IMG/VR virus record: IMGVR_UViG_3300033888_000043
DNA from: an uncultured virus (IMG/VR IMGVR_UViG_3300033888_000043)
Lineage: Duplodnaviria; Heunggongvirae; Uroviricota; Caudoviricetes
Direction: 5' to 3' (one strand)
Length of the DNA: 64,000 nt
Positions 1 to 64,000 of the stretch are shown piece by piece. The position numbers and the translations under genes were made by a program. The notes under the pieces were generated by a model. The model saw nothing but the letters and a program-made list of their open reading frames with translations, was not told the DNA's origin and made no database searches. The first letter of the stretch is position 1, and every line of letters starts with the position of its first letter.

Positions 1-3000
1 GGCCTATTTTGATGCCGTGTTTTTCGCTGGCGGTGCCCTTCTCTTTGACGATGGCATCCTTGAGCGCCATGAGCTGACCGGGCGTGGGGCGCTCAGTCGC
101 CAGGACGGCGCGGAGCGCGTTAGCGATACTCTCGGGCAGGCCCGCGTAGATTTCGGCCATGGTGCGGCCTGGGGTCTGGGCGGTCGGTTGCGGCGCGAAC
201 AGTTGGCGCAATGCTCCACGCTGGGCATTCTCCAGCGGGAGCGGCTCGGGATTCAGGACGGAGCGGATGCCGTTGCGGATGATTTCTACCGCCCAATGCG
301 GTTTGTTGAAGTCCACCTGTGCCGGCGCGGCAGGGTGGGGTGCAATCTTGACGCTGATGTTTCCGTTGGTCGCCATGCCGCGGTCTTTGATGGCGCGGAA
401 TGCGGCCTGGACCTGATCGAGCGGGGCGCCGGAGCTGCGCTGTACTTCGCCGACGATTGGATCTTCTGCTGGACTCGGAAGCTGCTCGGTAGCTGGTGGC
501 TTCTGAGTAGAAGGGACTGGGGGCTGGGGGCTGGGGGCTACGGGTTTTTCCTCTTCGAGGCGCGCGTTGATTCGGGCACGAATCTGGATGGCACCGCCTT
601 GAGAGCCGTCGCCAAAATCGAATTTGCCGGCATCGGGGGCTGCGGCTTTGTCATTGCGGTAGTCGAGCCATTGCTGCGCAAACCGCTGCGGACCGCCGGT
701 AAGAGACGCGACGTAATCCTCGGCAGTGACCGCCTCCGGCGTATCAGGTGGTTCACTCGGAAGTTGCTCTGAAGCTGGTGGCTTCTGAGCAGGAGCGGGT
801 TGCCCGAAAGGTTCAACCGTTACGCCTTTGAATTTCTTGATGGCCGCTCTGTTTTCCGGTGTATCCGGGGCGATCCAGGCTTTCTCTTCTTTGTTCCAAT
901 GAACACCTTGGACGTTTTGGCGGATCAGGGCTTTTACCGGGAAGGTGTTTCCTTTGATGGCAATTTGAGCGGGGCCAGCAGTCGGAGAAACTTCATATGT
1001 TGGTGCCGCCGTGGTCGCCGCCGCGCCCCCGGCTGGTTCCTGCTGTTGGGCGGGTGTGGGTGCCCGGTGCTTTCCTTGCAACCTTGCGGCTTCAGCCAGG
1101 TCTGCCGCTTTCTGCTGTTCTTTCGCGCGCCGGACCAGCTCGGGGATGTAGGCTGCGGCCTCGTCTACCATCGCCTTGTTCAGGTCGGTGCCAGTTCCCG
1201 CGCCGTTGTAATTCTTCAGCCAGATATCGTTTCCCGATTCGGTGCCGGTGCCGCGCGGGTTTCCGGCCTTGTCGAACTGCTTCAAGAAGTTCTGAATGTC
1301 GTCGCCGCCCTGGAAGTAGTCGGTATAGAAGCCTTTATCGAGAGCCGGCTCTCCCTCTTTTCCGACGCCACGATCCCTGTGCGCCATGAAACCGGCGTTC
1401 TGGGTGAGGTGCTTGTACAGCCGCTCCGTGAAGTCCTGCGAGCGCAGTCCGTTTTTCAGGAACGTGACCCACTGTTTCAGGACGAGATGTTTGTCCTTCG
1501 CGGACATAAACTTCTCGTCGGTGAAGGGGTACGCCTTCGGCTTCGGTGCTTCAATAGGGCCGGTCAGCGCCCGCCCTTCCAGCTTGATATCCGTCTGCTT
1601 CCCGTTCCTGTCTGAAAAACTGACCGTATCCAGCTTGACCTGCTGCCCCGTCACGCCTGGAACACTCAATCCGTCGTACTGCTTCCCTTCGCCCGGTTTC
1701 AAATAGGCGATGGTTACATGGGGTTGGTAGGAAGGATGCGTGTCGGTATGAGGTAGCTGACTAACCAAGGCGTTGAGCCTGTGGAGGTCCGGCGAGTCCA
1801 CGTCCACCTTGAGCACGTCGGCATCGTCGGAATGGAAGAGTGAGGCTTTACCCAGGGTTGCGGTGATGGGGCCTTCGTTGGCCAGGAGCTTTTGGACTTC
1901 AGCGGGGTCTTCGCCATGAAGACCGTACTTGACGGTGATGTGGGGTTCGGTCTCCCGGCCCGTGCTGCCCGTTCCGCCTGCGGTAGCATGTCCAGCTTCG
2001 GGCGCCAGCTTCTTAGCCGGAATGGTCTTACCAAAGTTGATTACGGCTTTGGATGCAGGGCCAGAGAGGTTGGCTTGAGTGCTTGCAAAATCAAAAGGCT
2101 CAGCGGGTTGCGCCCCGGTTTTGTCAGAAGGTCTGATATTATCAGACGGGTTTGCAGCCTGCGGAGACGAAACCTCCGGTTTCTTCCCCGCACCCCCTTC
2201 TTCCCCTAAGGCCTGCATCGCGGGCGTTTCGTTCCCCAGCAGGTGCGTGCTCAGCGGCCCAAATTCAGTTCCCTCGGGCAGCGCGGCCCATTGCGCGAAG
2301 TTGTTCCGGCTTGGGACCCAGTCGTGTCCATTCTGGTCGCGGACGGTAATGCGCGGTGCCGTCCGGTCTTTCTGATGATCCGCGCGAATCACCGTCATTG
2401 GGCCGTTGGGGCTGTCGATGGTCTGGCCAAGTTTCAGTTTGCCCCACTGTTCCAGTGCGGCGGCTGGGGTAAGATGATGCGGATCGAGCGGGACGTTCTC
2501 GAAAGCCTCTGTCTTGTGGTTGTAGACCAGGACCGTGCCGGCGTCTTGAGCGGGCAATCCATCGCCTGCTGGGAAGGCTTCGCCGGGTCGAATGGTAATC
2601 TGCGGTAGCTGCTGCGCTGAAAACTGCCCTTCCGGTTGATTCGCAACAGGTTCGGGCATGCTGCCCGGTTGGGAAATCGCGGTAGCGCCCGGTAGCCGCT
2701 GCATGGCACCCGAGGGTCTACCAGCCACGGGCGCGGCTGCGACCGGGGCGGCACCAACATATCCGGCTTGTCCTGGGCTGGCGGAGTAGTTACCCGGAGT
2801 AGTTACTATTTGCTCCCCATCTGGTTGATTCTGCGGCTGTTTCGGCAGATTATCCCACGCTGTATCTGCATGCCTTGCTATGAACACTCCGTCTTTGGAC
2901 GTGTTCATAACTGGGGTCATTTCCATGGCTTGCGGATCGATTCTCCACATGGCTGTGGGCCCCATGTGCTGCCGCTGCAACATGGCCGGGGTCGAAATTT

Positions 3001-5608
3001 CTCCCGATGCCGGCGCGCCGTTGGCAAACCACGCCTGCGCGGTATGCACGCCGATCGAATGCGTCAGGAGCAAAGGCTTCTCACCCGGCCGCCACGCATC
3101 GATGGCCTGCTGGAGGCCTCCGATAAACCGGCTTCTGAAATCGTTGAACGACTCCCCGCCCGGGACAGGCTCATCCGGCTTGTTGGCGATGTAGTCGTTG
3201 ATCCGGTCATTCACGTCCGACTGCCGTTGGCCGGCGAAGTCGCCCAGGTTCCAGGGCGCCAGGGCGTCATTCACCGCCGGCTGGACGCCGGCGTCGGTCT
3301 GCTCCGCGATGCGCCGCGCCGTCTGCATCCCGCGGGCCATGGGCGTCGCTTCAATCGACGTAACGCCTTTGGTATTCAGGGCGAGCTTATCGGCGTCCGC
3401 TTCGCCGGTGAGGGTGAGCGGCTTGTCGATGTTGCCGGTAACGATGTCTTCGGTTTCGGGGTGATTCGGCCCTACAGCACCTTGGCCTGATACCCCGCTG
3501 CCTGCAGGTTGGCCCACAGCAGGTCCGCCTGCTCCCGGTTGGGCAGATCCAGGTAATGCTCCGGGCTGGTTCCCTGCTGGTAGAGACGGCTCACGTCCAG
3601 GAGTTCCTTGAGTGCCTGGAACTGGTGGGGCTTGCGGAGGTTGCTGATCTGTAGTCGGATTGGCATTGGGGACTCCTGCTTGCGGTTCGGCACCTTGCTG
3701 CGGAGCGCCCGGGGCGGCAGCAACACCTGAAGATTTATCTTTATTTTCCGGGGTAATACTATTCAGAAAGGCGTTAACTGACAATCTCAGTTTTGCAATT
3801 TGTCCACCTGGCTGTTGATGCTCAAAATCCACCATGCCGTTTTTAACTGATTTGACGGTCGCTATTGCATTGGCCATGGGATAGGATTGACCAACTTGAG
3901 GGGCTGCTGCTTCGGAAGTGGAGGCTGGGGCGGTTTCGAATCCAGGCGGGGGCGGTGGGGTTTGCGGGCGCTCGCCGATCGGCATCTGCGTTCCGGATGC
4001 ACCCAGGCGCGCGCGTAGCTTTTGGATCTCGCTGAGTCTGGCGTCGGCATCCTGCATGGCCGCCTCGGCGAAGACATCCCGCTGTCCGGAGTTGCGGGCC
4101 TTATCTGCAGCCGACTGCGCTTCGGCGCGCTCCGCCACGATGTCGCTGTAACGCTGATCCAGGCTGGTGCTTACGGTTTCGGCTGAATTGGCCGCCGGGA
4201 CCGCCCCGTGCGCGCGGAGGTAGGCGCTGACACTGCCAGCATTTCCGGCCATGACTGTCTCGCCCGTAGCCGTGTTGACCAGCTTAAACTGCGACCGCGG
4301 CACGGACGCGGAGCTGGTGATGGGGGTAGCGCCCGCGTATTCAATAGAATGCAGGACGCCGTTGACGGTGACAGGCACGGGATCTGCAAAGGCGCGAGCG
4401 AGAGGAGCGGCGGCCTGCCCCTGCACCTGTTCCGCCTGCTTGGCCCATACCTGGGCGGCCAGATTCTCGCCCGCTTCGGCGAGCCGCGCGGCTTCCGCCT
4501 GAGCGGTGAAATACCTGTTTTGCTGTTGTGCCGCAGCGCTGAATACGTGCGGGTTGCCGGCCGCGTCGGCGATGACACGCGGGACAGAGGTTTCGGCGGG
4601 CACGCCGCCGACCGGGTACTTACCGGCGGTTTCAGCCACCTCGCGCGCGCCCCATGTGCCGGCACCAGCGGCCACGGCTAGGGAAGTGAGGGCTTCGACC
4701 GTCTTCACGCGGCGGGTTTGCGGATCGTCGGTCTGGTAGGCCTCATGCCCGGCTTCAACGGCACCGGTTAAGGCATTGCCTGTCACGAGCGCAGGCACGG
4801 CGCCGGACGCGGCCATATCGAAGGCCTTTTGCACTGCCGGGGCCGTGTTTTTCAAGGCCTCCGCAACCTCCGGCAACTTGGCCGCCATCTTGATGGCATT
4901 CGCGCCGTACCCCGTGGCCAGCATCATGGCCAAATTTTCGGCGCTGAGGAATCCGCCAGCGGTATTGACTACGGCTTTGACGGTATCGAGCGGAACCGGA
5001 GTGACGCCGCCGCCAAGGTTCGGCAGCGGGACCATTTTCAAATCGTCGCCTGGAGTGATTGGATAGGCCGCTTCTCCGGTGAATGCGCGCACTAGGGGCT
5101 TGGCGAGGTAGTCGGAAACCGGGGCCGGAAGTGCGGTGACGATGGGTTCCGCCAACTGGCGGACGCCGCCCATGACGGTCCCATTGGGGTTGGCCATCAT
5201 GGCAACGGCCTGATCGCCAGAGACACGGCCAATCTTTGAGGAGATGAGCGGTGGACGGGTCGCCGGCGTCTCGTCAGTCTGAATCTGCGGACCGGTGCGA
5301 GGCTGAGTTGTAGCAGGCTGGAAATCTCCAGCTTCTTCCGCACCTTCCCTTGCACCCCGCTCTGCCGCGGTCTGCAATTCTGCGGCGCTGCTTGGGCGGA
5401 CGGCTTGATCGACGGATGGGTAGCCCGTTTGGGCAGGCTTCGCCTGGGAAGTCTCAAAGCCTGAAGGCGGCGGGGGAATTTCGAAGCCGGAAGGTGGGGG
5501 AGGGATAGCGGACGCAGTACTGCCGCTGGCCTCAAAACCGGATGGAGGCGGGGGAATTTCGAAGCCGGAAGGGGGAGGGGGGATTACTGAACCTGGGCTG
5601 AGACCCAT
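1..5608 (-). CDS. Large polyvalent ejection/internal virion protein (>1869 aa, 3' end outside window)
   Basis: Manually translated from ATG at 5608 (MGLSPGSVIPPPPSGFEIPPPPSGFE...) to position 2 with no stop. Last of three ejection-type genes. Contains a His-phosphatase-like domain (~2850-3465), a 2H phosphoesterase (~1580-2100), an FMSAKDK..LYKHL..GFY domain (~1090-1540) and a KGNTFPVK..W..EEKAW domain (~830-970), joined by P/Q/A-rich linkers. Confidence 0.88.
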   Translation of the reverse strand, partial: MGLSPGSVIPPPPSGFEIPPPPSGFEASGSTASAIPPPPSGFEIPPPPSGFETSQAKPAQTGYPSVDQAVRPSSAAELQTAAERGAREGAEEAGDFQPATTQPRTGPQIQTDETPATRPPLISSKIGRVSGDQAVAMMANPNGTVMGGVRQLAEPIVTALPAPVSDYLAKPLVRAFTGEAAYPITPGDDLKMVPLPNLGGGVTPVPLDTVKAVVNTAGGFLSAENLAMMLATGYGANAIKMAAKLPEVAEALKNTAPAVQKAFDMAASGAVPALVTGNALTGAVEAGHEAYQTDDPQTRRVKTVEALTSLAVAAGAGTWGAREVAETAGKYPVGGVPAETSVPRVIADAAGNPHVFSAAAQQQNRYFTAQAEAARLAEAGENLAAQVWAKQAEQVQGQAAAPLARAFADPVPVTVNGVLHSIEYAGATPITSSASVPRSQFKLVNTATGETVMAGNAGSVSAYLRAHGAVPAANSAETVSTSLDQRYSDIVAERAEAQSAADKARNSGQRDVFAEAAMQDADARLSEIQKLRARLGASGTQMPIGERPQTPPPPPGFETAPASTSEAAAPQVGQSYPMANAIATVKSVKNGMVDFEHQQPGGQIAKLRLSVNAFLNSITPENKDKSSGVAAAPGAPQQGAEPQAGVPNANPTTDQQPPQAPPVPGTQGTPGREPSLPAGNQPGALPGSAQPGAGGPAVGQPAGSGVSGQGAVGPNHPETEDIVTGNIDKPLTLTGEADADKLALNTKGVTSIEATPMARGMQTARRIAEQTDAGVQPAVNDALAPWNLGDFAGQRQSDVNDRINDYIANKPDEPVPGGESFNDFRSRFIGGLQQAIDAWRPGEKPLLLTHSIGVHTAQAWFANGAPASGEISTPAMLQRQHMGPTAMWRIDPQAMEMTPVMNTSKDGVFIARHADTAWDNLPKQPQNQPDGEQIVTTPGNYSASPGQAGYVGAAPVAAAPVAGRPSGAMQRLPGATAISQPGSMPEPVANQPEGQFSAQQLPQITIRPGEAFPAGDGLPAQDAGTVLVYNHKTEAFENVPLDPHHLTPAAALEQWGKLKLGQTIDSPNGPMTVIRADHQKDRTAPRITVRDQNGHDWVPSRNNFAQWAALPEGTEFGPLSTHLLGNETPAMQALGEEGGAGKKPEVSSPQAANPSDNIRPSDKTGAQPAEPFDFASTQANLSGPASKAVINFGKTIPAKKLAPEAGHATAGGTGSTGRETEPHITVKYGLHGEDPAEVQKLLANEGPITATLGKASLFHSDDADVLKVDVDSPDLHRLNALVSQLPHTDTHPSYQPHVTIAYLKPGEGKQYDGLSVPGVTGQQVKLDTVSFSDRNGKQTDIKLEGRALTGPIEAPKPKAYPFTDEKFMSAKDKHLVLKQWVTFLKNGLRSQDFTERLYKHLTQNAGFMAHRDRGVGKEGEPALDKGFYTDYFQGGDDIQNFLKQFDKAGNPRGTGTESGNDIWLKNYNGAGTGTDLNKAMVDEAAAYIPELVRRAKEQQKAADLAEAARLQGKHRAPTPAQQQEPAGGAAATTAAPTYEVSPTAGPAQIAIKGNTFPVKALIRQNVQGVHWNKEEKAWIAPDTPENRAAIKKFKGVTVEPFGQPAPAQKPPASEQLPSEPPDTPEAVTAEDYVASLTGGPQRFAQQWLDYRNDKAAAPDAGKFDFGDGSQGGAIQIRARINARLEEEKPVAPSPQPPVPSTQKPPATEQLPSPAEDPIVGEVQRSSGAPLDQVQAAFRAIKDRGMATNGNISVKIAPHPAAPAQVDFNKPHWAVEIIRNGIRSVLNPEPLPLENAQRGALRQLFAPQPTAQTPGRTMAEIYAGLPESIANALRAVLATERPTPGQLMALKDAIVKEKGTASEKHGIKIG
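995..1040 (+). repeat. Dispersed ~50-bp element, copy 1 (inside polyvalent gene linker)
   Basis: ATATGTTGGTGCCGCCGTGGTCGCCGCCGCGCCCCCGGCTGGTTCC matches the copies at 2719, 8307, 8892 and 25571. Confidence 0.8.
2719..2769 (-). repeat. Dispersed ~50-bp element, copy 2 (linker after His-phosphatase domain)
   Basis: Reverse complement reads AAGCCGGATATGTTGGTGCCGCCCCGGTCGCAGCCGCGCCCGTGGCTGGTA. Confidence 0.85.
3472..3666 (-). CDS. Candidate nested 64-aa protein in an alternative frame of the polyvalent gene
   Basis: AGGAG 6 nt before ATG; product MPIRLQISNLRKPHQFQALKELLDVSRL... looks globular while the host frame is a low-complexity linker. Confidence 0.5.
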   Translation of the reverse strand: MPIRLQISNLRKPHQFQALKELLDVSRLYQQGTSPEHYLDLPNREQADLLWANLQAAGYQAKVL

Positions 5609-7602
5609 GCTTTACCGTTCCATTCCATAACCGCGCCAGTGGTGCGATTGAAGGCACGTGCTTGAGGTTTCTGGTTGGCCCAGGCCTGGAGTTTATCGAC
5701 GTCAATTTTGGAGGGTGGCGTCTGGCCGCTGGGTGCTGCCGAAGCTGAAGGCTGACCGCTGGGCGCGGCTGCTGCTGGGGCGGCCGGCTTGGCGCCTGGC
5801 GCGTACTTGCCCCAGCCTTGCTTGGCTTGGAGCTCGTCGGATTGGCCGTGCGCATCGAGCGCCGCTTGCCGCGAGGTGTCGGCGTTGACCTTCATCTCTT
5901 CGCGCACCGTGGAATTCATGGTGCGCATGGTGCCGGTCTTGGGATCGCCGAATTGCTGGCCGTCGGGGGTGGAGGCGGCGATGTTGTACTTCCTATTGAG
6001 GCCCCAGGCCTGGATTTCCGCAGCGTCGGCTTTGTTTTTGGCCGCGAGGTCCTGGCGGACTCCAGACTGATTGTTGGCTGCCCGGTCTGCTGCGGTGGCT
6101 GCCCTGTCTGCGGCAATCCCGGCCATCATGGTGTGGGTGTCCGCGTTCTGCTGCCCCTGCTCGAGCTTGGTGTCTCTCTGCCCCGCTACCGTAGCTTGGT
6201 TGGCGGTGAGAGCGGCGCGAGTGATATCGTCTCCCGATTGCGGGGTTACCGGGAAGATGCCCTTGGCGAAGGAATGATTTGTTTCAGCGTCGGCCTTCGC
6301 GGCGTTGTACGCGGACAGGTCGATGGGGCCGGCGCCGGTCGGCGCGCCCTGGTTGAAGGCGGTGGCGAGCTGCTGGCCGATCTGGCCCAGCATCTTCTGC
6401 TGGTATTCGGGCTTCTGCTGGGGGGCGACCAATGCGTCTTGCGCCTGGGCTTTGGCTTGCTCGCTGAATCGCACCAGTGGGAAGCCGTCCTGCGCATACA
6501 TCGGCGTTCCGTCCGGGTTACGCACCAAAAAGCCCGAAAAGTTGTTTGCGATGTCCTGCGGCTTGGCTCCTTCTCTGCGCAGAGCCATGACCGCCGTCGA
6601 AATATCCTGGTCATTGTTGCTGGTGGAGCCAAGGGTGAGGGCGTTGGTGCGCATCTTCTCGCCGGCCGTCACGTTGCCGGCGGTCACCTCTTGCAAGGCT
6701 TTCGTGTGCGCGATCTGCTCGCCGGCGATTTGCTGCGCTTTCTGGTTGGAATCGACGAGATAAGGTGCCCAGCTTGAAGCGGCTCCCATGTTGCCGGGGC
6801 CTTCGGTGGTGTAGTCCGCAGGCAGTTGCGATTCGGTAAGCATTTTGCCGCCGCTTGGCCCCGTCAGTTGCAGGGCCGCATTACGGAAGTTGCGGTACGA
6901 CTCGCTTTTTTGGGCCGGCGTGCTGTCGGGATCGCGCAAGGTGCTGACGAATGGCGTCGCGATCTGCGCCAACTGGTCTGTAGCTGACGCCTGGTTCTTT
7001 AGGGCTTCCGCGTGGTTCGCCAGCGCGGCAGTATCGTTAGCGCGCTGATTGGCCTCCATCTTATCCGCATAAAGGCCGTGCCCCATCGCCCTCAACTGTT
7101 GATAGACGTTCTGGTTGTTCACCATGGGGTAGCCTTGTATGCTCCCGAAGGTGTTTGCTTGTGTCAGCGCGGCGTGCGCCGCCTCGGGGCTTTGGGTTTG
7201 GACGGGCGGCACTGAAGTTGCCGCACCCGCTTCGCCGCCGAAGTCGCCGGAAGGCGCCACGGCACCAGCCATGCTGTTGCCGGCGACCGGGGGTGATCCC
7301 TGGGGGGTGCCCGAGGTTTGCGGACCCTGCGCGACAAGTCTGCCGTAGTCCCGCTGCGCGTTGATTTCTTCCTGCCGCTGCTGCGCCATCAAGTTCTGAT
7401 TCTGGATCTCCGCTTGGGTGAGTTGCCGCCGTGCCATGGCATCCTGGAGGCTTGCCATCTGGCCTGCGTACTGCATGGCAGACGGATACTGCGGGATCTT
7501 CACATCGAGCGGGATGGACGCATAGCTCCCGCCGCCGCCGTAACCACCGCCGTAACCTCCGCCGTATCCGCCGCCACCACCGTAACCGCCGCCTGGAAAC
7601 AT
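5584..7602 (-). CDS. Ejection/DNA transfer protein (P22 gp20-like position)
   Basis: 672 aa, A/Q-rich helical composition, GGGY repeats at N-terminus, lies between the gp7-like gene and the polyvalent gene. Confidence 0.75.
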   Translation of the reverse strand: MFPGGGYGGGGGYGGGYGGGYGGGGSYASIPLDVKIPQYPSAMQYAGQMASLQDAMARRQLTQAEIQNQNLMAQQRQEEINAQRDYGRLVAQGPQTSGTPQGSPPVAGNSMAGAVAPSGDFGGEAGAATSVPPVQTQSPEAAHAALTQANTFGSIQGYPMVNNQNVYQQLRAMGHGLYADKMEANQRANDTAALANHAEALKNQASATDQLAQIATPFVSTLRDPDSTPAQKSESYRNFRNAALQLTGPSGGKMLTESQLPADYTTEGPGNMGAASSWAPYLVDSNQKAQQIAGEQIAHTKALQEVTAGNVTAGEKMRTNALTLGSTSNNDQDISTAVMALRREGAKPQDIANNFSGFLVRNPDGTPMYAQDGFPLVRFSEQAKAQAQDALVAPQQKPEYQQKMLGQIGQQLATAFNQGAPTGAGPIDLSAYNAAKADAETNHSFAKGIFPVTPQSGDDITRAALTANQATVAGQRDTKLEQGQQNADTHTMMAGIAADRAATAADRAANNQSGVRQDLAAKNKADAAEIQAWGLNRKYNIAASTPDGQQFGDPKTGTMRTMNSTVREEMKVNADTSRQAALDAHGQSDELQAKQGWGKYAPGAKPAAPAAAAPSGQPSASAAPSGQTPPSKIDVDKLQAWANQKPQARAFNRTTGAVMEWNGKAWVSAQVQ

Positions 7603-7649
7603 AGTTGAGACTCCTTGAACTTGCTAGACTGGCTCTGAGGGATCGCTTA

Positions 7650-7895
7650 ATGGAAAGATATTGCCGCCACTGTGGCCTGGAAGTCGGTATCGGGATTGAA
7701 GACCTGCCCGCGTGCCCGCACTGTGACCGCCGACGCGCCGCCAATCCGCCGAAGTTCTGCCCCTACTGCGGTATCCATCTTGGGTTCTATGACGAACGTC
7801 TTAACCCGAGTTGCGCCAATGAACAATGCCCGCGCGTCGGAAGGCCTTTGCTTTTCTTGGTTCCAATAACGCCTGATCTGTTCGCCGTCCGGTGA
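7650..7895 (+). CDS. Small Cys-rich (zinc-ribbon) protein, antisense insert
   Basis: CRHC, CPHC, CPYC and CANEQC motifs; TAGACT upstream. Confidence 0.65.
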   Translation: MERYCRHCGLEVGIGIEDLPACPHCDRRRAANPPKFCPYCGIHLGFYDERLNPSCANEQCPRVGRPLLFLVPITPDLFAVR

Positions 7896-7900
7896 ACACC

Positions 7901-8263
7901 TTAGCTGCGGCAGATATCTTCAAGCACAGAAATCGGGATTTCCCAGTAGGGATCAAGCATCCATTGAAAGATGATCCGGCTACCGTCTGGACGCACGACC
8001 ACTTCCTCCACGCCCCTCGGCTCGTCTTGGCCGCTTTCGAGAATGCAGGCAAAGAGCCGCTGCGGTACGTTCCGATACTGGCGGTTTTTGACGATATCGA
8101 ACAAGTCCCCGAGTTTCGTCTCATTGAAGCTGTACAGGCTGGGGCCAGCACCCATGTGGAGCAGGTCCTCACGGCTGTCCATGCGGCACGAGTATTGCGC
8201 ACAGTGTGGCAGGTCGCGCAACTTGATGGTGCCTTCTGCGGGCGGTTTTAACGATCTCGACAT
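7901..8263 (-). CDS. Unknown protein, paralog A
   Basis: IKLRDLPHC ... VVVRPDGSRIIFQWMLDPYWEIPISVL aligns with 8372..8833. Confidence 0.75.
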   Translation of the reverse strand: MSRSLKPPAEGTIKLRDLPHCAQYSCRMDSREDLLHMGAGPSLYSFNETKLGDLFDIVKNRQYRNVPQRLFACILESGQDEPRGVEEVVVRPDGSRIIFQWMLDPYWEIPISVLEDICRS

Positions 8264-8306
8264 TACATTTAACCTATACTGATTACCTGATGATCCAAAA
8301 CAATCT

Positions 8307-8360
8307 GGAACCAGCGATCCGGCGCGGCTGCGACGGCGGCGGCACCAAACAATAAGGCTT
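8307..8360 (-). repeat. Dispersed ~50-bp element, copy 3
   Basis: Reverse complement AAGCCTTATTGTTTGGTGCCGCCGCCGTCGCAGCCGCGCCGGATCGCTGGTTCC. Confidence 0.9.
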
Positions 8361-8371
8361 ATACTTGAGAT

Positions 8372-8833
8372 ATGGAACCGCCAGGGAACACTGAGCCGAA
8401 GATTAAGCTGTACGCGCTGCCAAGCTGCGGGGGTTGGCACCCGCCGATCACCCGTGATCTGTTGGGCGTGGTAGAGCCAGGCGTTTACCTGCTTCCAGAT
8501 CGGAAGGTCGCCGATTTCTTCGACATCTCACAGGACAGAGTGTGGCCACAAGCGGCCCTTTGTCTGTACGGCAGCGTGATGGAAACGCCGCATGTCCCAG
8601 AGAGCCTTGGAGGATACGAAGTCAGCGTGCGCCCGGACGGCAAGCAAGTTCTGGTCGGTTGGGGCCTCGACCCCGAATGGGAGATCCCGTTATCCGTCCT
8701 TGCCGGCCTTAAAGACGTTCGGCATAGCCGCTTCGGAAACGCGGCCCGAACGGTCAGCGGCGAGCGGTGCGCATTTGGTATAGAGTCGATACGCTGTGGG
8801 CCGCAGGGCAGTCCGGCAGATCGCGCAATTTAA
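8372..8833 (+). CDS. Unknown protein, paralog B
   Basis: IKLYALPSC ... VSVRPDGKQVLVGWGLDPEWEIPLSVL; TATACT 6 nt before ATG. Confidence 0.75.
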   Translation: MEPPGNTEPKIKLYALPSCGGWHPPITRDLLGVVEPGVYLLPDRKVADFFDISQDRVWPQAALCLYGSVMETPHVPESLGGYEVSVRPDGKQVLVGWGLDPEWEIPLSVLAGLKDVRHSRFGNAARTVSGERCAFGIESIRCGPQGSPADRAI

Positions 8834-8867
8834 TGGTGGCTTCTGCGGGCGGCGCCGATGTTGGCAT
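8754..8867 (-). pseudogene. Truncated paralog C (37 aa, N-terminus only)
   Basis: MPTSAPPAEATIKLRDLPDC versus paralog A MSRSLKPPAEGTIKLRDLPHC; same upstream repeat context. Confidence 0.65.
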
Positions 8868-8891
8868 AACCCCAGTATGATCCTAAAATCT

Positions 8892-8945
8892 GGAACCAGC
8901 CGTCCGGCGCGGATGCGACGGCGGCGGCATTAAACAATAAGCCTT
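8892..8945 (-). repeat. Dispersed ~50-bp element, copy 4
   Basis: Direct repeat of 8307-8360; abuts the stop codon of 8944..10014. Confidence 0.9.
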
Positions 8946-10014
8946 ACTCTCCCGGCCCTACCGGCACATAAGGCTGGGAAGCATACCCTCCGTACGCTCC
9001 CGTTGCCGTGTTATAGCTGTTTGCTCCTGGGTTTGCTGCCCAGTTGGCGTTGCCGCCGCCGTAACCTCCGCCTCCACCGTTCATGGCGTTGCCGTACATT
9101 TGCGACATGCCATACCCGCCGATGGCGTTGGAGACTCCCGGCAGAATCGAGTTGTAGGCGTTCGTCGATCCCACGATGCCGGCCGCGTTGGCTCCCGCAC
9201 CTTGCATCAGGAAGTTTTGTGCGGCCTCGGTGCCTTGAAGCCCAAGCTGCGCCCCGGCCTCGGTGCCTTGAAGCCCAAGCTGCGCCCCGCCCATCGCGCC
9301 TTGCATGGTGTTCTGCGCACCGCCCATGGCCAGTTGGTTGCCTTGGCCTGCCTGGGTCGTTCCAAGTTGGTTGGCTTGTTGCGTTCCGAATTGTCCGGTG
9401 CCCAGCAGAGCCTGCAGGTTCTGCATGGTGTTGGTGCGGTTTGTCTGGTACGTGGTGAGAGCTTGGTTATACGCGGTGTTGTACTGATTCGAAGCGAGGC
9501 CGGAAGCGAACTGCGCCATCGATTTCTGAGTGCCTGCGCCTAGCGCGTCCCCGGTGGACGCCGCAGATCGCTGGACTCCTTGCAGACCCTGCTGCATATT
9601 GAACTGGTAGGCTGGGTTCGAATAGATCTGCGAGGGATCGAAAGAGAACTGCTGGGAAAGCGATCCGCCTGGAGCCACGGCTCCCATGAGGTTGTTCGCC
9701 CCCATGGTTCCAGCCTGCAAATAGGGGTTCAGGTTGGCGTTGAGCGGCTGATAAATCCCGCTCAGATTATTCGCTTGGTTGCTGAGAATCTGGTTGGCAT
9801 TGGCCGTTCCCCCGGCGATGAGACTTTGGCCCGCAGCCGTTCCCCCGGCGATGAGACTTTGGCCCGCAGTGGTGGCGTTGTTCACGGCAGCACCACTGGC
9901 CTGGCCCTGCGCATTCAAGACGCCAGCGGCTTTCTTGGCGGCTTTACCGCCGAAGATGCCGGATAAGATGCTGCCGCCGGCGCCGATGCCAGCCGTTATC
10001 GCCATGATGGGCAT
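8944..10014 (-). CDS. DNA transfer/pilot ejection protein (P22 gp7-like)
   Basis: G/A-rich hydrophobic N-terminus, LNPYLQAG and NPAYQF..QQG..RSAA..G motifs; follows the GNAT gene as in P22-like phages; two internal 33-bp tandem repeats. Confidence 0.85.
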   Translation of the reverse strand: MPIMAITAGIGAGGSILSGIFGGKAAKKAAGVLNAQGQASGAAVNNATTAGQSLIAGGTAAGQSLIAGGTANANQILSNQANNLSGIYQPLNANLNPYLQAGTMGANNLMGAVAPGGSLSQQFSFDPSQIYSNPAYQFNMQQGLQGVQRSAASTGDALGAGTQKSMAQFASGLASNQYNTAYNQALTTYQTNRTNTMQNLQALLGTGQFGTQQANQLGTTQAGQGNQLAMGGAQNTMQGAMGGAQLGLQGTEAGAQLGLQGTEAAQNFLMQGAGANAAGIVGSTNAYNSILPGVSNAIGGYGMSQMYGNAMNGGGGGYGGGNANWAANPGANSYNTATGAYGGYASQPYVPVGPGE

Positions 10015-10043
10015 TTGAGGTTTCCTTGGGAGGGGGTGGGTTT

Positions 10044-10069
10044 AGCTGAAAGCTGAAAGCTGAAAGCTA
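10044..10069 (-). repeat. (TTTCAGC)n heptamer array, first of about 21 in the window
   Basis: Minus strand TAGCTTTCAGCTTTCAGCTTTCAGCT, starting in the stop codon of 10067..10675. Confidence 0.95.
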
Positions 10070-10675
10070 CTCGCCGAAGTGATTTGCCAGCAGCAGTGTT
10101 TCGGGATCGAACGGCGCAATCTTGGGCCGCGCCTTCTGGCGCTCGAGCGCGAGGTCCGCGGCGATGGCGTCGATTTCTTCGGATGCGAGGTCGCGGCCGG
10201 GAATCCACTCGCTCACCATTCCGACAACGCCGGGCAGGCAATCCCGGATCTGGTCGAAATGGATCGAGTGCCATCCCGCAGGGAATCCGCGCGACCGGAA
10301 TTGGCGCGCAAACGAATCGCCCAGGCGGCCGACTTCCTTGATGTGCGCTTCCGTCAGCGCCCGGTGAAGCCAGCGGTCGCCTTCCGGCACTTTGAACGCC
10401 CGGTAAGCCGATTTCAGGGCTTCGTTGAGATCCCGGTAGGAGTAGATCCCGATCGCGCCGCCGTCGCGGAGCAGTTCTTTTTCGCGGTGGCAGAGCCACG
10501 GCACTTTGTAGACGGACCACGCTGGTGGCTGGTGGTCGGTGGCTGGTGGCTGGTGGGGAGGTTCGTAGTAGCCGCAACGGTGGCCGATGCCGCGCAGCTC
10601 CACGATGGCGGAGGCTATCTGGTAGAGGACGGTCGAGCCGCTCCGGATCATGCCGCAGCACAGGATCTCGCTCAC
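10067..10675 (-). CDS. Sulfotransferase-like P-loop protein
   Basis: CGMIRSGSTVLYQI (5'-PSB-like loop), YSYRD (3'-PB-like); in-frame heptamer array at ~10520-10558 encoding HQPPATDHQPPA. Confidence 0.65.
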   Translation of the reverse strand: MSEILCCGMIRSGSTVLYQIASAIVELRGIGHRCGYYEPPHQPPATDHQPPAWSVYKVPWLCHREKELLRDGGAIGIYSYRDLNEALKSAYRAFKVPEGDRWLHRALTEAHIKEVGRLGDSFARQFRSRGFPAGWHSIHFDQIRDCLPGVVGMVSEWIPGRDLASEEIDAIAADLALERQKARPKIAPFDPETLLLANHFGE

Positions 10676-11148
10676 GCCGCCGCCCCCTTCCACTGTTCCC
10701 GTGTCAACTCGTAAGCCCGGTAGCCGTCGTCAGGAAAGACGTTCTTGAGCCGCATCCCCACGCGGAGATTGAACAAGCGCGCAACGCGGTTTGTATCCCT
10801 GACAAGTCCGATGACGTAATTGAGCGGCTTCTCCCCGGTGAACACGATGCCCATTATCTCGCGCACGGCCTGGTCCAGGTACTTCTTGCCCCACGCCCAC
10901 TTGGGGCTGGCCACGTAAGCCTGTCCGGCTTTTGTTCCCCAGGGTTCCAGGATGACGGCGCCAGCGAGCGATCCGTCGTCGGAATACACGGCCCAGCTCC
11001 GGGACGCCGCCAGCCTTTCGCGCATCTGCGCCTCGAACGTAGGCCAGTCGGCAGGGAATTCTGGCGCGCGCGCGATCGCGGGGACCGACGCCAGCCATTG
11101 GTAGAGATCGGGGATTGATTCGAGGGGGAACGGTTCGGAGATGGTCAT
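10672..11148 (-). CDS. GNAT-family acetyltransferase-like protein (P22 gp14-like position)
   Basis: WAWGKKY motif-A-like segment, N..A..F..RVGM motif B; lies upstream of ejection genes. Confidence 0.7.
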   Translation of the reverse strand: MTISEPFPLESIPDLYQWLASVPAIARAPEFPADWPTFEAQMRERLAASRSWAVYSDDGSLAGAVILEPWGTKAGQAYVASPKWAWGKKYLDQAVREIMGIVFTGEKPLNYVIGLVRDTNRVARLFNLRVGMRLKNVFPDDGYRAYELTREQWKGAAA

Positions 11149-11339
11149 CTGGAACCCATCGACCGGCCCAGCCAGCCGCCGGCGGCGCCCGCCAATCCTT
11201 CTGCCCCAGGCCAGCCCAGCTTCCACATTGCGAGGGCTACGGCTAGGGCGATGAAGCTGATTACGACGTGGCCGGCTTCGCGTTCCACGAAATCGGCCAG
11301 GGAGAATTCCCCAGAGATGAGCACCAGGTTGATTTTCAT
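11145..11339 (-). CDS. Small membrane protein (holin-like)
   Basis: 64 aa with hydrophobic segments; overlaps start of the GNAT gene. Confidence 0.5.
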   Translation of the reverse strand: MKINLVLISGEFSLADFVEREAGHVVISFIALAVALAMWKLGWPGAEGLAGAAGGWLGRSMGSR

Positions 11340-11407
11340 AGAAAGAATAAGAAAAAGCAAGCCACGAAGGAGAACAGCGGTATGCTGGTGAACGAAAGGA
11401 GCAAGCC

Positions 11408-11593
11408 ATGCGGCAGAAGTACATCGACTTTTGCATCGGGTTGAACGTTCCAGGGCTGAACCCCAGCGTGCTGGGCCAGCAGTACGACGCCATCAACGCC
11501 AGCGCCGAGAACCGCGACACCTTCCGCGAACTGATCGCGGGATGGGGCACGGGAGAGGGCAAAACCGCGCACGCGGGCGGAACCCAATCGTAA
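11408..11593 (+). CDS. Hypothetical protein, antisense insert
   Basis: AAAGGAG SD and TATGCT -10 upstream. Confidence 0.6.
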   Translation: MRQKYIDFCIGLNVPGLNPSVLGQQYDAINASAENRDTFRELIAGWGTGEGKTAHAGGTQS

Positions 11594-11806
11594 ACTGAGA
11601 CCTAACGGGTGCGGCGCATCTTTCGGCGAGCAAGAATCGCCATGCGCCGCGCCCTCTTCCTGCCGCAGATCCCATCGATTCTGACCTCTGCATCCTCATT
11701 CGCGAAGTCATCCCAGGTGTCCCAGGCGAAGCCATTGTTCCGTAGCATGTTGGGGATCCAAAGAGTTTTCAGCTTTCCAGTTTTCAGTTATCAGCCAAAA
11801 CCACAC

Positions 11807-11855
11807 GCTTTGCCCTTCAGAAAGCGTACCGGTCGGTTAGGGTATGTTATTGCCC
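11807..11855 (+). repeat. Orphan copy of the tnpB element 3' end
   Basis: GCTTTGCCCTTCAGAAAGCGTACCGGTCGGTTAGGGTATGTTATTGCCC versus reverse complement of 56766-56813 GCTTTGCCCTTCAGGAAACGTACCGGTCGGTTAGGTATGTTATTGCCC. Confidence 0.9.
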
Positions 11856-11858
11856 CCA

Positions 11859-13361
11859 TCACTGTACGTAGCTGCCCGCGGCGATGCTTGCTCCTGCCGC
11901 TGCTTGGGATTGAAGTGCCCCGATATCCAGGTAGCCGGTACCCATGGGAGAAACTCCGGGAAAGCCGGCAGCCTTGAGCGGCGCGCCGCCGCCAGCCGTG
12001 GCGTTGAGGGCGAAGTTTCCTCCGCTGTCGGACACGAATGGATTAGCCGAAAGCGCCCCGTCGCCGTTGCCTGCTGGCCATCCGTTCTTTGCTCCCAAGC
12101 TGTTGGACCCGTACCAGTTGTATCCGTTGTACGAGGGGAAAAAGTCGCTTCCCCATGGGTAATATGGCGTCGGCCCAGAGGCTCCAGGGGTGTCAATACC
12201 ATAGCCGCCGTTGCCCCAGAAGATATTGTCCATTAGGCCGACGGTGACCAATTGGCTATTGATCAGCAAGCCATCGACCGTGTTGGAGTCAAACACGTTT
12301 TCGATGCCCTGGAACACGGATGGGGTATTAGCTTCGAGTTGTACGCCTACATGGTTTGCGTAAAAGACGTTCCCAATCAACGTAATCATTTGGTAGTTTC
12401 CCCGGTTCGCATCCCAGAATCCTTGGCCAGCATTGTTGTGGACGTAGTTGCCTTTCAGGAAAGCGTGATCCCCGGAATTGATCGCACTGGTCGTGCTGGC
12501 AGTGATCTCGCTGTCTTCCAGAATCAGGGAATCAAAAACTTGATTGCCGCCCGTGTTGTCTCCCTTGAGCGCCACGTCAAAACCGGTGAGGACACAATCA
12601 GTGACGGTCAGATATCCGTTTCGCGGATAGGCTGCAATGCCATGCCAATGGGTACCCGACGACGTGTTGGACAAATAGAGGCTATGAAATGCCGCGACTC
12701 CGTTGCCCGATGACGTGCCAACATCGAAGAGGTCGGTCGAAGCCGTGGTTTGGGTGATGATCGGGCAGGTTGCGACTGTGGTGCAGGGGATGCCAGAAAG
12801 ATCGCCATGCGTCAGGTTGTATCCGATAACGCTGTAATTGAGTGAGGCTCCAGACATACCGGCAGACAGCGTTGCGGTTTGCGTGTACGTCCCGGTCTTC
12901 ACGTAGATAGTGTCGGGATAACCCGCAACGGCAACCAGGGTCAGGGCTGCCGCAACGGTTGCCTTGGATCCCCCCAGCACTCCGGTGCAAACCGATGCGG
13001 CGGTTCCCAGCGAACGGTCAAAAGTCGCGGTACCGCCCGATTGCGACAACATTTCAAAGGTCCCCGTGGTGCATCCCGTGCCGCTCGTGACACGCAAAAG
13101 GTTCCCCGGCCCGTGCGTAGTGGCCGTGAATGGCTGCAACACGCTGGTTGCTTGAGTGGTGGTCGCCCCAACCAGGACATCGACATAGGCTGTCCCTGCG
13201 TTCTGTTGGCTTTCATCCGTGCCTGGGGATGTCACGCTAGGATCAAAACCGCCAGCGTTAGAATCGCTGCCCGGCGTACGGACATCCAAAATGATCGTGT
13301 GATTAAGCGCCCCATACGACGGAAGCCAGCAGACCAGAAAAAGCAGAATCAGTTTACGCAT
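11859..13361 (-). CDS. Right-handed beta-helix (tailspike-like) protein with signal peptide
   Basis: DTIYVKTGTY, repeated N/G beta-helix rungs (LKGNYVHNNAGQG, LIGNVFYANHVG, MDNIFWGNGGYG), C-terminal LDIGALQ; N-terminus MRKLILLFLVCWLPSYGA. Confidence 0.75.
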   Translation of the reverse strand: MRKLILLFLVCWLPSYGALNHTIILDVRTPGSDSNAGGFDPSVTSPGTDESQQNAGTAYVDVLVGATTTQATSVLQPFTATTHGPGNLLRVTSGTGCTTGTFEMLSQSGGTATFDRSLGTAASVCTGVLGGSKATVAAALTLVAVAGYPDTIYVKTGTYTQTATLSAGMSGASLNYSVIGYNLTHGDLSGIPCTTVATCPIITQTTASTDLFDVGTSSGNGVAAFHSLYLSNTSSGTHWHGIAAYPRNGYLTVTDCVLTGFDVALKGDNTGGNQVFDSLILEDSEITASTTSAINSGDHAFLKGNYVHNNAGQGFWDANRGNYQMITLIGNVFYANHVGVQLEANTPSVFQGIENVFDSNTVDGLLINSQLVTVGLMDNIFWGNGGYGIDTPGASGPTPYYPWGSDFFPSYNGYNWYGSNSLGAKNGWPAGNGDGALSANPFVSDSGGNFALNATAGGGAPLKAAGFPGVSPMGTGYLDIGALQSQAAAGASIAAGSYVQ

Positions 13362-13452
13362 GTTTTACCTCGTGATAAAATGAGAGAGCGGGCGCAGTGG
13401 CGAGTCGCATCGCCACCGCCGCCCTAATCACTCGATCTACTAAGGAGACCGA

Positions 13453-13965
13453 ATGCCTAGTTTCAATCCTAAACCGCTGCCGATCCCTTCGGCAAGCGAT
13501 ATCGCGCGACTCTGGAACTTTATCGACAGGCGCGGACAAGATGAGTGCTGGCCCTGGAAAGGTGCGCGCAACAGACAGGGTTACGGGTGCTTTGGATTGC
13601 AGGGAGACAACTACCAGGCCCACCGAGTTGCCTATTTGGTGATGACGGGCAAAGACCCCGGCTCGCTTGCTTTGATGCACAGTTGTGATAATCCGCCGTG
13701 CTGTAACGCTGCGCACTTGGCCCCCGGCACAGACAAAGAAAACTCGTGCGATGCCACAAAAAAAGGCCTGAACAAACCGCCAGATCCCAAGTTCCACACG
13801 AGAGGCGAAAGGCATCCGCTGAGCACGATGACCGCTCTTCAAGTTCTGGAAATCCGGGAGCGCCATGCTGCGGGTGCTCGCGTCTGCGATCTCGCCAGAG
13901 CGTACGAAACGACGCCCCAGAACATTTGCATTATCGTGCAGCGCAAGAACTGGACTCATATCTAA
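13453..13965 (+). CDS. HNH homing endonuclease (HNH_3 type) with C-terminal HTH
   Basis: ECWPWKG..GYG..AHRVAY..LMHSCDNPPCCNAAHLAPGT..N; AAGGAG SD; upstream hairpin and TAAAAT. Confidence 0.92.
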   Translation: MPSFNPKPLPIPSASDIARLWNFIDRRGQDECWPWKGARNRQGYGCFGLQGDNYQAHRVAYLVMTGKDPGSLALMHSCDNPPCCNAAHLAPGTDKENSCDATKKGLNKPPDPKFHTRGERHPLSTMTALQVLEIRERHAAGARVCDLARAYETTPQNICIIVQRKNWTHI

Positions 13966-13966
13966 A

Positions 13967-15331
13967 TCACTGAGCCGCTACGTTGATGTTGGCGTTCACC
14001 GAAGTGCCCGCCGAAAAGGTTGAGCCGACGAAGCACACGGTAGTGCCCGCCGCAAGCGTTGTGGTCCAGCTTGTCAGGGTGGTATCCACTTTCCCCAGGA
14101 CCGAGGTGAGCTGTTCCCCGCCGTTCGAGATGTCGGAGGCCCCGGAAACTCCGGTGCTGATGAAGGTGGCGAAGGTGGGCTGCGTCTCCACTTTCACAAG
14201 CACGGTATCGACCGTTGCGCCGTCGCCCGCCACCGCGTGAAAGGCGTTGATCGTGCCTGCAAAGGCTACGTACACGCAGGACGTCAGAGCGGTAGGCGTG
14301 AGCACCGCCCCGATGGTGCGGATGTTCTGGTTTGTGGTGGGCGAAACCGGCATTGCCCCGCCGTCTTGCAGTTCGCCGCCAGTCCCGATGAACTGCGCCA
14401 CATGCAGAGTTGTCGGGGCAGCGGCAATCCAGTTTGCCGTGCATCCGGGAGATGCTCCCGCCGTGCAGGGCACGCCATTCACGTTGGTGACTACCGGCGG
14501 CTGCGCGTTGGTTTGGTCGTAGTTGATGGCCGAGCTTCCGATGGCAGAGATCGCCGTGTCGAGTGCCCATGTGGTGCTGTTGTTTACCGTGCCGCTGGTC
14601 ACCGGGATTACTCCGGCATTGTTGATGGCGGTGACCGTGTTGAAGTCCGTCGCGCGCGTCAGAATATAATCCGTCGAGCCGTTTCCAACGGTGGTGAGCG
14701 AGTATATTCCGTTCTGGAGCGCCGCCGCCTGGTTGTTCACCAGCACCCGCTGGTTGAGCGTGAGGGTTACGCCGTCCACAATCAGAGCGCCGAAGCTGGT
14801 TGCGGTGAGCGTGGCGCCCACGCCCGAGCTGCCATTGGCGTAGTTCGGCGCGTTCGACAGCACCCCCGTGGTGGCCGCCGCTACGGCCGTCGCCGGATTC
14901 AAGGCCGCCAGTTTCTGCTGCACCCAGTTGGTAGTGGCAATCTGAGTCGAGTTCGATGTGCTCGCGGGCTTGGTGGCCGTAGGACTTCCGGGCAGATTGA
15001 GGCTGTTTGCCAGCGGCGTGGGATTTGGATACGTCGCCCCTGCCCCAAAAATGCCGCCAGCCGCGCCGGTCGGCGGACCGCCCGAGCCACTCACTGCAGC
15101 CCAGTCCGCAATCACCGTGCATCCCCCCGAATTATTACAGGCGAACAGGTTGCCGCTGGCGTCCTGGCACTGCACGCGCACACCGGCCGTAGTGTTGCCC
15201 GGTCCGGGCGTGGCCGCGCAGGCGATGACTCCGCCACCACCGCTGCTGCTGGGCGGGTTTACGACCTGGGCGCGCAGGCCCAGCGCTGCGAGGACGAGGA
15301 CCACAGAGAGGGAAATCGAATGTCGTTTCAT
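13967..15331 (-). CDS. Tail fibre-like protein with signal peptide
   Basis: LPGSPTATKP..STQIATTNWV fibre repeat and IVDGVTL..QRVLVNNQ..QNGIY..LTRATD domain; N-terminus MKRHSISLSVVLVLAALGLRAQ. Confidence 0.78.
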   Translation of the reverse strand: MKRHSISLSVVLVLAALGLRAQVVNPPSSSGGGGVIACAATPGPGNTTAGVRVQCQDASGNLFACNNSGGCTVIADWAAVSGSGGPPTGAAGGIFGAGATYPNPTPLANSLNLPGSPTATKPASTSNSTQIATTNWVQQKLAALNPATAVAAATTGVLSNAPNYANGSSGVGATLTATSFGALIVDGVTLTLNQRVLVNNQAAALQNGIYSLTTVGNGSTDYILTRATDFNTVTAINNAGVIPVTSGTVNNSTTWALDTAISAIGSSAINYDQTNAQPPVVTNVNGVPCTAGASPGCTANWIAAAPTTLHVAQFIGTGGELQDGGAMPVSPTTNQNIRTIGAVLTPTALTSCVYVAFAGTINAFHAVAGDGATVDTVLVKVETQPTFATFISTGVSGASDISNGGEQLTSVLGKVDTTLTSWTTTLAAGTTVCFVGSTFSAGTSVNANINVAAQ

Positions 15332-15389
15332 GTTTGCCTTCAAAAGCGGGGTTTGGCTGATTGCTGATGGCTGAAAGCTGAAAGCTTCT

Positions 15390-16544
15390 TCACCCTGTCC
15401 ATCCTGAGTTGCTCACGGTAGGCGTGCCCGACACGGGGCAGATGGCAATCGAGCAATTTGCAACCGCCGTGCCGCCCAGCGAATCGGTCACCTGAACCGT
15501 AAACAAAAACTTGCCCGCGAAAGTGGGCGTGCCACTGATAACGCCCGTGCTCGTGTTGAGCGTCAATCCCGGTGGCAGAATACCGCCGACCAGGGCGTAT
15601 GTGTACGGCGCCGTTCCCCCACTGGCCACCATCCCGTGTCCCAGCCCTCCAGGTCCGTAGGCAACGCCAATGGTTCCGTTTGGCGGGTTATCGCAACTCA
15701 GTTGGGGCGGTCCGCCAAGGTAAGGGAAGTCCTGATAAGCCAGACAGCCTGAGCGAACATTGTACGGGTTGCCGTCAAAGGATGCCTCAACGGCAATGGC
15801 GAAGATGACTCCAGTGCCGCTGCTTGAAAAATAAGGGGAGCAGGCATCCGTTGGGTTGTAGTTCCCGCCGACGAGAAACACGTCGAGAAACTGGTTGACC
15901 AGGGCCACCCCCACCAGGTTGCAGGCGGCGCGCGCCGGGTTATTGGACGCCGGCGTCATCTGCAATCCTACTTCGCCGGTGTCGGAACAGTCCGCTCCGC
16001 CCACGCTGCCATTGTTTGCGAGCGCGCGGAAAACAACAGTATCCGCATTGTCTACGCCGGTCTGGTCGCTGGTCAGGTAGCAATAGAAGTGCGCGCCCAA
16101 AGATCCCGGCGAAAGCCCCATGCCCCATACCTGATAGAGGTCGGGGACCTCGAATTCGGCGACGATTAAACTCGGGCTGTTGTTGACCGAAGGGCTGCCG
16201 AAGTTGTCAAGGCCCAGAGACCAGTTGTCGAAGGTAACGGTACAACTGCCACCCGTGACATTCTGCGCGATGTAAAGCAACGACAAATACTGCGGGTTGT
16301 TATCCATCGACCCGGCCGACTGGGACATCAAGACATAGGTGTTGCTTAGGTTGTCGGTGCAGGGGATGTCGGGATACTGAATCGTGAACGTCGGGTACGT
16401 TCGCCCAGGGAAGATCGCCCCGAAGAACGCGACGATGATGTTGCCGTAGGCTACCGGGCTTGGAAACGAAACCTGCGCCGTCCCCGTTGGCGTCCAAGGC
16501 CCGACCGCTGTGGCGTACTGCACGAGATGGAAGCTGGCGCTCAT
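15390..16544 (-). CDS. Virion protein with C-terminal Ig-like (He_PIG type) domain
   Basis: ASGGTAPYTYA..G.LPPGLTLNTSTGVISGTPT..G.F.FTVQVTDS. Confidence 0.8.
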   Translation of the reverse strand: MSASFHLVQYATAVGPWTPTGTAQVSFPSPVAYGNIIVAFFGAIFPGRTYPTFTIQYPDIPCTDNLSNTYVLMSQSAGSMDNNPQYLSLLYIAQNVTGGSCTVTFDNWSLGLDNFGSPSVNNSPSLIVAEFEVPDLYQVWGMGLSPGSLGAHFYCYLTSDQTGVDNADTVVFRALANNGSVGGADCSDTGEVGLQMTPASNNPARAACNLVGVALVNQFLDVFLVGGNYNPTDACSPYFSSSGTGVIFAIAVEASFDGNPYNVRSGCLAYQDFPYLGGPPQLSCDNPPNGTIGVAYGPGGLGHGMVASGGTAPYTYALVGGILPPGLTLNTSTGVISGTPTFAGKFLFTVQVTDSLGGTAVANCSIAICPVSGTPTVSNSGWTG

Positions 16545-17296
16545 GACAAGGTAGAGAACAGCAGGCCGATCATGACGATCTCCTCGCTGCCCACCGCGGG
16601 CGAACCCGGAGAATAGCTAAAAGTGATGAAATTGTCCGCGTGCGGATAGGGCACAGTGCAATCGGCAACGGCTCCGGTTTCAAGCGTCGTTGGGTCCAGG
16701 TATGTCTGCCGGACGGCCGGCACGTTTCCCACGTAATAGGTCGGGTAGAGGCCCACGGACCAGGTGCGCGCAGTATTAGTGCTTTCCCACTTCTGCGCCT
16801 TAATGAACGCCACCAGCGTCTGGTAGTATGCGCCTCCCGAGGCGTTGTAGCGGCTTTCGATGGTGAGAGTTGGAGGCATGGCGCCGTAGACGAAGTATCC
16901 GTTGGGACCCTTTGTAGCCTGGAAGCACTGGATGCCGACGTTGCAAGGGGCGCAGCCCACGGGCGCGTATTCGAGCAGCACCAGCTCAGGAGAAATTCCA
17001 GGCGTGGCCGCAACCAGACCCGCAGCCGTCACGGTGTTTGGGCCAGGCTTCAGGATGGGGCAGACCCAGACTTCGGAGTTCCCGAAGTTTGAGTAATAGC
17101 CAGGGAACTGATACCAGACGTTGCCGTTCGTGTCGGTTACTCCCGACGACGGCGTGCTCGAATCTTGGCTGATCCAGGCGATGCCGATATTCCCCTGCGT
17201 GTTGTTCGAAGCGAAGGCACAGGGCAAATTTCCGCCCGAGATGCCAGAGACGCCGAAGTACGCGACGTTGGATTGGACCCAAGTGAGACCCGGCAT
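16541..17296 (-). CDS. Beta-rich virion/tail protein, partly similar to the N-terminus of 15390..16544
   Basis: VQ..F.S....GNI....W....TD..GN.. pattern shared; 4-bp overlap with next gene. Confidence 0.65.
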   Translation of the reverse strand: MPGLTWVQSNVAYFGVSGISGGNLPCAFASNNTQGNIGIAWISQDSSTPSSGVTDTNGNVWYQFPGYYSNFGNSEVWVCPILKPGPNTVTAAGLVAATPGISPELVLLEYAPVGCAPCNVGIQCFQATKGPNGYFVYGAMPPTLTIESRYNASGGAYYQTLVAFIKAQKWESTNTARTWSVGLYPTYYVGNVPAVRQTYLDPTTLETGAVADCTVPYPHADNFITFSYSPGSPAVGSEEIVMIGLLFSTLS

Positions 17297-17428
17297 TTAT
17301 GCGGCCAGCTTCCCGCGCAGCTCGGCGAGCGCGCTCTTTTCCAGGTTTGAGATTTGGCCGCGCGTGACGTTGAAGGCGCGGCCCACCTCTTCCTGTGTCT
17401 GCTCGTCGTAGTAGCGCATTATTGTCAC
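17297..17428 (-). CDS. Stand-alone sigma-70 region 4 HTH mini-protein (43 aa)
   Basis: (V)TIMRYYDEQTQEEVGRAFNVTRGQISNLEKSALAELRGKLAA; GTG overlaps upstream TGA and TAA abuts the next ATG. Confidence 0.65.
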   Translation of the reverse strand: MTIMRYYDEQTQEEVGRAFNVTRGQISNLEKSALAELRGKLAA

Positions 17429-17790
17429 GGGGTGACTTCGAGGGTGCGATCCGATGCGCCGGATACCGCCAGGCGCGTCAACTGCGGCATGATGATGCAG
17501 CCCTCCGATGCGCTTTGATCGTGGCGCGAATTGTCGCCGTGCATGAAGAAGCCGCTTCGCCCGTGCATCTCGTTGCTCGGGTCCGGAGTCAGCGGCATAG
17601 CCAGCGGGCCGAGGTGATCGGGCGGATTCAGCGGATGGCCCACAGTGTAGATGCCTTGCGGCAGCGGCCCGCGGTCCACCACGTCTTGCATGGCTGGATT
17701 ATTTAACCCCGCGCCATTTCCGGAATAGCCAGTGCCGAGCACGCCGCCGTCGTCGCTGGTCAGTTGCCCGGTGGTCTGCGAGTACTTCAT
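17425..17790 (-). CDS. Tlde1/DUF2778-like L,D-transpeptidase-fold protein
   Basis: GYSG..G.NNP..GPLPQG.Y..GRSGFFMHGDN..SASEGCII. Confidence 0.88.
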   Translation of the reverse strand: MKYSQTTGQLTSDDGGVLGTGYSGNGAGLNNPAMQDVVDRGPLPQGIYTVGHPLNPPDHLGPLAMPLTPDPSNEMHGRSGFFMHGDNSRHDQSASEGCIIMPQLTRLAVSGASDRTLEVTP

Positions 17791-18446
17791 AACGTGTTAA
17801 ACTCCGGGTCGATAACCGCAGTCGGACCCATGATCTGCGTGCACGCCTTGTACAGCTTCATGCGCACCAGGTCTGCCGGCGACGTCGCCGAGAAGTCGCG
17901 GTGCAGTGCGACCCCGGAGTTCTCAAAGATCGCCGTGTCGTAGGCGCTGCAAAACATGCGGCGGTACGTCTCGCTCTGGCACACATGCGCGCCGATGAAT
18001 GGGATGGATCGCCAGAGGTACGCGAAGTAGCCGGGGATGTCGTACTTGACGCTGCCGTTTTCGCACTTCGCAATGAAGGCGTAGAACTTGTTCCAGTCGA
18101 TCTGGGCGCGCACTTCGTCGGCGAGCGCCAAGTGCCAGGCGCACGAACCGGCCGCGGCGTAGTCCACGGTAAGGACTTGCTCCAGCGGGTGCGTTTGCGG
18201 CCCCGAGATCTTCTTCTTGGTGACCGGATCGGTGAAGATGGTCGACTCCGTGACCCAGATCGCGGGCGACGGCTGTTTCGCCGCTTGCGGCCACGCCAAC
18301 TGCTTCCTGACCATCGCCACATGCGATAGCTTCGATCCCGTGTAGCCGTCGATGATAAAGCTCAGCGGCGCGCGGCCGGCGAAAGCGATCACGTCGCCTG
18401 GCAGCATGTTCGGCGCCGCGGCGCGGTATTGGGTGAGGTCGTTCAC
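17787..18446 (-). CDS. Permuted papain-like NlpC/P60 (YiiX/YebB-like) amidase
   Basis: LPGDVIAF, SHVAMV, YD and FCS motifs in His-before-Cys order. Confidence 0.8.
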   Translation of the reverse strand: MNDLTQYRAAAPNMLPGDVIAFAGRAPLSFIIDGYTGSKLSHVAMVRKQLAWPQAAKQPSPAIWVTESTIFTDPVTKKKISGPQTHPLEQVLTVDYAAAGSCAWHLALADEVRAQIDWNKFYAFIAKCENGSVKYDIPGYFAYLWRSIPFIGAHVCQSETYRRMFCSAYDTAIFENSGVALHRDFSATSPADLVRMKLYKACTQIMGPTAVIDPEFNTL

Positions 18447-18676
18447 TTGTTTTCCATTTCAGGCCATTCTCCGGACGTTTCGACATCGCGCCAAAGCTTC
18501 GAGAGCAGCTTCGCCTGCTTTACGTCAAATACGTGTTGCCGCAGCTTGCCGTCAAAATCCACCAGGCAGCGGCCGAAGCGGTTCATGCGATCGGCGAATA
18601 GATCGCCCGACTCGACGGCCGGCGCTGGCGCGGCGGCAATCGCCAGTGCGAGCGCGGCGCGGCGCGTCATCGTCAT
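18443..18676 (-). CDS. Small exported protein with twin-arginine-like leader
   Basis: MTMTRRAALALAIAAAPAPA. Confidence 0.55.
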   Translation of the reverse strand: MTMTRRAALALAIAAAPAPAVESGDLFADRMNRFGRCLVDFDGKLRQHVFDVKQAKLLSKLWRDVETSGEWPEMENK

Positions 18677-18759
18677 GGTTGGAAACCTTTGAAAATCGGG
18701 GCTGGCGGACTAGGGGCTAGGGGTTGGCTGATTGCTGATGGCTGAAAGCTGAAAGCTTC

Positions 18760-19140
18760 TTACACGCCGAAGGTCATTCTGATCGGGACGTTAAAGCTCT
18801 GCACCGCCCCGGACGAAGACGACGGAGACGTTGCGCTGGCGGTGCTGGCGGGCGCCTGCAACGTGCCCGCTTGCTTCATCTGGGCGAGCACGGCTTCGAT
18901 AATCGCAGTGATCTCGGCGTCGGTGGGCGGTGCCGTAGGGGCGACTCCCGATGCGGAGAGGGGGTCGAGGAGCGCTTTGATCCCGCCGAGTACCCATGAC
19001 AATTTCGACTGGCCCGATAGCGGCTTGCTGAAAATTGTTTCGGCGCGGCCAATCAGGCTGGACACGAGCGGGCCGAGGGTACCAACCGCGAATTGCACGG
19101 CGGTGAGGACTGCGGGGATTGCGACTACGGCGGCTGCCAT
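18760..19140 (-). CDS. Holin-like membrane protein
   Basis: Hydrophobic N-terminus then AE..F....SGQSKL..V and I.A.IEAVLAQMK, similar to LL-H-type holins; next to cell-wall enzymes. Confidence 0.55.
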   Translation of the reverse strand: MAAAVVAIPAVLTAVQFAVGTLGPLVSSLIGRAETIFSKPLSGQSKLSWVLGGIKALLDPLSASGVAPTAPPTDAEITAIIEAVLAQMKQAGTLQAPASTASATSPSSSSGAVQSFNVPIRMTFGV

Positions 19141-19367
19141 TTAATTTGCTCCTTGTTTCGTCTCTCGCATTTTCTTGTCGGCGCATGGCGTACATGCCGG
19201 CCGCGGCGTGCCGATCAAACTCGGGTAAACGGTATCGGCCGGCTTTCCGCAGAACTGGCAGATGCGCGCGCGGTTTGGTTTGTCGTTGCAACAGCCCATG
19301 GGAGTAAAGCCTTTGGTACTTGTGCGGCCCTGTGGCGGCGTGCTAGATTGCGGTAAACCCAACACTG

Positions 19368-19682
19368 ATGAAAGACTTCACTGTGACGATAGGCGGCAGC
19401 CGAGGAGACGAATGGGAACGCATTTGCGGTACCCGGACATTCCCGGTGAAGTCTCCGATCCCTGTACTGGCGAATCTGCCGGGCAAATCGGAGGTCCGCG
19501 TTTTCCTGGTAGACCTCGATGAGGTTGAGCCAGATATTCTCGCCAGAATCAAGACCGGCCTGGCGCGGAAGTTCGGACTGTCGCCTGCCGAGGCCGAGAC
19601 GGAGATCAAAGAGAAGGGGATACCCATCCTCGATGAAGAGGTCTCGGTAATGATCGACCATCCTCAAAAGTGGTTTGGCTGA
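19368..19682 (+). CDS. Hypothetical protein, antisense insert
   Basis: 104-aa ORF with protein-like composition; its stop lies in a heptamer array. Confidence 0.7.
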   Translation: MKDFTVTIGGSRGDEWERICGTRTFPVKSPIPVLANLPGKSEVRVFLVDLDEVEPDILARIKTGLARKFGLSPAEAETEIKEKGIPILDEEVSVMIDHPQKWFG

Positions 19683-19710
19683 AAGCTGAGAGCTGAAAGC
19701 TGAAAGCTTC

Positions 19711-20208
19711 TTACCCCTGCGTTTCAAGCACCGCCGTAAACTTCCATAACGACGATCCGCTGGTGATGTCGATCGAGAACACGTCGTTGTACGCGACCGG
19801 CAGCGGCGAGGTGGTCAGATTCGTGAATTGAAACACCGTATCCGCCGGCGTAGCTGCCGCGATGGTGGGGTCCTTGAGGAAGATGTCGGACGGGTCATTC
19901 GCCAGCCCGGAGCCGAGCAGCGGGGCCTGGTTGATGCGGAAGGTCAGCGCCACTGACGGGTCGGAGGCTTGAATCACTACCGTTACCACGTCCGCCGTTG
20001 CATCGCGCGGTGCCGGCAGCATCGGCCCGACGTTGGTTCCTGTCGCGCCGCTGTTCATGATGAAGCCGACGACTACCGTTGGGCCGCCCGCCTGCGCTTG
20101 GTTCTGGAAATACAGGTTCCAGGGTTGGGTCATATTGCCCTGCCCGTCGAACATGACCGTGCGGAGGGGTGCCAGCCTGTAGGCGGGCTGCGAGCGGGGT
20201 TTAGCCAT
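19711..20208 (-). CDS. Tail-associated protein following the hub gene
   Basis: APLRT..D..G.MT.PW..YF N-terminal motif typical of the gene after gp10-like hubs. Confidence 0.65.
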   Translation of the reverse strand: MAKPRSQPAYRLAPLRTVMFDGQGNMTQPWNLYFQNQAQAGGPTVVVGFIMNSGATGTNVGPMLPAPRDATADVVTVVIQASDPSVALTFRINQAPLLGSGLANDPSDIFLKDPTIAAATPADTVFQFTNLTTSPLPVAYNDVFSIDITSGSSLWKFTAVLETQG

Positions 20209-22251
20209 TTATTCCCCGCCCGGTTCGCCATCCATGAAGGCATTCGTGATTGAGATCGGCGCCGTCGCGCTGATGATGGTGATTCGCGGTACCAGGTCCC
20301 AGGCCCAGCCCAGGCGCCTCCAGCGCAGGCGCGTGGAATAGCCCGATACGTTCGGCGCGTTCACATTCGGGGCCGCCGGCGCGATCAGCGATTGCGCGTT
20401 CATGAACGTGTGCCCGTGATCCTTCGAATAATCGAAGGTGACCGTGACGTCCTGCTCGCCGACGTCCATCTCGAGCTGAAACAAGCCATAGAAGAAGCGT
20501 TGGTTATCGCCCGCCACGTGGGGGCACGCCCGCTGCCGGAAGATCGCGTGACCGTTATCCGAGGGCGTGCTCAGCGATTGGATATAGATGTTTCCGGAGG
20601 TGTGGTCGCCCACGAAGTGCGCGCCAGAGATTGCGGGCGCAGAGCCGTGCCCGTACAGATCTCCGAAGGCGTGGCAGCGTTGCAACTGGCGGTGCAGGGT
20701 AGTTCCGTCCCAATAGCCGCGCTGGTGCCACTGGGGGATGCCGGTTTGTTGCCATGCCGTGAAGTCGAATACCCAAGTCGCGTCGCCCTGCGGGAAATGC
20801 AAGACCCAGAATTCGTGCCCTTCGTCGATTTCGGTGTAGCCGATCGCGTCTTCAACAGTGGGATACGTTCTCCAGGCCTCCTCGATCGCGTGGGTTGAGA
20901 TGCGTTGCGGCATCAATCCCTGGCAATAAACCGCCTGGACATCGCCGCGGCTGCTGGCAAAAGCCATCCAGGCAATGCCGTTGATCGACAGCCGGACCGG
21001 CGAGAACTGCGCGGCCAGGCCGTAGTGGATGACGCCGCCGGCCTGCAGGCGCTGGAACGGAAAGTTCGCCGCGCCCGTGTCCTGCCAGATCTCGGTGGAT
21101 TCCAGGCCGCCGAAGATCCACAGCAGCTCATGGTCGGCAAGGAAAGCCAAAATGTGATCCGGGTAGGCTTCTTTGTCGGCTTCGTCGATCGGATTAAAAC
21201 TCGTGAAATCGTCGATGCCGGAGATGTACCATTGGTTCGACTGCGGCGCCGCGATGATCCCATAGGTGTCCAGGTAAGCCCCGGTGCCCGCCGGGACCTG
21301 GCCGCCGGTCTCCTCGGTGCCTGAGCCGCCGCTCGTATTCGGCGGTGCCGCGGCAGCGGGTAAGCCGTTCTGCGTCAGCAGCACCGTGCCGGACTGCGGG
21401 CCCCCGAGACCCCAGCCGCTGATGAGGTAGGTGCCGTGGACCCATCCGGAGCCTCCGGTGATGACCAGCGTGCGACCGATATCCGCCTGCGTGAACTGAT
21501 AACTTTTGCTCCCGACAAACCACCCTGGCGCAAGAGTGTAGAGATCGGTGTAGGCCTGCGCGCCGAGGACTTCGATGCCCGTGCCTCCAATCGAATCCGC
21601 CGTTCCCCATGCGGCCGCCGCGAAGGCTACGCCGGTTACTGCGGCGCCGTTCAGCGTGCTGGACCCGGTGCTGGTGATGACCTGGCTCTGAATCGTGAAT
21701 CCGATACCCGATTGGATTTCCATCGTGGCGCCCACGTCGGTGGGACCGAAGCCGGTACCGTTGATGAGTCCGTTGCCTGTGTCGTCGATCTGCAGGCCGA
21801 CCATGGGAATCGAGAAATTTATCGGCACCGCGCCCGTGCCGCTGTCCACCCAGACGAAGCCGCCGTTGATAACCATCAACTGGGAGCCGCTGGCGTTGGG
21901 GAAGATCAAAGCCGGCTGATATTCGGGATTGGCGAGGGTGGCAAACGGCGTGTAAAGGGCGTTGCCGACCGGGCCATGGTCCGAGCAACTGCCGTCCGCG
22001 AAGACTTCGTAGAGATGGGAGGGCGTGGTTCCAGCCACGGCGAACAGGCGGTCCTGTCCGGACCACAGCGCCAGCACGTTCGATTGTGGCAGAGTGCCGA
22101 GAAGGGTGAGGCCAGGCGTGCCCTTCATTCGCCCAACAGCACGCCCCACCTTGCTTTCTATAACTTCGGGGATCAAGCCGATGCACACATCCGCTGAGGC
22201 GTTCGGCGAATCGAGCAGGTACGACCCGGCTCCGAAGAAAGGTAGGCGCAT
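20209..22251 (-). CDS. Tail hub / packaged-DNA stabilisation protein (P22 gp10-like)
   Basis: TPGLTL, YLDTY..I, E.YPD, LWIFG..STEIW..TGA..FPFQR, RISTHAIE, GHEFWVL.FP..ATWVFD, YSKDHGHTF, WRRLG. Confidence 0.9.
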   Translation of the reverse strand: MRLPFFGAGSYLLDSPNASADVCIGLIPEVIESKVGRAVGRMKGTPGLTLLGTLPQSNVLALWSGQDRLFAVAGTTPSHLYEVFADGSCSDHGPVGNALYTPFATLANPEYQPALIFPNASGSQLMVINGGFVWVDSGTGAVPINFSIPMVGLQIDDTGNGLINGTGFGPTDVGATMEIQSGIGFTIQSQVITSTGSSTLNGAAVTGVAFAAAAWGTADSIGGTGIEVLGAQAYTDLYTLAPGWFVGSKSYQFTQADIGRTLVITGGSGWVHGTYLISGWGLGGPQSGTVLLTQNGLPAAAAPPNTSGGSGTEETGGQVPAGTGAYLDTYGIIAAPQSNQWYISGIDDFTSFNPIDEADKEAYPDHILAFLADHELLWIFGGLESTEIWQDTGAANFPFQRLQAGGVIHYGLAAQFSPVRLSINGIAWMAFASSRGDVQAVYCQGLMPQRISTHAIEEAWRTYPTVEDAIGYTEIDEGHEFWVLHFPQGDATWVFDFTAWQQTGIPQWHQRGYWDGTTLHRQLQRCHAFGDLYGHGSAPAISGAHFVGDHTSGNIYIQSLSTPSDNGHAIFRQRACPHVAGDNQRFFYGLFQLEMDVGEQDVTVTFDYSKDHGHTFMNAQSLIAPAAPNVNAPNVSGYSTRLRWRRLGWAWDLVPRITIISATAPISITNAFMDGEPGGE

Positions 22252-22281
22252 GGCGTTTGGCTGATGGCTGACGGCTGAAGG

Positions 22282-22968
22282 CTATCCGGCTTGCACCACT
22301 TGCTTCCCCGGACTCTGCGGCATCGGCTGATCGGGCGGCGGATCGCTGCCGAAGATTCTGGAGTTAGCCAGCCCGATATCGGACTTCGACTGTTGCGCCG
22401 CGGCCATCAAGCTCTGGGTCACCACCTTGCCGTACTGCTCCGCCAGGTCTACGGCCAGATTTAAGGTCAAGCCGCGGGCATATCCGGGTGCCAGGGTGAT
22501 TGCAGTCAAATTCAAATCCGGCCATTGGGCCAGCGGGGCGAAGTAGAACAGGTGCAAAGTCCCCGTCGCGGTGGGCCACCAGAAGATATTGGAGTTGGGT
22601 ACCGCGTAGTCGCAGAACAGCTTGGTGGCGAACTTCCCCGATCGGGAATTGTCCACGATCTCGGACCACTGCGCCGGAGACAGGATCTCGACGGGCGACT
22701 GCAAGCTGCCGGAATCGCAATAGGCCGCGGTGATCTTCGAGGGCCGGTATCCCAGGCTGAACGGCTGGTTGGCGCCCGCCAGGTTGATCTGACCTTCGGA
22801 GATCTGCATGATGAGCAGCCCGAGAGCCGCCCACTGGTCGACCAGTTTGTTGAGCGAGATCAATCCGTCGCTGAGTTCGGCGCCGTTGAGTGTTTCGCCG
22901 GAGGCTATCGCCTGGATGGCGCGCGCGGCGTCGGTGATTAGGGCTTGGGCAGTATAGGTTTGAGCCAT
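22282..22968 (-). CDS. Head-tail adaptor (P22 gp4-like) paralog 4
   Basis: TA..LI..A.R.I..L..LN..D.W ... PGY..L.LNLAV.LA. Confidence 0.8.
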   Translation of the reverse strand: MAQTYTAQALITDAARAIQAIASGETLNGAELSDGLISLNKLVDQWAALGLLIMQISEGQINLAGANQPFSLGYRPSKITAAYCDSGSLQSPVEILSPAQWSEIVDNSRSGKFATKLFCDYAVPNSNIFWWPTATGTLHLFYFAPLAQWPDLNLTAITLAPGYARGLTLNLAVDLAEQYGKVVTQSLMAAAQQSKSDIGLANSRIFGSDPPPDQPMPQSPGKQVVQAG

Positions 22969-23173
22969 TGGGATTTCTCCGTCGTCGCGACGGTGGTTTA
23001 TACGGTTGCTAAACTGAAGTGAAGGCGAATCGCCGACCCGATCTATCAGCTAGGCGAAGAAAGGAGGGCGCGGAAGATAGCCAGAGCCAGTCCCGGCGGC
23101 GTTCCAATTTACGGAGCTGCGTTGTTCGTGGCCGAGAACGCAGCGGGGCGTCGCCGGGGCCTGAAAATGTCTT

Positions 23174-23686
23174 ATGAGCGAATTGGATGACGCGGAGCGA
23201 ATAGTAGCGAAGTTGCTGGCGGCGAACATGCGCCACGTCACGGAGCGGATCGAGCGGCAGCTATTCTGTTCTCAGACCGAACCCCGAGAGCGTCCACTGC
23301 CGCCCAACGTGATCGAGATCTCCGCAGTGTGCGGCGAGATACGGGTGCTGATGGTGGATGAAGTTGCGCCGCACTACTTGATCCGGTTGATGCAGATCCC
23401 GATGGATTGCGAAGACCCTTCGACATGGACCGCAATCCCGGAAGGCCGGTTCTTTGTCCGTTCAAGTGCGTGGTGGAACGGCGTCCCTTCATGGGTGTTT
23501 CAGCCCCCCGACGGGCACAAGATTACGCTTGGCTTCCACCGTGACGCCGAGCTTTCCAGGCTCCGTATCCGCCTGCTGGTGGATGGCATCCAGTACGAAT
23601 TGAACGGAGCCGCGCCGGAAAAGATGCAGCCGGTAAGGGAGTTGCCGGGGCCAGCGGGGCTGCTGGCGGAGGGCGAACATGCCTGA
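23174..23686 (+). CDS. Hypothetical protein, antisense insert
   Basis: 170-aa ORF filling the gap between adaptor genes. Confidence 0.65.
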   Translation: MSELDDAERIVAKLLAANMRHVTERIERQLFCSQTEPRERPLPPNVIEISAVCGEIRVLMVDEVAPHYLIRLMQIPMDCEDPSTWTAIPEGRFFVRSSAWWNGVPSWVFQPPDGHKITLGFHRDAELSRLRIRLLVDGIQYELNGAAPEKMQPVRELPGPAGLLAEGEHA

Positions 23687-24125
23687 CGGGATGATGTCTA
23701 ACACGTTTCCCAAGCCTTACGAGCTTGCGGCCAAGGCCCTGTTCTATGAGGTAATGGAATGGAGGTACGGCCCAACTCGCCGAGCCAGCTACGATGAACT
23801 AGCGGAGCAGCACCAGCTAGGCGAGTTGCTCTTGGCCCACTTCAGCCGCTTCGAGACGGGATTGCAGCAGATGATCGACAAGCTGATGGAACTGAACACT
23901 GAGGCCATGTCTCTCAGGCCGCCGCAACTGCTGGTGGTGGGTGAGGGTCAAGCGTGGCAGATAGCCAAACGTCTCGGCATTCCCTACTCCGAGCCAGCCA
24001 CCAGCCACCAATCACCAGCCACCGGATCTACGGCGTCGCCGGCTTTCCCTGTTCCAGATCGATCTCCTGCAAAGGCTGCTGTAGAGGCACCGGACGCAGC
24101 GGCGCCGCTGGCGCACCAATCGTAA
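23679..24125 (+). CDS. Hypothetical protein, antisense insert; C-terminus runs through a heptamer array into the adaptor gene
   Basis: GGAGG SD, overlap with upstream ORF. Confidence 0.55.
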   Translation: MPDGMMSNTFPKPYELAAKALFYEVMEWRYGPTRRASYDELAEQHQLGELLLAHFSRFETGLQQMIDKLMELNTEAMSLRPPQLLVVGEGQAWQIAKRLGIPYSEPATSHQSPATGSTASPAFPVPDRSPAKAAVEAPDAAAPLAHQS

Positions 24126-24783
24126 CGGCGTTGAGTTGCGCCAGACGCGCTTTGGTCGCCTCGGCTTTCTGCCCCACCCACTGATCCAGAATGGCACCCG
24201 GAAACTCCGAAGCCAAGACCACGGCCAGGTTGAATTTCAGGGTTTCCAAGTATCCAGGCGGAAAGGCGATTACATCGCTCAGATACACCACGCCGGCCAA
24301 GGGTTTGTAGCTCCACAAATTCAGCGTTCCCCCGTTGGCGGCCGCCGGCCACAGCATGATGGTTGCCTGCGGGTAGCCGTAATCGCACACCAGGTAATCG
24401 GCGTAGCTGCCGGTCACCGTGCGATCGATGATGGTTTCAAAGCGCTCCGGGGTGACCACTTCCACCGGCATAGAACCGTCCGTAGTGGAAACCGAGGCGG
24501 CGCGAATCTTTTCCGGCCGCGGGGTGGTAATGTTGCCGCCCGTGCCCCAGGTGTAGCTGGCCGCTCCTGTAAGCGAGAAGGTTTCGTTCACTGTCTGGTA
24601 GATGGTGGCGCCGTCCACCGAGAAGCCGTCGATGATGGCGTTGAGCGCATCGAGACAGATCTGATAGTCCTGGGAGGCGGGTACGGTGTTGCCGCCCTGT
24701 TGAGTGGTGGCGAAGGCCGAGTTGGGCGCCAGGACGTGAATCAGGCGTAGAGCTTCATCGCAGATGTTTTGGACTGATGGCAT
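24028..24783 (-). CDS. Head-tail adaptor paralog 3
   Basis: Close tandem paralog of 24805..25563 (CDEALRLIHVL, DGFSVDGAT, RPEKIRAA, FPPGYLETLK). Confidence 0.82.
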   Translation of the reverse strand: MPSVQNICDEALRLIHVLAPNSAFATTQQGGNTVPASQDYQICLDALNAIIDGFSVDGATIYQTVNETFSLTGAASYTWGTGGNITTPRPEKIRAASVSTTDGSMPVEVVTPERFETIIDRTVTGSYADYLVCDYGYPQATIMLWPAAANGGTLNLWSYKPLAGVVYLSDVIAFPPGYLETLKFNLAVVLASEFPGAILDQWVGQKAEATKARLAQLNAVTIGAPAAPLRPVPLQQPLQEIDLEQGKPATP

Positions 24784-24804
24784 GGGAGTTGACTCTTGGG
24801 AGGG

Positions 24805-25563
24805 TTACGGCCGCTGCGGGCTGCCTTGCGCAATGTCGCTCCCGGCAACCGGCTGCTGAATGGGAAGCGGCGGCAGGGGCGGCATCGGCTCGCCGATGGT
24901 CACCATGTTGAGCGCCGCGAGACGCGCTTTGCAGTCCCCGGCCTTCTGGAATACCCACTGATCGAGACGGCCCGTCGGGAATTCCGAGGCCAGCATCACC
25001 GCCAAATTGAGTTTCAGGGTTTCCAGATATCCAGGCGGAAATGAGATGGCGTCGCTCAAGTAAACCACCGCGGTCAGCGGCTTAATGCTCCACAGGTCCA
25101 GGGTGCCGGTGGCCACGATGGGCCAGAGCGAGATGGTGGCCAGGGGATTGGCGTAATCGCACACCAGCATGTCGGCGAACTTGCCTGCCCTGCTGATGTC
25201 GATAATCGTCTCGAACTTTTCCGGCGTGACGATCGCCACGCGCATGGATGCCGTAGTGGATTGGATTACCGCGGCCGCGCGGATCTTCTCCGGACGCGCC
25301 GTATTGATGACGCCGCCAAGGCCCCAGGTGTAGCTGGCAGCTCCGGTCAAGGCAAAGGTTTCGTGCACCACCTGGTAGACCGTTGCCCCGTCCACCGAGA
25401 AGCCGTCGATCACCTGGTTTAGGGCGTCGAGCGCAATTTGATACTCCTGGCAGGCTGGAACGGTGTTGCCGCCCTGCACCTGGGTGGCAAAGGAGGCGTT
25501 GGCCCGCAGGACGTGGATGAGACGCAATGCCTCGTCGCAAAGGTTTTGAACTGTGAATGCCAT
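24805..25563 (-). CDS. Head-tail adaptor paralog 2
   Basis: Same motifs as 24028..24783. Confidence 0.82.
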   Translation of the reverse strand: MAFTVQNLCDEALRLIHVLRANASFATQVQGGNTVPACQEYQIALDALNQVIDGFSVDGATVYQVVHETFALTGAASYTWGLGGVINTARPEKIRAAAVIQSTTASMRVAIVTPEKFETIIDISRAGKFADMLVCDYANPLATISLWPIVATGTLDLWSIKPLTAVVYLSDAISFPPGYLETLKLNLAVMLASEFPTGRLDQWVFQKAGDCKARLAALNMVTIGEPMPPLPPLPIQQPVAGSDIAQGSPQRP

Positions 25564-25570
25564 GGGGGTA

Positions 25571-25622
25571 AAGCCTTATATGTTGGTGCCGCCGCCGTCG
25601 CAGCCGCGCCGGACGGCTGGTA
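25571..25622 (+). repeat. Dispersed ~50-bp element, copy 5
   Basis: AAGCCTTATATGTTGGTGCCGCCGCCGTCGCAGCCGCGCCGGACGGCTGGTA at the edge of the radical SAM insert. Confidence 0.9.
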
Positions 25623-25671
25623 GTACCTTTAGGGCTGTTGGCTGCGATTCAGCAGTGGTACACTTTGGAGC

Positions 25672-26661
25672 ATGCGGGTGCTGGTGGTGCAACTCGACGG
25701 GAAGCTGCCAAACGTCGCACTGATGCGGATTGCGGCCCACCACATAGATGCGGGCGATCAGGTCATTCTGAAGCGCGGCGGGGAGCGCGGGCTCTGGGAT
25801 TCAGAATGGGACCTGGTCTACGGCAGCGCCATCTTCCTCAAAACCAAGCCGGCTATAGACCGGCTGCTCCGCGAATACCCGAATGCAATCGTAGGCGGAA
25901 GCGGAACCGGGAACCTCAAGCGCAAGGTGTCCGACTTCGGCATCCTCACCAAGCGGCAGGAGTACGGCATCTACCCAGAGTTTCGCCAGTCGATCGGCTT
26001 CACCCAGCGCGGCTGCCGCCTGCGATGCGGATTCTGCAATGTCCCCGAGATGGAGGGGCCGGTAGCCGTGGAGCAGTCAATATATAACCTCTGGCGCGGC
26101 AATCCGTGGCCGAGGGAACTGCTGCTGCTCGACAATGACTTCTTCGGTTCGCCGTCCTGGCGTCAAAACATCCGGGAGATTCGAGAGGGCGGCTTCAAGG
26201 TCAGCTTCACCCAGGGCATCAATGCACGATTCCTGGACGACGAAAGCGCCGAGGCTGTTGCCTCAGTCGAATACCGTGACGATTCCATGCAGGTTCGCCG
26301 GATCTACACGGCCTGGGACAACCGCAAAGATGAGGCGCGGCTGTTTGCCGGATTGAATCGGCTCGTGAAATATGGCGTCAAACCGGACCAGATCATGGTC
26401 TACATCCTAGTTGGGTACTGGCCCGGGGAGACTTCGCAGGATCGCCTTTACCGCCAGCAGCGGCTACGCGACTTCGGCTGCCGCCCGTACCCAATGCCAT
26501 TCGTTCGCACGCCAGAACTCGTCGGTTTCCAGCGGTGGGTCATTGGCGCTTACGACAAGAGAATCCCGTGGCATGAATGGGCGGGCGGGCGCTACAGACC
26601 GGAACGAATTCATCCGCAGGCTGACTTTCCACTGCTCGAAACCAGCGCCGGGCAGGCCTGA
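25672..26661 (+). CDS. Radical SAM protein, antisense insert
   Basis: TQRGCRLRCGFC (CxxxCxxC), LLDNDF, PNVALM N-terminal domain. Confidence 0.88.
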   Translation: MRVLVVQLDGKLPNVALMRIAAHHIDAGDQVILKRGGERGLWDSEWDLVYGSAIFLKTKPAIDRLLREYPNAIVGGSGTGNLKRKVSDFGILTKRQEYGIYPEFRQSIGFTQRGCRLRCGFCNVPEMEGPVAVEQSIYNLWRGNPWPRELLLLDNDFFGSPSWRQNIREIREGGFKVSFTQGINARFLDDESAEAVASVEYRDDSMQVRRIYTAWDNRKDEARLFAGLNRLVKYGVKPDQIMVYILVGYWPGETSQDRLYRQQRLRDFGCRPYPMPFVRTPELVGFQRWVIGAYDKRIPWHEWAGGRYRPERIHPQADFPLLETSAGQA

Positions 26662-26728
26662 CCGGCGCGGCGCCAAGCTATGATCTTTGTGTTTGGCTGA
26701 ATGCTGACGGCTGAAAGCTGAAAGCTTC

Positions 26729-27151
26729 TTACGCCGCTTTCGCTTTCTTGCCGGCTTGCTTCTCGGCCAGCTCCGCCAGCAGCGATTCGATCTCCCCCCG
26801 CTGCGTTTCGATGCGCGCGTTGAGCGCCTCGACCTGCGCCGCGGTTTGCTCCGCCCGCTCTTTCCAGGATTTGTCGAAGACCACTTTGAGGTCGGCGATT
26901 TCCATCGTCAGTTTGATGCAGTTGGGGCATTCGCCGGCTTTGGGCGCGGTTGTGGCGGGCTCTTCCGTAACGTGCGGCTGGCGGCCGTATCCGTCGGCGA
27001 GCGCGACTTCTTCCTCTTCGAGGCTCTTGACGAATTTGATGGCGCCGGATGCGTGGTGCATGACGCGGGGATATTCCTGATGCTGGTAGGGCGGCGCAAC
27101 GGGTTTATCCGTGGGGCGGCCGTTGCCGAAGCTGTTTTCTGGTCTTGCCAT
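26729..27151 (-). CDS. Phage head-region hypothetical protein
   Basis: YQHQEYPR..H...V.S.EEE motif plus coiled coil; AAGGAG SD. Confidence 0.7.
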   Translation of the reverse strand: MARPENSFGNGRPTDKPVAPPYQHQEYPRVMHHASGAIKFVKSLEEEEVALADGYGRQPHVTEEPATTAPKAGECPNCIKLTMEIADLKVVFDKSWKERAEQTAAQVEALNARIETQRGEIESLLAELAEKQAGKKAKAA

Positions 27152-27241
27152 AAATGTGTTTGTTCTCCTTGAAAACTGGTGGTGCTTGTAGTACGTATGG
27201 ACCTAGTAAATACAGGGGTTTGAGCGCATACTTGAATAAGA

Positions 27242-28015
27242 ATGAGCGCCCCGACAAGTACCCGATTTGATGATCTCGTGAGCCTGATTGCGAGCCTGAA
27301 CGACAACCCTGCGAGGGGCTGGCAGGCTTACCCGTGTATCGACTTGCCGTATCCGAAACATGGAGGCTATTACGCGGTGATCCAGGTGCCTGGGGGCCGC
27401 CGCAAGGAAGCGCATTTAGTGGCCTACGAGTTGGCTTATGGAGAGATACCCCACGGGCACACCGTTCGCCATCACTGCCATGCGAGTTGGTGCATCAGGC
27501 CAATTCACTTCTATACCGAGCCGAGCGCCAATTGGTACTACCTCGTTGAAACGGTTCTCGGTTTAAGCGAACCGCCCGATGCGTCCTGGCAGGATTACCC
27601 CTGCGTGGAGTGGCCATGCGGAGAGAAGGAACGTCAAACCGTCTGGGTGGCAGATGGCAATTGGCACCTCGGGAGCCCCGTGCTTACCTATCGTGCGGCA
27701 TACCACATCGCGAAAGGCCCGATACCTCCGGGTTATGCCGTCTGCCATCACTGCGACAATCCAAGATGCTTTCGCCCCTGCCATCTTTTCGCGGCTACGC
27801 AGGAAGATAATCTTCGCGATTGTAGGGAGAAGGGCCGCAACACCAAGGGCAGCGCCTGCCATATTGCCAAGCTCACGGAAGACGACGTGCGGAAGATCCG
27901 CAGTCTCGTGCGCGACGGCTGTCGTTACATGGCCATCGCCGAGAGTTTTCACGTCACCAAAAACACCATCTGGCACATAGCGAACCGGCGTAGTTGGAAA
28001 CACGTATACCCTTGA
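27242..28015 (+). CDS. HNH homing endonuclease with two HNH-type domains
   Basis: AHLVAY..VRHHCHASWCIRPIH and YRAAY..VCHHCDNPRCFRPCHL; AKLTEDDV HTH tail. Confidence 0.88.
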   Translation: MSAPTSTRFDDLVSLIASLNDNPARGWQAYPCIDLPYPKHGGYYAVIQVPGGRRKEAHLVAYELAYGEIPHGHTVRHHCHASWCIRPIHFYTEPSANWYYLVETVLGLSEPPDASWQDYPCVEWPCGEKERQTVWVADGNWHLGSPVLTYRAAYHIAKGPIPPGYAVCHHCDNPRCFRPCHLFAATQEDNLRDCREKGRNTKGSACHIAKLTEDDVRKIRSLVRDGCRYMAIAESFHVTKNTIWHIANRRSWKHVYP

Positions 28016-28020
28016 GCCGC

Positions 28021-28848
28021 TTAGACGTATTGGTTGGAAAGTATGTTGAAGTTTGAACCTCTCGTTTGTCCCACAGCCATATTCCCCCGCTCGCACTGCT
28101 GGATGTAGCTCACCGCATTGATGCTCTTGATGAGCGCCAGCGCCCGCCCGGCCATGGCGACCGCCAGCGGCGACAAGTTGGCCTTCGGCCCGTATCGCGC
28201 GGCAATCCTCAGCGCCAGGTTGTACTGCAAGGCGTCCACGTATTCCGGCGGCGTGATGATGGGATCGAGCGGCGATTGAAACTGCTGCACGGTCTGCCAG
28301 GTGTACAGCGCGCCTTGGGTGACGTAGGCGTTTGCCGGAATCGGCCACAGGTAGATCTTTCCATTGGGTACCGCGGGCTCGTAATAGAGTTTCGTGGGAT
28401 TGCCCGAGGTCAGGTCCTTGGGACTCAGGGCCGCCCACTGCTGCGCGGTGAGTTGATCGAAAGGTTCCTCGATCACCGGGTTGACGTTGGTGAAGAGGTA
28501 CGACGCCCACTCGATGCGCTGTGGCCTTTCGATGGGGATGTCGGTCAGCCCGCTCAGCCCAACGAGATACGGAAAGTCCGGGCCGCCCTGCCCGATGTTG
28601 ATCGCAAACAGGGTGCGCAGGATGGCCGGCACCATGTTCTGCTGCGCTTTCCAGCTTGAAACCAACTGGTTCAATTCCCAAAGTGAATCCTGGTAGTCGT
28701 AGATCGAGTAGCCACGCCCAGCCATCTGCATGACGCCGGCGATGCGCAGCGCATGGTAGATGAGATCGCCCACGATGGGCGCGTTCGCCGGATTGTTCGC
28801 GTACTGCGCGCCGGTGAATTGGCCGAAGTTGATAGTGGAGGTGGACAT
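28021..28848 (-). CDS. Head-tail adaptor (P22 gp4-like) paralog 1
   Basis: DLIYHALRIAGV..D.L.ELN.LV.SW, RPQRI, IYLWPIP, PPEY..ALQYNLA.RIA; ATG at 28848. Confidence 0.82.
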   Translation of the reverse strand: MSTSTINFGQFTGAQYANNPANAPIVGDLIYHALRIAGVMQMAGRGYSIYDYQDSLWELNQLVSSWKAQQNMVPAILRTLFAINIGQGGPDFPYLVGLSGLTDIPIERPQRIEWASYLFTNVNPVIEEPFDQLTAQQWAALSPKDLTSGNPTKLYYEPAVPNGKIYLWPIPANAYVTQGALYTWQTVQQFQSPLDPIITPPEYVDALQYNLALRIAARYGPKANLSPLAVAMAGRALALIKSINAVSYIQQCERGNMAVGQTRGSNFNILSNQYV

Positions 28849-28875
28849 GGGGGAACCGAGGGCTATACTGGACGC

Positions 28876-29347
28876 ATGCCCCAAATCGAAGTTGAGTTCG
28901 CGGGAAAGAAATACGGGCCGTTCGCTTCGGTCCAGGACGCCTTGGCGCAAGGGTTCCACATCCCGGACCTGTGCCCCTGCAAGAACTGCAAAAAGCTGAG
29001 AGGAGAGAAAGGCTGACGCATGCTGAGAGATTGCGACGACTGCGGAAATAGCTACGACGATGCGGAGTGCCTCACCTGCTGCCCGCACTCCCGGCGATAC
29101 GGTTCATGTTTTTGAAACTCCTGAATTGATAGTAGCGCTGTGGCAAAATAAACGCATGCCCCTGAGCGACAATGAGTTGATCCACGCCATGTTCGACCAG
29201 GACGCGGATGTGGCGAGCGCGGCGAAACGCCTTTACAACGAGCGGCACGCGAACGATTTGAAGCCTGCGGAGCCGCCACATTGCGAGGAGTGCTTCGAAG
29301 GCTGCCCCAAGTGCCAGCCGGAATGGTTTCGGAAGCTGAAAAGCTGA
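28876..29347 (+). other. Cluster of three tiny Cys-rich antisense ORFs (28876..29016, ~29020..29115, 29156..29347)
   Basis: CPCKNC; CDDC..CLTCC; HCEECFEGCPKC; -10-like hexamers 6 nt before ATG at 28876 and 29156. Confidence 0.55.
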
Positions 29348-29350
29348 CGG

Positions 29351-29545
29351 CTACTTCCCCGACCAGTGGCCCTTGCGGGCTTTGTTGGCCGGCTTGAGCA
29401 CGTTCTCGTAGAGGCGCGCCGCGGCGCCGATGCTGGGCGAGTCCATGTGGGACTTGGCGAAGCTGTTTATGCTTTGCCGGGCGCGCGCCGCAGCGGCTGT
29501 CAGTTTTCCGGGGTGCGAGATCTTGATGGGCTTCTTTTCGGCCAT
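29351..29545 (-). CDS. Small basic virion-region protein
   Basis: IKISHPGKLT motif, K/R-rich. Confidence 0.6.
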   Translation of the reverse strand: MAEKKPIKISHPGKLTAAAARARQSINSFAKSHMDSPSIGAAARLYENVLKPANKARKGHWSGK

Positions 29546-29546
29546 G

Positions 29547-29930
29547 TCAGTTTTCCATCAACAATACGGAAACGAGGGCGGCGGCCGTGTGGGCTAAAAG
29601 CGCCGGTGCTGTTATCCCCGCCGTCCAACGGAACAGGAACGGTGGATCGCCCGGCATCAGGCGCGCGAAAGCGACGCCACCGGCGCCCGTGGTGCCTGTC
29701 ATCACGTCCACATAGTTGACCGTATCAAGGTTCTGAATCAACATGAACCCCAGATTGGCCAGGTTCGACACGGGGATGGCGGTGCCCCCGGCGGTCGTTG
29801 ACGTTAGAACAATTTGCTCCACATACTTATTCCCCGTCTGAGCGACGGAGATGTTCTGCTGTGAGGCGCTCACGTTGACGCCCACGCCGCTCAAAGCGAG
29901 GGCCGCGCCTGCGGTAATGGTGTTCGACAT
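29547..29930 (-). CDS. Small beta-rich virion protein
   Basis: AAAGG SD, ATG at 29930 (MSNTITAG...); the longer track ORF is a spurious extension. Confidence 0.7.
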   Translation of the reverse strand: MSNTITAGAALALSGVGVNVSASQQNISVAQTGNKYVEQIVLTSTTAGGTAIPVSNLANLGFMLIQNLDTVNYVDVMTGTTGAGGVAFARLMPGDPPFLFRWTAGITAPALLAHTAAALVSVLLMEN

Positions 29931-29971
29931 TGGGATTCCTTTTTGAAAAACTGAAAGCTGAAAGCTGATGG

Positions 29972-31879
29972 CTACTTCGCCAGATGCAGCGCGCGCAACA
30001 CCCGCGTCCAGATCGCTTGATGCTGCTGCGGCACGGCCCGCGCCATGGCCCTGTACCTCATTGGCTGAAGCGTATTCACCCACACGCCGCTTTGGCAGTC
30101 GTAGATGGCGCCCGACCAGTCGTTGATGACGGGCAAGGCAACCTGGGCGGCCGCGTTGCAGGGTCCTTGCAGGCCGATGTAGGTGAAGTATTGCGGGATC
30201 GCCACGTAGACCAGCGCGCTCGTGCTGTGAGCTTGCGTACCGGTGCCGTCCCAGCCGCGTTCGACGGGAACCGCATCGGTAGGGTTTACCGGCGCCGCAG
30301 TCACTCGCATGGCTTCCTGGTCCACGTAGAGCACCGTGAACGAAGCGCCTGAAGGCTGCCCAATGGATCCGTTGCTGACCGGCTGCCCAGGACCCGTGAC
30401 GCTCGCGGTGGAGGCGAGAGAGACGGAAAGTTGGAACTCGTTTACCGGCGCCGTGAACGTGGTCGTGGGGATGGCCTTCAACTGCGCGGGCGGCGGGGGC
30501 GGCGGCGGAGGTGGCGGCGGAGGCGGAGGCGGCGGCGGCGGCGGTACCGGAGGTAAGCTTGCCGCTTTCCAGGCCAAACCGGTCACCGTGGGAGACAAGG
30601 GAATTCCCGCCAGCATCTGCCAGGTGTAGCTGGTCACAGGCGTGTTGTCGTTGCATGCTCCGGATTGGAGCAGGGCGTAAGGCTGATCGTAGAACAGGGT
30701 GGTGCGAGTGGCCCCGATCTGGCTCGAAAACCCGAACAGCCACGTCCAGAACGCGCCGTTGGCGTTGTAGGTTTCCATCCCCGGCCAGCCGCAGCCGTTG
30801 ATAAGCTCGGATTGGCAGAGGACATTCGAGCCGGCTGGGCAGTATCCGGGCGGTCCCGATTCGTCGATCTGGACCTGGAGCCCCGCCGCGGTCGCGGAAG
30901 CCGCCCAACTTGCATAGACTCCCGGCTGCGCGCTCCATGACGGCGTGCTGTCGAAACTCCTGAAGTAGATCTCCGCACCGAAAACCTGCATCCCGCTGGG
31001 CACCGAGGCTGTGACGTTGGCGACATACGCGCCGTCTGCCATGGTGTAGCCGGAGGCGCACAGCACGGCAGATCCTCCAGTCGCCGCGTGAATGGCCGGG
31101 CACAGGCCGGCTATGAGCGTGTTCCAATCCGCCACGCTGAGCGTCTGGCCCGTGGAGGCGTTGTCCGCTTCTTCGGGTTCGTGGGCTGCGATGACAGTGT
31201 GGAGCGAAACGCTGGGCGAAAGGTTATGGATGTGCGCAACCATGGCGGCCAAGAAAGGCGCTTCGCAAGCAATCCGTTGCGCGACTGTCATGGTGGATGG
31301 CGTGAGGCCGCAAATCAGCCAGGGCGCGCCGGCGCCGGGAACTCCGAAACTGATGGGCGCCAGCCGGATGGTGAGGCCCTGCGCCGCGATGTACGCCATC
31401 ATGGCGTCGTAGAACGCAAGATTGGTTGTCAGGCGCGTGCATGTGGCCGTCGCGTATGTTCCCGCGCAACTGAAGCCGGTCGCCGCGGTGTACTCGGCCG
31501 ACATCATGTACGGCATGTAGTCGATGTTCCAGACTACGCCCGTGGCGCCGCTCTGCGCCAAAATGTTGACGAAGGCTTCCTGGAGGGGCACCGAGTTGTA
31601 CGGACAGGTTCCGGTGGTCGGGCAGTTCTCGATCCAGTTGGCCGAAGCTCCCACCAGCTCCAGATCGTTTGCAAAGGGCGCCGTAAGCGCTGGAACCGGA
31701 ACGGCGTTGAGGAAAGTGTTGTACGCCGAAATGTAAGCTTGAATCGTCGGCGATCCCGTCTGCGGGCAGCTCGCCGACGTGCCTGCCGCGCCCGCGGCCG
31801 CCCAGCAGGTGCCGGGCTGGGCGTTGCCGGCTTGGGCGAAGATGACCAGGGCCGCGCAGATGAGGATGGCGTGCTTCAT
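29972..31879 (-). CDS. Signal-peptide protein: possible glycoside-hydrolase-like domain, poly-Pro linker, decoration-type domain
   Basis: MKHAILICAALVIFAQAGNAQ; HEPE and IDESG acid motifs; long Pro run; C-terminal domain homologous to the N-terminus of 35203..36171. Confidence 0.7.
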   Translation of the reverse strand: MKHAILICAALVIFAQAGNAQPGTCWAAAGAAGTSASCPQTGSPTIQAYISAYNTFLNAVPVPALTAPFANDLELVGASANWIENCPTTGTCPYNSVPLQEAFVNILAQSGATGVVWNIDYMPYMMSAEYTAATGFSCAGTYATATCTRLTTNLAFYDAMMAYIAAQGLTIRLAPISFGVPGAGAPWLICGLTPSTMTVAQRIACEAPFLAAMVAHIHNLSPSVSLHTVIAAHEPEEADNASTGQTLSVADWNTLIAGLCPAIHAATGGSAVLCASGYTMADGAYVANVTASVPSGMQVFGAEIYFRSFDSTPSWSAQPGVYASWAASATAAGLQVQIDESGPPGYCPAGSNVLCQSELINGCGWPGMETYNANGAFWTWLFGFSSQIGATRTTLFYDQPYALLQSGACNDNTPVTSYTWQMLAGIPLSPTVTGLAWKAASLPPVPPPPPPPPPPPPPPPPPPPAQLKAIPTTTFTAPVNEFQLSVSLASTASVTGPGQPVSNGSIGQPSGASFTVLYVDQEAMRVTAAPVNPTDAVPVERGWDGTGTQAHSTSALVYVAIPQYFTYIGLQGPCNAAAQVALPVINDWSGAIYDCQSGVWVNTLQPMRYRAMARAVPQQHQAIWTRVLRALHLAK

Positions 31880-31895
31880 GCGATTATGGGAGTAG

Positions 31896-32240
31896 ATGAT
31901 GACGCGACGTGCTCTGTTTGCGCTGGTGGTCGGGGCCGTGGGCTGCAAGCCTGAACCAGGCCTTTCCGATTGGAGCGTGCGTGTCGAAACCGGGCCAGAC
32001 GAAATATCGGAGATCGAAGCCGCCCACGAAGAACTCTGGCAACTGTCGGGTGCTCTTCATCCGCAAGACGTGCCGCAAGTGCGCGCTTTTCTTGAGCGTG
32101 CCATTGCGTCGCTGGAGACGAACATCCAGGATACGGATCGCATGCCCGGACCCCTCACATTTCCGTGGTGGCAGGAGTTGCGACCTGTGGATGTGCAGAC
32201 GCTTCGAAAACTTCGGACGTTGCTGGAGGCGCTGGCATGA
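31896..32240 (+). CDS. Twin-arginine/lipoprotein-like leader protein, antisense insert
   Basis: MMTRRALFALVVGAVGC. Confidence 0.6.
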   Translation: MMTRRALFALVVGAVGCKPEPGLSDWSVRVETGPDEISEIEAAHEELWQLSGALHPQDVPQVRAFLERAIASLETNIQDTDRMPGPLTFPWWQELRPVDVQTLRKLRTLLEALA

Positions 32241-32626
32241 CCCGCCGCGCTTTATTCGCTCTGGCTGCCGCTGCGGTGCTGGACCCTGAGCGATTGCTTT
32301 GGCGTCCCGGCGCGAAACTCGTTTCGATTCCGAAGGCAATGTCGTTTCAGGGTTGGGGAATTCCGGGAACCGACCCGCCACTCTGCGTGGGTGACATCCT
32401 GACGTTTTGGAACGATCCGCAGCAATACCGCGTAACGGCGACGCACCCGCCGGGCGAATATGTGCGGGTCGAGTTGAAGCCGGTGCTGAATTCAGCGCGT
32501 ATCACTGGTCTGATGCCAATGAAGAGAATCGCGCGTGAAGGCCGTTTCTACGCGAAATACGTGGAACTCCCTGGTGGCAGCGACCGCAACGGGGGCACCT
32601 TCGAGGCTTCGGTCCATTTAATTTAA
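32237..32626 (+). CDS. Twin-arginine leader protein, antisense insert
   Basis: MTRRALFALAAAAVLDPERLLW; GGAGG SD; ATGA overlap. Confidence 0.65.
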   Translation: MTRRALFALAAAAVLDPERLLWRPGAKLVSIPKAMSFQGWGIPGTDPPLCVGDILTFWNDPQQYRVTATHPPGEYVRVELKPVLNSARITGLMPMKRIAREGRFYAKYVELPGGSDRNGGTFEASVHLI

Positions 32627-32753
32627 GCCTCGGGGACTGTCGCCTTCGGGCGACAGCGGAAGAGGCTTGCCCGTATAGTAGACGGCCCTCAAGCAGCGGT
32701 CTTGCAGGCTATTCTCAACACCCCCGAAATGCTGGATCTGATTGAGCTTCGAG

Positions 32754-33119
32754 TTACCAAAGACGAAAGAAAGGTGATGGGACTCGGTACGTTCTATCGG
32801 TGGCCGGAGTTCCAGCGCATTCTGTCAGATGCCCGTCCTGTCCAACTACAAACTGGACCGATATCAACTCTGCGGGCTTAACCAGCCGCAGTTTCCGCAG
32901 CACCCGCATCAGGATGTTCTCGCGCGGGGTGAACGTGCACACGAAGGAATCGCCGGGGCGCGGCTGCGGCCAGACTTCGATGGTGCCCATGTTCCACAAC
33001 TCTTGGTGGGCGTCTTCAATCGCGGTTATGTCGAAGGTGGAATTGTCCATCGAAGAAGTTTGGGTGGACAGCCTCACGGCGCGGTCCACCAGCGCCTCTG
33101 GCACACTGGAAAGCCACAC
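32754..33119 (-). CDS. Hypothetical protein
   Basis: IEDAHQELW resembles IEAAHEELW in 31896..32240. Confidence 0.5.
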   Translation of the reverse strand: MWLSSVPEALVDRAVRLSTQTSSMDNSTFDITAIEDAHQELWNMGTIEVWPQPRPGDSFVCTFTPRENILMRVLRKLRLVKPAELISVQFVVGQDGHLTECAGTPATDRTYRVPSPFFRLW

Positions 33120-33220
33120 CCGGGCGGACCTTCCGCGCGTACCTTGAGCTTGAAATCCGGGAAAGGGCGGCGGTTAAAGTCCGCCCCTGGCTCCCCGTCC
33201 ATCGGAACTTGGCGCGCGCG

Positions 33221-33493
33221 TTACGCCGTGGCGGCAGGCGCGGGATCGGCGGCCGGCGGCGGTGCTCCACCCGCGGCGGCGGCGGTTTCCTTGCCGAAAC
33301 GGAAGCGGCGATCATGTTCAAGTTGGATCAGCTTGTCCGGCAGCGCCTTGGCGACGTTGGCTAGGGTCTTCGCCACACGTTCGTCGGCGTGCTTGCCGCG
33401 GTCGAGATGCGCCTCTATGCTGGTGCCCTCTTCCTGAAATGGGTCCTTGAGGGCGTTCGCTACGTCCTTCATGTACTCAGTTGGCTGTTTCAT
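33221..33493 (-). CDS. Hypothetical protein
   Basis: AAGGAG SD. Confidence 0.65.
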   Translation of the reverse strand: MKQPTEYMKDVANALKDPFQEEGTSIEAHLDRGKHADERVAKTLANVAKALPDKLIQLEHDRRFRFGKETAAAAGGAPPPAADPAPAATA

Positions 33494-33536
33494 GAGACTG
33501 GTTGCTCCTTCGGTTTCAAGGATACCATAGCCAGCT

Positions 33537-34010
33537 TTACGCCTCGGCCAGCGAGTAAGCCAACAGATCGCGGAACCATTCGACCTTCGCCCGTTCGGCG
33601 GTGTCGCGGATCACATAGAGCACACTGAAGGTGATCGCGGTTGAATTGTCCGGCCGATTCTCACGCCGCATGTGCATGTCGAGCCCGGAGTACGAATCGA
33701 CGGCGCGATCCTCGTTGTTTTTCAACGGAATGGGAAGCATGAAGACTTCTCCGCTGGCCGATACCGACGCGCGAAGGGTGCGGGCCATTCCTACGACAGT
33801 TCCCTTGATCCAGCGTTCAAAGGCGTCGACGCAGTGAAACTGCCAGCCATCCGGTAGGACGATTGTGCCCTCCACCAGTTGCGGCGGTCCCTGCGTAGCG
33901 GGTGCCAGCGCGAGGCGTGGTCGCGTTATGGGCGCTCCCGCAAGCGCTTCAGCCAGTATTTCTGCCGCAACGTAGAGCATGGCGACGGGATTCAATTCAT
34001 CACGCTTCAA
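33537..34010 (-). CDS. Hypothetical protein
   Basis: 157-aa ORF overlapping the end of the GroES-like gene. Confidence 0.6.
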   Translation of the reverse strand: MKRDELNPVAMLYVAAEILAEALAGAPITRPRLALAPATQGPPQLVEGTIVLPDGWQFHCVDAFERWIKGTVVGMARTLRASVSASGEVFMLPIPLKNNEDRAVDSYSGLDMHMRRENRPDNSTAITFSVLYVIRDTAERAKVEWFRDLLAYSLAEA

Positions 34011-34620
34011 GTACGCCCTCGATCTTCGATTTCGGGATGATGCAGTCAGCCAGCGGCTCTACAGCCCACAACTCGGGATGGAGCGTCGCCACTTCCGCGT
34101 GGGTTTCGCAAACGCGAAAGCTCTGACGCCCTTCGTTACCGATACCAAAGGCCCGATACTTCGCCTCTTTTAAGCAACGCACCAGACGGTTCTGATGATC
34201 GCCCATCTTCCAAGACACTTGGCAGATATCCGCTTCAAGTACGCCCTCGATCTGCGATTCCGGGATGATGCGGTAGCGCACGCCGTCCTCAGCGTAGTCC
34301 TGGCCGCCCTTGTGTGCGTAGAGCACCAGGTCGCCGACGTTCACGTCGAGGGGGATGCGCTCAGTGTGCGCAAACTCTTCCCACACGCCCTGCGACGATC
34401 CTTGCCAGTCGGGGATGAACCGCTTGCCGTACTTGTAGCCTTCGCCTACGGCAACGACGTGCCCGCGATCGGTGTAATTGCCGCTCGTGCCGCCCTTCTC
34501 GTCGAAGGTTCCCGCGTGCAACGATGTACCGGGCATGACGACGCGGCTGGACGGTGCGGTACGCTCGCTTTCGGCGAGGGGGCGAACCACTACAGCATTG
34601 AAGAGAGGCTGGAATTTCAT
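34000..34620 (-). CDS. groES: GroES-like co-chaperonin with C-terminal extension
   Basis: FQPLFNAVVVRP, G.VVAVGEG, PLDVNVGDLVLY, DGVRYRIIPESQIEGVLE. Confidence 0.82.
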   Translation of the reverse strand: MKFQPLFNAVVVRPLAESERTAPSSRVVMPGTSLHAGTFDEKGGTSGNYTDRGHVVAVGEGYKYGKRFIPDWQGSSQGVWEEFAHTERIPLDVNVGDLVLYAHKGGQDYAEDGVRYRIIPESQIEGVLEADICQVSWKMGDHQNRLVRCLKEAKYRAFGIGNEGRQSFRVCETHAEVATLHPELWAVEPLADCIIPKSKIEGVLEA

Positions 34621-34662
34621 GGAAGTTTGGCTGATGGCTGAAAGCTGAAAGCTGACAGCTTC

Positions 34663-35019
34663 TTACACGTTCAAATCTGCTGACACTCTTACTGGATCTG
34701 CTGCTGTTCCGTCCACCCAGATAGTAGACAGATCAATCGCCGGCGCCAGTGAAAACTCGATAGCTCCGGGGGGGTCGGCCCAGGAGCCGCCGGGAGCCGT
34801 GGCCGTCGCTGGCGACAATTCGCCGCTCACGTCGTTGGCATTGGTCGTTGCGGGCGTGCGGCCTCCGTAGATTCCCGCCATGACATAGCCCAGGCCGGTG
34901 CCTCCGGTAGCCATTTGGATGAAGACCCGGTTGGCCATCGGGTTCTGTACCAGGCCGAGGGCGACGGAGAGATTGACCGGCGTTCCGGGGTTTAGCGTGA
35001 TCTTGACATTTCTTCGCAT
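34663..35019 (-). CDS. Small beta-rich virion protein
   Basis: AAAGG SD, composition and position in head module. Confidence 0.65.
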   Translation of the reverse strand: MRRNVKITLNPGTPVNLSVALGLVQNPMANRVFIQMATGGTGLGYVMAGIYGGRTPATTNANDVSGELSPATATAPGGSWADPPGAIEFSLAPAIDLSTIWVDGTAADPVRVSADLNV

Positions 35020-35202
35020 GGGAGAATCCTTTGGTGGCTGGTGGATAGTGACTGGTGGCTGGTGGTTTTACTGAAAGCTGAAAACTGAAAGCTGAAAGCT
35101 GAAAGCTGACAGCTTTTGAAGGCAGGGGACCTCCGAGGGAGAAGGCATGGAGGCCCCCTGGGGCGGCGCGCTCAAATAGCAGGAGCCGAGCCGCCGAGAG
35201 CG

Positions 35203-36171
35203 TTAATACACGTAGAGATATGGGCCAGTGCCCGTGTGGAACGAAGTCGGAACGGTCAGCGCCGGGACGGTCCCGAAGGTTGCGCCGGTTTGTCCTACGG
35301 TCAGGATGTTGTCGTCGATCCCGGTATCCACCATGCGGACGGTGGTAGAGCCGGTCGAGTTGTCCTGGAGGCAGCCGAAATACTGCGCCGGTCCCACCGC
35401 GTAGAGCTTGGAGGTGAAGGCGTAGTTCTCGAACACCGAAGCGGTCACCGAGGCCTGTCCGGCGAGCGCGCTGTTGGCCAGGGCGTTGCCGGCGGAGTCG
35501 TAGAGAATCACGTACCGCTTATTGCCGGTGACCGTGGTCCCGTTGAGCAGGCCGATGCCGGTGATTAACTTGCTGCCCGGCAGGTCCACTTCCGTGCAAT
35601 AGACCGTGGTGGAGCCGACGGCGGTGCCGTTGGTGTCCAGGCCGGTATAAGCAACCGCTCCGATGGTCGGGAAGTTGAGGCGGTAAGCGGTAGCCGTGCC
35701 GCTGCCGGTAACCCAGGAACCACCCAGGCATTCGGCATATTGATTCAGGTGCACGTTGATGGTGGGGTTGACGGCGGTGGCGGAATTGCAGGTGCCGGAG
35801 GGCAGGCCGCTGGACTCCCACACCAGTTGCTGGGGCGTGGCGATCCAGACGAGCGCTCCGGAGGCATGCGCCACGGCGGGAGATTGGAAGCCGCGTTCCA
35901 CCAGCACAGGCTGGCCGGTGGCGGGCGCGACAGTGACGCGCATGGCTTCGCCGTCCACATATAGGATGGTCCAGGCCGCGCCCGAAGGCGTGCCGATGGA
36001 ACCCTGCGAGACGGGTTGGCCCGGCCCGTTAACGCCGGTAAGCGACGCCAGGGTCACATAGGGCTGGGTGGCAGTGATGGCGGCGGAAAGGGTGGTGTTG
36101 GAAAGTTGGGCCGCAGGCAGCGCGAAGCAGGCCAGCAGCAGGGCGATGGTAACGAGAGTGATGTTTTTCAT
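35203..36171 (-). CDS. Capsid decoration-like protein with signal peptide
   Basis: Directly after the coat gene; TTLSAAIT..LYVDGEAM.V..VERG..AH.SGA.V; N-terminus MKNITLVTIALLLACFALPAAQ. Confidence 0.72.
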   Translation of the reverse strand: MKNITLVTIALLLACFALPAAQLSNTTLSAAITATQPYVTLASLTGVNGPGQPVSQGSIGTPSGAAWTILYVDGEAMRVTVAPATGQPVLVERGFQSPAVAHASGALVWIATPQQLVWESSGLPSGTCNSATAVNPTINVHLNQYAECLGGSWVTGSGTATAYRLNFPTIGAVAYTGLDTNGTAVGSTTVYCTEVDLPGSKLITGIGLLNGTTVTGNKRYVILYDSAGNALANSALAGQASVTASVFENYAFTSKLYAVGPAQYFGCLQDNSTGSTTVRMVDTGIDDNILTVGQTGATFGTVPALTVPTSFHTGTGPYLYVY

Positions 36172-36258
36172 GGTCGTAGTTTATCCTTTAGTGAAGGGTG
36201 GGTGGTGGCTGGTGGCTGGTGGTTTAGAACAAACCTACCGACCACTAGCCACTAATCA

Positions 36259-37524
36259 CTAGCCCCCAATTCTGACCGCCCATTCCGGCCTGATGGTCTT
36301 GAACCCGCCCAGCACTTCCAGGCGCGTGATGCGTTCGTTGGAGCCGATCAGGAAGCCGCGCGTCAGACGCATGGCCATGCCCAGCTTGGGATTGATGACC
36401 TGCTCGGACCAGTCCAAGCCGCCGGGGGTTTCCTGTTTCACAACGGCCAAAGTGAAGGCCTGCTTGTGGAAGCCCATGTTCTGCGGGCTGGTCACTCCGC
36501 CGATGCTGGAGAAGCTGGCATGGCCCACGAGGTACACGCTGATGGCCGCGCCGGCTGCCGGAGCGCTCACCACCGTCTGAAACGGGGAGGTGGTGTCGAA
36601 GTTGATGGGAGGCTCGATCGGGATCGTGGCCGCGCCGGTGTTGTCCGCCACCACGGGGGCCGTCACAACGAAGGTGCGCAGCTTGTTGGTGGAACGGAAG
36701 GACAGCGGGTTGGTGGCGATGCACGCCGTGGAGCCCGAGCCGATGGAGATGATGTCGCCCGGGTTCAGGATCGCCTGCGAGGCGTCCCAGCCACTGGTGA
36801 CGAGCGAGCTGCCGCTCTGGTTGGCGCCGTTGACGATCGGGTTGGAGGTCGGAGCGCCGGCGGTGCCGAGCGCGCCCACGACGGCCGCGGACACGTTCTG
36901 GTCCATGGACCACTTCCAGCCCACGGCCTTGCCCATGTTGCCGTACAGGTACTGGTCGGAGACTTCCTTGGTCGGCAGCAGGAAGTTGAAGTTGAAGCCC
37001 AGCACGTTGCCCTGGGCATCGGGGTTCACCACCAGCGAGCGGAACTGATCGGAGGTGGGGCAAGCCGCGTTCTCGAGCGCGATCTTGGCTTGCGTGTACG
37101 TCGCGAGAGACGCCGGGGTAACACCCGGTTGGCCCACGAAGTTGTACACGTATTGGTACTGGTCGAGGCCATCGCCGTCCATCATCTGAGCGATGATGGC
37201 GCTGGACGATTCGGTGTAGCGCTCGCCAAAGCGGTCGATGGTGAGCACCAGGTCCTGATCGGAGATCTGCAGATCCTGTCCCCAGAGGGTGTTGATGGTC
37301 ACGGGGACCATCTGCTCCTGGATCGCTTCGGGCTGTGCGGCGTCGCCGCGGCGGCCGCGGAAGCGGACCGGAATGCGGGCGTTCACCGTGTATCCGACCT
37401 TTTCATTCGGGACGGCGTAACTGTCGTCAAATTCCCTTGAGACGTACTTGCAAAAGACGGCGTTGTTATCCCACCGCTCCAAGGAGTCTTGTAGAATGGC
37501 GACCGGGTTTAGGAGGTCGTTCAT
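36259..37524 (-). CDS. Major capsid protein (P22 gp5-like coat)
   Basis: SREFDDSYA..KVGYTVNARIP, MDQNV, GANQSGSSL..G, L.PGD.I, QNMGFHKQAFTLA, TRLEVLGG....RPEWA; start ATG 37524 with GAGG SD. Confidence 0.93.
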   Translation of the reverse strand: MNDLLNPVAILQDSLERWDNNAVFCKYVSREFDDSYAVPNEKVGYTVNARIPVRFRGRRGDAAQPEAIQEQMVPVTINTLWGQDLQISDQDLVLTIDRFGERYTESSSAIIAQMMDGDGLDQYQYVYNFVGQPGVTPASLATYTQAKIALENAACPTSDQFRSLVVNPDAQGNVLGFNFNFLLPTKEVSDQYLYGNMGKAVGWKWSMDQNVSAAVVGALGTAGAPTSNPIVNGANQSGSSLVTSGWDASQAILNPGDIISIGSGSTACIATNPLSFRSTNKLRTFVVTAPVVADNTGAATIPIEPPINFDTTSPFQTVVSAPAAGAAISVYLVGHASFSSIGGVTSPQNMGFHKQAFTLAVVKQETPGGLDWSEQVINPKLGMAMRLTRGFLIGSNERITRLEVLGGFKTIRPEWAVRIGG

Positions 37525-37617
37525 TATGTTTTCCTCACGTCTCGCGACGTTAGTTTTGGTACCTGGATGGTACCGGTTATAGTTGAAGCGTAGCGCGTTA
37601 TGCACTACACTTGGAGC

Positions 37618-37761
37618 ATGGAACACAAGCAACCCAGCAGCTTTCGGCTTTCCGATGAAGCGCGGAGGCTCCTTGTAAAACTCGCCAAGCGGCTCAGCTT
37701 GTCTCAAACAGCCGTTATTGAACTGGCCATTCGGGAATACGCCAAGCAACCGCGAGGGTGA
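37618..37761 (+). CDS. Ribbon-helix-helix DNA-binding protein (47 aa)
   Basis: MEHKQPSSFRLSDEARRLLVKLAKRLSLSQTAVIELAIREYA. Confidence 0.8.
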   Translation: MEHKQPSSFRLSDEARRLLVKLAKRLSLSQTAVIELAIREYAKQPRG

Positions 37762-37764
37762 ATC

Positions 37765-38505
37765 ATGGATCTGGACGTTGTACGTTGCGGACGCTGTTTG
37801 CAGGAAAAGCCGCTGACATCCTTTGGGAACATCAGGCGAACCGGAAAAACCTGCAAGGACTGCCATCGTGCACGTATGCACGAGTGGCACCGCAACCATC
37901 CAGATTACAACCGAAAGTGGCTGGAGGCCCACGGTCGCAAAGTCGGCGACGACCGCAGGACAGGGAGGCCCAGTCTTTTTCGTTCGGTGGCGGAACGGCA
38001 GGAGCACAAAAAAGAGTACATGCGCCGCTGGCGCGAAAGCCACCCCAATAGCGCCCGGGAGTGGCGGAGCCGCAATCCCAACTACGGCCGCCAAAGAAAG
38101 CGAACTTCTCCCGACAAAGCGCGGGTCTATAACCAGAAATACAGGGACGGGAACGCCGCTGAACTTAATGCGAGGTCCAACGCCCGGCGAAGAGAGCGGC
38201 GCGTTACGGATGCCGAGTACGCCCAGCGAGAGCGGGATCGCTGCCTTCGTCAGTGGAAGAATCGCCGGTTCTCCCTTTGCGATCGAATTAAGCTGCTCCG
38301 TGCGCAGGATGGAAAATGCGCTAATCCGGCATGTCAAAAAGAATTGGGCGAGGCGTTCCACATCGACCACATAATACCTTTGGCGCGTGGTGGAACGAGT
38401 GATCCCGAGAATCTTCAACTTCTTTGCCCGCGCTGTAATTGCAGCAAGGGTGCCAAAGATCCCCAAGAGTGGCTGACGCAGGTAAGTTCGGAGCGTACAG
38501 CTTAA
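37765..38505 (+). CDS. HNH endonuclease, antisense insert between scaffold and coat
   Basis: QDGKCANPAC..HIDHIIPLARGGTS..ENLQLLCPRCNCSKG. Confidence 0.92.
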   Translation: MDLDVVRCGRCLQEKPLTSFGNIRRTGKTCKDCHRARMHEWHRNHPDYNRKWLEAHGRKVGDDRRTGRPSLFRSVAERQEHKKEYMRRWRESHPNSAREWRSRNPNYGRQRKRTSPDKARVYNQKYRDGNAAELNARSNARRRERRVTDAEYAQRERDRCLRQWKNRRFSLCDRIKLLRAQDGKCANPACQKELGEAFHIDHIIPLARGGTSDPENLQLLCPRCNCSKGAKDPQEWLTQVSSERTA

Positions 38506-38554
38506 ATGTGGCCCTGGATTCTGTCTCTCGACGGTATCGCGGGCCGCCTATAGG

Positions 38555-39739
38555 CTAGTTGCCGTACTCCGCTTTGCGCAGCCTCCGGAATTCCGCAGTC
38601 GGATCATTGGGAAATTTCGCAAGGTGCGCGGCCAGCGTGCCATCTTTCGTCATCTGAGACAACGATTTGACGGGGCTGGTAGAGCGCGCACCCGATCCAA
38701 CGGGACTCGGGGGGGCTGGCTTGGGAGCCGGCGCGGGCGAAGCCGCGCGGGGAGCGGGAGCAACCTTCGAAGGCGCTGGAGCTGCAGCGGCAGCGGCGAC
38801 AGCCGCCACCGGTTGGGCAGCGGGCTGTGTTTCCTCGATGGGGTCGTCGTCCTCGGCGATCGCGGCGAGTTCCGGCAGCTCGATCTTCCCCAGCTCTTGC
38901 ACGGCCAGGGCGAGTTTTTTCCGGTACTGCACGATGGTTTCGCCTTCGTTGAACTTCGTGGCGATACAGATCTTGTTGGCTTCGGTCGGGTGGGTTGCCA
39001 GCCAGTAGGCCAGCTCCGCGCCATGGTCGAAAGACCAAAGGGCCTGGTTCATCACGTCGTTCGTTATGTCGACATCGTGTTGCTGAGCAATCACGACATC
39101 AAAGTCGTCATGCCGCGCCTTGGCTTCGTCGATCTGGCTCTTACGCCAGTTTTCGAATGCCTCCTGGTCGCGGGTGTCGGAATCTTTACGGGCCTGCGCT
39201 TCGGTTTCGCGGGCGGCGGTGGTTACCTTCTCGCGGTCGATGCGCGCGCGCTCGTCGTAGCGCCAGTCGGCGATGGCTTCGACGAATGCGGGATCGTAGA
39301 CTCCGTTTTCGTAATCTTCGGGTTTCGGCTTGGGAGCGGGCTGCTCGGCAGCAGTGGGCTGTGCCTGGTGGCTGGTGGCTGGCTCGGCAGCGACCGGCTC
39401 GGCGGCGGCGGCCGGCGCCGCGGCGGCCGGCGTTGCTTTGCGGGCCGCTTCCAATTCCTGTTTCAGCCGCTCGTTCTCGGCGGCCGTGGTTTCCCATTTC
39501 TTTTTGTAGCCGCTCGACGGTTTGGGCGCGGGCGGCGCGGCGGGTTCCGCGGCGGCAACCGGTTCGGCAACTGGCTCAACCGGCGCGTCGGTGGCCGGTG
39601 CTGGTTCGGCGGGCGGGACTTGGCCGCCTTCGTCGGAGTGGGTTTCGACCGTCGAGCCGGTGAAGCCGAGGTCGGCCAGAACTTTCTCTACCACTTTGGG
39701 GTCCTGGCGAGTTTCAAACGTCAAATCTTCGGTGTTCAT
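38555..39739 (-). CDS. Scaffolding protein
   Basis: Acidic P/A/E-rich, KPKPEDY, GAELAYWLA.HP.EA, between portal and coat. Confidence 0.85.
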   Translation of the reverse strand: MNTEDLTFETRQDPKVVEKVLADLGFTGSTVETHSDEGGQVPPAEPAPATDAPVEPVAEPVAAAEPAAPPAPKPSSGYKKKWETTAAENERLKQELEAARKATPAAAAPAAAAEPVAAEPATSHQAQPTAAEQPAPKPKPEDYENGVYDPAFVEAIADWRYDERARIDREKVTTAARETEAQARKDSDTRDQEAFENWRKSQIDEAKARHDDFDVVIAQQHDVDITNDVMNQALWSFDHGAELAYWLATHPTEANKICIATKFNEGETIVQYRKKLALAVQELGKIELPELAAIAEDDDPIEETQPAAQPVAAVAAAAAAPAPSKVAPAPRAASPAPAPKPAPPSPVGSGARSTSPVKSLSQMTKDGTLAAHLAKFPNDPTAEFRRLRKAEYGN

Positions 39740-39797
39740 AAAATGGGGTGTCTGAACGGTTAGTGAAGCTGAAAGCTGGCTGCTGATGGCTGAAAGC

Positions 39798-42077
39798 CTA
39801 TGCCGCTTGCGGCATCGGCTCGGAAGCTGGCGGCGCGCCGGCGGCTGCGGGCTGCTGCTGGGCTTGCGCGGCCTGCTGCGCGTCGGCCTGCTGTTGCTGT
39901 CCCTGCTGCTGGAGCTGTTGCTGGTGCTGCTGGTCGGAAAGTTCCTTCTGGTGCTGCTGCTCGTCGCGTTGCGCCTGCAGTTGGTAAACCTGGTCGATCT
40001 TCTGATTGATCGCCGCGTACTGGGATTGGAACATCTGCAAGGCCTGATCGCTGCCCAGCTTCAGATCGGCTATTGCTAATTGGGTAGCGTTATTCCCGGC
40101 GGCGATGCGCTCTTTCGATTCGTTCTGGATGCGCTGGGTTTTCAACTCTTCGGCTTGCGCCGTCATCTGCGTGTTCATGGCCTGCAGGAGTTGCTGCATT
40201 TGGACGATCTGCTGCTGAACCTGCGGCGGTACCGGGGCTTGGCCTTCCTGCTGTTGCGCCACGTCGGGCGGTCTTAGGCGGTCCGCGATTTCGTCGATGC
40301 CCGGAACGTCGAAGGTTTTCAGAATCAGATCCAGCGCCCGAGTCATGGCCTGCGGCATGGCTTGATATAGCTGGAATAACTGTTCCTGAGCTTGCGCCCG
40401 CCGCGATGCGTAACTCGGCCCTGACCCGAGAGTCACGTCGTACCTTGCAGCGCTCTTGATGTCGTAGATCCGGTCCACACCCTTGTTGTCGGTGTGTTTC
40501 TTGTTGAGCCACACCTGCCGCACTGAGCCGTCCGGATCGAAGACGGTCTCCAATCTTTCCTCGTCGTAGATCTTGGGCGCCAGATCTACCAGGATGCGAA
40601 GCACGTGCATCTGGGAGATGGCCAGATTGTCGTGGTAGTTGAAGTGGGCGTTATCGCCTTGCCGCTGGATGGCGAGAATCGCTCTGCCCGACTGATCCGG
40701 CTGGGACTCGCCCATGTCCGGGCGGTACATGCTGGTGGTCGCGCGGATATCGTCCGCCGCGTGTGCGATGGCCTGGGTGATGTCCTGGGTATTTACGGCA
40801 GGCGAAATGCGCTGCGGCGGCGGGACTGGGATAGGACCGGTTCCCGTGTCCTGCACTTGCGGGTCGTACTCGAGGTAAGCCTGCGCCACGCGGTTGCAGT
40901 TGGCCCACTTGGCCGCGTAGTTCTCGATCTGGTTCTTGGCTACCAGCCATTGACTGATAGGAGCCAGCCCGATGGCTTCGGCTTCCTTCGAGCGCATGAA
41001 GTCATAGGACAGGTTGGCATCCATGGCCGGCCTGACCATGCCGCGCACCGTTCGCTTGCCCTCGACGATGACCTCGCGGCCGATGATCGGTACAATCGGT
41101 ATCCACTTGCCCGGCCAGGTCCAGCGGTCCAGGATTTCGACGCCGTTGAGCTTGTAGCCCTTGACGGTTTTCTTTGTGGTGGGGCGCCACGCTCTTACCC
41201 TGTCTTGTTCGGTGATCTCGTCCTCGCGCTTGATCTGCCCGTCCTCGAGCTGTGCCAGTCTGCCGCGCTTGGTGAGCACCTTCCAGAATTCGGCTGTTCT
41301 TACGCTGCCGGTTGGAAACCAGTCTTTGCGAATCTGATCGCCGACGCTCTGGAAATCGAAGAGGCTGGCAACCTTGGAATCGGGGTAGGTCTCCTTGTAG
41401 ACCTGCGTGTCGAGGTCCTCGGTGACCATGCAGCGGCGCATGTCCGAGTAATCGAACTCGTCGGCCGAGGGATCGGGATAAACCGTGAAGGGATTGGCGA
41501 CACGCCGCAAAACGATCTTCTGTTTGAAGCTGTCGTCCTCTTCCCAAACCGTCAACACGCGCACCCAGCCGCGGCCGCACTTCACGGCATGCTCATAGCC
41601 GGTTGCCCAGACCACGCGGGCGTTGCTGTCGTTGTCGATGTTTCTTACGAGACCCTGCAGGACCTCGGCGGTTTCCTTGTCGGCGCCTTCACCCACCGGA
41701 CTGATTCTCGGCTCCGGGGGAGATTGGCGGGCGTCGTTGACCACTTGGTCGACGGCGGGGCCGATCCTATCGAAGACCAAACACGGGCGCCCCCTGCGCT
41801 CTTCGAGCATCTGGGCATCCCAATGTTTCAGTCCGTCGACGAATTCGAATTCCTGCCGCGCGCGCTCCCGAAACGGCTGCTCCCAGCTTGCTACCGCGGT
41901 GAAGTACTCGTGCGCTTCGACGAGGATGTCTTCGTCGGTCAGGCCGTCTTCGTCGGTCTCGACCTTCGGTTCTTCCTTGTGCGCCGAGAGTACGGATAAA
42001 GGAGTATGCCGGCTTCCCGACTCCATGGAGGGGTCGAAGCTGGTGCGGGTTTCCGAGGGTGGAAGCTGGGGAGACAT
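39798..42077 (-). CDS. Portal protein (P22 gp1-like)
   Basis: RGRPCLVFDRI, D.ETAE.L.G, WPGKWIPIVP, GMVR.AMD, SGRAI...Q.QGD, YDV....GPSYASRR; Q-rich C-terminal barrel; exact start uncertain. Confidence 0.93.
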   Translation of the reverse strand: MSPQLPPSETRTSFDPSMESGSRHTPLSVLSAHKEEPKVETDEDGLTDEDILVEAHEYFTAVASWEQPFRERARQEFEFVDGLKHWDAQMLEERRGRPCLVFDRIGPAVDQVVNDARQSPPEPRISPVGEGADKETAEVLQGLVRNIDNDSNARVVWATGYEHAVKCGRGWVRVLTVWEEDDSFKQKIVLRRVANPFTVYPDPSADEFDYSDMRRCMVTEDLDTQVYKETYPDSKVASLFDFQSVGDQIRKDWFPTGSVRTAEFWKVLTKRGRLAQLEDGQIKREDEITEQDRVRAWRPTTKKTVKGYKLNGVEILDRWTWPGKWIPIVPIIGREVIVEGKRTVRGMVRPAMDANLSYDFMRSKEAEAIGLAPISQWLVAKNQIENYAAKWANCNRVAQAYLEYDPQVQDTGTGPIPVPPPQRISPAVNTQDITQAIAHAADDIRATTSMYRPDMGESQPDQSGRAILAIQRQGDNAHFNYHDNLAISQMHVLRILVDLAPKIYDEERLETVFDPDGSVRQVWLNKKHTDNKGVDRIYDIKSAARYDVTLGSGPSYASRRAQAQEQLFQLYQAMPQAMTRALDLILKTFDVPGIDEIADRLRPPDVAQQQEGQAPVPPQVQQQIVQMQQLLQAMNTQMTAQAEELKTQRIQNESKERIAAGNNATQLAIADLKLGSDQALQMFQSQYAAINQKIDQVYQLQAQRDEQQHQKELSDQQHQQQLQQQGQQQQADAQQAAQAQQQPAAAGAPPASEPMPQAA

Positions 42078-42159
42078 GAGCGGGAGAGGGGGTGAGCGGG
42101 CGAGGGGGCGGCACGGCGGCGTTTCCAGCCACCAGCCACCGCCCACTATCCACCGTTCT

Positions 42160-44253
42160 TTACGCCGCGTCGCCCGATGCGGGCGTGGCGCCGGCGTCAT
42201 CTGCGTCGGGCTCGCCGTGACACTGGGCCGAGTAGGCGTGGGCGTCGTCGGAGTTATCGAACACCGCGGGCGGTTCGGAGGGCGGATACTGCGGGTTGCC
42301 GTTCTCGTCCGGCATGGGGTCGTGCTCTTTCGAGACCATGAAGCCGTTCTTGGCTTTGCTGATGGTCGTGGAGCGCACCGGGCCGCGCTTGGCTTTCTTG
42401 CCTTTACCTTTGGACATCGAGATCGATGAGAGTTTCATAGGGGAATCCTTTGGGGTTTAGCTTTCAGCTTTCAGCTTTCAGCTCTCAGGTTTCAGCAGTT
42501 CTGTTGGCCGCAAGCGTCTCCAAATCCGAGGCGGCTGTTGACGGTGCGAACGAAACCGACCGCTTGCGCGGCGCTCGTACATGCCTGCGATATGAGGTCT
42601 TGCAGGGAAAGGTGCCGGGGTGTAACTGCGAGCGGTTCCTTTTCCGGTAACGGCGCGAACAATCCCTCGTGTAGGGTGACTAGTTCGCTGTCGAGCGTCT
42701 CCAGCCAGTTGCGGAGTTCCGCGGCCTGTTTGACGACACTGGGTTCGGACGGCGCTGGGCAGTCCGAGTGTTGGTTGCGTTGGTTGTTATTTATCATGCC
42801 CAACTGCGTTTATGAAATCGTTGCGAGCCTGGCCACCCGGCAGTTCAGTGCGACGGGGGCGCGCTTGCACGGGAAGCCCGGTATCTTGGCGAGAGTTTCG
42901 TCACTCCACGCCATCGCTACGTTCTCCGCAAATTCCACCGCGGCATCCGCGCTGATGAAGTCGTGGCCGTCGTCTGGGGAATCCAGCACGCACTTCGGGA
43001 CGTAGAAGTAGAGGCGGTACCAGTATTCCTCGCCGATTGGCATCGCGACGCGCGCCAGGATGCGGCCGGTGCCGTGCACCATTACGTTGCTGTCGAAGCG
43101 CTCGCCTTCGGGGTTGCGCCCGGCGTGGCGCTCCCAAGTGAAATCGTTGCGGGTCATACGCCCTTGCGCATCGCGCCGTAAATGATCGCGCCGCCGGCCT
43201 GGGTGTTGAAGCCGAGGCGCTCCAGGAGTTCGGCGTACTCGTAGAGAAACTTCTGCCGGGCCCAGTGGAGATATTCGGTGTAGGAGCCGATGGCGTACTG
43301 CGTGCCGGATAAGGCTCGCTCGCCCCCTCGCCCGCTCACCCCCTCGCTGTGTCGCTTCAACTGGTCGCCGCCCCTTTACCCTCGGGCATAAATTGGCTCA
43401 CCTTCGTCGGCAGCTTTACCGAGCGCGGAAGATACAGGCTGGCCATAGAGCGAAACCCCGTGCCGCCAGCCGTGGGGGATCCGATCAACTTGGGCTTCTT
43501 GAGCGTCTCGCGGAACAGCGTCGGGGTTTTCGAGATGTTGGGGGTTTTGGTGCTGAAGGTCATGGCTGTAAACCCGGTGGCTGGTGGATAGTGGCTGGTG
43601 GCTGGTGGTTTAGCTGAGTGCTGAAAGCTGAAAGCTGAAAGCTACTTGAATATCTCCATCAGCACGGCGCGCGCCCGCGCGTACCGCTTGCACTCAGAGC
43701 AGGCGCATTGCGCCCCGGCCGCTTCAACATGGTCGAGGAGGTATTCCAGTTGCTCGATCAGGATGTCGCCTTCGTCAGCGGCCAGCGCGGCGGCGGGTGA
43801 TTTGACTTCCGTTGCAGGCTCCATGATGCCGCCTTGGTGCTTGGGCTTCGAGGTTGAGGCTCCGCTGGAATTGCGCGTTTTCGCTTTCGCACCAGGCGGC
43901 GTGCGGCCCGCGGCCGAAGACGCATCGCTCGCAGCATTTTTCGGTGGACGGCGCATAGGGACGGCTCATCAGGTCGGTCATAAAGGGGTAATGCTTTCGG
44001 CTCTGAGATCCGCCAGCCGCGCCACGTAGCGCTCGTAGCAGCGCGCGATGCGTGCGTCGCGGGTTTCGCGCGTCTCGATCTGCGTCGCTTCCGGCGAGAG
44101 GTTCGCCGGGTCGATGGATTCGAGCGGCCCGGCTTTCAGCATCAGCCGGACTAGATCTTTCACTACCGCGCGTACGGCTGCGTCCCAGGCGGTTCCCGTG
44201 TCGCCATCGTTTGCCAGCCAGGCGGCGTGGGCGATCTGTGCGAGGTGCGTCAT
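42160..44253 (-). other. Run of small hypothetical CDSs (42160..42438, 42492..42803, 42810..43157, 43154..43360, 43357..43563, ~43642..43827, 43775..43981, 43978..44253)
   Basis: Co-oriented, abutting or overlapping ORFs between terL and portal. Confidence 0.6.
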
Positions 44254-44414
44254 GGAAAGTAGGGTAGTGGTGTTAGGTTGTGTTGGTTTTCAACTCTGCT
44301 AAAATCTCGAATGGCCGCCTAGCCCTGGCCTCATGAACTAGGGCGAAGCGCGGGAACCTTGACCTGCCCGGCGGCCAATTTCACATCAGGGGATCGCTGC
44401 AAGGAGCGACGAGC

Positions 44415-44618
44415 GTGGAGCCGATCAAAGATCCTGTCCCTGGCAACTACTACGGCTACCAGTGTCGCTGTGGCGAGCTTATGCTCTTGATGCCCGAGCC
44501 GGAGAAGGCTGCCGATCCACCCTTCAGGGGAACCGAGCCGATACCCGTTACCTGTCCGAGTTGCGGGCAAAAGTCGGCAGAGCCTTCCATTTCGTGGAAG
44601 CGCTTCGAGATATCGTAA
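44415..44618 (+). CDS. Small zinc-ribbon passenger protein
   Basis: CRCG and CPSCG; AAGGAG SD. Confidence 0.65.
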   Translation: MEPIKDPVPGNYYGYQCRCGELMLLMPEPEKAADPPFRGTEPIPVTCPSCGQKSAEPSISWKRFEIS

Positions 44619-45141
44619 AGAGCGGAGCCAACGGAGTCTGGCCGTCCTCATCGCGCAAGAAGGGCAGCGTGTCGGTGTCGATTGGCCCTGTTTCGATCCC
44701 CAGTGTTCTGGCTTCCCCCGCCTCCTGGAGGACACGGCTGTTATGTTGGGCGATCTCGTCTCTGTCCATGAAGTACTCCTGCTAAAATCTTTTGAGCCGG
44801 GCGAGCGGACATTCCCGGACAGCTACCCCTATGAGCAACTGGCGACCATGAAGAAATTGGGAGAGGTCGAGAAGGTCGGAGCGAAATATCATCCGGCAAA
44901 GCCCGAGGCTAAGGCTGTGGCCGCCGTGACGCAGGGATAACGATCTTCGAAAGAAGCGGGCGGAAAAGGGGCCTTTTGCAAGGCCGCCTCTCCGCACGTA
45001 AACGATGGCGTTCCAGTGTTCACAGCACTGAGCGCCAAGAAAGGAGGTGACGCCTATCGAACCACCATAAATGGTGAGTATCCAACTTGAGCAACACCCC
45101 TAGTATCCGGCTTTTGGCTGTGAATCACAAGGAGATTCACA

Positions 45142-46095
45142 GTGACGTGCCACAACTGCCGGACAGAAATGACCAGACATGGAAAGCGCCGCGATGGAAC
45201 GCCGCGCTTCCGTTGCTCTCAATGCGGTAAGACATTCAGCCAGCCGAAACAATACGGTGTGATAGGCCACAAGCAAATTGACGAAGACCGGGCGCTCCTG
45301 GCCTTGACGCTCATCGTTGAGGGCAACAGCATCCGAAGCGCAGCCCGCATCACGGGCCTCGAAAAACGGACTATCATGAAACTTGTGGTGGACGCGGGCC
45401 AGCGATGCGAAGCGCTTCTCGATACCAGGATTCAGAACGTCCCGGTGTCCGACGTGCAGGCCGATGAAATCTGGGGGTTCGTGGGTAAGAAGGAAGGCCA
45501 CAAGAACCCTTTTGAGGGCGACGATATGTACCTGGGCGATGCGTGGTGCTTTATCGGGATCGAACGCCATTCCAAGCTGGTGCTCTGCTTTGAACTCGGC
45601 AAGCGGACGGAAACCAGCGCGGGCCGGTTCATGAAGAAGCTGGCCGCCGCTACCAACCCCGGCCAGCGCTTCCAACTGACCACCGATGGCTTACCGGCCT
45701 ATCCCTTCGCGGTCGGGAACCACCTGGGCGACCGCGTGGACTACGCGCAACTCATCAAGGTGTACGCGCAGACGCCCGAAGGCGAACGCCGCTACAGCCC
45801 CCCGGAAGTGGTCAGCGCGGAATCAAAGCCCGTCTCGGGAGACCCAGACATGCAACGAATCTGCACGTCCCATATCGAGCGCCAGAACGGCAGCTTGCGC
45901 CAGTGGTGCAAGCGGCTCACCCGTTTGACGTATGCCTTCAGCAAGAAGTGGGAGAACTTGAAAGCGGCCCTGGCGCTCCACTTCGCGTACTACAACTTCT
46001 GCCGGATTCACCGCACCATCAAGGCGACCCCGGCTATGGCGGCGGGGCTTGCGGAGGATCGGTGGACGCTGGCCGGATTGCTGGCGGCGGCGTAG
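45142..46095 (+). CDS. IS1-family transposase (single ORF)
   Basis: CHNC..G..RFRCSQCGKTF Zn finger, EGNSIRSAARITG HTH, ADEIWGFVGKK, TTDG, TSHIERQN..LR. Confidence 0.93.
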   Translation: MTCHNCRTEMTRHGKRRDGTPRFRCSQCGKTFSQPKQYGVIGHKQIDEDRALLALTLIVEGNSIRSAARITGLEKRTIMKLVVDAGQRCEALLDTRIQNVPVSDVQADEIWGFVGKKEGHKNPFEGDDMYLGDAWCFIGIERHSKLVLCFELGKRTETSAGRFMKKLAAATNPGQRFQLTTDGLPAYPFAVGNHLGDRVDYAQLIKVYAQTPEGERRYSPPEVVSAESKPVSGDPDMQRICTSHIERQNGSLRQWCKRLTRLTYAFSKKWENLKAALALHFAYYNFCRIHRTIKATPAMAAGLAEDRWTLAGLLAAA

Positions 46096-46357
46096 ACGCC
46101 ATGCCCCACGGTTACCATCATCGACGGAACGGGGGCAGACGCTACACGCCCCCTGTCCCTGCTGTGGACCCCTTTATAGCCCAGTTCTCAGGGTGGCTAT
46201 CATCGCTGAGAACTTACCTGCAAAGTCCGCTTGAAGTGGCGAACTGTCAAACCAGCTCAGGAGCGCCTTTACATTCCCCGCTGGCGCCCGACTCGCCCGT
46301 TGAAGTGCCGCCGCCGCCTCACACGCCTACGTCAGAGTACGGTGGGCATACAAACAG

Positions 46358-46978
46358 TTGAAGGAGCTTGACGCGCAATGTTCCAAGAGGAGCCGGGTAC
46401 TGAAGGCTAAGGTCCGCTACCCGAAGATTGTCAACAAGCTTCCTGAGCGTGTCCGCAACTTGTTTGCGTTTCCCGGTTCCAGGATGCCTTACCTGTCCCA
46501 GATTGTAACGGGGCAAATTGTCAACGGGCTTCGTTCTGCCCTCGACTATTTGGTGGCGGCCTTGGCTGCACTGGACTCGGGTTTGCGGAACGGGAAAACT
46601 CAATTTCCGGTTGAAAGCTGCGCGAAGTGCTTTTGCGGTCGCAAGACCACCTTTTTGAAAGGGCTTAACGGCGCCCACGTAGCAGCTATCGAGAAGTTGC
46701 AACCGTACAACGGATGCGTATGGACGAAGCGAATGGCCGCGCTGAGCAACCTGGACAAGCACAACGCGCTCATTCCGGCCAAGATGGATTTTGTCTACGG
46801 TGGGACTTTTGATCCGATAGAGGGCACAAAAAGAAACCCCTCCAGATACAAAGTGCGCGTGAACGTCACGCCGACCGTTTATGTACGCGTCGGAGAGGAA
46901 TTCGAACTCATGGAGGCGATCCGAGAAATCTATACGGGCGTTGCTCAGACGCTTGATCGCTTCAATCCCGAGTTCTAG
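46358..46978 (+). CDS. Passenger protein of unknown function
   Basis: G.IVN.LRSALDYLV..QFP..I...QPY..L.NLDKH pattern. Confidence 0.7.
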   Translation: MKELDAQCSKRSRVLKAKVRYPKIVNKLPERVRNLFAFPGSRMPYLSQIVTGQIVNGLRSALDYLVAALAALDSGLRNGKTQFPVESCAKCFCGRKTTFLKGLNGAHVAAIEKLQPYNGCVWTKRMAALSNLDKHNALIPAKMDFVYGGTFDPIEGTKRNPSRYKVRVNVTPTVYVRVGEEFELMEAIREIYTGVAQTLDRFNPEF

Positions 46979-47278
46979 ACGTAGGGCGCTTGCAGCACTC
47001 ATGATATGAGAACCTTTCTGCTGACTGTTTTCTGGCTGGCCATGCTCATCGGCCTGCCGATGTGGATCGGACAGAACTATCCAATGCCCGGAGGAGAGGC
47101 GACCGTGCTCGTGGTTGGCTGGCTGATTTCGATGGCCGTGGCCGGGGTGTTAGGCTGGGAAAAAGGCAAACGGGAGCGCTAGGCTAACCGGTGAATATTT
47201 AACCAACACAACCTGACACCACTACCGAAAGTAGCTTTCAGCTTTCAGCAATCAGCCTTCAGCCCGTTCCCGACAGCG

Positions 47279-47340
47279 CCGAGCCGCACGATTCGAACGG
47301 CAGCCCCGCTCCCGGAACCAGGGAAGCGCCTTGCGCTCGG
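47279..47340 (-). ncRNA. tRNA-like fold lacking a D-arm (tentative)
   Basis: Minus strand CCGAGC...GCTCGG closing stem, a 7-nt-loop hairpin and a GTTCGAATC T-loop; bracketed by inverted heptamer arrays. Confidence 0.35.
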
Positions 47341-47383
47341 TTGCGCAAAAGCTGAAAGCTGATAGCTGAAAGCTGAAAGCTCT

Positions 47384-48919
47384 TTACGCCATCCATCCCC
47401 GTTCGCTGATAACAACCTTGGGAGGCGGCGCCGGGCGCGTGGGCTTCACGATCATTTTGTCGGTGCTGCCTTCGAGATAACGGCTGGAATCCATCAAATG
47501 ATCGTCCTTTTTGACGACCTTCGAAGAAATTCCGAACACCGTTTCGATGTTCATCCTGTGATACCGCAGGAATTCCTTTTGCCAGCGCGGCAGCGTCCTA
47601 AATACTTTCAGGCGGCCGGACTGCATGCGCTCCAGCATGTGCCGCAAGCCGGCTTCGACGCTGTTTGGGGCAAGCTGCAGATTCAGCCTGTGCTCGACCT
47701 TGTAAATCCGAAACAGCTTTTGCCCGTCGACCTGGCTGGATCCCAAACTGCCCGGGTCGATGAAGCCCGGTATCCACTGGTCTTTGTTATCGCGGCCCTT
47801 GATGGCGATCGCGTGCAGCGCCGGGTTGTACTCCTCGGAGTAGTATTCCCGGTAGAGATACAAGATGTCGTTGGGCTTATCGAGCGCGCCCCAGACTACG
47901 GCGGTTTTGCCGACGTCCATGCCGTAGCCGCGCGGCCAGTGCGACGGGATGTCGAAGGGATCGACCAGCAGCGAATCCAGCTCCACCGGATAGATGGCGC
48001 CTTCGCCCTGGCCCGGTTCGCCCAGCTCGCGGGTCTTCAGCAGGTGCGGCTGCCCGGCGTACTTCCGGCGCATTTCGGCTTTGACTTCTTCGCTCAAGTG
48101 GGGTGCGTCGTTCCAACCGATCTGAATGTAGAATTTGGACGGGTCTTCGGATTCGAGGAAGCTCTTGACGACTTCGCTGTATCCGGCCAGCGGCGTGAAG
48201 GTGATGAGCATCAGGCCGTTGCGCTCGCCGGGCCGGGTGGCCATCAGCCGGATCGTGCACTCGTCGTAAACATCGGCTGGAGGCTCTTCATCTAACCATA
48301 CGAGGTCCCGCTCTGTCCCTTCAAAAGCGTCCCGGTCTTTGCCGTATGACTTGAAGCCCAGCGTGCTCTTGCCGCCGGAGACGTGCTGTATCCAAGCCGT
48401 ATCGATGGCATCGGATATGCCGGACTTGGGCGACGGCTTGCCGATGATGCGCTCCCGCGGAATCATGCCGGTGCCAAGGCCCAGCGTGGCGCGCGCGTCG
48501 TCGCCGGCTATGCGGCTCAACTTCCCGAGCAGCTTGCCCTGCACGATATCGCGCGTGGTCTCGCCGGTCTTTCCCGCTACCCAGGCATCGATGGGCCGGT
48601 CGAAGCGGCGGCCTTTCCACCAGGCCGGATAGTCCCCGGTCAGGTGCAGGCTGACTTCATAGGCGCCGAGGCCTTCCGACTTTCCAACGCGATTCCCGCA
48701 GATGGCGAGCCGTTCGTTATGTGTCGCGCCGGCCGCGAAGAATGCGCAGTGCTTGGGGTACAGGTCCCGGCGTAGCGGCCCCGTCTCCGGGTAGAATGTG
48801 GCGAATTTATTGCTCAGCCGCCTGCGGTTCCGTTGCTCTTTCCACGTCGCCACCGTCTCTCTTACTAAGTCGAGCGATAAGCTGCTCTCCAGCGGCAATT
48901 CGAGATTCAAGCTCCTCAT
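47384..48919 (-). CDS. terL: Terminase large subunit
   Basis: GNRVGKS Walker A, LVWLDEEP Walker B, TFTPL, GMDVG, DDHLMDSSRY; true start may be GTG near 48853. Confidence 0.95.
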   Translation of the reverse strand: MRSLNLELPLESSLSLDLVRETVATWKEQRNRRRLSNKFATFYPETGPLRRDLYPKHCAFFAAGATHNERLAICGNRVGKSEGLGAYEVSLHLTGDYPAWWKGRRFDRPIDAWVAGKTGETTRDIVQGKLLGKLSRIAGDDARATLGLGTGMIPRERIIGKPSPKSGISDAIDTAWIQHVSGGKSTLGFKSYGKDRDAFEGTERDLVWLDEEPPADVYDECTIRLMATRPGERNGLMLITFTPLAGYSEVVKSFLESEDPSKFYIQIGWNDAPHLSEEVKAEMRRKYAGQPHLLKTRELGEPGQGEGAIYPVELDSLLVDPFDIPSHWPRGYGMDVGKTAVVWGALDKPNDILYLYREYYSEEYNPALHAIAIKGRDNKDQWIPGFIDPGSLGSSQVDGQKLFRIYKVEHRLNLQLAPNSVEAGLRHMLERMQSGRLKVFRTLPRWQKEFLRYHRMNIETVFGISSKVVKKDDHLMDSSRYLEGSTDKMIVKPTRPAPPPKVVISERGWMA

Positions 48920-49469
48920 CCGATAGCGATCCGACTCCCAGTTTCAAGCTGCCGGAGTGCTCGTGCTCCATCTTGCGCTTGCCCCAGGTCTCCGGATAGA
49001 AGGTTTCGAGCGTCCGGAGCAGTACGCTGTCCGATACTTTATGCTTGTAGCCTACAAGCATCCCGCCCTGGAAGACCGGCTCGTCCCAACCCAGGGTGGC
49101 ACGCTTGACAGCGCGATCTTGCAGTCCTTCTCGCCCCAACTCCCAAGCTTCGTCGAATGCGGCCTTGTAAGCCGGATCGTCCTTCTCGCGCCGCTTGTGC
49201 TGGCACCGGATACGCTCAGCCAGCTTCTCGACGAGCTTGGCGCGTCGTGCCTCGCGTGCCCGCTGCGCGGTCGCGGCGGCTTCCCGCTCCGCTTTGCCCG
49301 GACCGCTCAATCCGCCAGGCGCGAGGATCGGGGGCTGGACCGGCGGGTGCAGCGCTTCTGCTGCGCGGTGTGCAGCGTCGCCGATGTCGGGCCAGACGCT
49401 GATGGCGGTGAGAAAGGCGCGCACGCCGGGGGGTAGATTTTTGGGGTCGTAGGAGCTTTCAGCCATCAA
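48807..49469 (-). CDS. terS: Terminase small subunit
   Basis: DPAYKAAFDEA..L...A..RA..G..EPVF.GG..VG....SD..L; directly upstream of terL. Confidence 0.8.
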   Translation of the reverse strand: MMAESSYDPKNLPPGVRAFLTAISVWPDIGDAAHRAAEALHPPVQPPILAPGGLSGPGKAEREAAATAQRAREARRAKLVEKLAERIRCQHKRREKDDPAYKAAFDEAWELGREGLQDRAVKRATLGWDEPVFQGGMLVGYKHKVSDSVLLRTLETFYPETWGKRKMEHEHSGSLKLGVGSLSDEELESRIAAGEQLIARLSKRDGGDVERATEPQAAEQ

Positions 49470-49479
49470 CTTTCAGCTT

Positions 49480-50496
49480 TTACGCCATGAGCCATTGCGT
49501 CCAGGCGAGGCGCGCGTCCCGGTTGTAGCTGTCCAGCGCTTTCCAGCCGTCGAGTCCCGCGTTTCGATTCCGCATTAAGGCACAGCCGGCGTTGGCAATC
49601 GCCAGCGCACTGTCCGGCTCGGCCATCCAACTCTGAGGCACCCATCCGACCGCCGCCGAAACCACGCTGGGAACGCCGCACGCGCAACCGTCGGCGGTTA
49701 CGTTATTGAACGTCTCGGTGAAGCTGGGCTGCAGGAGCAGGTCCATGCCGTACAGATACCGCACGAAGTCGTCGTGGGACAGCCACGGCACCGGAACCAG
49801 CGTCACCGAGGGGTTGAGTCCCAGAATCGCTTGGAGGTTCTGGCGGCTTTGCGCGGCGCCTTCGTCGCGTCCGGTGGAGACGTGGAAACGCACCGGAGCG
49901 CCCAATGTGCGCGCCATAATCATGCTCGCCACGGTCGCCGTCAGCCAATTCTTGAGCACGCGGCTGGCGCCGAAGAGCCCGACATTCAGAATGTGGCCGG
50001 CGCGCCACGGTTCACGCTCGCGCCGGGTCTGCGCGGGCAGGTGGTACAAATTCGGCAGCCAGGTGAACGGCATCCCTGTGGCCGCTTGCATGGATTCCGC
50101 CAATTTTTGGGAGTTGGCCGCCACACAGAAGTTCTTTTGACTGGCTTCGAGCGCCATGTACAACGGCAGTGAGGCTCCAGCAAAGCCGTCCTGTGCGAGG
50201 AATCCCAGATTGGAATGGTATACCAGGGTGAAGCGCTTCGCCGGGAACGCGGCAAAGAGCTTGCCTAAAAAAGGAGCGTCCACGAAAGGCGCTTCCATCA
50301 CCACGTGGGTTACGTCGCTCCACGGACCGGCCAGTTGCGACCAGATATACTCGCCATGTGGCACAGGGTACGCGGTGACGTCGAGCCGCTGCTCCCGCAG
50401 CGATAGAGCCGTGGTGGCGGCCGTGATTCCCAGCCCTTGGTGGCAAGCGGTCGCCGATTCGATTGCGGGGTTCTTAAAAAGGAGAATGGCTTTCAT
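49480..50496 (-). CDS. Glycosyltransferase (GT-B/GT4-like)
   Basis: FGASRVLKN, DLLLQPSFTETFNNVTADG..CGVPSVVS. Confidence 0.8.
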   Translation of the reverse strand: MKAILLFKNPAIESATACHQGLGITAATTALSLREQRLDVTAYPVPHGEYIWSQLAGPWSDVTHVVMEAPFVDAPFLGKLFAAFPAKRFTLVYHSNLGFLAQDGFAGASLPLYMALEASQKNFCVAANSQKLAESMQAATGMPFTWLPNLYHLPAQTRREREPWRAGHILNVGLFGASRVLKNWLTATVASMIMARTLGAPVRFHVSTGRDEGAAQSRQNLQAILGLNPSVTLVPVPWLSHDDFVRYLYGMDLLLQPSFTETFNNVTADGCACGVPSVVSAAVGWVPQSWMAEPDSALAIANAGCALMRNRNAGLDGWKALDSYNRDARLAWTQWLMA

Positions 50497-51547
50497 CGAG
50501 GATCAGTGTTTTCGTCCGCTACGCAGCCAGGCTTTGGCCGCGCCACGATCAGGTTGCAATCCCGCGAGGACTCCAGGCAGTTGTGCGAAAAGTCGAAGCC
50601 ATATTCCCACCCTTTGCGCGTGCTCTTAGCTTCCACCTTCGTTTCGCCGGACCGGGCGTCGCCGGTTGGGTCGCCGGTGTACTTGTCCCGGATGTAGCGC
50701 TCGACTGCCCGCCAATGCCGGTCGGCTTCGCGCTTCTGGGTGGCCGCCAGGGCTACGCCTTGCGCGTCAGGAGCGTCAAGGACGATGAACCGGACGTCCT
50801 GCGCGGCGACGTGCTCCCGCCAAGCCAGTCCGATTCCGATCAGCGCCAACCACAGGCAGGAGAGCGGTAGGAGTAGTCGCACGGTGGGCTTAGGCCTTCA
50901 GCAGCTCCGAAATCGAGATGCCCCAGAACCGCGCTTCCATATTCATCTCCGAGACGCGGGCTTTGAAGCGGTCGCGGAAGGCGCCCAGGCTGGATTGGAG
51001 TTGGTTAATCTGGCGCTCCTGCGCCTCGTTTGCGTTGGTCAATGCGTTGACGTGATGCAAAAGGCCGCTGCTTTCGCGGCTAACTGCCAGCAGGCGCTCC
51101 GCGAGATCGACAGAGCACTCGACCGCGTCGTCCCGGTCCTTCCTCGCTTGCGCCAACTCGGCTTGGGCTTTCGCCAGTTCCTTCTTCACGTCTCGTTGTG
51201 TCATTTTGGTTATTGTTTTACTCTTCGTCGCCATACCAGCGAGCCCATCGCAAAAGTCCCGCGGTCTCTTCGTCCGACTCCGGATAGCGCGGCGGATTAT
51301 GCAGGGATCTCATCGATTACGTCCCCGCGTGTCCCACCCGGAGCGTCGCGATTTCCATATCCCGCTTGCAGATTTCCTGGCGCACGTAGACCTTATCGAC
51401 TTCATCTAGAATGGTGTTCTTCATCGCCCCCAACTCAGTGCGTGTCTCGGCTTGATCGACGCGGAGGCGCAAGGTGAGCCAGACGTTGAGGCTTTGGCCG
51501 GCCAAAACGAGCAAGGCTACAATGGCGGTGATGAGGGGCGGGGGCAT
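50493..51547 (-). other. Three small membrane/coiled-coil CDSs (50493..50882, 50890..51234, 51317..51547), possibly lysis-related
   Basis: N-terminal hydrophobic segments and coiled-coil patterns. Confidence 0.5.
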
Positions 51548-51552
51548 AGCAT

Positions 51553-52431
51553 TTAACTCACATTTAGAGGAGTGACACCTGCCTGCGCGTTGTACTGCGC
51601 GACAAGTCGCTGGACTTCGGCCAGCGTGACCACGGGCGGCGGAGGAATCGTTTCCACCATCCATGTGGCCTGCCCAAATAAGGCGTTTGCCGGCGGCACC
51701 AGCACGAACTGCTGATCGGCCGCGAGCGGCTCGATCGGGACCGGCAGCGTCATGGCGCCGGCGGGAACCAGGGTAATTTGCTGGTCCGGAATCGATTGCA
51801 CCGTGGGATCGTTGGCGGGCTCGCCATCGGCGGGCGCGTAAATCCAATGTTGCGGCGCACCGACGCCCGCGCTGTCACGCTCGAGTATCAGCGTCTTGGC
51901 GTGGAGGTCGAAGCCTGCGCCGTACGGCGAAACGCCGTTGACCAGGATGCACCATTGGCGCCTGAGTTCATCCGCGGGAAAGACGGCATAGAACATGCCA
52001 TACGCCTGCTGCGCCACGGTTACGGTCTTGCCGGGGAACAGGAAGGCAATCGCGCTCGCGACGGCCTGCGCTTCCGCTTCCATGCACAAGGTGGCCGGAT
52101 CGATCGGCGTGGGAGCGATTTCGGAGACCAGGCAATTCTGTGTGGCGTCTGTCGGTGTCTCCACGTATGCCGGGTAGTTGTAGCTCCCGGGCAGATTCAC
52201 CGTGGAGGCAATCGCGGACGGCAGCGGCAAGGTGATAAGTTTGCCTGCGGCGGTATCGAACATCAGGTACGGCTGGCCGTTGGGTGCCGGATCGAACCAG
52301 TTCTTGACCGGCTTCGTCGGATCGAACGGCGGTGCCTGCTTGCCTGTGACTGCGAGATAGCCCGCGCGCGTCAGATAGACGGCGAACAGGTAGAGTGCGG
52401 AAATCGGAGTGAGATTCAGGGAGGGAGTCAT
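51553..52431 (-). CDS. Hypothetical protein
   Basis: 292-aa ORF from ATG 52431. Confidence 0.7.
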   Translation of the reverse strand: MTPSLNLTPISALYLFAVYLTRAGYLAVTGKQAPPFDPTKPVKNWFDPAPNGQPYLMFDTAAGKLITLPLPSAIASTVNLPGSYNYPAYVETPTDATQNCLVSEIAPTPIDPATLCMEAEAQAVASAIAFLFPGKTVTVAQQAYGMFYAVFPADELRRQWCILVNGVSPYGAGFDLHAKTLILERDSAGVGAPQHWIYAPADGEPANDPTVQSIPDQQITLVPAGAMTLPVPIEPLAADQQFVLVPPANALFGQATWMVETIPPPPVVTLAEVQRLVAQYNAQAGVTPLNVS

Positions 52432-52504
52432 GTTTTGTTGTTCAGCCGGAAAGTGCCGGCAGCTTTGCACTTGGACGCAGCGGCAGGCGCACCAGGCCAT
52501 TTAG

Positions 52505-53173
52505 CTATCCACCCCACCCTGCCAGCCGATCGGCGCGCGTCTCGCGCTCGGTCGAGCGGACGTAACGCATAGTGTTGCGGATGTCGGCATGTCCCATGTG
52601 GTCTTGTACCTCAACGATGTTACCGTTCAGCCACTTTGTTACGTGCGTGCCGCAGGAATGCTTCAGGCTGTGCGGATGCGCCTTGTCGAGCGGGATGCCT
52701 GCCAGGATGCAGTAGCGGCGGAACAGCACCTCGATCATGTCGGAGCTGATGCCGCGTTTGCCGCGCAAGCCGGCCACGAATTTATGCGGACAGTCGCGCG
52801 ACGGAAATAGTGGGCCGTTGCGTTCCAGATTCTGCACAGCGGGCCATGGGTAGACCCTGGTCCAGGCTTTCAGCGCCTTCGTTTCGATGTCGAGGAGCAC
52901 GTGCTCCGCCGTAATCGATCCCTTGCAGCGTCTCACCAGCAGGCGGGGCCTGCCCGGTCCGGGCCGGTAATCCTGATACATCAGCCGGCCAGGTTCCGAG
53001 GCTCTGAGGCCGCGGTGATACATCAAGCGAAAAATGGCGCGGTCCCGAATCGAGCGGATCACGCGGAAGAAGCGCTCGATCTCTTCTTCTGTGAGATAGG
53101 TGGCTTCCTTCTGCGCCTTGCGCGGACCACGCTCGCCGCGGGATAGCTGTTTTGTCACGAGCGTTTCGTTCAC
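52505..53173 (-). CDS. FimB/FimE-like tyrosine recombinase (catalytic domain only)
   Basis: YLT.EEI, RDRA...LMY.RGLRASE, RCKGS, HPHSLKHSCG, MGHADIRNTMRY; no arm-binding domain. Confidence 0.88.
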   Translation of the reverse strand: MNETLVTKQLSRGERGPRKAQKEATYLTEEEIERFFRVIRSIRDRAIFRLMYHRGLRASEPGRLMYQDYRPGPGRPRLLVRRCKGSITAEHVLLDIETKALKAWTRVYPWPAVQNLERNGPLFPSRDCPHKFVAGLRGKRGISSDMIEVLFRRYCILAGIPLDKAHPHSLKHSCGTHVTKWLNGNIVEVQDHMGHADIRNTMRYVRSTERETRADRLAGWGG

Positions 53174-53650
53174 GGTGGGGCCGAGTGGCGGGGTTACTCT
53201 TTTTCGTGTTCGAAGATCCGGCAGTGCTTTTTTCTCCACGTCCAGATCGGTGCAAGAGCCTTCGGGCGACGCCCCGGAATCCGCACGGCCTTCTCGCGGA
53301 AACGCCGCGCATCGGCCAGGAACGCGCGCGCCAGTTTTTCCAGCGTCAGGAGTTCGCTCTCGATGACCGCGCGGCTGAAAGCTGATCGCTGAGTGCTGAG
53401 TGCTTGCTTCATGCGGTTTCGTCCAACACGAAGATCCGCACCAGTTTTCTGTCGCTGAAACAGTCACAAGCCGTGGCAATATACGCCAGGCGGTCGTCAT
53501 CCAGCACCACGTCCACCACGGGATAGAGCTTGCGAAGATCCACGAGCTTTTCCGTTGATATCCGGTGGAGCGGGACCGTATCCGCTTTTGGCCTGGCGCG
53601 AGGTGCGGGGGCGCTCCGTAGCGCGGTCGCAAGTTCGATGGCTTCTGGGC

Positions 53651-54151
53651 TCATGCTGCTTTCTTCAATTCCAGCCAGTCCACATCCACCTCGGCCGAAA
53701 CCGACTTGCCGATGCCTGCCACGTTAACCACAATCCGGTTATGCTTGCCGACTCTGACCACTACGCCGTAGACGCCCGCCATGGGGCCATAGCGGATGTG
53801 CACGTTGGTGCCGCTGGCAAGCTGCTCGGCGGTAATGCCGGTCGCGGATTCCACGCTGGGGGACCGCTCCATGATCCTTACGCTCTCGATGGTCAGGTCG
53901 GGGATGATGGCCGGCTCGCCGTCGGTCTGCAGGATGCGGATGACGTGCGGGTTTGCAATTATGAGCGGGGTGCTCTTGAAGCGCGCGAAGACATAGCCGG
54001 GGAACAGCGCGCGGCGGACAATCTCTTTTTTGCGCCCGTGCCTCACTTCCACCGAACGCGATGGCCAATAACTCTTGGCACCTTGCGCCTCGAGGCGATC
54101 GGCAACCAGGTCTTCGTGGCTGGTGTGGACTTGGAGGACGTACCAGGGCAT
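53651..54151 (-). CDS. NusG-family (RfaH/UpxY/LoaP-like) antiterminator
   Basis: WYVLQV, ALFPGYVFA, KOW motif V.I..GPMAGV.G.V. Confidence 0.9.
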   Translation of the reverse strand: MPWYVLQVHTSHEDLVADRLEAQGAKSYWPSRSVEVRHGRKKEIVRRALFPGYVFARFKSTPLIIANPHVIRILQTDGEPAIIPDLTIESVRIMERSPSVESATGITAEQLASGTNVHIRYGPMAGVYGVVVRVGKHNRIVVNVAGIGKSVSAEVDVDWLELKKAA

Positions 54152-54189
54152 CAGACTGCGACCTCGAGGGGTGCTGGGTTCTGGTTGCT

Positions 54190-54340
54190 GGGTTCTGGCG
54201 CGGGCTTGTGCTCTATCGCCCAGGCGCGCAATGCGTCGGCGCAGACCGAGCACAGGAACTTGTTGGGTTCTGGCGCGGGCTTGTGCTCTATCGCCCAGGC
54301 GCGCAATGCGTCGGCGCAGACCGAGCACAGGAACTTGTTG
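54190..54340. repeat. Two-copy 75-bp tandem repeat within ORF 54151..54477
   Basis: Unit encodes NKFLCSVCADALRAWAIEHKPAPEP twice. Confidence 0.92.
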
Positions 54341-54749
54341 CCGCTGATCGCGCGCCCGCATTCCACCTTCAGGTCCCCGAGTTCCAGGCCGGGGCAGGGA
54401 TGCGACCCTTTGACGGGAGGCTGGCGGAGCCGCGTTTTGGATCCCCAGATCTTCTGCCCGATGTGAAACTGGCCCATTAGGCTTCGACCACCTCGTCTGC
54501 CGGGAAGAGCATGCTGGCCTGATATCCGCGAACCAAGACGCGAACGAGGTATATCGGATCGCCGAGGAGGCGCTGTGTCAAGCTGACTGGCAGGCCGTCA
54601 AGCTGGCTGACCTCGCGTGTGTTCAATCGTAATTGCATCGCGCTTTTAGCTGAAAGCCGAGAACTGAAAGCTGAAAGCTTCTTTTCGGACAGCCTCCGGC
54701 CCAACAGGGTGAAAACCCCGGTGCCAAATTCGGCGGTAAAGTCCTTCGC

Positions 54750-54962
54750 TTACGCGACTTTGCGTTGCGAAAACTGTGCGCGGATGTGCCGCTGGAAGTG
54801 CTTGCCCAGCGAGTCCGACGCCATGAGTGCTTCGTATTGCTCGGGTGCTACCCCGTCGTAATCGTGCGTGGCGCCCGAGTTGAACTGCAGCCGCAGCGTC
54901 TGGCTGGCGGGATCGTATCCCACCGCCGAGAGGCATTCGGAAGTGACTGGGGTTATTTCCAT
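54750..54962 (-). CDS. KTSC domain protein
   Basis: VTS..LSAVGYD.....L.LQF.SG...DY.GV....Y..LM.S.S.GKHF...IR. Confidence 0.88.
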   Translation of the reverse strand: MEITPVTSECLSAVGYDPASQTLRLQFNSGATHDYDGVAPEQYEALMASDSLGKHFQRHIRAQFSQRKVA

Positions 54963-55032
54963 GTGATGCGGTCCAGAAAGTCGCAGCCGAGCCCCAAAGC
55001 CAAACACGCTAGGCCCAGGATTAGCAAGGTGC

Positions 55033-55515
55033 TCATGCCGCCCTGCTTTTGCCGGCGGCTGATGGCTGAGTGCTGACAGCTTCCTGCAACGCCGTCACGT
55101 TGTAGTTCCGGGGTCCGGTGCGCACCTCGGCCACGTTATCCTTGACGAATTTCTTGCCCAGTTGCGACCGCAGCTCCGCCAGCGTGATCGAGAAGGCCGC
55201 GAAAGGATCCGCCTTCAGGTGCTTCAGCCGCTTCCATGCGAGCTGTTTCACCTCGATTGTGATAGGACGTTGAATCTCGCGCGGCGTGATCTCGAGCTGG
55301 TAGGCTTTGCCGCGGCAGAGCTGCTGGCTTTCGGCCGCCAGGTCGGGGTACCGTCCGGCCAGCTCCTTGAGAATAGCCGCGCGAGTCGCTGCGTGCGGGT
55401 TGATTTGGGGAATGAATAACTTGAACTGCCGATCGGCTTCGCCGTATCGGTCAACTAGTGTTTCGGTAGGGAGAGAGGAGAGGTCCGAAATGTCAGACTT
55501 TGGTTCCCTTGCCAT
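55033..55515 (-). CDS. Hypothetical protein
   Basis: TATAAT 5 nt before ATG. Confidence 0.7.
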   Translation of the reverse strand: MAREPKSDISDLSSLPTETLVDRYGEADRQFKLFIPQINPHAATRAAILKELAGRYPDLAAESQQLCRGKAYQLEITPREIQRPITIEVKQLAWKRLKHLKADPFAAFSITLAELRSQLGKKFVKDNVAEVRTGPRNYNVTALQEAVSTQPSAAGKSRAA

Positions 55516-55582
55516 TTCAGATTATATGGTAAGGGCAGAGCCCCGATTTTGTATGTACGCAATTACAATGCGTAGTTTTCAA

Positions 55583-55984
55583 CTACGTTTTGGGGTCGGG
55601 GTCAGCGTCTGGGGGAATGCTCGCGATGTCCTCGCCAGCGCCGCGCGCGTAAGTGCAGAATGGCTCGCCGCACGTGCAGCCTTCGGGGTGTTGCTTAATG
55701 CCGACGGCGGCGCCGGCCTTGGCGCGGCTGTGAGACATAGCCCAGCGCGTCAGAAGCGCCTGGGTGTGGATGCGCAGCCCCTGCCGGAGGTGTTTGGCGT
55801 GCCCGGTGATTGTAGACGTTGAGACGCTTAGCGAGTAGGCAATCTCTTTGATGGTCTCGCCGCAGGCGAGGAGAAACACGATCAGTCGTTCGCGGCGCGA
55901 GAGTATCGCGGCGTCCTGGGGCGCGGCCGTGAGCTTCCCGGTTTCCGGGTCGATCAGCCTCTGCCGGATATGTTTGATAACAAT
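55583..55984 (-). CDS. LuxR-type HTH regulator with HPxGCxC...C tail (start uncertain)
   Basis: LSRRER.IV.LLA.G.TIKEIA..L.VS.STI..H; HPEGCTCGEPFC. Confidence 0.75.
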   Translation of the reverse strand: MVIKHIRQRLIDPETGKLTAAPQDAAILSRRERLIVFLLACGETIKEIAYSLSVSTSTITGHAKHLRQGLRIHTQALLTRWAMSHSRAKAGAAVGIKQHPEGCTCGEPFCTYARGAGEDIASIPPDADPDPKT

Positions 55985-56107
55985 CCCCTTTTGGGCATCG
56001 ATTCCATATCCCCACTTTGAGGATACTGCATTTGGGGGCTTGTGTCTCGCTGTGCAAGCGTTGTAAATAAAGAGTATTGCACCTGTTTTTTCGATTAAGG
56101 GAGCCCG

Positions 56108-56434
56108 ATGACACTGAAACTGGTACCGCAGCGTAGCCAAAACGAGGTGAAGCTGTCCGCCCGGCAATGCGAACTCTTGCGCTGGCTCGACAAGGGTTTC
56201 GCGCACAAAGAGATTGCCGCGCGAATGGGCGTGGCGCTGGCCACGGAAATGACGAACTTCGGCCACATCAAGGAGAAGCTGGGCCTGGCCACGCGGTCGG
56301 AAGTACGGCGCTGGGCGCAGACGCACACCGCCGCGGTCGCCACGCCGAAGACGCCGGCGCCGCGCGAGCTGCACCCGGACGGCTGCCCGTGCGACGCGCA
56401 CTATTGCCGGGGGCAACGGCTGCTGGCGGCCTAA
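56108..56434 (+). CDS. LuxR-type HTH regulator with HPxGCxC...C tail
   Basis: LSARQ.ELL.....G...KEIA..MGV...T......IKEKLG..TRSE; HPDGCPCDAHYC; AAGGGAG SD. Confidence 0.85.
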   Translation: MTLKLVPQRSQNEVKLSARQCELLRWLDKGFAHKEIAARMGVALATEMTNFGHIKEKLGLATRSEVRRWAQTHTAAVATPKTPAPRELHPDGCPCDAHYCRGQRLLAA

Positions 56435-56627
56435 AAGCAGCTTTCAGCTTTCAGCACTCAGCTTTCAGCTAAAGCAGCAGAACCTTGCGTAAGTCGTTTT
56501 GCGTGAGTGGAATAGCTTGTGGATATGTGCAATTGGCAGGCGAAGATTAGGCGAAAGTCACCTCATGTATCGACCTAAGTGTATTGGGTTGAATGGATTA
56601 GCGTCTATTTTGGGGGGCGAACAAACG

Positions 56628-56662
56628 GCGAATCGCCCCTGTACAGGGGGGATTCGCTTTTT
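56628..56662 (+). terminator. Intrinsic-terminator-like hairpin containing the CCCCTGTACAGGGG palindrome
   Basis: GCGAATCGCCCCTGTACAGGGGGGATTCGC followed by TTTTT. Confidence 0.55.
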
Positions 56663-56765
56663 CTTCGCCTACCCCGATAAACCCGCGCTCGAAGGGGGAT
56701 TTCGAGGCGCTGGGCGTGGGCTTCATAGACGAGAAGATCGTAACGCTCGGCACCCGCGATGTCAA

Positions 56766-57973
56766 GGGCAATAACATACCTAACCGACCGGTACGTTTCC
56801 TGAAGGGCAAAGCCCCGCAGCGCTTCTGCCAAGCGCAAGGACGTTGAGCGCGGCGTTGTAGTCTCTGTCGAGCGATGCTCCGCAGCCGCAAAGGTGCTGC
56901 CGGTCGGCGAGCGTCTTACGAACGTCCGCCCCGCATTGAGAGCATCGAATCGACGTGCCTCTGGGGTTCACTGGAATGGCCCATCGTCCGGCGCTTTCAG
57001 CCTTGTACGATATCTGCCAGATCAGTTCGGCCCATGCCGCGTCGAGGATGGACTTCGCCAGGTTGCTCCGAACCATCCCCCGGATATTGAGCTTTTCAAA
57101 CGCAATGAGATCGTAGTGCTCGACCAGCCACTTCGAGGCATGGTGGCAAAAGTTCCGCCGAGCGTCCCCGGCCCGCTGGTGAGCGCGGCGCAATACTTCG
57201 CGGGCGCGGATGCGATTCTTGGACCGCTTCTGTTTCAGTGCCAGCTTGCGGTTGGCCGCCGCGATGCGCACTTCGTGCTTCCGCGTGAAATGCGGGTTGT
57301 CGATCACCGCGCCGTCGCTCAAGGTTGCGAAATTCGTCAGACCCAGGTCGATGCCAACCGCATTGGAGACGGCGACCTTTGGCGGCGCTTCGCCAAGGTC
57401 GCACACCACGCGCAATTCCCATTTGCCGCCGCACCGCTTGATGGTCGCCTGCTTCGGCTGGCCTTCGACGGGCCGATGAGACTTGAAGCGGATACAGCCG
57501 AGCTTAGGAACCAGAACCGCAGCGTCCTTGAGGCTGGGTTCGTGCCACGCGAAGGAATCGTATCGTGCGCGCGCGCGGAACCTTGGAAACCCCGGCTTCT
57601 CTCCAGCTTTACAGCGGCGGAAGAACGCCTTGAAGGCGCGGTCCACGCGGCGCAGCGGCTCCCGCTGGATATCGACGGCGATGGTGGCGTAGCGCGGGTC
57701 TTGCCGAAGCTGGGTCAGCTCGCCGCACTGGTCCTCGTAGGTGATGCTCTTGTGGCACAGCTTCCATGCGTCGCGGCGCTCCTGGAGGGCGGCGTTGTAC
57801 GTTTCCGCCGAGTCCACCAGGATGCCGGTAAGCGCCATCCGCTGTTCCGCGTTGGGCTTCAGCCGCATTGTAAACGTGCGATGCACCTAGTTCTATTGTG
57901 CGCTGGAGCACCTGTATTTACTAGGGCTGGGCGTACTCCGGAACGTACCGGTCGGTTAGGTATGTTATTGCCC
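56766..57973 (-). mobile_element. tnpB-only element bounded by perfect 32-bp inverted repeats
   Basis: GGGCAATAACATACCTAACCGACCGGTACGTT at 56766-56797 and its exact reverse complement at 57942-57973. Confidence 0.85.
56780..57886 (-). CDS. tnpB: RNA-guided endonuclease TnpB
   Basis: YNAAL.ER, KPGFPRFR, RuvC residues in GIDLG, FEKL and DRDYNAA intact, Zn finger CSQC..CGC. Confidence 0.95.
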   Translation of the reverse strand: MHRTFTMRLKPNAEQRMALTGILVDSAETYNAALQERRDAWKLCHKSITYEDQCGELTQLRQDPRYATIAVDIQREPLRRVDRAFKAFFRRCKAGEKPGFPRFRARARYDSFAWHEPSLKDAAVLVPKLGCIRFKSHRPVEGQPKQATIKRCGGKWELRVVCDLGEAPPKVAVSNAVGIDLGLTNFATLSDGAVIDNPHFTRKHEVRIAAANRKLALKQKRSKNRIRAREVLRRAHQRAGDARRNFCHHASKWLVEHYDLIAFEKLNIRGMVRSNLAKSILDAAWAELIWQISYKAESAGRWAIPVNPRGTSIRCSQCGADVRKTLADRQHLCGCGASLDRDYNAALNVLALGRSAAGLCPSGNVPVG

Positions 57974-57974
57974 A

Positions 57975-58559
57975 TCAAACCGTGCGCTCCGTTTCCAGCC
58001 GGCGCGGCCGGTACACGCGTCGCACGTGCCCGCGCGGCCGGAGCCGATCGAGCGCGCGCGACTTGCGCAGCCGGAACTGGGTTTCGGTCAGGCCCAGGTC
58101 TTGCCAGATTTCCTTTGCGGTATCGCCCAGTTGGTAGAACCGGGTGATGATGGCCAGGTCCGCGCCCTTGAGTTTGCCCAGCTTGCGATCGATAGCCTGG
58201 TCTTTCTCGGCCGCGAGTAACACCCGCTCCGGGTCGCGCCGGTCGGCGGGCTCCCTGATCTGCCGGACCTCGCGCTGGCGCACGCGCTCCTCGATCTCAC
58301 CGGCCACCATGCGCCGGACGATGGACTGGACGTATCCCATCAGGCACTCTGGATTGCGCAACTCCCCGCGGTGGATGGCGCCAACGGTCGCCACGAAGGC
58401 GTCATGCGTAAAGTCCAGGGCGGCCTGCCAACCCAGCCGGCGTCCAAGGTAGACGTGCACACCGCGCGCGAAACAGCGGCGGTACAACTCTTCCATGCCG
58501 GAAGGGTCGTCGGCGACGATGCGCGCCACTACTTCGGGCCATGAGGGACAATCGGTCAT
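57975..58559 (-). CDS. ECF-type sigma-70 factor
   Basis: MEELY..F..GV..YL.RRLG...D..HD.F (region 2); RFY..G.T.KEI..DLGLTETQFRLRKSRA (region 4). Confidence 0.85.
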   Translation of the reverse strand: MTDCPSWPEVVARIVADDPSGMEELYRRCFARGVHVYLGRRLGWQAALDFTHDAFVATVGAIHRGELRNPECLMGYVQSIVRRMVAGEIEERVRQREVRQIREPADRRDPERVLLAAEKDQAIDRKLGKLKGADLAIITRFYQLGDTAKEIWQDLGLTETQFRLRKSRALDRLRPRGHVRRVYRPRRLETERTV

Positions 58560-58572
58560 GTCTCGGAAGTCT

Positions 58573-58610
58573 ATTGTAATTGACATTTCCGCCCGGAAGT
58601 CAATTATAAT
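58573..58610. promoter_or_regulatory. Dyad-symmetric overlapping divergent promoter candidate
   Basis: Plus strand TTGACA-N19-TATAAT (58580-58610); minus strand TTGACT-N19-TACAAT; dyad TAATTGAC..TTCC-GCCC-GGAA-GTCAATTA. Confidence 0.55.
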
Positions 58611-58899
58611 CAACGACCCCGCGATCCCGTTCGGAATGAGGCCGCTTCAATGCGTTACTGCACAGATGGGCAGTCATGGGAAAAATGAAGCCCGGATACT
58701 ATAAGACAGCCTGATTCTGTAACGATGCTTGGGTAGTGTAACGCAATACTGCTGCGAGCATGGGCCAAATAGTACTTGAGTGGCGGCCTGCCGCGCGGTA
58801 TGCTGACATCGGTATTCGAGCGCCGGTCACTGCCGGTCTCACCCCCTTGAGATCCGGGCACCACCTTGGCCGGCCCTCGACGCTCTGTGGTGGAGTGAA

Positions 58900-60186
58900 A
58901 TGGAGAAGCCCCCACAATCAGCGACAGGCAGACGCGGCGACGCGGCGACGCGGCGACGCACGTATGGCTCGCTGTTTAGCGGTATCGGCGGCCTGGATTT
59001 AGGCTTCGACCGCGCCGGCTTCGAGTGCCGCTTCCAAATCGAGATCGACCCATTCTGCCACGAGATTCTTGAGAAGCACTGGCCCAAGGTTCCCAAACAT
59101 CATGACATCCGCGTTGCTACCGCTGCCGTTCTTTCACCCGTCGATGTGCTCGTTGGCGGCTTCCCATGCCAGGACGTTTCCCAGGCCGGAAAGCGAGTTG
59201 GAATTGAAGGATCTCGCACGGGCCTTTGGTCTGAGTTCGCCCGAATTATTGGCGAGCTTCGACCCCGTTTCGTGGTCGCTGAGAACGTCCCAGGGCTCCT
59301 TACTTCAAGAGGAGCAATGGGGCGAGTGCTTGGAGACCTTGCCCGACTCGGGTATGTGGGATGCTGGCGCTGTCTACGAGCTTCGGAGTTCGGAGCTTCC
59401 CATATTCGAAAGCGCGTCTTCATTGTGGCCTACCGCAGTGGCGAAAGACGACGGGAAGACGCCAGCGGCGCACTTGGCGATGAAACAGCGTATGGGCGAG
59501 CGCGACGGCACAGGCGCGAACCGGACGGCGATAACGAGCCTTGCGGTGAAGGTGCAACAGTGGCCAACTCCACGCGAGGCAGAGCGCTGCCAGTACAACA
59601 GCCACGACGACTACGAGGCGCTGAGCCTGCGAGTGCAGAATTGGCCCACTGCCCGCCAGGAAGACGGCGAGAGTTGCGGGAACCATCCGGGAGTGGTGGA
59701 CTCGCTAACGGGAGCAACGAAGTTGTGGTTCCCGACACCAGCGAGCAGGGATTACCGCACTCCAAACAAGCTGAGCTATCAGGACCGCTCGGGAACAACG
59801 AAGGGCGAGCAGCTTCAGAACTTCGTGGAGCACAGCTTCCCCGCTTCGCTCCAGGCCCCTCAGATCCAAGATGGCCAGCCATCCTCAGAGAGCGCCCCGA
59901 CCTCGCGCCAGCGCTGGGCTACCCCGACCGACAGCATGGCAACCATGCAGGATCAGGAGCAGGCGCAGACAGCGGGCAACAGCCCGGACCGCCCAAAGTA
60001 CGGGAGCCTGGAGAAACGGCGGCTCAATCCAAGATTTGTCTGCTGGCTGATGGGCTTCCCGCTGGGCTGGACAGAGCGATGCAAGACCGCACCAAGCGAC
60101 TGAGCCGGCTGGGTAACGCGGTGGTGCCAGACTGTAGTGAGTGGATCGCGCGCCGGCTTGCCGAATTCGACGAGGCGCACGCATGA
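58900..60186 (+). CDS. DNA (cytosine-5) methyltransferase, large polypeptide
   Basis: SLFSGIGG (I), GGFPCQD (IV), ENV (VI), RKRVF (VIII), LGNAVVP (X); motif IX not seen in this frame. Confidence 0.92.
   Translation: MEKPPQSATGRRGDAATRRRTYGSLFSGIGGLDLGFDRAGFECRFQIEIDPFCHEILEKHWPKVPKHHDIRVATAAVLSPVDVLVGGFPCQDVSQAGKRVGIEGSRTGLWSEFARIIGELRPRFVVAENVPGLLTSRGAMGRVLGDLARLGYVGCWRCLRASEFGASHIRKRVFIVAYRSGERRREDASGALGDETAYGRARRHRREPDGDNEPCGEGATVANSTRGRALPVQQPRRLRGAEPASAELAHCPPGRRRELREPSGSGGLANGSNEVVVPDTSEQGLPHSKQAELSGPLGNNEGRAASELRGAQLPRFAPGPSDPRWPAILRERPDLAPALGYPDRQHGNHAGSGAGADSGQQPGPPKVREPGETAAQSKICLLADGLPAGLDRAMQDRTKRLSRLGNAVVPDCSEWIARRLAEFDEAHA
59102..60103 (+). CDS. Nested alternative-frame MTase small subunit carrying motif IX (start uncertain)
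   Basis: Open for more than 330 codons inside the MTase; repeated WPT(P/A) units; RRLNPRFVCWLMGFPLGWT. Confidence 0.8.
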   Translation: MTSALLPLPFFHPSMCSLAASHARTFPRPESELELKDLARAFGLSSPELLASFDPVSWSLRTSQGSLLQEEQWGECLETLPDSGMWDAGAVYELRSSELPIFESASSLWPTAVAKDDGKTPAAHLAMKQRMGERDGTGANRTAITSLAVKVQQWPTPREAERCQYNSHDDYEALSLRVQNWPTARQEDGESCGNHPGVVDSLTGATKLWFPTPASRDYRTPNKLSYQDRSGTTKGEQLQNFVEHSFPASLQAPQIQDGQPSSESAPTSRQRWATPTDSMATMQDQEQAQTAGNSPDRPKYGSLEKRRLNPRFVCWLMGFPLGWTERCKTAPSD

Positions 60187-60287
60187 ACGCAGCTACGCCC
60201 GTGATTGGGGTCGCTGCAGGTGAAAGCCGCGGACGGTCGCCTCCGGGATAACTACCTTAGCGGTCGCCGTCGATCAAATCTTGGCAG

Positions 60288-61226
60288 GTGAGACTGACGG
60301 CAAACAAGCGCAAACACTTAGCGCCGGAGGCACGGCTTCCCCTTCATTTTCGCAAGCCTACCCCTGAATCGCAAGTGCTCGCGTTTCAATTTCTTGAATT
60401 TCAGGAGAAAAGCTTGCGCTGGACGCCCCAAGCCATCACTAAATTGCGCGTGCTCTATCCGCACCATCCCACCTGGGCCGTGGCGGAAGTGCTGAAGCGG
60501 TCGTTCCCCTCAGTGCGAACAAAGGCAAAATTGTTGGGACTTCGCAAGCCCGGGTACCAGCCCTGGTCCACCGTAGAACTCGATCTCCTGCGCAAGCTGT
60601 ACGCCGATCACTCGACGGCAGAGATTGCGGCGCTCACCGGCCGCAGCGCCGGCAAGGTTTACCAAGCCGCGGCGCGCCTGGGGCTGCAAAAGAGCGCGGA
60701 GTATTTGGCATCGGCCGAAGGGCCGAACTCGCACAAGCACGCCAACGGCGGATCTTTCCGGGCCGGCCTGGTGCCGTGGAACAAGGGCAAGCGCATGCCC
60801 GGTTATGCCCTCGGACGCATGGCCGAGACGCAATTCAAGCCGGGGCAACTCAACGGCCGCGCCGCGCAACTGCACAAGCCGGTGGGCGCCATCGTAGCCG
60901 ACCCCGAAGGCTACCTGCGCATCAAGATCCGGGAGCGGCGCCCCGGCGACGGCTGCTCCGGATGGCACAAGGATGTCTGGCCGCTGGTGCACTGGCGCGT
61001 CTGGCAGCAGCACCATGGCCCGATCCCCGCGGGACACAAGGTTGTGTTCCGTGACTATAACCGGGCCCATTGCGAAATCGAAAACCTGGAGCTGATAACG
61101 GACGGAGAGATGATGCTCCGCAACAGCATCCATAACCTGCCCCCCGAGCTGAAGCAGGTAATTACGCTCAACGGGGCGCTGAAACGCAGACTAAGGAGAC
61201 TTTGTGGCAAAGAACACGTTGCGTGA
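60288..61226 (+). CDS. HNH endonuclease-domain protein (probable start TTG ~60413)
   Basis: Two W(T/S)..L..LY repeats, PWNKG, ETQFKPG, H..VW..HHGPIP.GH.V.F.D.NR..C.IENLEL. Confidence 0.85.
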   Translation: MRLTANKRKHLAPEARLPLHFRKPTPESQVLAFQFLEFQEKSLRWTPQAITKLRVLYPHHPTWAVAEVLKRSFPSVRTKAKLLGLRKPGYQPWSTVELDLLRKLYADHSTAEIAALTGRSAGKVYQAAARLGLQKSAEYLASAEGPNSHKHANGGSFRAGLVPWNKGKRMPGYALGRMAETQFKPGQLNGRAAQLHKPVGAIVADPEGYLRIKIRERRPGDGCSGWHKDVWPLVHWRVWQQHHGPIPAGHKVVFRDYNRAHCEIENLELITDGEMMLRNSIHNLPPELKQVITLNGALKRRLRRLCGKEHVA

Positions 61227-61458
61227 CTTGAACGACCATTTATTCGAGACCATCGAAGCGCTGAAAGATCCCGACAATCCTATGGAGATCGCGCGCGCCT
61301 TGGCTGTTACCCGCGTCGCGGATGCGATCGTGAAAGCCGCCAAAGTGCAGCTCGATTACCACAAAACCGTGGAGCGGCTCGCCGATGAAGACATGCGGTT
61401 TTTCGATCGCGAGTCCGGCCAGAAGCGGCTGATAAACGGAAAAGCGGGCCACGCATGA
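61204..61458 (+). CDS. Small phage protein
   Basis: KNTLRDLNDHLFE.IE.L..EIARA.AV..VA..IV..AKV; AAGGAG SD. Confidence 0.75.
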   Translation: MAKNTLRDLNDHLFETIEALKDPDNPMEIARALAVTRVADAIVKAAKVQLDYHKTVERLADEDMRFFDRESGQKRLINGKAGHA

Positions 61459-61576
61459 GACACAGCACCAGACGGTTGCCCCGCCTGATCGTAGTCGAGG
61501 TCGAGACTCAGCATGTCATCGCGCGCATCCACGAAGCGGAATGGGAGGCAGTCAACAAAATGGAGGTTTTCACACA

Positions 61577-62809
61577 GTGAACACACAGACGAACCGGAAG
61601 CCGATGGCTTCCGAACAAGACGGCGACCGTCGGAATGACGGCGCATGCGCCAGGTTAATGAGGTCCCTCGGAAGCGCCACTGGCCGCTTTACGGCACATC
61701 CTCCGAGCCAGACCGACTCGGATTTCCGGGACGGCGAAACGCCGTTGATCCGTCTCAGGGCTCTGATAACACAGGAAAGCCTCGGGCGGATCCCTCCGAG
61801 CCCCTGGGCGGTCGATGACGATGGACACGCGCATACCACCCGGAGCTTGGCCGACAAGTTGAAGTGCACCGAGAAGCACATCGCCAACACCTTGGCCGAA
61901 GCACTCGCCTGTGGCCTGTTTCGCCGGGCGACCGCGGCCGACGGAAAGCGTCTGGCTGGCGCCATTGGAGTGAACGCCGACAAGGTAAAGTCTCGCCGGC
62001 GCGAGGATCGCTCCCCTGTACAGGGGGGATTCGTTTTTTCTTCGCCTGAGGTTTTGGCCCAAATTCATAACTTCGACCCGCCGCGGCGCGTCGCCGCCGA
62101 GGAATGGGCCGTCAGCTTCAACCGTTGGTCCCAGGATGTTTTGAACGCCGCGACGGATAAGGCCCGTAAAATCATCGCGGAAGAGAGGTACAGCGCCTTG
62201 CGGGCCATCGGGGTGAAACTACCCCCGAAACAGATGGAGGTAATCTCTAACGACCGGGGTGTGCAGCTCGAGTTGACGCTCGAGCCGCCGGCGATTCCGG
62301 ACGTGCTTGTCTCCCCTGTAAAGGGGAAGACGATGGCCGCTGGACAGGGGAACGGTTCTCCCCTTGTACAAGCGGGTTTTCCGTCTGTACAGGTGCGACA
62401 TATAAGGAATAAGAATAAAGAAGAGGCCACCCCTGTTTCCGGGGCTATTTTTGATGTCAAAAAAGAAGAGTCCAGTCCCGTCCCTTGTGAGACGACGGGA
62501 CCGGACTCTCTTTTAATGGAAAGGACCGAAGCACTCCGCGAATTGCTTCTGAGATGGCTTGGAGCCAAACTCTCACCCGACATCCCTGGACCTATCGCAT
62601 TACACGGAATTCTGGCAGCGCTGGGAGACGCGGATTTTGCGCTCCTCACGCAGCGCATTCAGGCCCGCATGAGTTCAATCACGTCCTACGGCATGGTTAT
62701 AAACCTGGCCCGGGACGCGGCGAAGCTGGCGCGGGCGCCCAAAACCGAAGCCGGGCCGAGCCTGCTCGACTTGAAACTACAAATGCAAAGAGAGGGAAAG
62801 CTGCGATGA
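61577..62809 (+). CDS. Probable replication initiator with internal iteron-like palindromes
   Basis: HTH-like TRSLADKLKCTEKHI; CCCCTGTA(C/A)AGGGG variants at ~62013, 62313, 62361, 62381, then an A-rich tract; GGAGG SD. Confidence 0.6.
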   Translation: MNTQTNRKPMASEQDGDRRNDGACARLMRSLGSATGRFTAHPPSQTDSDFRDGETPLIRLRALITQESLGRIPPSPWAVDDDGHAHTTRSLADKLKCTEKHIANTLAEALACGLFRRATAADGKRLAGAIGVNADKVKSRRREDRSPVQGGFVFSSPEVLAQIHNFDPPRRVAAEEWAVSFNRWSQDVLNAATDKARKIIAEERYSALRAIGVKLPPKQMEVISNDRGVQLELTLEPPAIPDVLVSPVKGKTMAAGQGNGSPLVQAGFPSVQVRHIRNKNKEEATPVSGAIFDVKKEESSPVPCETTGPDSLLMERTEALRELLLRWLGAKLSPDIPGPIALHGILAALGDADFALLTQRIQARMSSITSYGMVINLARDAAKLARAPKTEAGPSLLDLKLQMQREGKLR

Positions 62810-63399
62810 AACAGTTGACATACGATCAAGCCCGCGAAATTGCCAATAATCTCAAGACCCTGGTATTTTGCCCCGACACAGATGGGCTGAAGGCTATAGC
62901 CGAGGACCTGGTGGGCTGGTGCCAAGGTTTCCAGGGTTGGGCACCAGACCAGCAAGCGATGTGGGTGGTACAGGAAATCCGCAACCAATGGGACAAATGG
63001 TATGGCTCGAAAGCCATGCGGGAGATGTTTGACCAGAAGTTTACGATCCATCCACCCGATCCCATTGAGGCGTGGAAAAAACAAGGGTTGAAGCCAGACC
63101 CCACTTTCGTTGAGTCGATTCTAGGCACGATCAATGGGAAATCGACGCCGGAACAACTCGACGCCTTGCGTTGGGAGAGCATCGGGGACGCGCTCGAATA
63201 TCAAGGACTTCCTGAGCGGGACAAAACCAAGGACGGGCGAAAATTCTGGCCGGACTTCCTCTTTCGGATGGAACAGGAGCATCCGACAGAAGTGGCTGCG
63301 ATCCGCGCTGGTCGCCAGCCCGAGCATCCCGAGTCAGAGGCGTACAAGAATCTCTGGGATCGCCAAGGGGCTGCCAGACAACTGCGAGGTCCGGGATGA
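62806..63399 (+). CDS. Hypothetical protein (replication module)
   Basis: ATGA overlap with the upstream gene. Confidence 0.7.
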   Translation: MKQLTYDQAREIANNLKTLVFCPDTDGLKAIAEDLVGWCQGFQGWAPDQQAMWVVQEIRNQWDKWYGSKAMREMFDQKFTIHPPDPIEAWKKQGLKPDPTFVESILGTINGKSTPEQLDALRWESIGDALEYQGLPERDKTKDGRKFWPDFLFRMEQEHPTEVAAIRAGRQPEHPESEAYKNLWDRQGAARQLRGPG

Positions 63400-63704
63400 C
63401 CGCCCTCGGGTTACTCCTCGTCCGCGGCGGCTTCGCCCCGCGCCAACTGGGTCTGAACGATGACGTATACGATCCCGGCGCGCCCCGCGGCATCCCCGCC
63501 AAAGCGCGGCTCTACGGCGACCACCCGCGCGAGATACGTGCACGGGACGCAAATCCACGCGCCAATGCCGGCCGCGCGCCGGGTACTCCAGGGCGGTTGT
63601 GGCCGCTGACCGACCGCCAGGCGGAAGCCCAGCGGCAAAGCGAACGCGACCTGGTGCGCGGCGCGGAGCGCGAGGCCGCAGCGCGGCGGGGGGATGCCGC
63701 ATGA
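63396..63704 (+). CDS. Hypothetical protein
   Basis: ATGA overlaps on both sides. Confidence 0.55.
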   Translation: MTALGLLLVRGGFAPRQLGLNDDVYDPGAPRGIPAKARLYGDHPREIRARDANPRANAGRAPGTPGRLWPLTDRQAEAQRQSERDLVRGAEREAAARRGDAA

Positions 63705-64000
63705 AAGCCCCCTTTCCTTGGTTCGGCGGTAAGAGCCGCGCGGCGGAACTTGTCTGGCGGCACTTCGGCGACGTCGGCAACTACGTTGAGCCGTTTGCTG
63801 GCAGCTTGGCTGTGCTGTTGGCTAGGCCTCACGCGCCGCGGATTGAAACAGTGAATGACGCCGATGCCTACTTGGCCAACTTCTGGCGGGCACTCCAGGC
63901 GGATCCAGAAGCCGTGGCTGAGTTTGCCGACTGGCCGGTGAGCGAGGTAGACCTGCAGGCGCGGCATCGCTGGCTTACCGAACAACCGGACTTCCGCGCC
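63701..64000 (+). CDS. Dam-like (D12 class) DNA adenine methyltransferase, 5' part
   Basis: MKAPFPWFGGKSR..YVEPFAGS..ETVND...L.NFWRA. Confidence 0.9.
   Translation, partial: MKAPFPWFGGKSRAAELVWRHFGDVGNYVEPFAGSLAVLLARPHAPRIETVNDADAYLANFWRALQADPEAVAEFADWPVSEVDLQARHRWLTEQPDFRA

Follow-up and report, generated by a model that had tools for sequence, protein, structure and literature searches.

Altae-Tran et al. (2023, PNAS; PMC10691335) describe six branches of TnpB associated with DDE transposases, all of which have inverted terminal repeats, as well as solo TnpBs that lie between near-identical ends and would, in their proposal, be moved in trans by transposases. IS630 is the family named in the text of that paper, and IS1595 appears only in the profile list of its supporting information. 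The DDE families that a 2026 review (PMC13565253) lists as linked to TnpB are ISL2, IS630, and IS1031; the same review gives TTGAT as the target of ISDra2 and describes the IS200/IS605 elements as having neither terminal inverted repeats nor target duplications. In Fanzors, terminal inverted repeats (TIRs), together with duplications of the target site (TSDs), form part of the guide scaffolds (Yoon et al. 2023, NAR; PMC10711439).

The locus considered here is a 1208-bp unit within a stretch of 64,000 nucleotides of viral DNA (the window). Comparison of its ends, its protein, and its predicted RNA with those of relatives leads us to regard it as probably a non-autonomous cassette of the IS1595 family whose sole cargo is a working-looking TnpB/omegaRNA module. 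In the IS1595 family, ISNwi1-like ends have a GG followed by an AT-rich start and are accompanied by 8-bp duplications; in mobile insertion cassettes, IS ends enclose passenger genes and no transposase. Unlike the known mobile insertion cassettes, this one carries as its passenger an RNA-guided nuclease whose predicted RNA uses the transposon end.

As in the DDE-associated and solo TnpBs of PMC10691335, tnpB lies inside inverted terminal repeats, with its 3' end within 250 bp of the element end, and the "TA motif 8 bp upstream" given there for DDE-5 could be related to the family described here. A preliminary description of the locus had put it forward as an undescribed system. That is too strong, as DDE-linked and solo TnpBs between inverted ends are already present in Altae-Tran et al. 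(2023; PMC10691335). The arrangement of a TnpB between DDE-type inverted ends has been known in principle since 2023, and it is IS1595 as the partner that was not found named in print; this applies to titles and abstracts, and a figure and the additional files of PMC10691335 may hold the family.

The unit resembles ISDra2 in the full-length homology of its protein, in the TTGAT at its left flank in the window, and in a predicted guide RNA that would be supplied jointly by the 3' end of tnpB and the element's right end, with a pseudoknot to the last scaffold bases. However, the ends of ISDra2 are asymmetric hairpins, and that element comes with a Y1 TnpA and makes no duplication, whereas the unit has 32-bp inverted repeats of the IS1595 type. 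With Fanzor1 and Fanzor2* (PMC10711439) it shares the organization of a non-autonomous TIR/TSD element that encodes only the nuclease, the placement of a TIR in the predicted scaffold, and a virus-borne copy. It differs from Fanzor1, from whose reRNAs the pseudoknot is reported to be absent (PMC10711439), in being prokaryotic, in encoding a short, typical TnpB, and in retaining the predicted pseudoknot.

The tnpB unit and its phage context

The window belongs to a temperate tailed phage and encodes portal, large terminase, major head protein, and integrase genes; a 32.9-kb IMG/VR record is the same phage (99.97% identity over the region compared). At least 90% of the sampled words of the stretch are present in 14 DNA runs that carry a peat metagenome label, three of which are possibly the source sample.

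The unit is enclosed by a perfect 32-bp inverted repeat. The left arm (57942..57973, minus strand) lies upstream of tnpB on the tnpB strand, and the right arm (56766..56797, minus strand), a perfect match to it, contains the final five codons of tnpB together with its stop, as well as hairpin C and the predicted pseudoknot's 3' strand. Allowing up to three mismatches, the repeat has two matches in the window and none in 100 shuffles. The tnpB gene itself (56780..57886, minus strand) is an open frame of 368 aa with a GTG start and residues of the conserved catalytic type, and its stop codon occupies 56782-56780, within the right repeat. It is the only credible gene of the unit. A plus-strand ORF at 56894..58147 was also considered and rejected as a gene, being antisense to tnpB in G+C-rich DNA. 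No transposase gene occurs inside the 1208-bp unit; because a DDE transposase with an N-terminal zinc ribbon is absent from it, the unit is non-autonomous. Likewise, the 64-kb window contains no IS1595 transposase and no copy of the repeat beyond the two arms.

On the tnpB strand, the element is preceded by TTGAT and followed by TTGAC. The first of these (57974..57978), a candidate TAM, is directly 5' of the left repeat and shares bases with the stop codon of a sigma-70/ECF-like gene (57975..58613, minus strand), the upstream neighbour, which lies outside the element and has weak NCBIfam and PHROG matches below cut-off. On the other side, a consensus scan places a sigma-70 promoter-like site, TTGACA-17-TACGAT, at 56737..56765 (minus strand), beginning at the first flank base and agreeing with the consensus at 10 of 12 positions (one site against 0.4 expected). 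The ORFs, the repeat coordinates, and the length of the unit bear out the preliminary description in that tnpB is the sole gene between perfect 32-bp repeats and has its stop inside one of them, and the sequence agrees with it equally on the two flanks and on the lack of a transposase in the unit.

The protein matches the Pfam families OrfB_IS605 (PF01385), Cas12f1-like_TNB (PF07282), and HTH_OrfB_IS605 (PF12323) as well as the NCBIfam model guided_TnpB (NF040570; 236.8 bits, cut-off 100), and it aligns over its full length with the solved ISDra2 TnpB chains 8bf8, 8exa, and 8h1j (E ~2e-47). Residues D180, E264, and D342, together with C315, C318, C333, and C335, are invariant across 34 aligned relatives; from the motif context, we take the first three to be the RuvC triad and the four cysteines to be the zinc finger. 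Judged by its sequence, the TnpB is intact and conserved. Its frame is open in 40 of the 43 loci of the clade at 52–100% identity, which indicates selection on the protein.

Relatives, IS1595-type ends, and target duplications

TnpB relatives number in the thousands, the closest non-self protein being 71% identical. The close relatives that carry names are Acidobacteriota (Acidobacteriaceae, Terriglobia, Bryobacterales, and Solibacteraceae), and a group at ~40% identity consists of Chloroflexota/Ktedonobacter. DNA of relatives was taken from 19 loci in species genomes and 80 in metagenomes, and 43 loci of the 52–100% identity clade were kept. Left out before any counts were 12 partial matches (L091, L108, L111, L112, L120-L123, L135, L144, L148, and L153), the window itself (L075), and the duplicates L097 and L098 (identical to L013) and L103 (identical to L014).

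Relatives at 52–71% identity carry ends like those of the phage unit. With up to three mismatches allowed, a 13-nt end motif is found within 70 nt after tnpB in 32 of the 43 loci, and in inverted orientation within 300 nt upstream of tnpB in 23 of them. The repeats were initially taken to be true element ends, not a chance repeat, and the close homologs, which share ends of that kind, bear this out. No such repeats were found in the Chloroflexota clade at ~40% identity; one locus of that clade, seen three times, has a different 20-bp repeat. A quick tree, from which five rows containing stops and the broken L015, L024, and L116 were left out, separates all 36 close-clade rows from the ~40% clade by a branch with 100% support. 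Within the close clade, elements with ends plus duplication, with ends and no duplication, and with only the right end are interspersed, so the architecture looks ancestral to the 52–100% clade, with frequent decay. In about ten relatives the right end is kept and the left end is truncated or missing, a bias that fits selection on the RNA. Each of five relatives' genomes contains a single copy of the tnpB element, and two of these copies are broken; recent mobility is therefore not supported by copy number.

The same five genomes link these ends to IS1595. DDE domains of the IS1595 family (PF12762) are present in all five, with 23 matches in total, and two IS1595 copies in relatives' genomes have both ends of the tnpB-cassette kind as well as 8-bp duplications. 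In the L024 genome, an intact transposase of 325 aa (NF033547, 184 bits; Pfam Zn_ribbon_IS1595 and DDE_Tnp_IS1595) begins ~50 nt in from an end of this kind. Such ends also bound a 3.3-kb element whose transposase is decayed and which carries passenger ORFs, and, in the L015 genome, a 627-bp cassette with perfect 25-bp ends, a perfect 8-bp duplication, and a cargo of small ORFs unrelated to tnpB. Over their first 22 nt, IS1595 ends and tnpB-cassette ends are on average 66% and at most 91% identical (8 x 28 = 224 pairs), as compared to 25% for random 22-mers from the same loci. Counted from its second G, the first 22 nt of the phage unit's end are 55–73% identical to transposase-bearing IS1595 ends. 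Within one genome, transposase-bearing and tnpB ends are similar, not identical. In ISfinder, the ISNwi1 group has ends reading "ggnnatTAT" and 8-bp duplications, which fits the data here. A DDE partner resembling IS1595 had been suggested from the start, and the IS1595 transposases that sit behind like ends in relatives' genomes agree with that suggestion. Likewise, the original view of a non-autonomous TIR element with TnpB as its cargo is upheld by the conservation of the ends and by their IS1595 type.

Among 22 elements with both ends defined, direct repeats of 8/8 flank six, 7/8 one, and 6/8 one; control windows give at most 4–6 matches. The other 14, the window's copy among them (3/8), have no duplication. 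As the family's duplications are 8 bp, the TTGAT/TTGAC pair, which had been read as a possible 5-bp TSD matching at 4/5 positions, is not the duplication of this family, and TTGAC is the start of the promoter-like TTGACA. Neither 8-mer, the left one sought in 120 nt of right flank or the right one sought likewise in the left flank, was matched at 7/8 or better. The state of the duplication showed no link to the state of the gene, tnpB being broken in 2 of 7 elements with a duplication and 1 of 16 elements lacking one.

The two flanks differ in composition. Left flanks (n = 24) have G at -9 in 18 and A at -8 in 17, followed by A/T at -7 in 22 and at -6 in 23, and they stay AT-rich on to the end; no common motif was found in the last five bases of the relatives' immediate left flanks. 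Right flanks (n = 34) have A at +1 in 23 and are mildly AT-rich from +1 to +3. In 15 relatives that lack a duplication, the right flank repeats the first 1–5 bases of the left 8-mer and then diverges, one of these being a C/C case. The pattern gives the impression that, beyond a few bases, the right-hand copy of the duplication has been replaced.

No empty site was recovered: exact searches of viral contigs with the repeat, both flanks, and the sigma-like protein returned only the 99.97%-identical record of the same phage, and the contigs of two DNA and two RNA runs contain no joint from one flank directly to the other. As rare variants do not appear in contigs, this absence proves nothing. 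The nearest other virus record (G001) does not span the locus. A sample of 401 Acidobacteriota genomes contains no match to the window's 26-nt end with three or fewer mismatches. In two runs, contigs share only 56766-56813 with the window, with one inserted base, and one contig extends 157 nt past 57973 into unlike sequence; these partial matches are hints of a sibling element or of a second context.

The predicted guide-RNA scaffold at the right end

We aligned the right-end regions of 36 sequences. Directly upstream of the right repeat they share two hairpins with many two-sided changes, and the RNAalifold consensus defines a predicted 3' omegaRNA scaffold that corresponds to 56798..56836 (minus strand) in the window. 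Stem A (56836-56820, minus strand, with its loop at 56830-56826) shows changes on both sides in five of six pairs, and its closing pair is CG in 20, GC in 12, and UA in 3 sequences. Stem B (56816-56805, minus strand) is followed by a linker at 56804-56798. For the whole structure, 95.1% of cells pair, as compared to 83.6% in shuffles, and none of 500 shuffles reaches any of the measures. Because a single-sequence fold does not exceed shuffles in stability (z = 0.36), the case for the scaffold rests on comparison between sequences. The minimum free energy fold of the window places an 8-bp hairpin within the repeat, pairing 56797-56790 with 56780-56773. An Rfam search returned matches at chance level only.

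Stem A has a loop of five bases whose complement lies in the element's final bases, and the resulting pseudoknot helix is 90% paired; in the window, the bases complementary to the loop are 56770-56767. Three classes of loop and end covary: GGGA with TCCC, GGCA with TGCC, and GGTA with TACC. The first comprises 33 loci, in 28 of which the complement ends exactly at the boundary, an agreement with some circularity, as that motif had served to define the boundary. The second is represented by the window, where TGCC lies one base in from the end, and the third by two of three loci in a nested subclade with differing ends. Within the main class, the first four of the five pseudoknot pairs show little variation, and the key two-sided change, at the third pair, comes from the window and these two of three loci of one small subclade.

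These comparisons lead to the prediction that the right repeat is the 3' part of a guide-RNA scaffold, as originally suggested; the covarying stems and the pseudoknot to the element's last bases bear this out. Since the scaffold ends at the last bases of the element, the guide would be the flank from 56765 downward, with a predicted extent of 56746..56765 (minus strand), just 3' of the right repeat. Two further ideas about the symmetric ends fared less well. The scaffold stems are present only at the tnpB 3' end, so the left repeat alone cannot give a second guide, and contigs of four runs (two DNA and two RNA) contain no strand-changing joint of the kind expected if the guide were reprogrammed by inversion, an absence that, in contigs, likewise proves nothing. 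Contigs from RNA libraries cover parts of the unit, one of them (151 nt) spanning 56738-56888, that is, the scaffold plus 28 nt of flank; this is a weak hint only, as such contigs show neither strand nor ends and may stem from DNA carry-over.

Alternative origins and a possible role in homing

Given that the nearest solved relative of the protein is ISDra2 TnpB, the unit could instead be a solo-tnpB element of the IS200/IS605 type (IS1341-like) that is moved by a Y1 TnpA in trans and inserts 3' of TTGAT with no duplication. Its inverted repeat would then have arisen by copying of the omegaRNA end to the left end, and its likeness to IS1595 would be secondary. The TTGAT that adjoins the left end and the lack of a duplication, both in the window and in 14 of 22 elements overall, are in line with this origin, as are the Y1_Tnp matches in all five relatives' genomes and the roughly ten relatives with a right end and a truncated or missing left one. 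However, no Y1 gene is next to any of the loci inspected, and the relatives' immediate left flanks share no 5-nt motif. Moreover, the elements of the IS200/IS605 type are described as having neither terminal inverted repeats nor duplications (PMC13565253), whereas 6 of 22 elements here have perfect 8-bp duplications. The unit, with its perfect 32-bp pair of terminal repeats, also departs from the IS1341 group, whose ends are asymmetric subterminal hairpins. The ends also match those of IS1595 far above the control level, and we consider an IS605-type origin improbable.

A further possibility concerns the present state of the cassette rather than its source: it may now be immobile and fixed in the phage, with the repeats as relics and TnpB serving the phage, for example by cutting competing phages or host DNA or by binding the adjacent promoter. 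The guide region coincides with the promoter-like site, the open frames in 40 of 43 loci speak for selection on the protein, relatives are single-copy per genome, and, with the stretch present in 14 DNA runs, the four runs examined contain no joint that skips the element. Nevertheless, perfection of the repeat over 32 bp points to an insertion that is recent or to ends that are maintained, and the missing empty site is uninformative in contigs, which are blind to rare variants. We regard fixation as equally improbable; as a statement about present mobility, it is compatible with an origin as an IS1595 cassette. That the repeat is an independent, dispersed one flanking tnpB by chance, for which nothing speaks beyond the single-copy state in the window, is scarcely credible and already contradicted, as only two copies occur in the window, the repeat takes in the tnpB stop and coincides in part with the conserved scaffold, and dozens of diverged relatives are built in the same way.

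Under the IS1595-cassette reading, an IS1595-type DDE transposase supplied by the host or by another element would bind both inverted ends and move the cassette in trans by cut-and-paste, normally leaving an 8-bp duplication. The conserved structure suggests that reading of the omegaRNA proceeds from the tnpB 3' end, across the right repeat, and on into the flank, such that the right repeat would supply a hairpin strand, its last 4–5 bases would be the 3' strand of the pseudoknot, and ~16–20 nt of phage DNA just past it would be the guide. If TTGAT is the TAM, as in ISDra2, a cassette-free copy of the phage with TTGAT beside the guide match would be cut by TnpB, by analogy to the TnpBs of the IS605 type. 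Repair from a cassette-bearing copy might then retain or spread the element in the manner of a homing endonuclease. The analogy derives from the role in retention that TnpB of the IS605 type is said to have, in work by Meers in 2023.

It is also conceivable, though in our judgement doubtful, that the IS1595 ends and the RNA-guided nuclease are mechanistically coupled and not merely co-resident. In that case, the IS1595 tip would have to satisfy both the transposase and the omegaRNA pseudoknot, and the two would co-evolve, a constraint that the three loop/end classes might reflect. Coupling might also bear on the flanks, where the left side still resembles a target (G at -9 and an AT-rich 8-mer) in two thirds of the elements and their right side agrees with that 8-mer only over its first 1–5 bases. 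This one-sided pattern may mean that TnpB activity or repair rewrites the DNA past the right end, amounting to guide turnover; alternatively, the orientation of insertion may be selected relative to a TAM-like motif. If coupling is true, the phage module would be a programmable homing drive against cassette-free co-infecting genomes.

If the IS1595-cassette reading holds, this case shows an RNA-guided nuclease riding a cut-and-paste transposon in bacteria and phages, a route documented before mainly for the eukaryotic Fanzors and for a small number of DDE families in bacteria. The TnpB is compact and intact, its scaffold has a defined end, and a predicted guide and a candidate TAM are at hand. 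The features that merit a follow-up are the dual-use tip and the one-sidedness of the duplications: loss of the right-hand duplication may bear on guide turnover, and a transposon tip that served both as a transposase site and as a strand of an RNA pseudoknot would be an instance of two mobile-element functions sharing one constraint.

Ends and flanks of related elements

Within the group of close relatives of the cassette's tnpB, one nested subclade (L082, L083, and L085) has different element ends, and the loop of stem A, the hairpin of the predicted omegaRNA scaffold, reads GGTAG in these three loci, with a matching complement at the RNA end in two of them. In L083 an inverted repeat of approximately 19–29 nt, of another sequence, lies directly at the gene borders. 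Among the tnpBs of the other clade (about 40% identity), one locus seen three times (L141, L146, and L154) has the gene between perfect 20-bp inverted repeat arms, 1340 bp apart, whose sequence is unrelated. Two further loci (L113 and L114) carry the same tnpB element in two differing contexts; they share the right boundary, which is at the usual end, and no recognisable left repeat is present at either.

The left flanks of the relatives' cassettes, but not the right ones, have a near-constant G at -9 and A at -8. In 15 elements that lack an 8-bp duplication (for example L012, L088, L109, and L110), the right flank agrees with the AT-rich left 8-mer over its first 1–5 bases only.

Genes and repeats around the cassette

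A sigma-70/ECF-like gene (57975–58613, minus strand) ends one base before the cassette and is encoded on the same strand. TnpBs linked to sigma factors are described by Altae-Tran 2023 (PMC10691335). Because the TnpB here lies between ends of its own, the adjacency of the sigma-like gene is probably due to chance. The cassette is also adjoined by genes for a C-5 cytosine DNA methylase, for which the match covers the N-terminal half only, and an HNH endonuclease (58900–61226); based on the presence of these two genes, the region around the cassette is rich in selfish or defence-type genes.

A terminator-like short palindromic repeat of approximately 35–40 nt occurs at 56435–56473 and again at 54645–54683, with many further copies in the nearest virus record (G001). 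Its summed depth in peat runs is very high (208–669), and many differing loose ends are found on both sides, in RNA libraries too. The palindrome appears to be a dispersed repeat common to many genomes in the peat samples. Just downstream of the integrase gene, overlapping ORF translations (53650–54470) contain a tandem duplication of approximately 25 residues.

A possible sibling element in the same samples

Contigs of two sequencing runs (X12 and X14) match the window over the right repeat and a further 16 nt only (56766–56813), and this match contains one inserted base and two changes. One contig exits the left repeat at 57973 into 157 nt unlike the window. These contig sequences suggest that the same samples contain either a sibling element or a second context.
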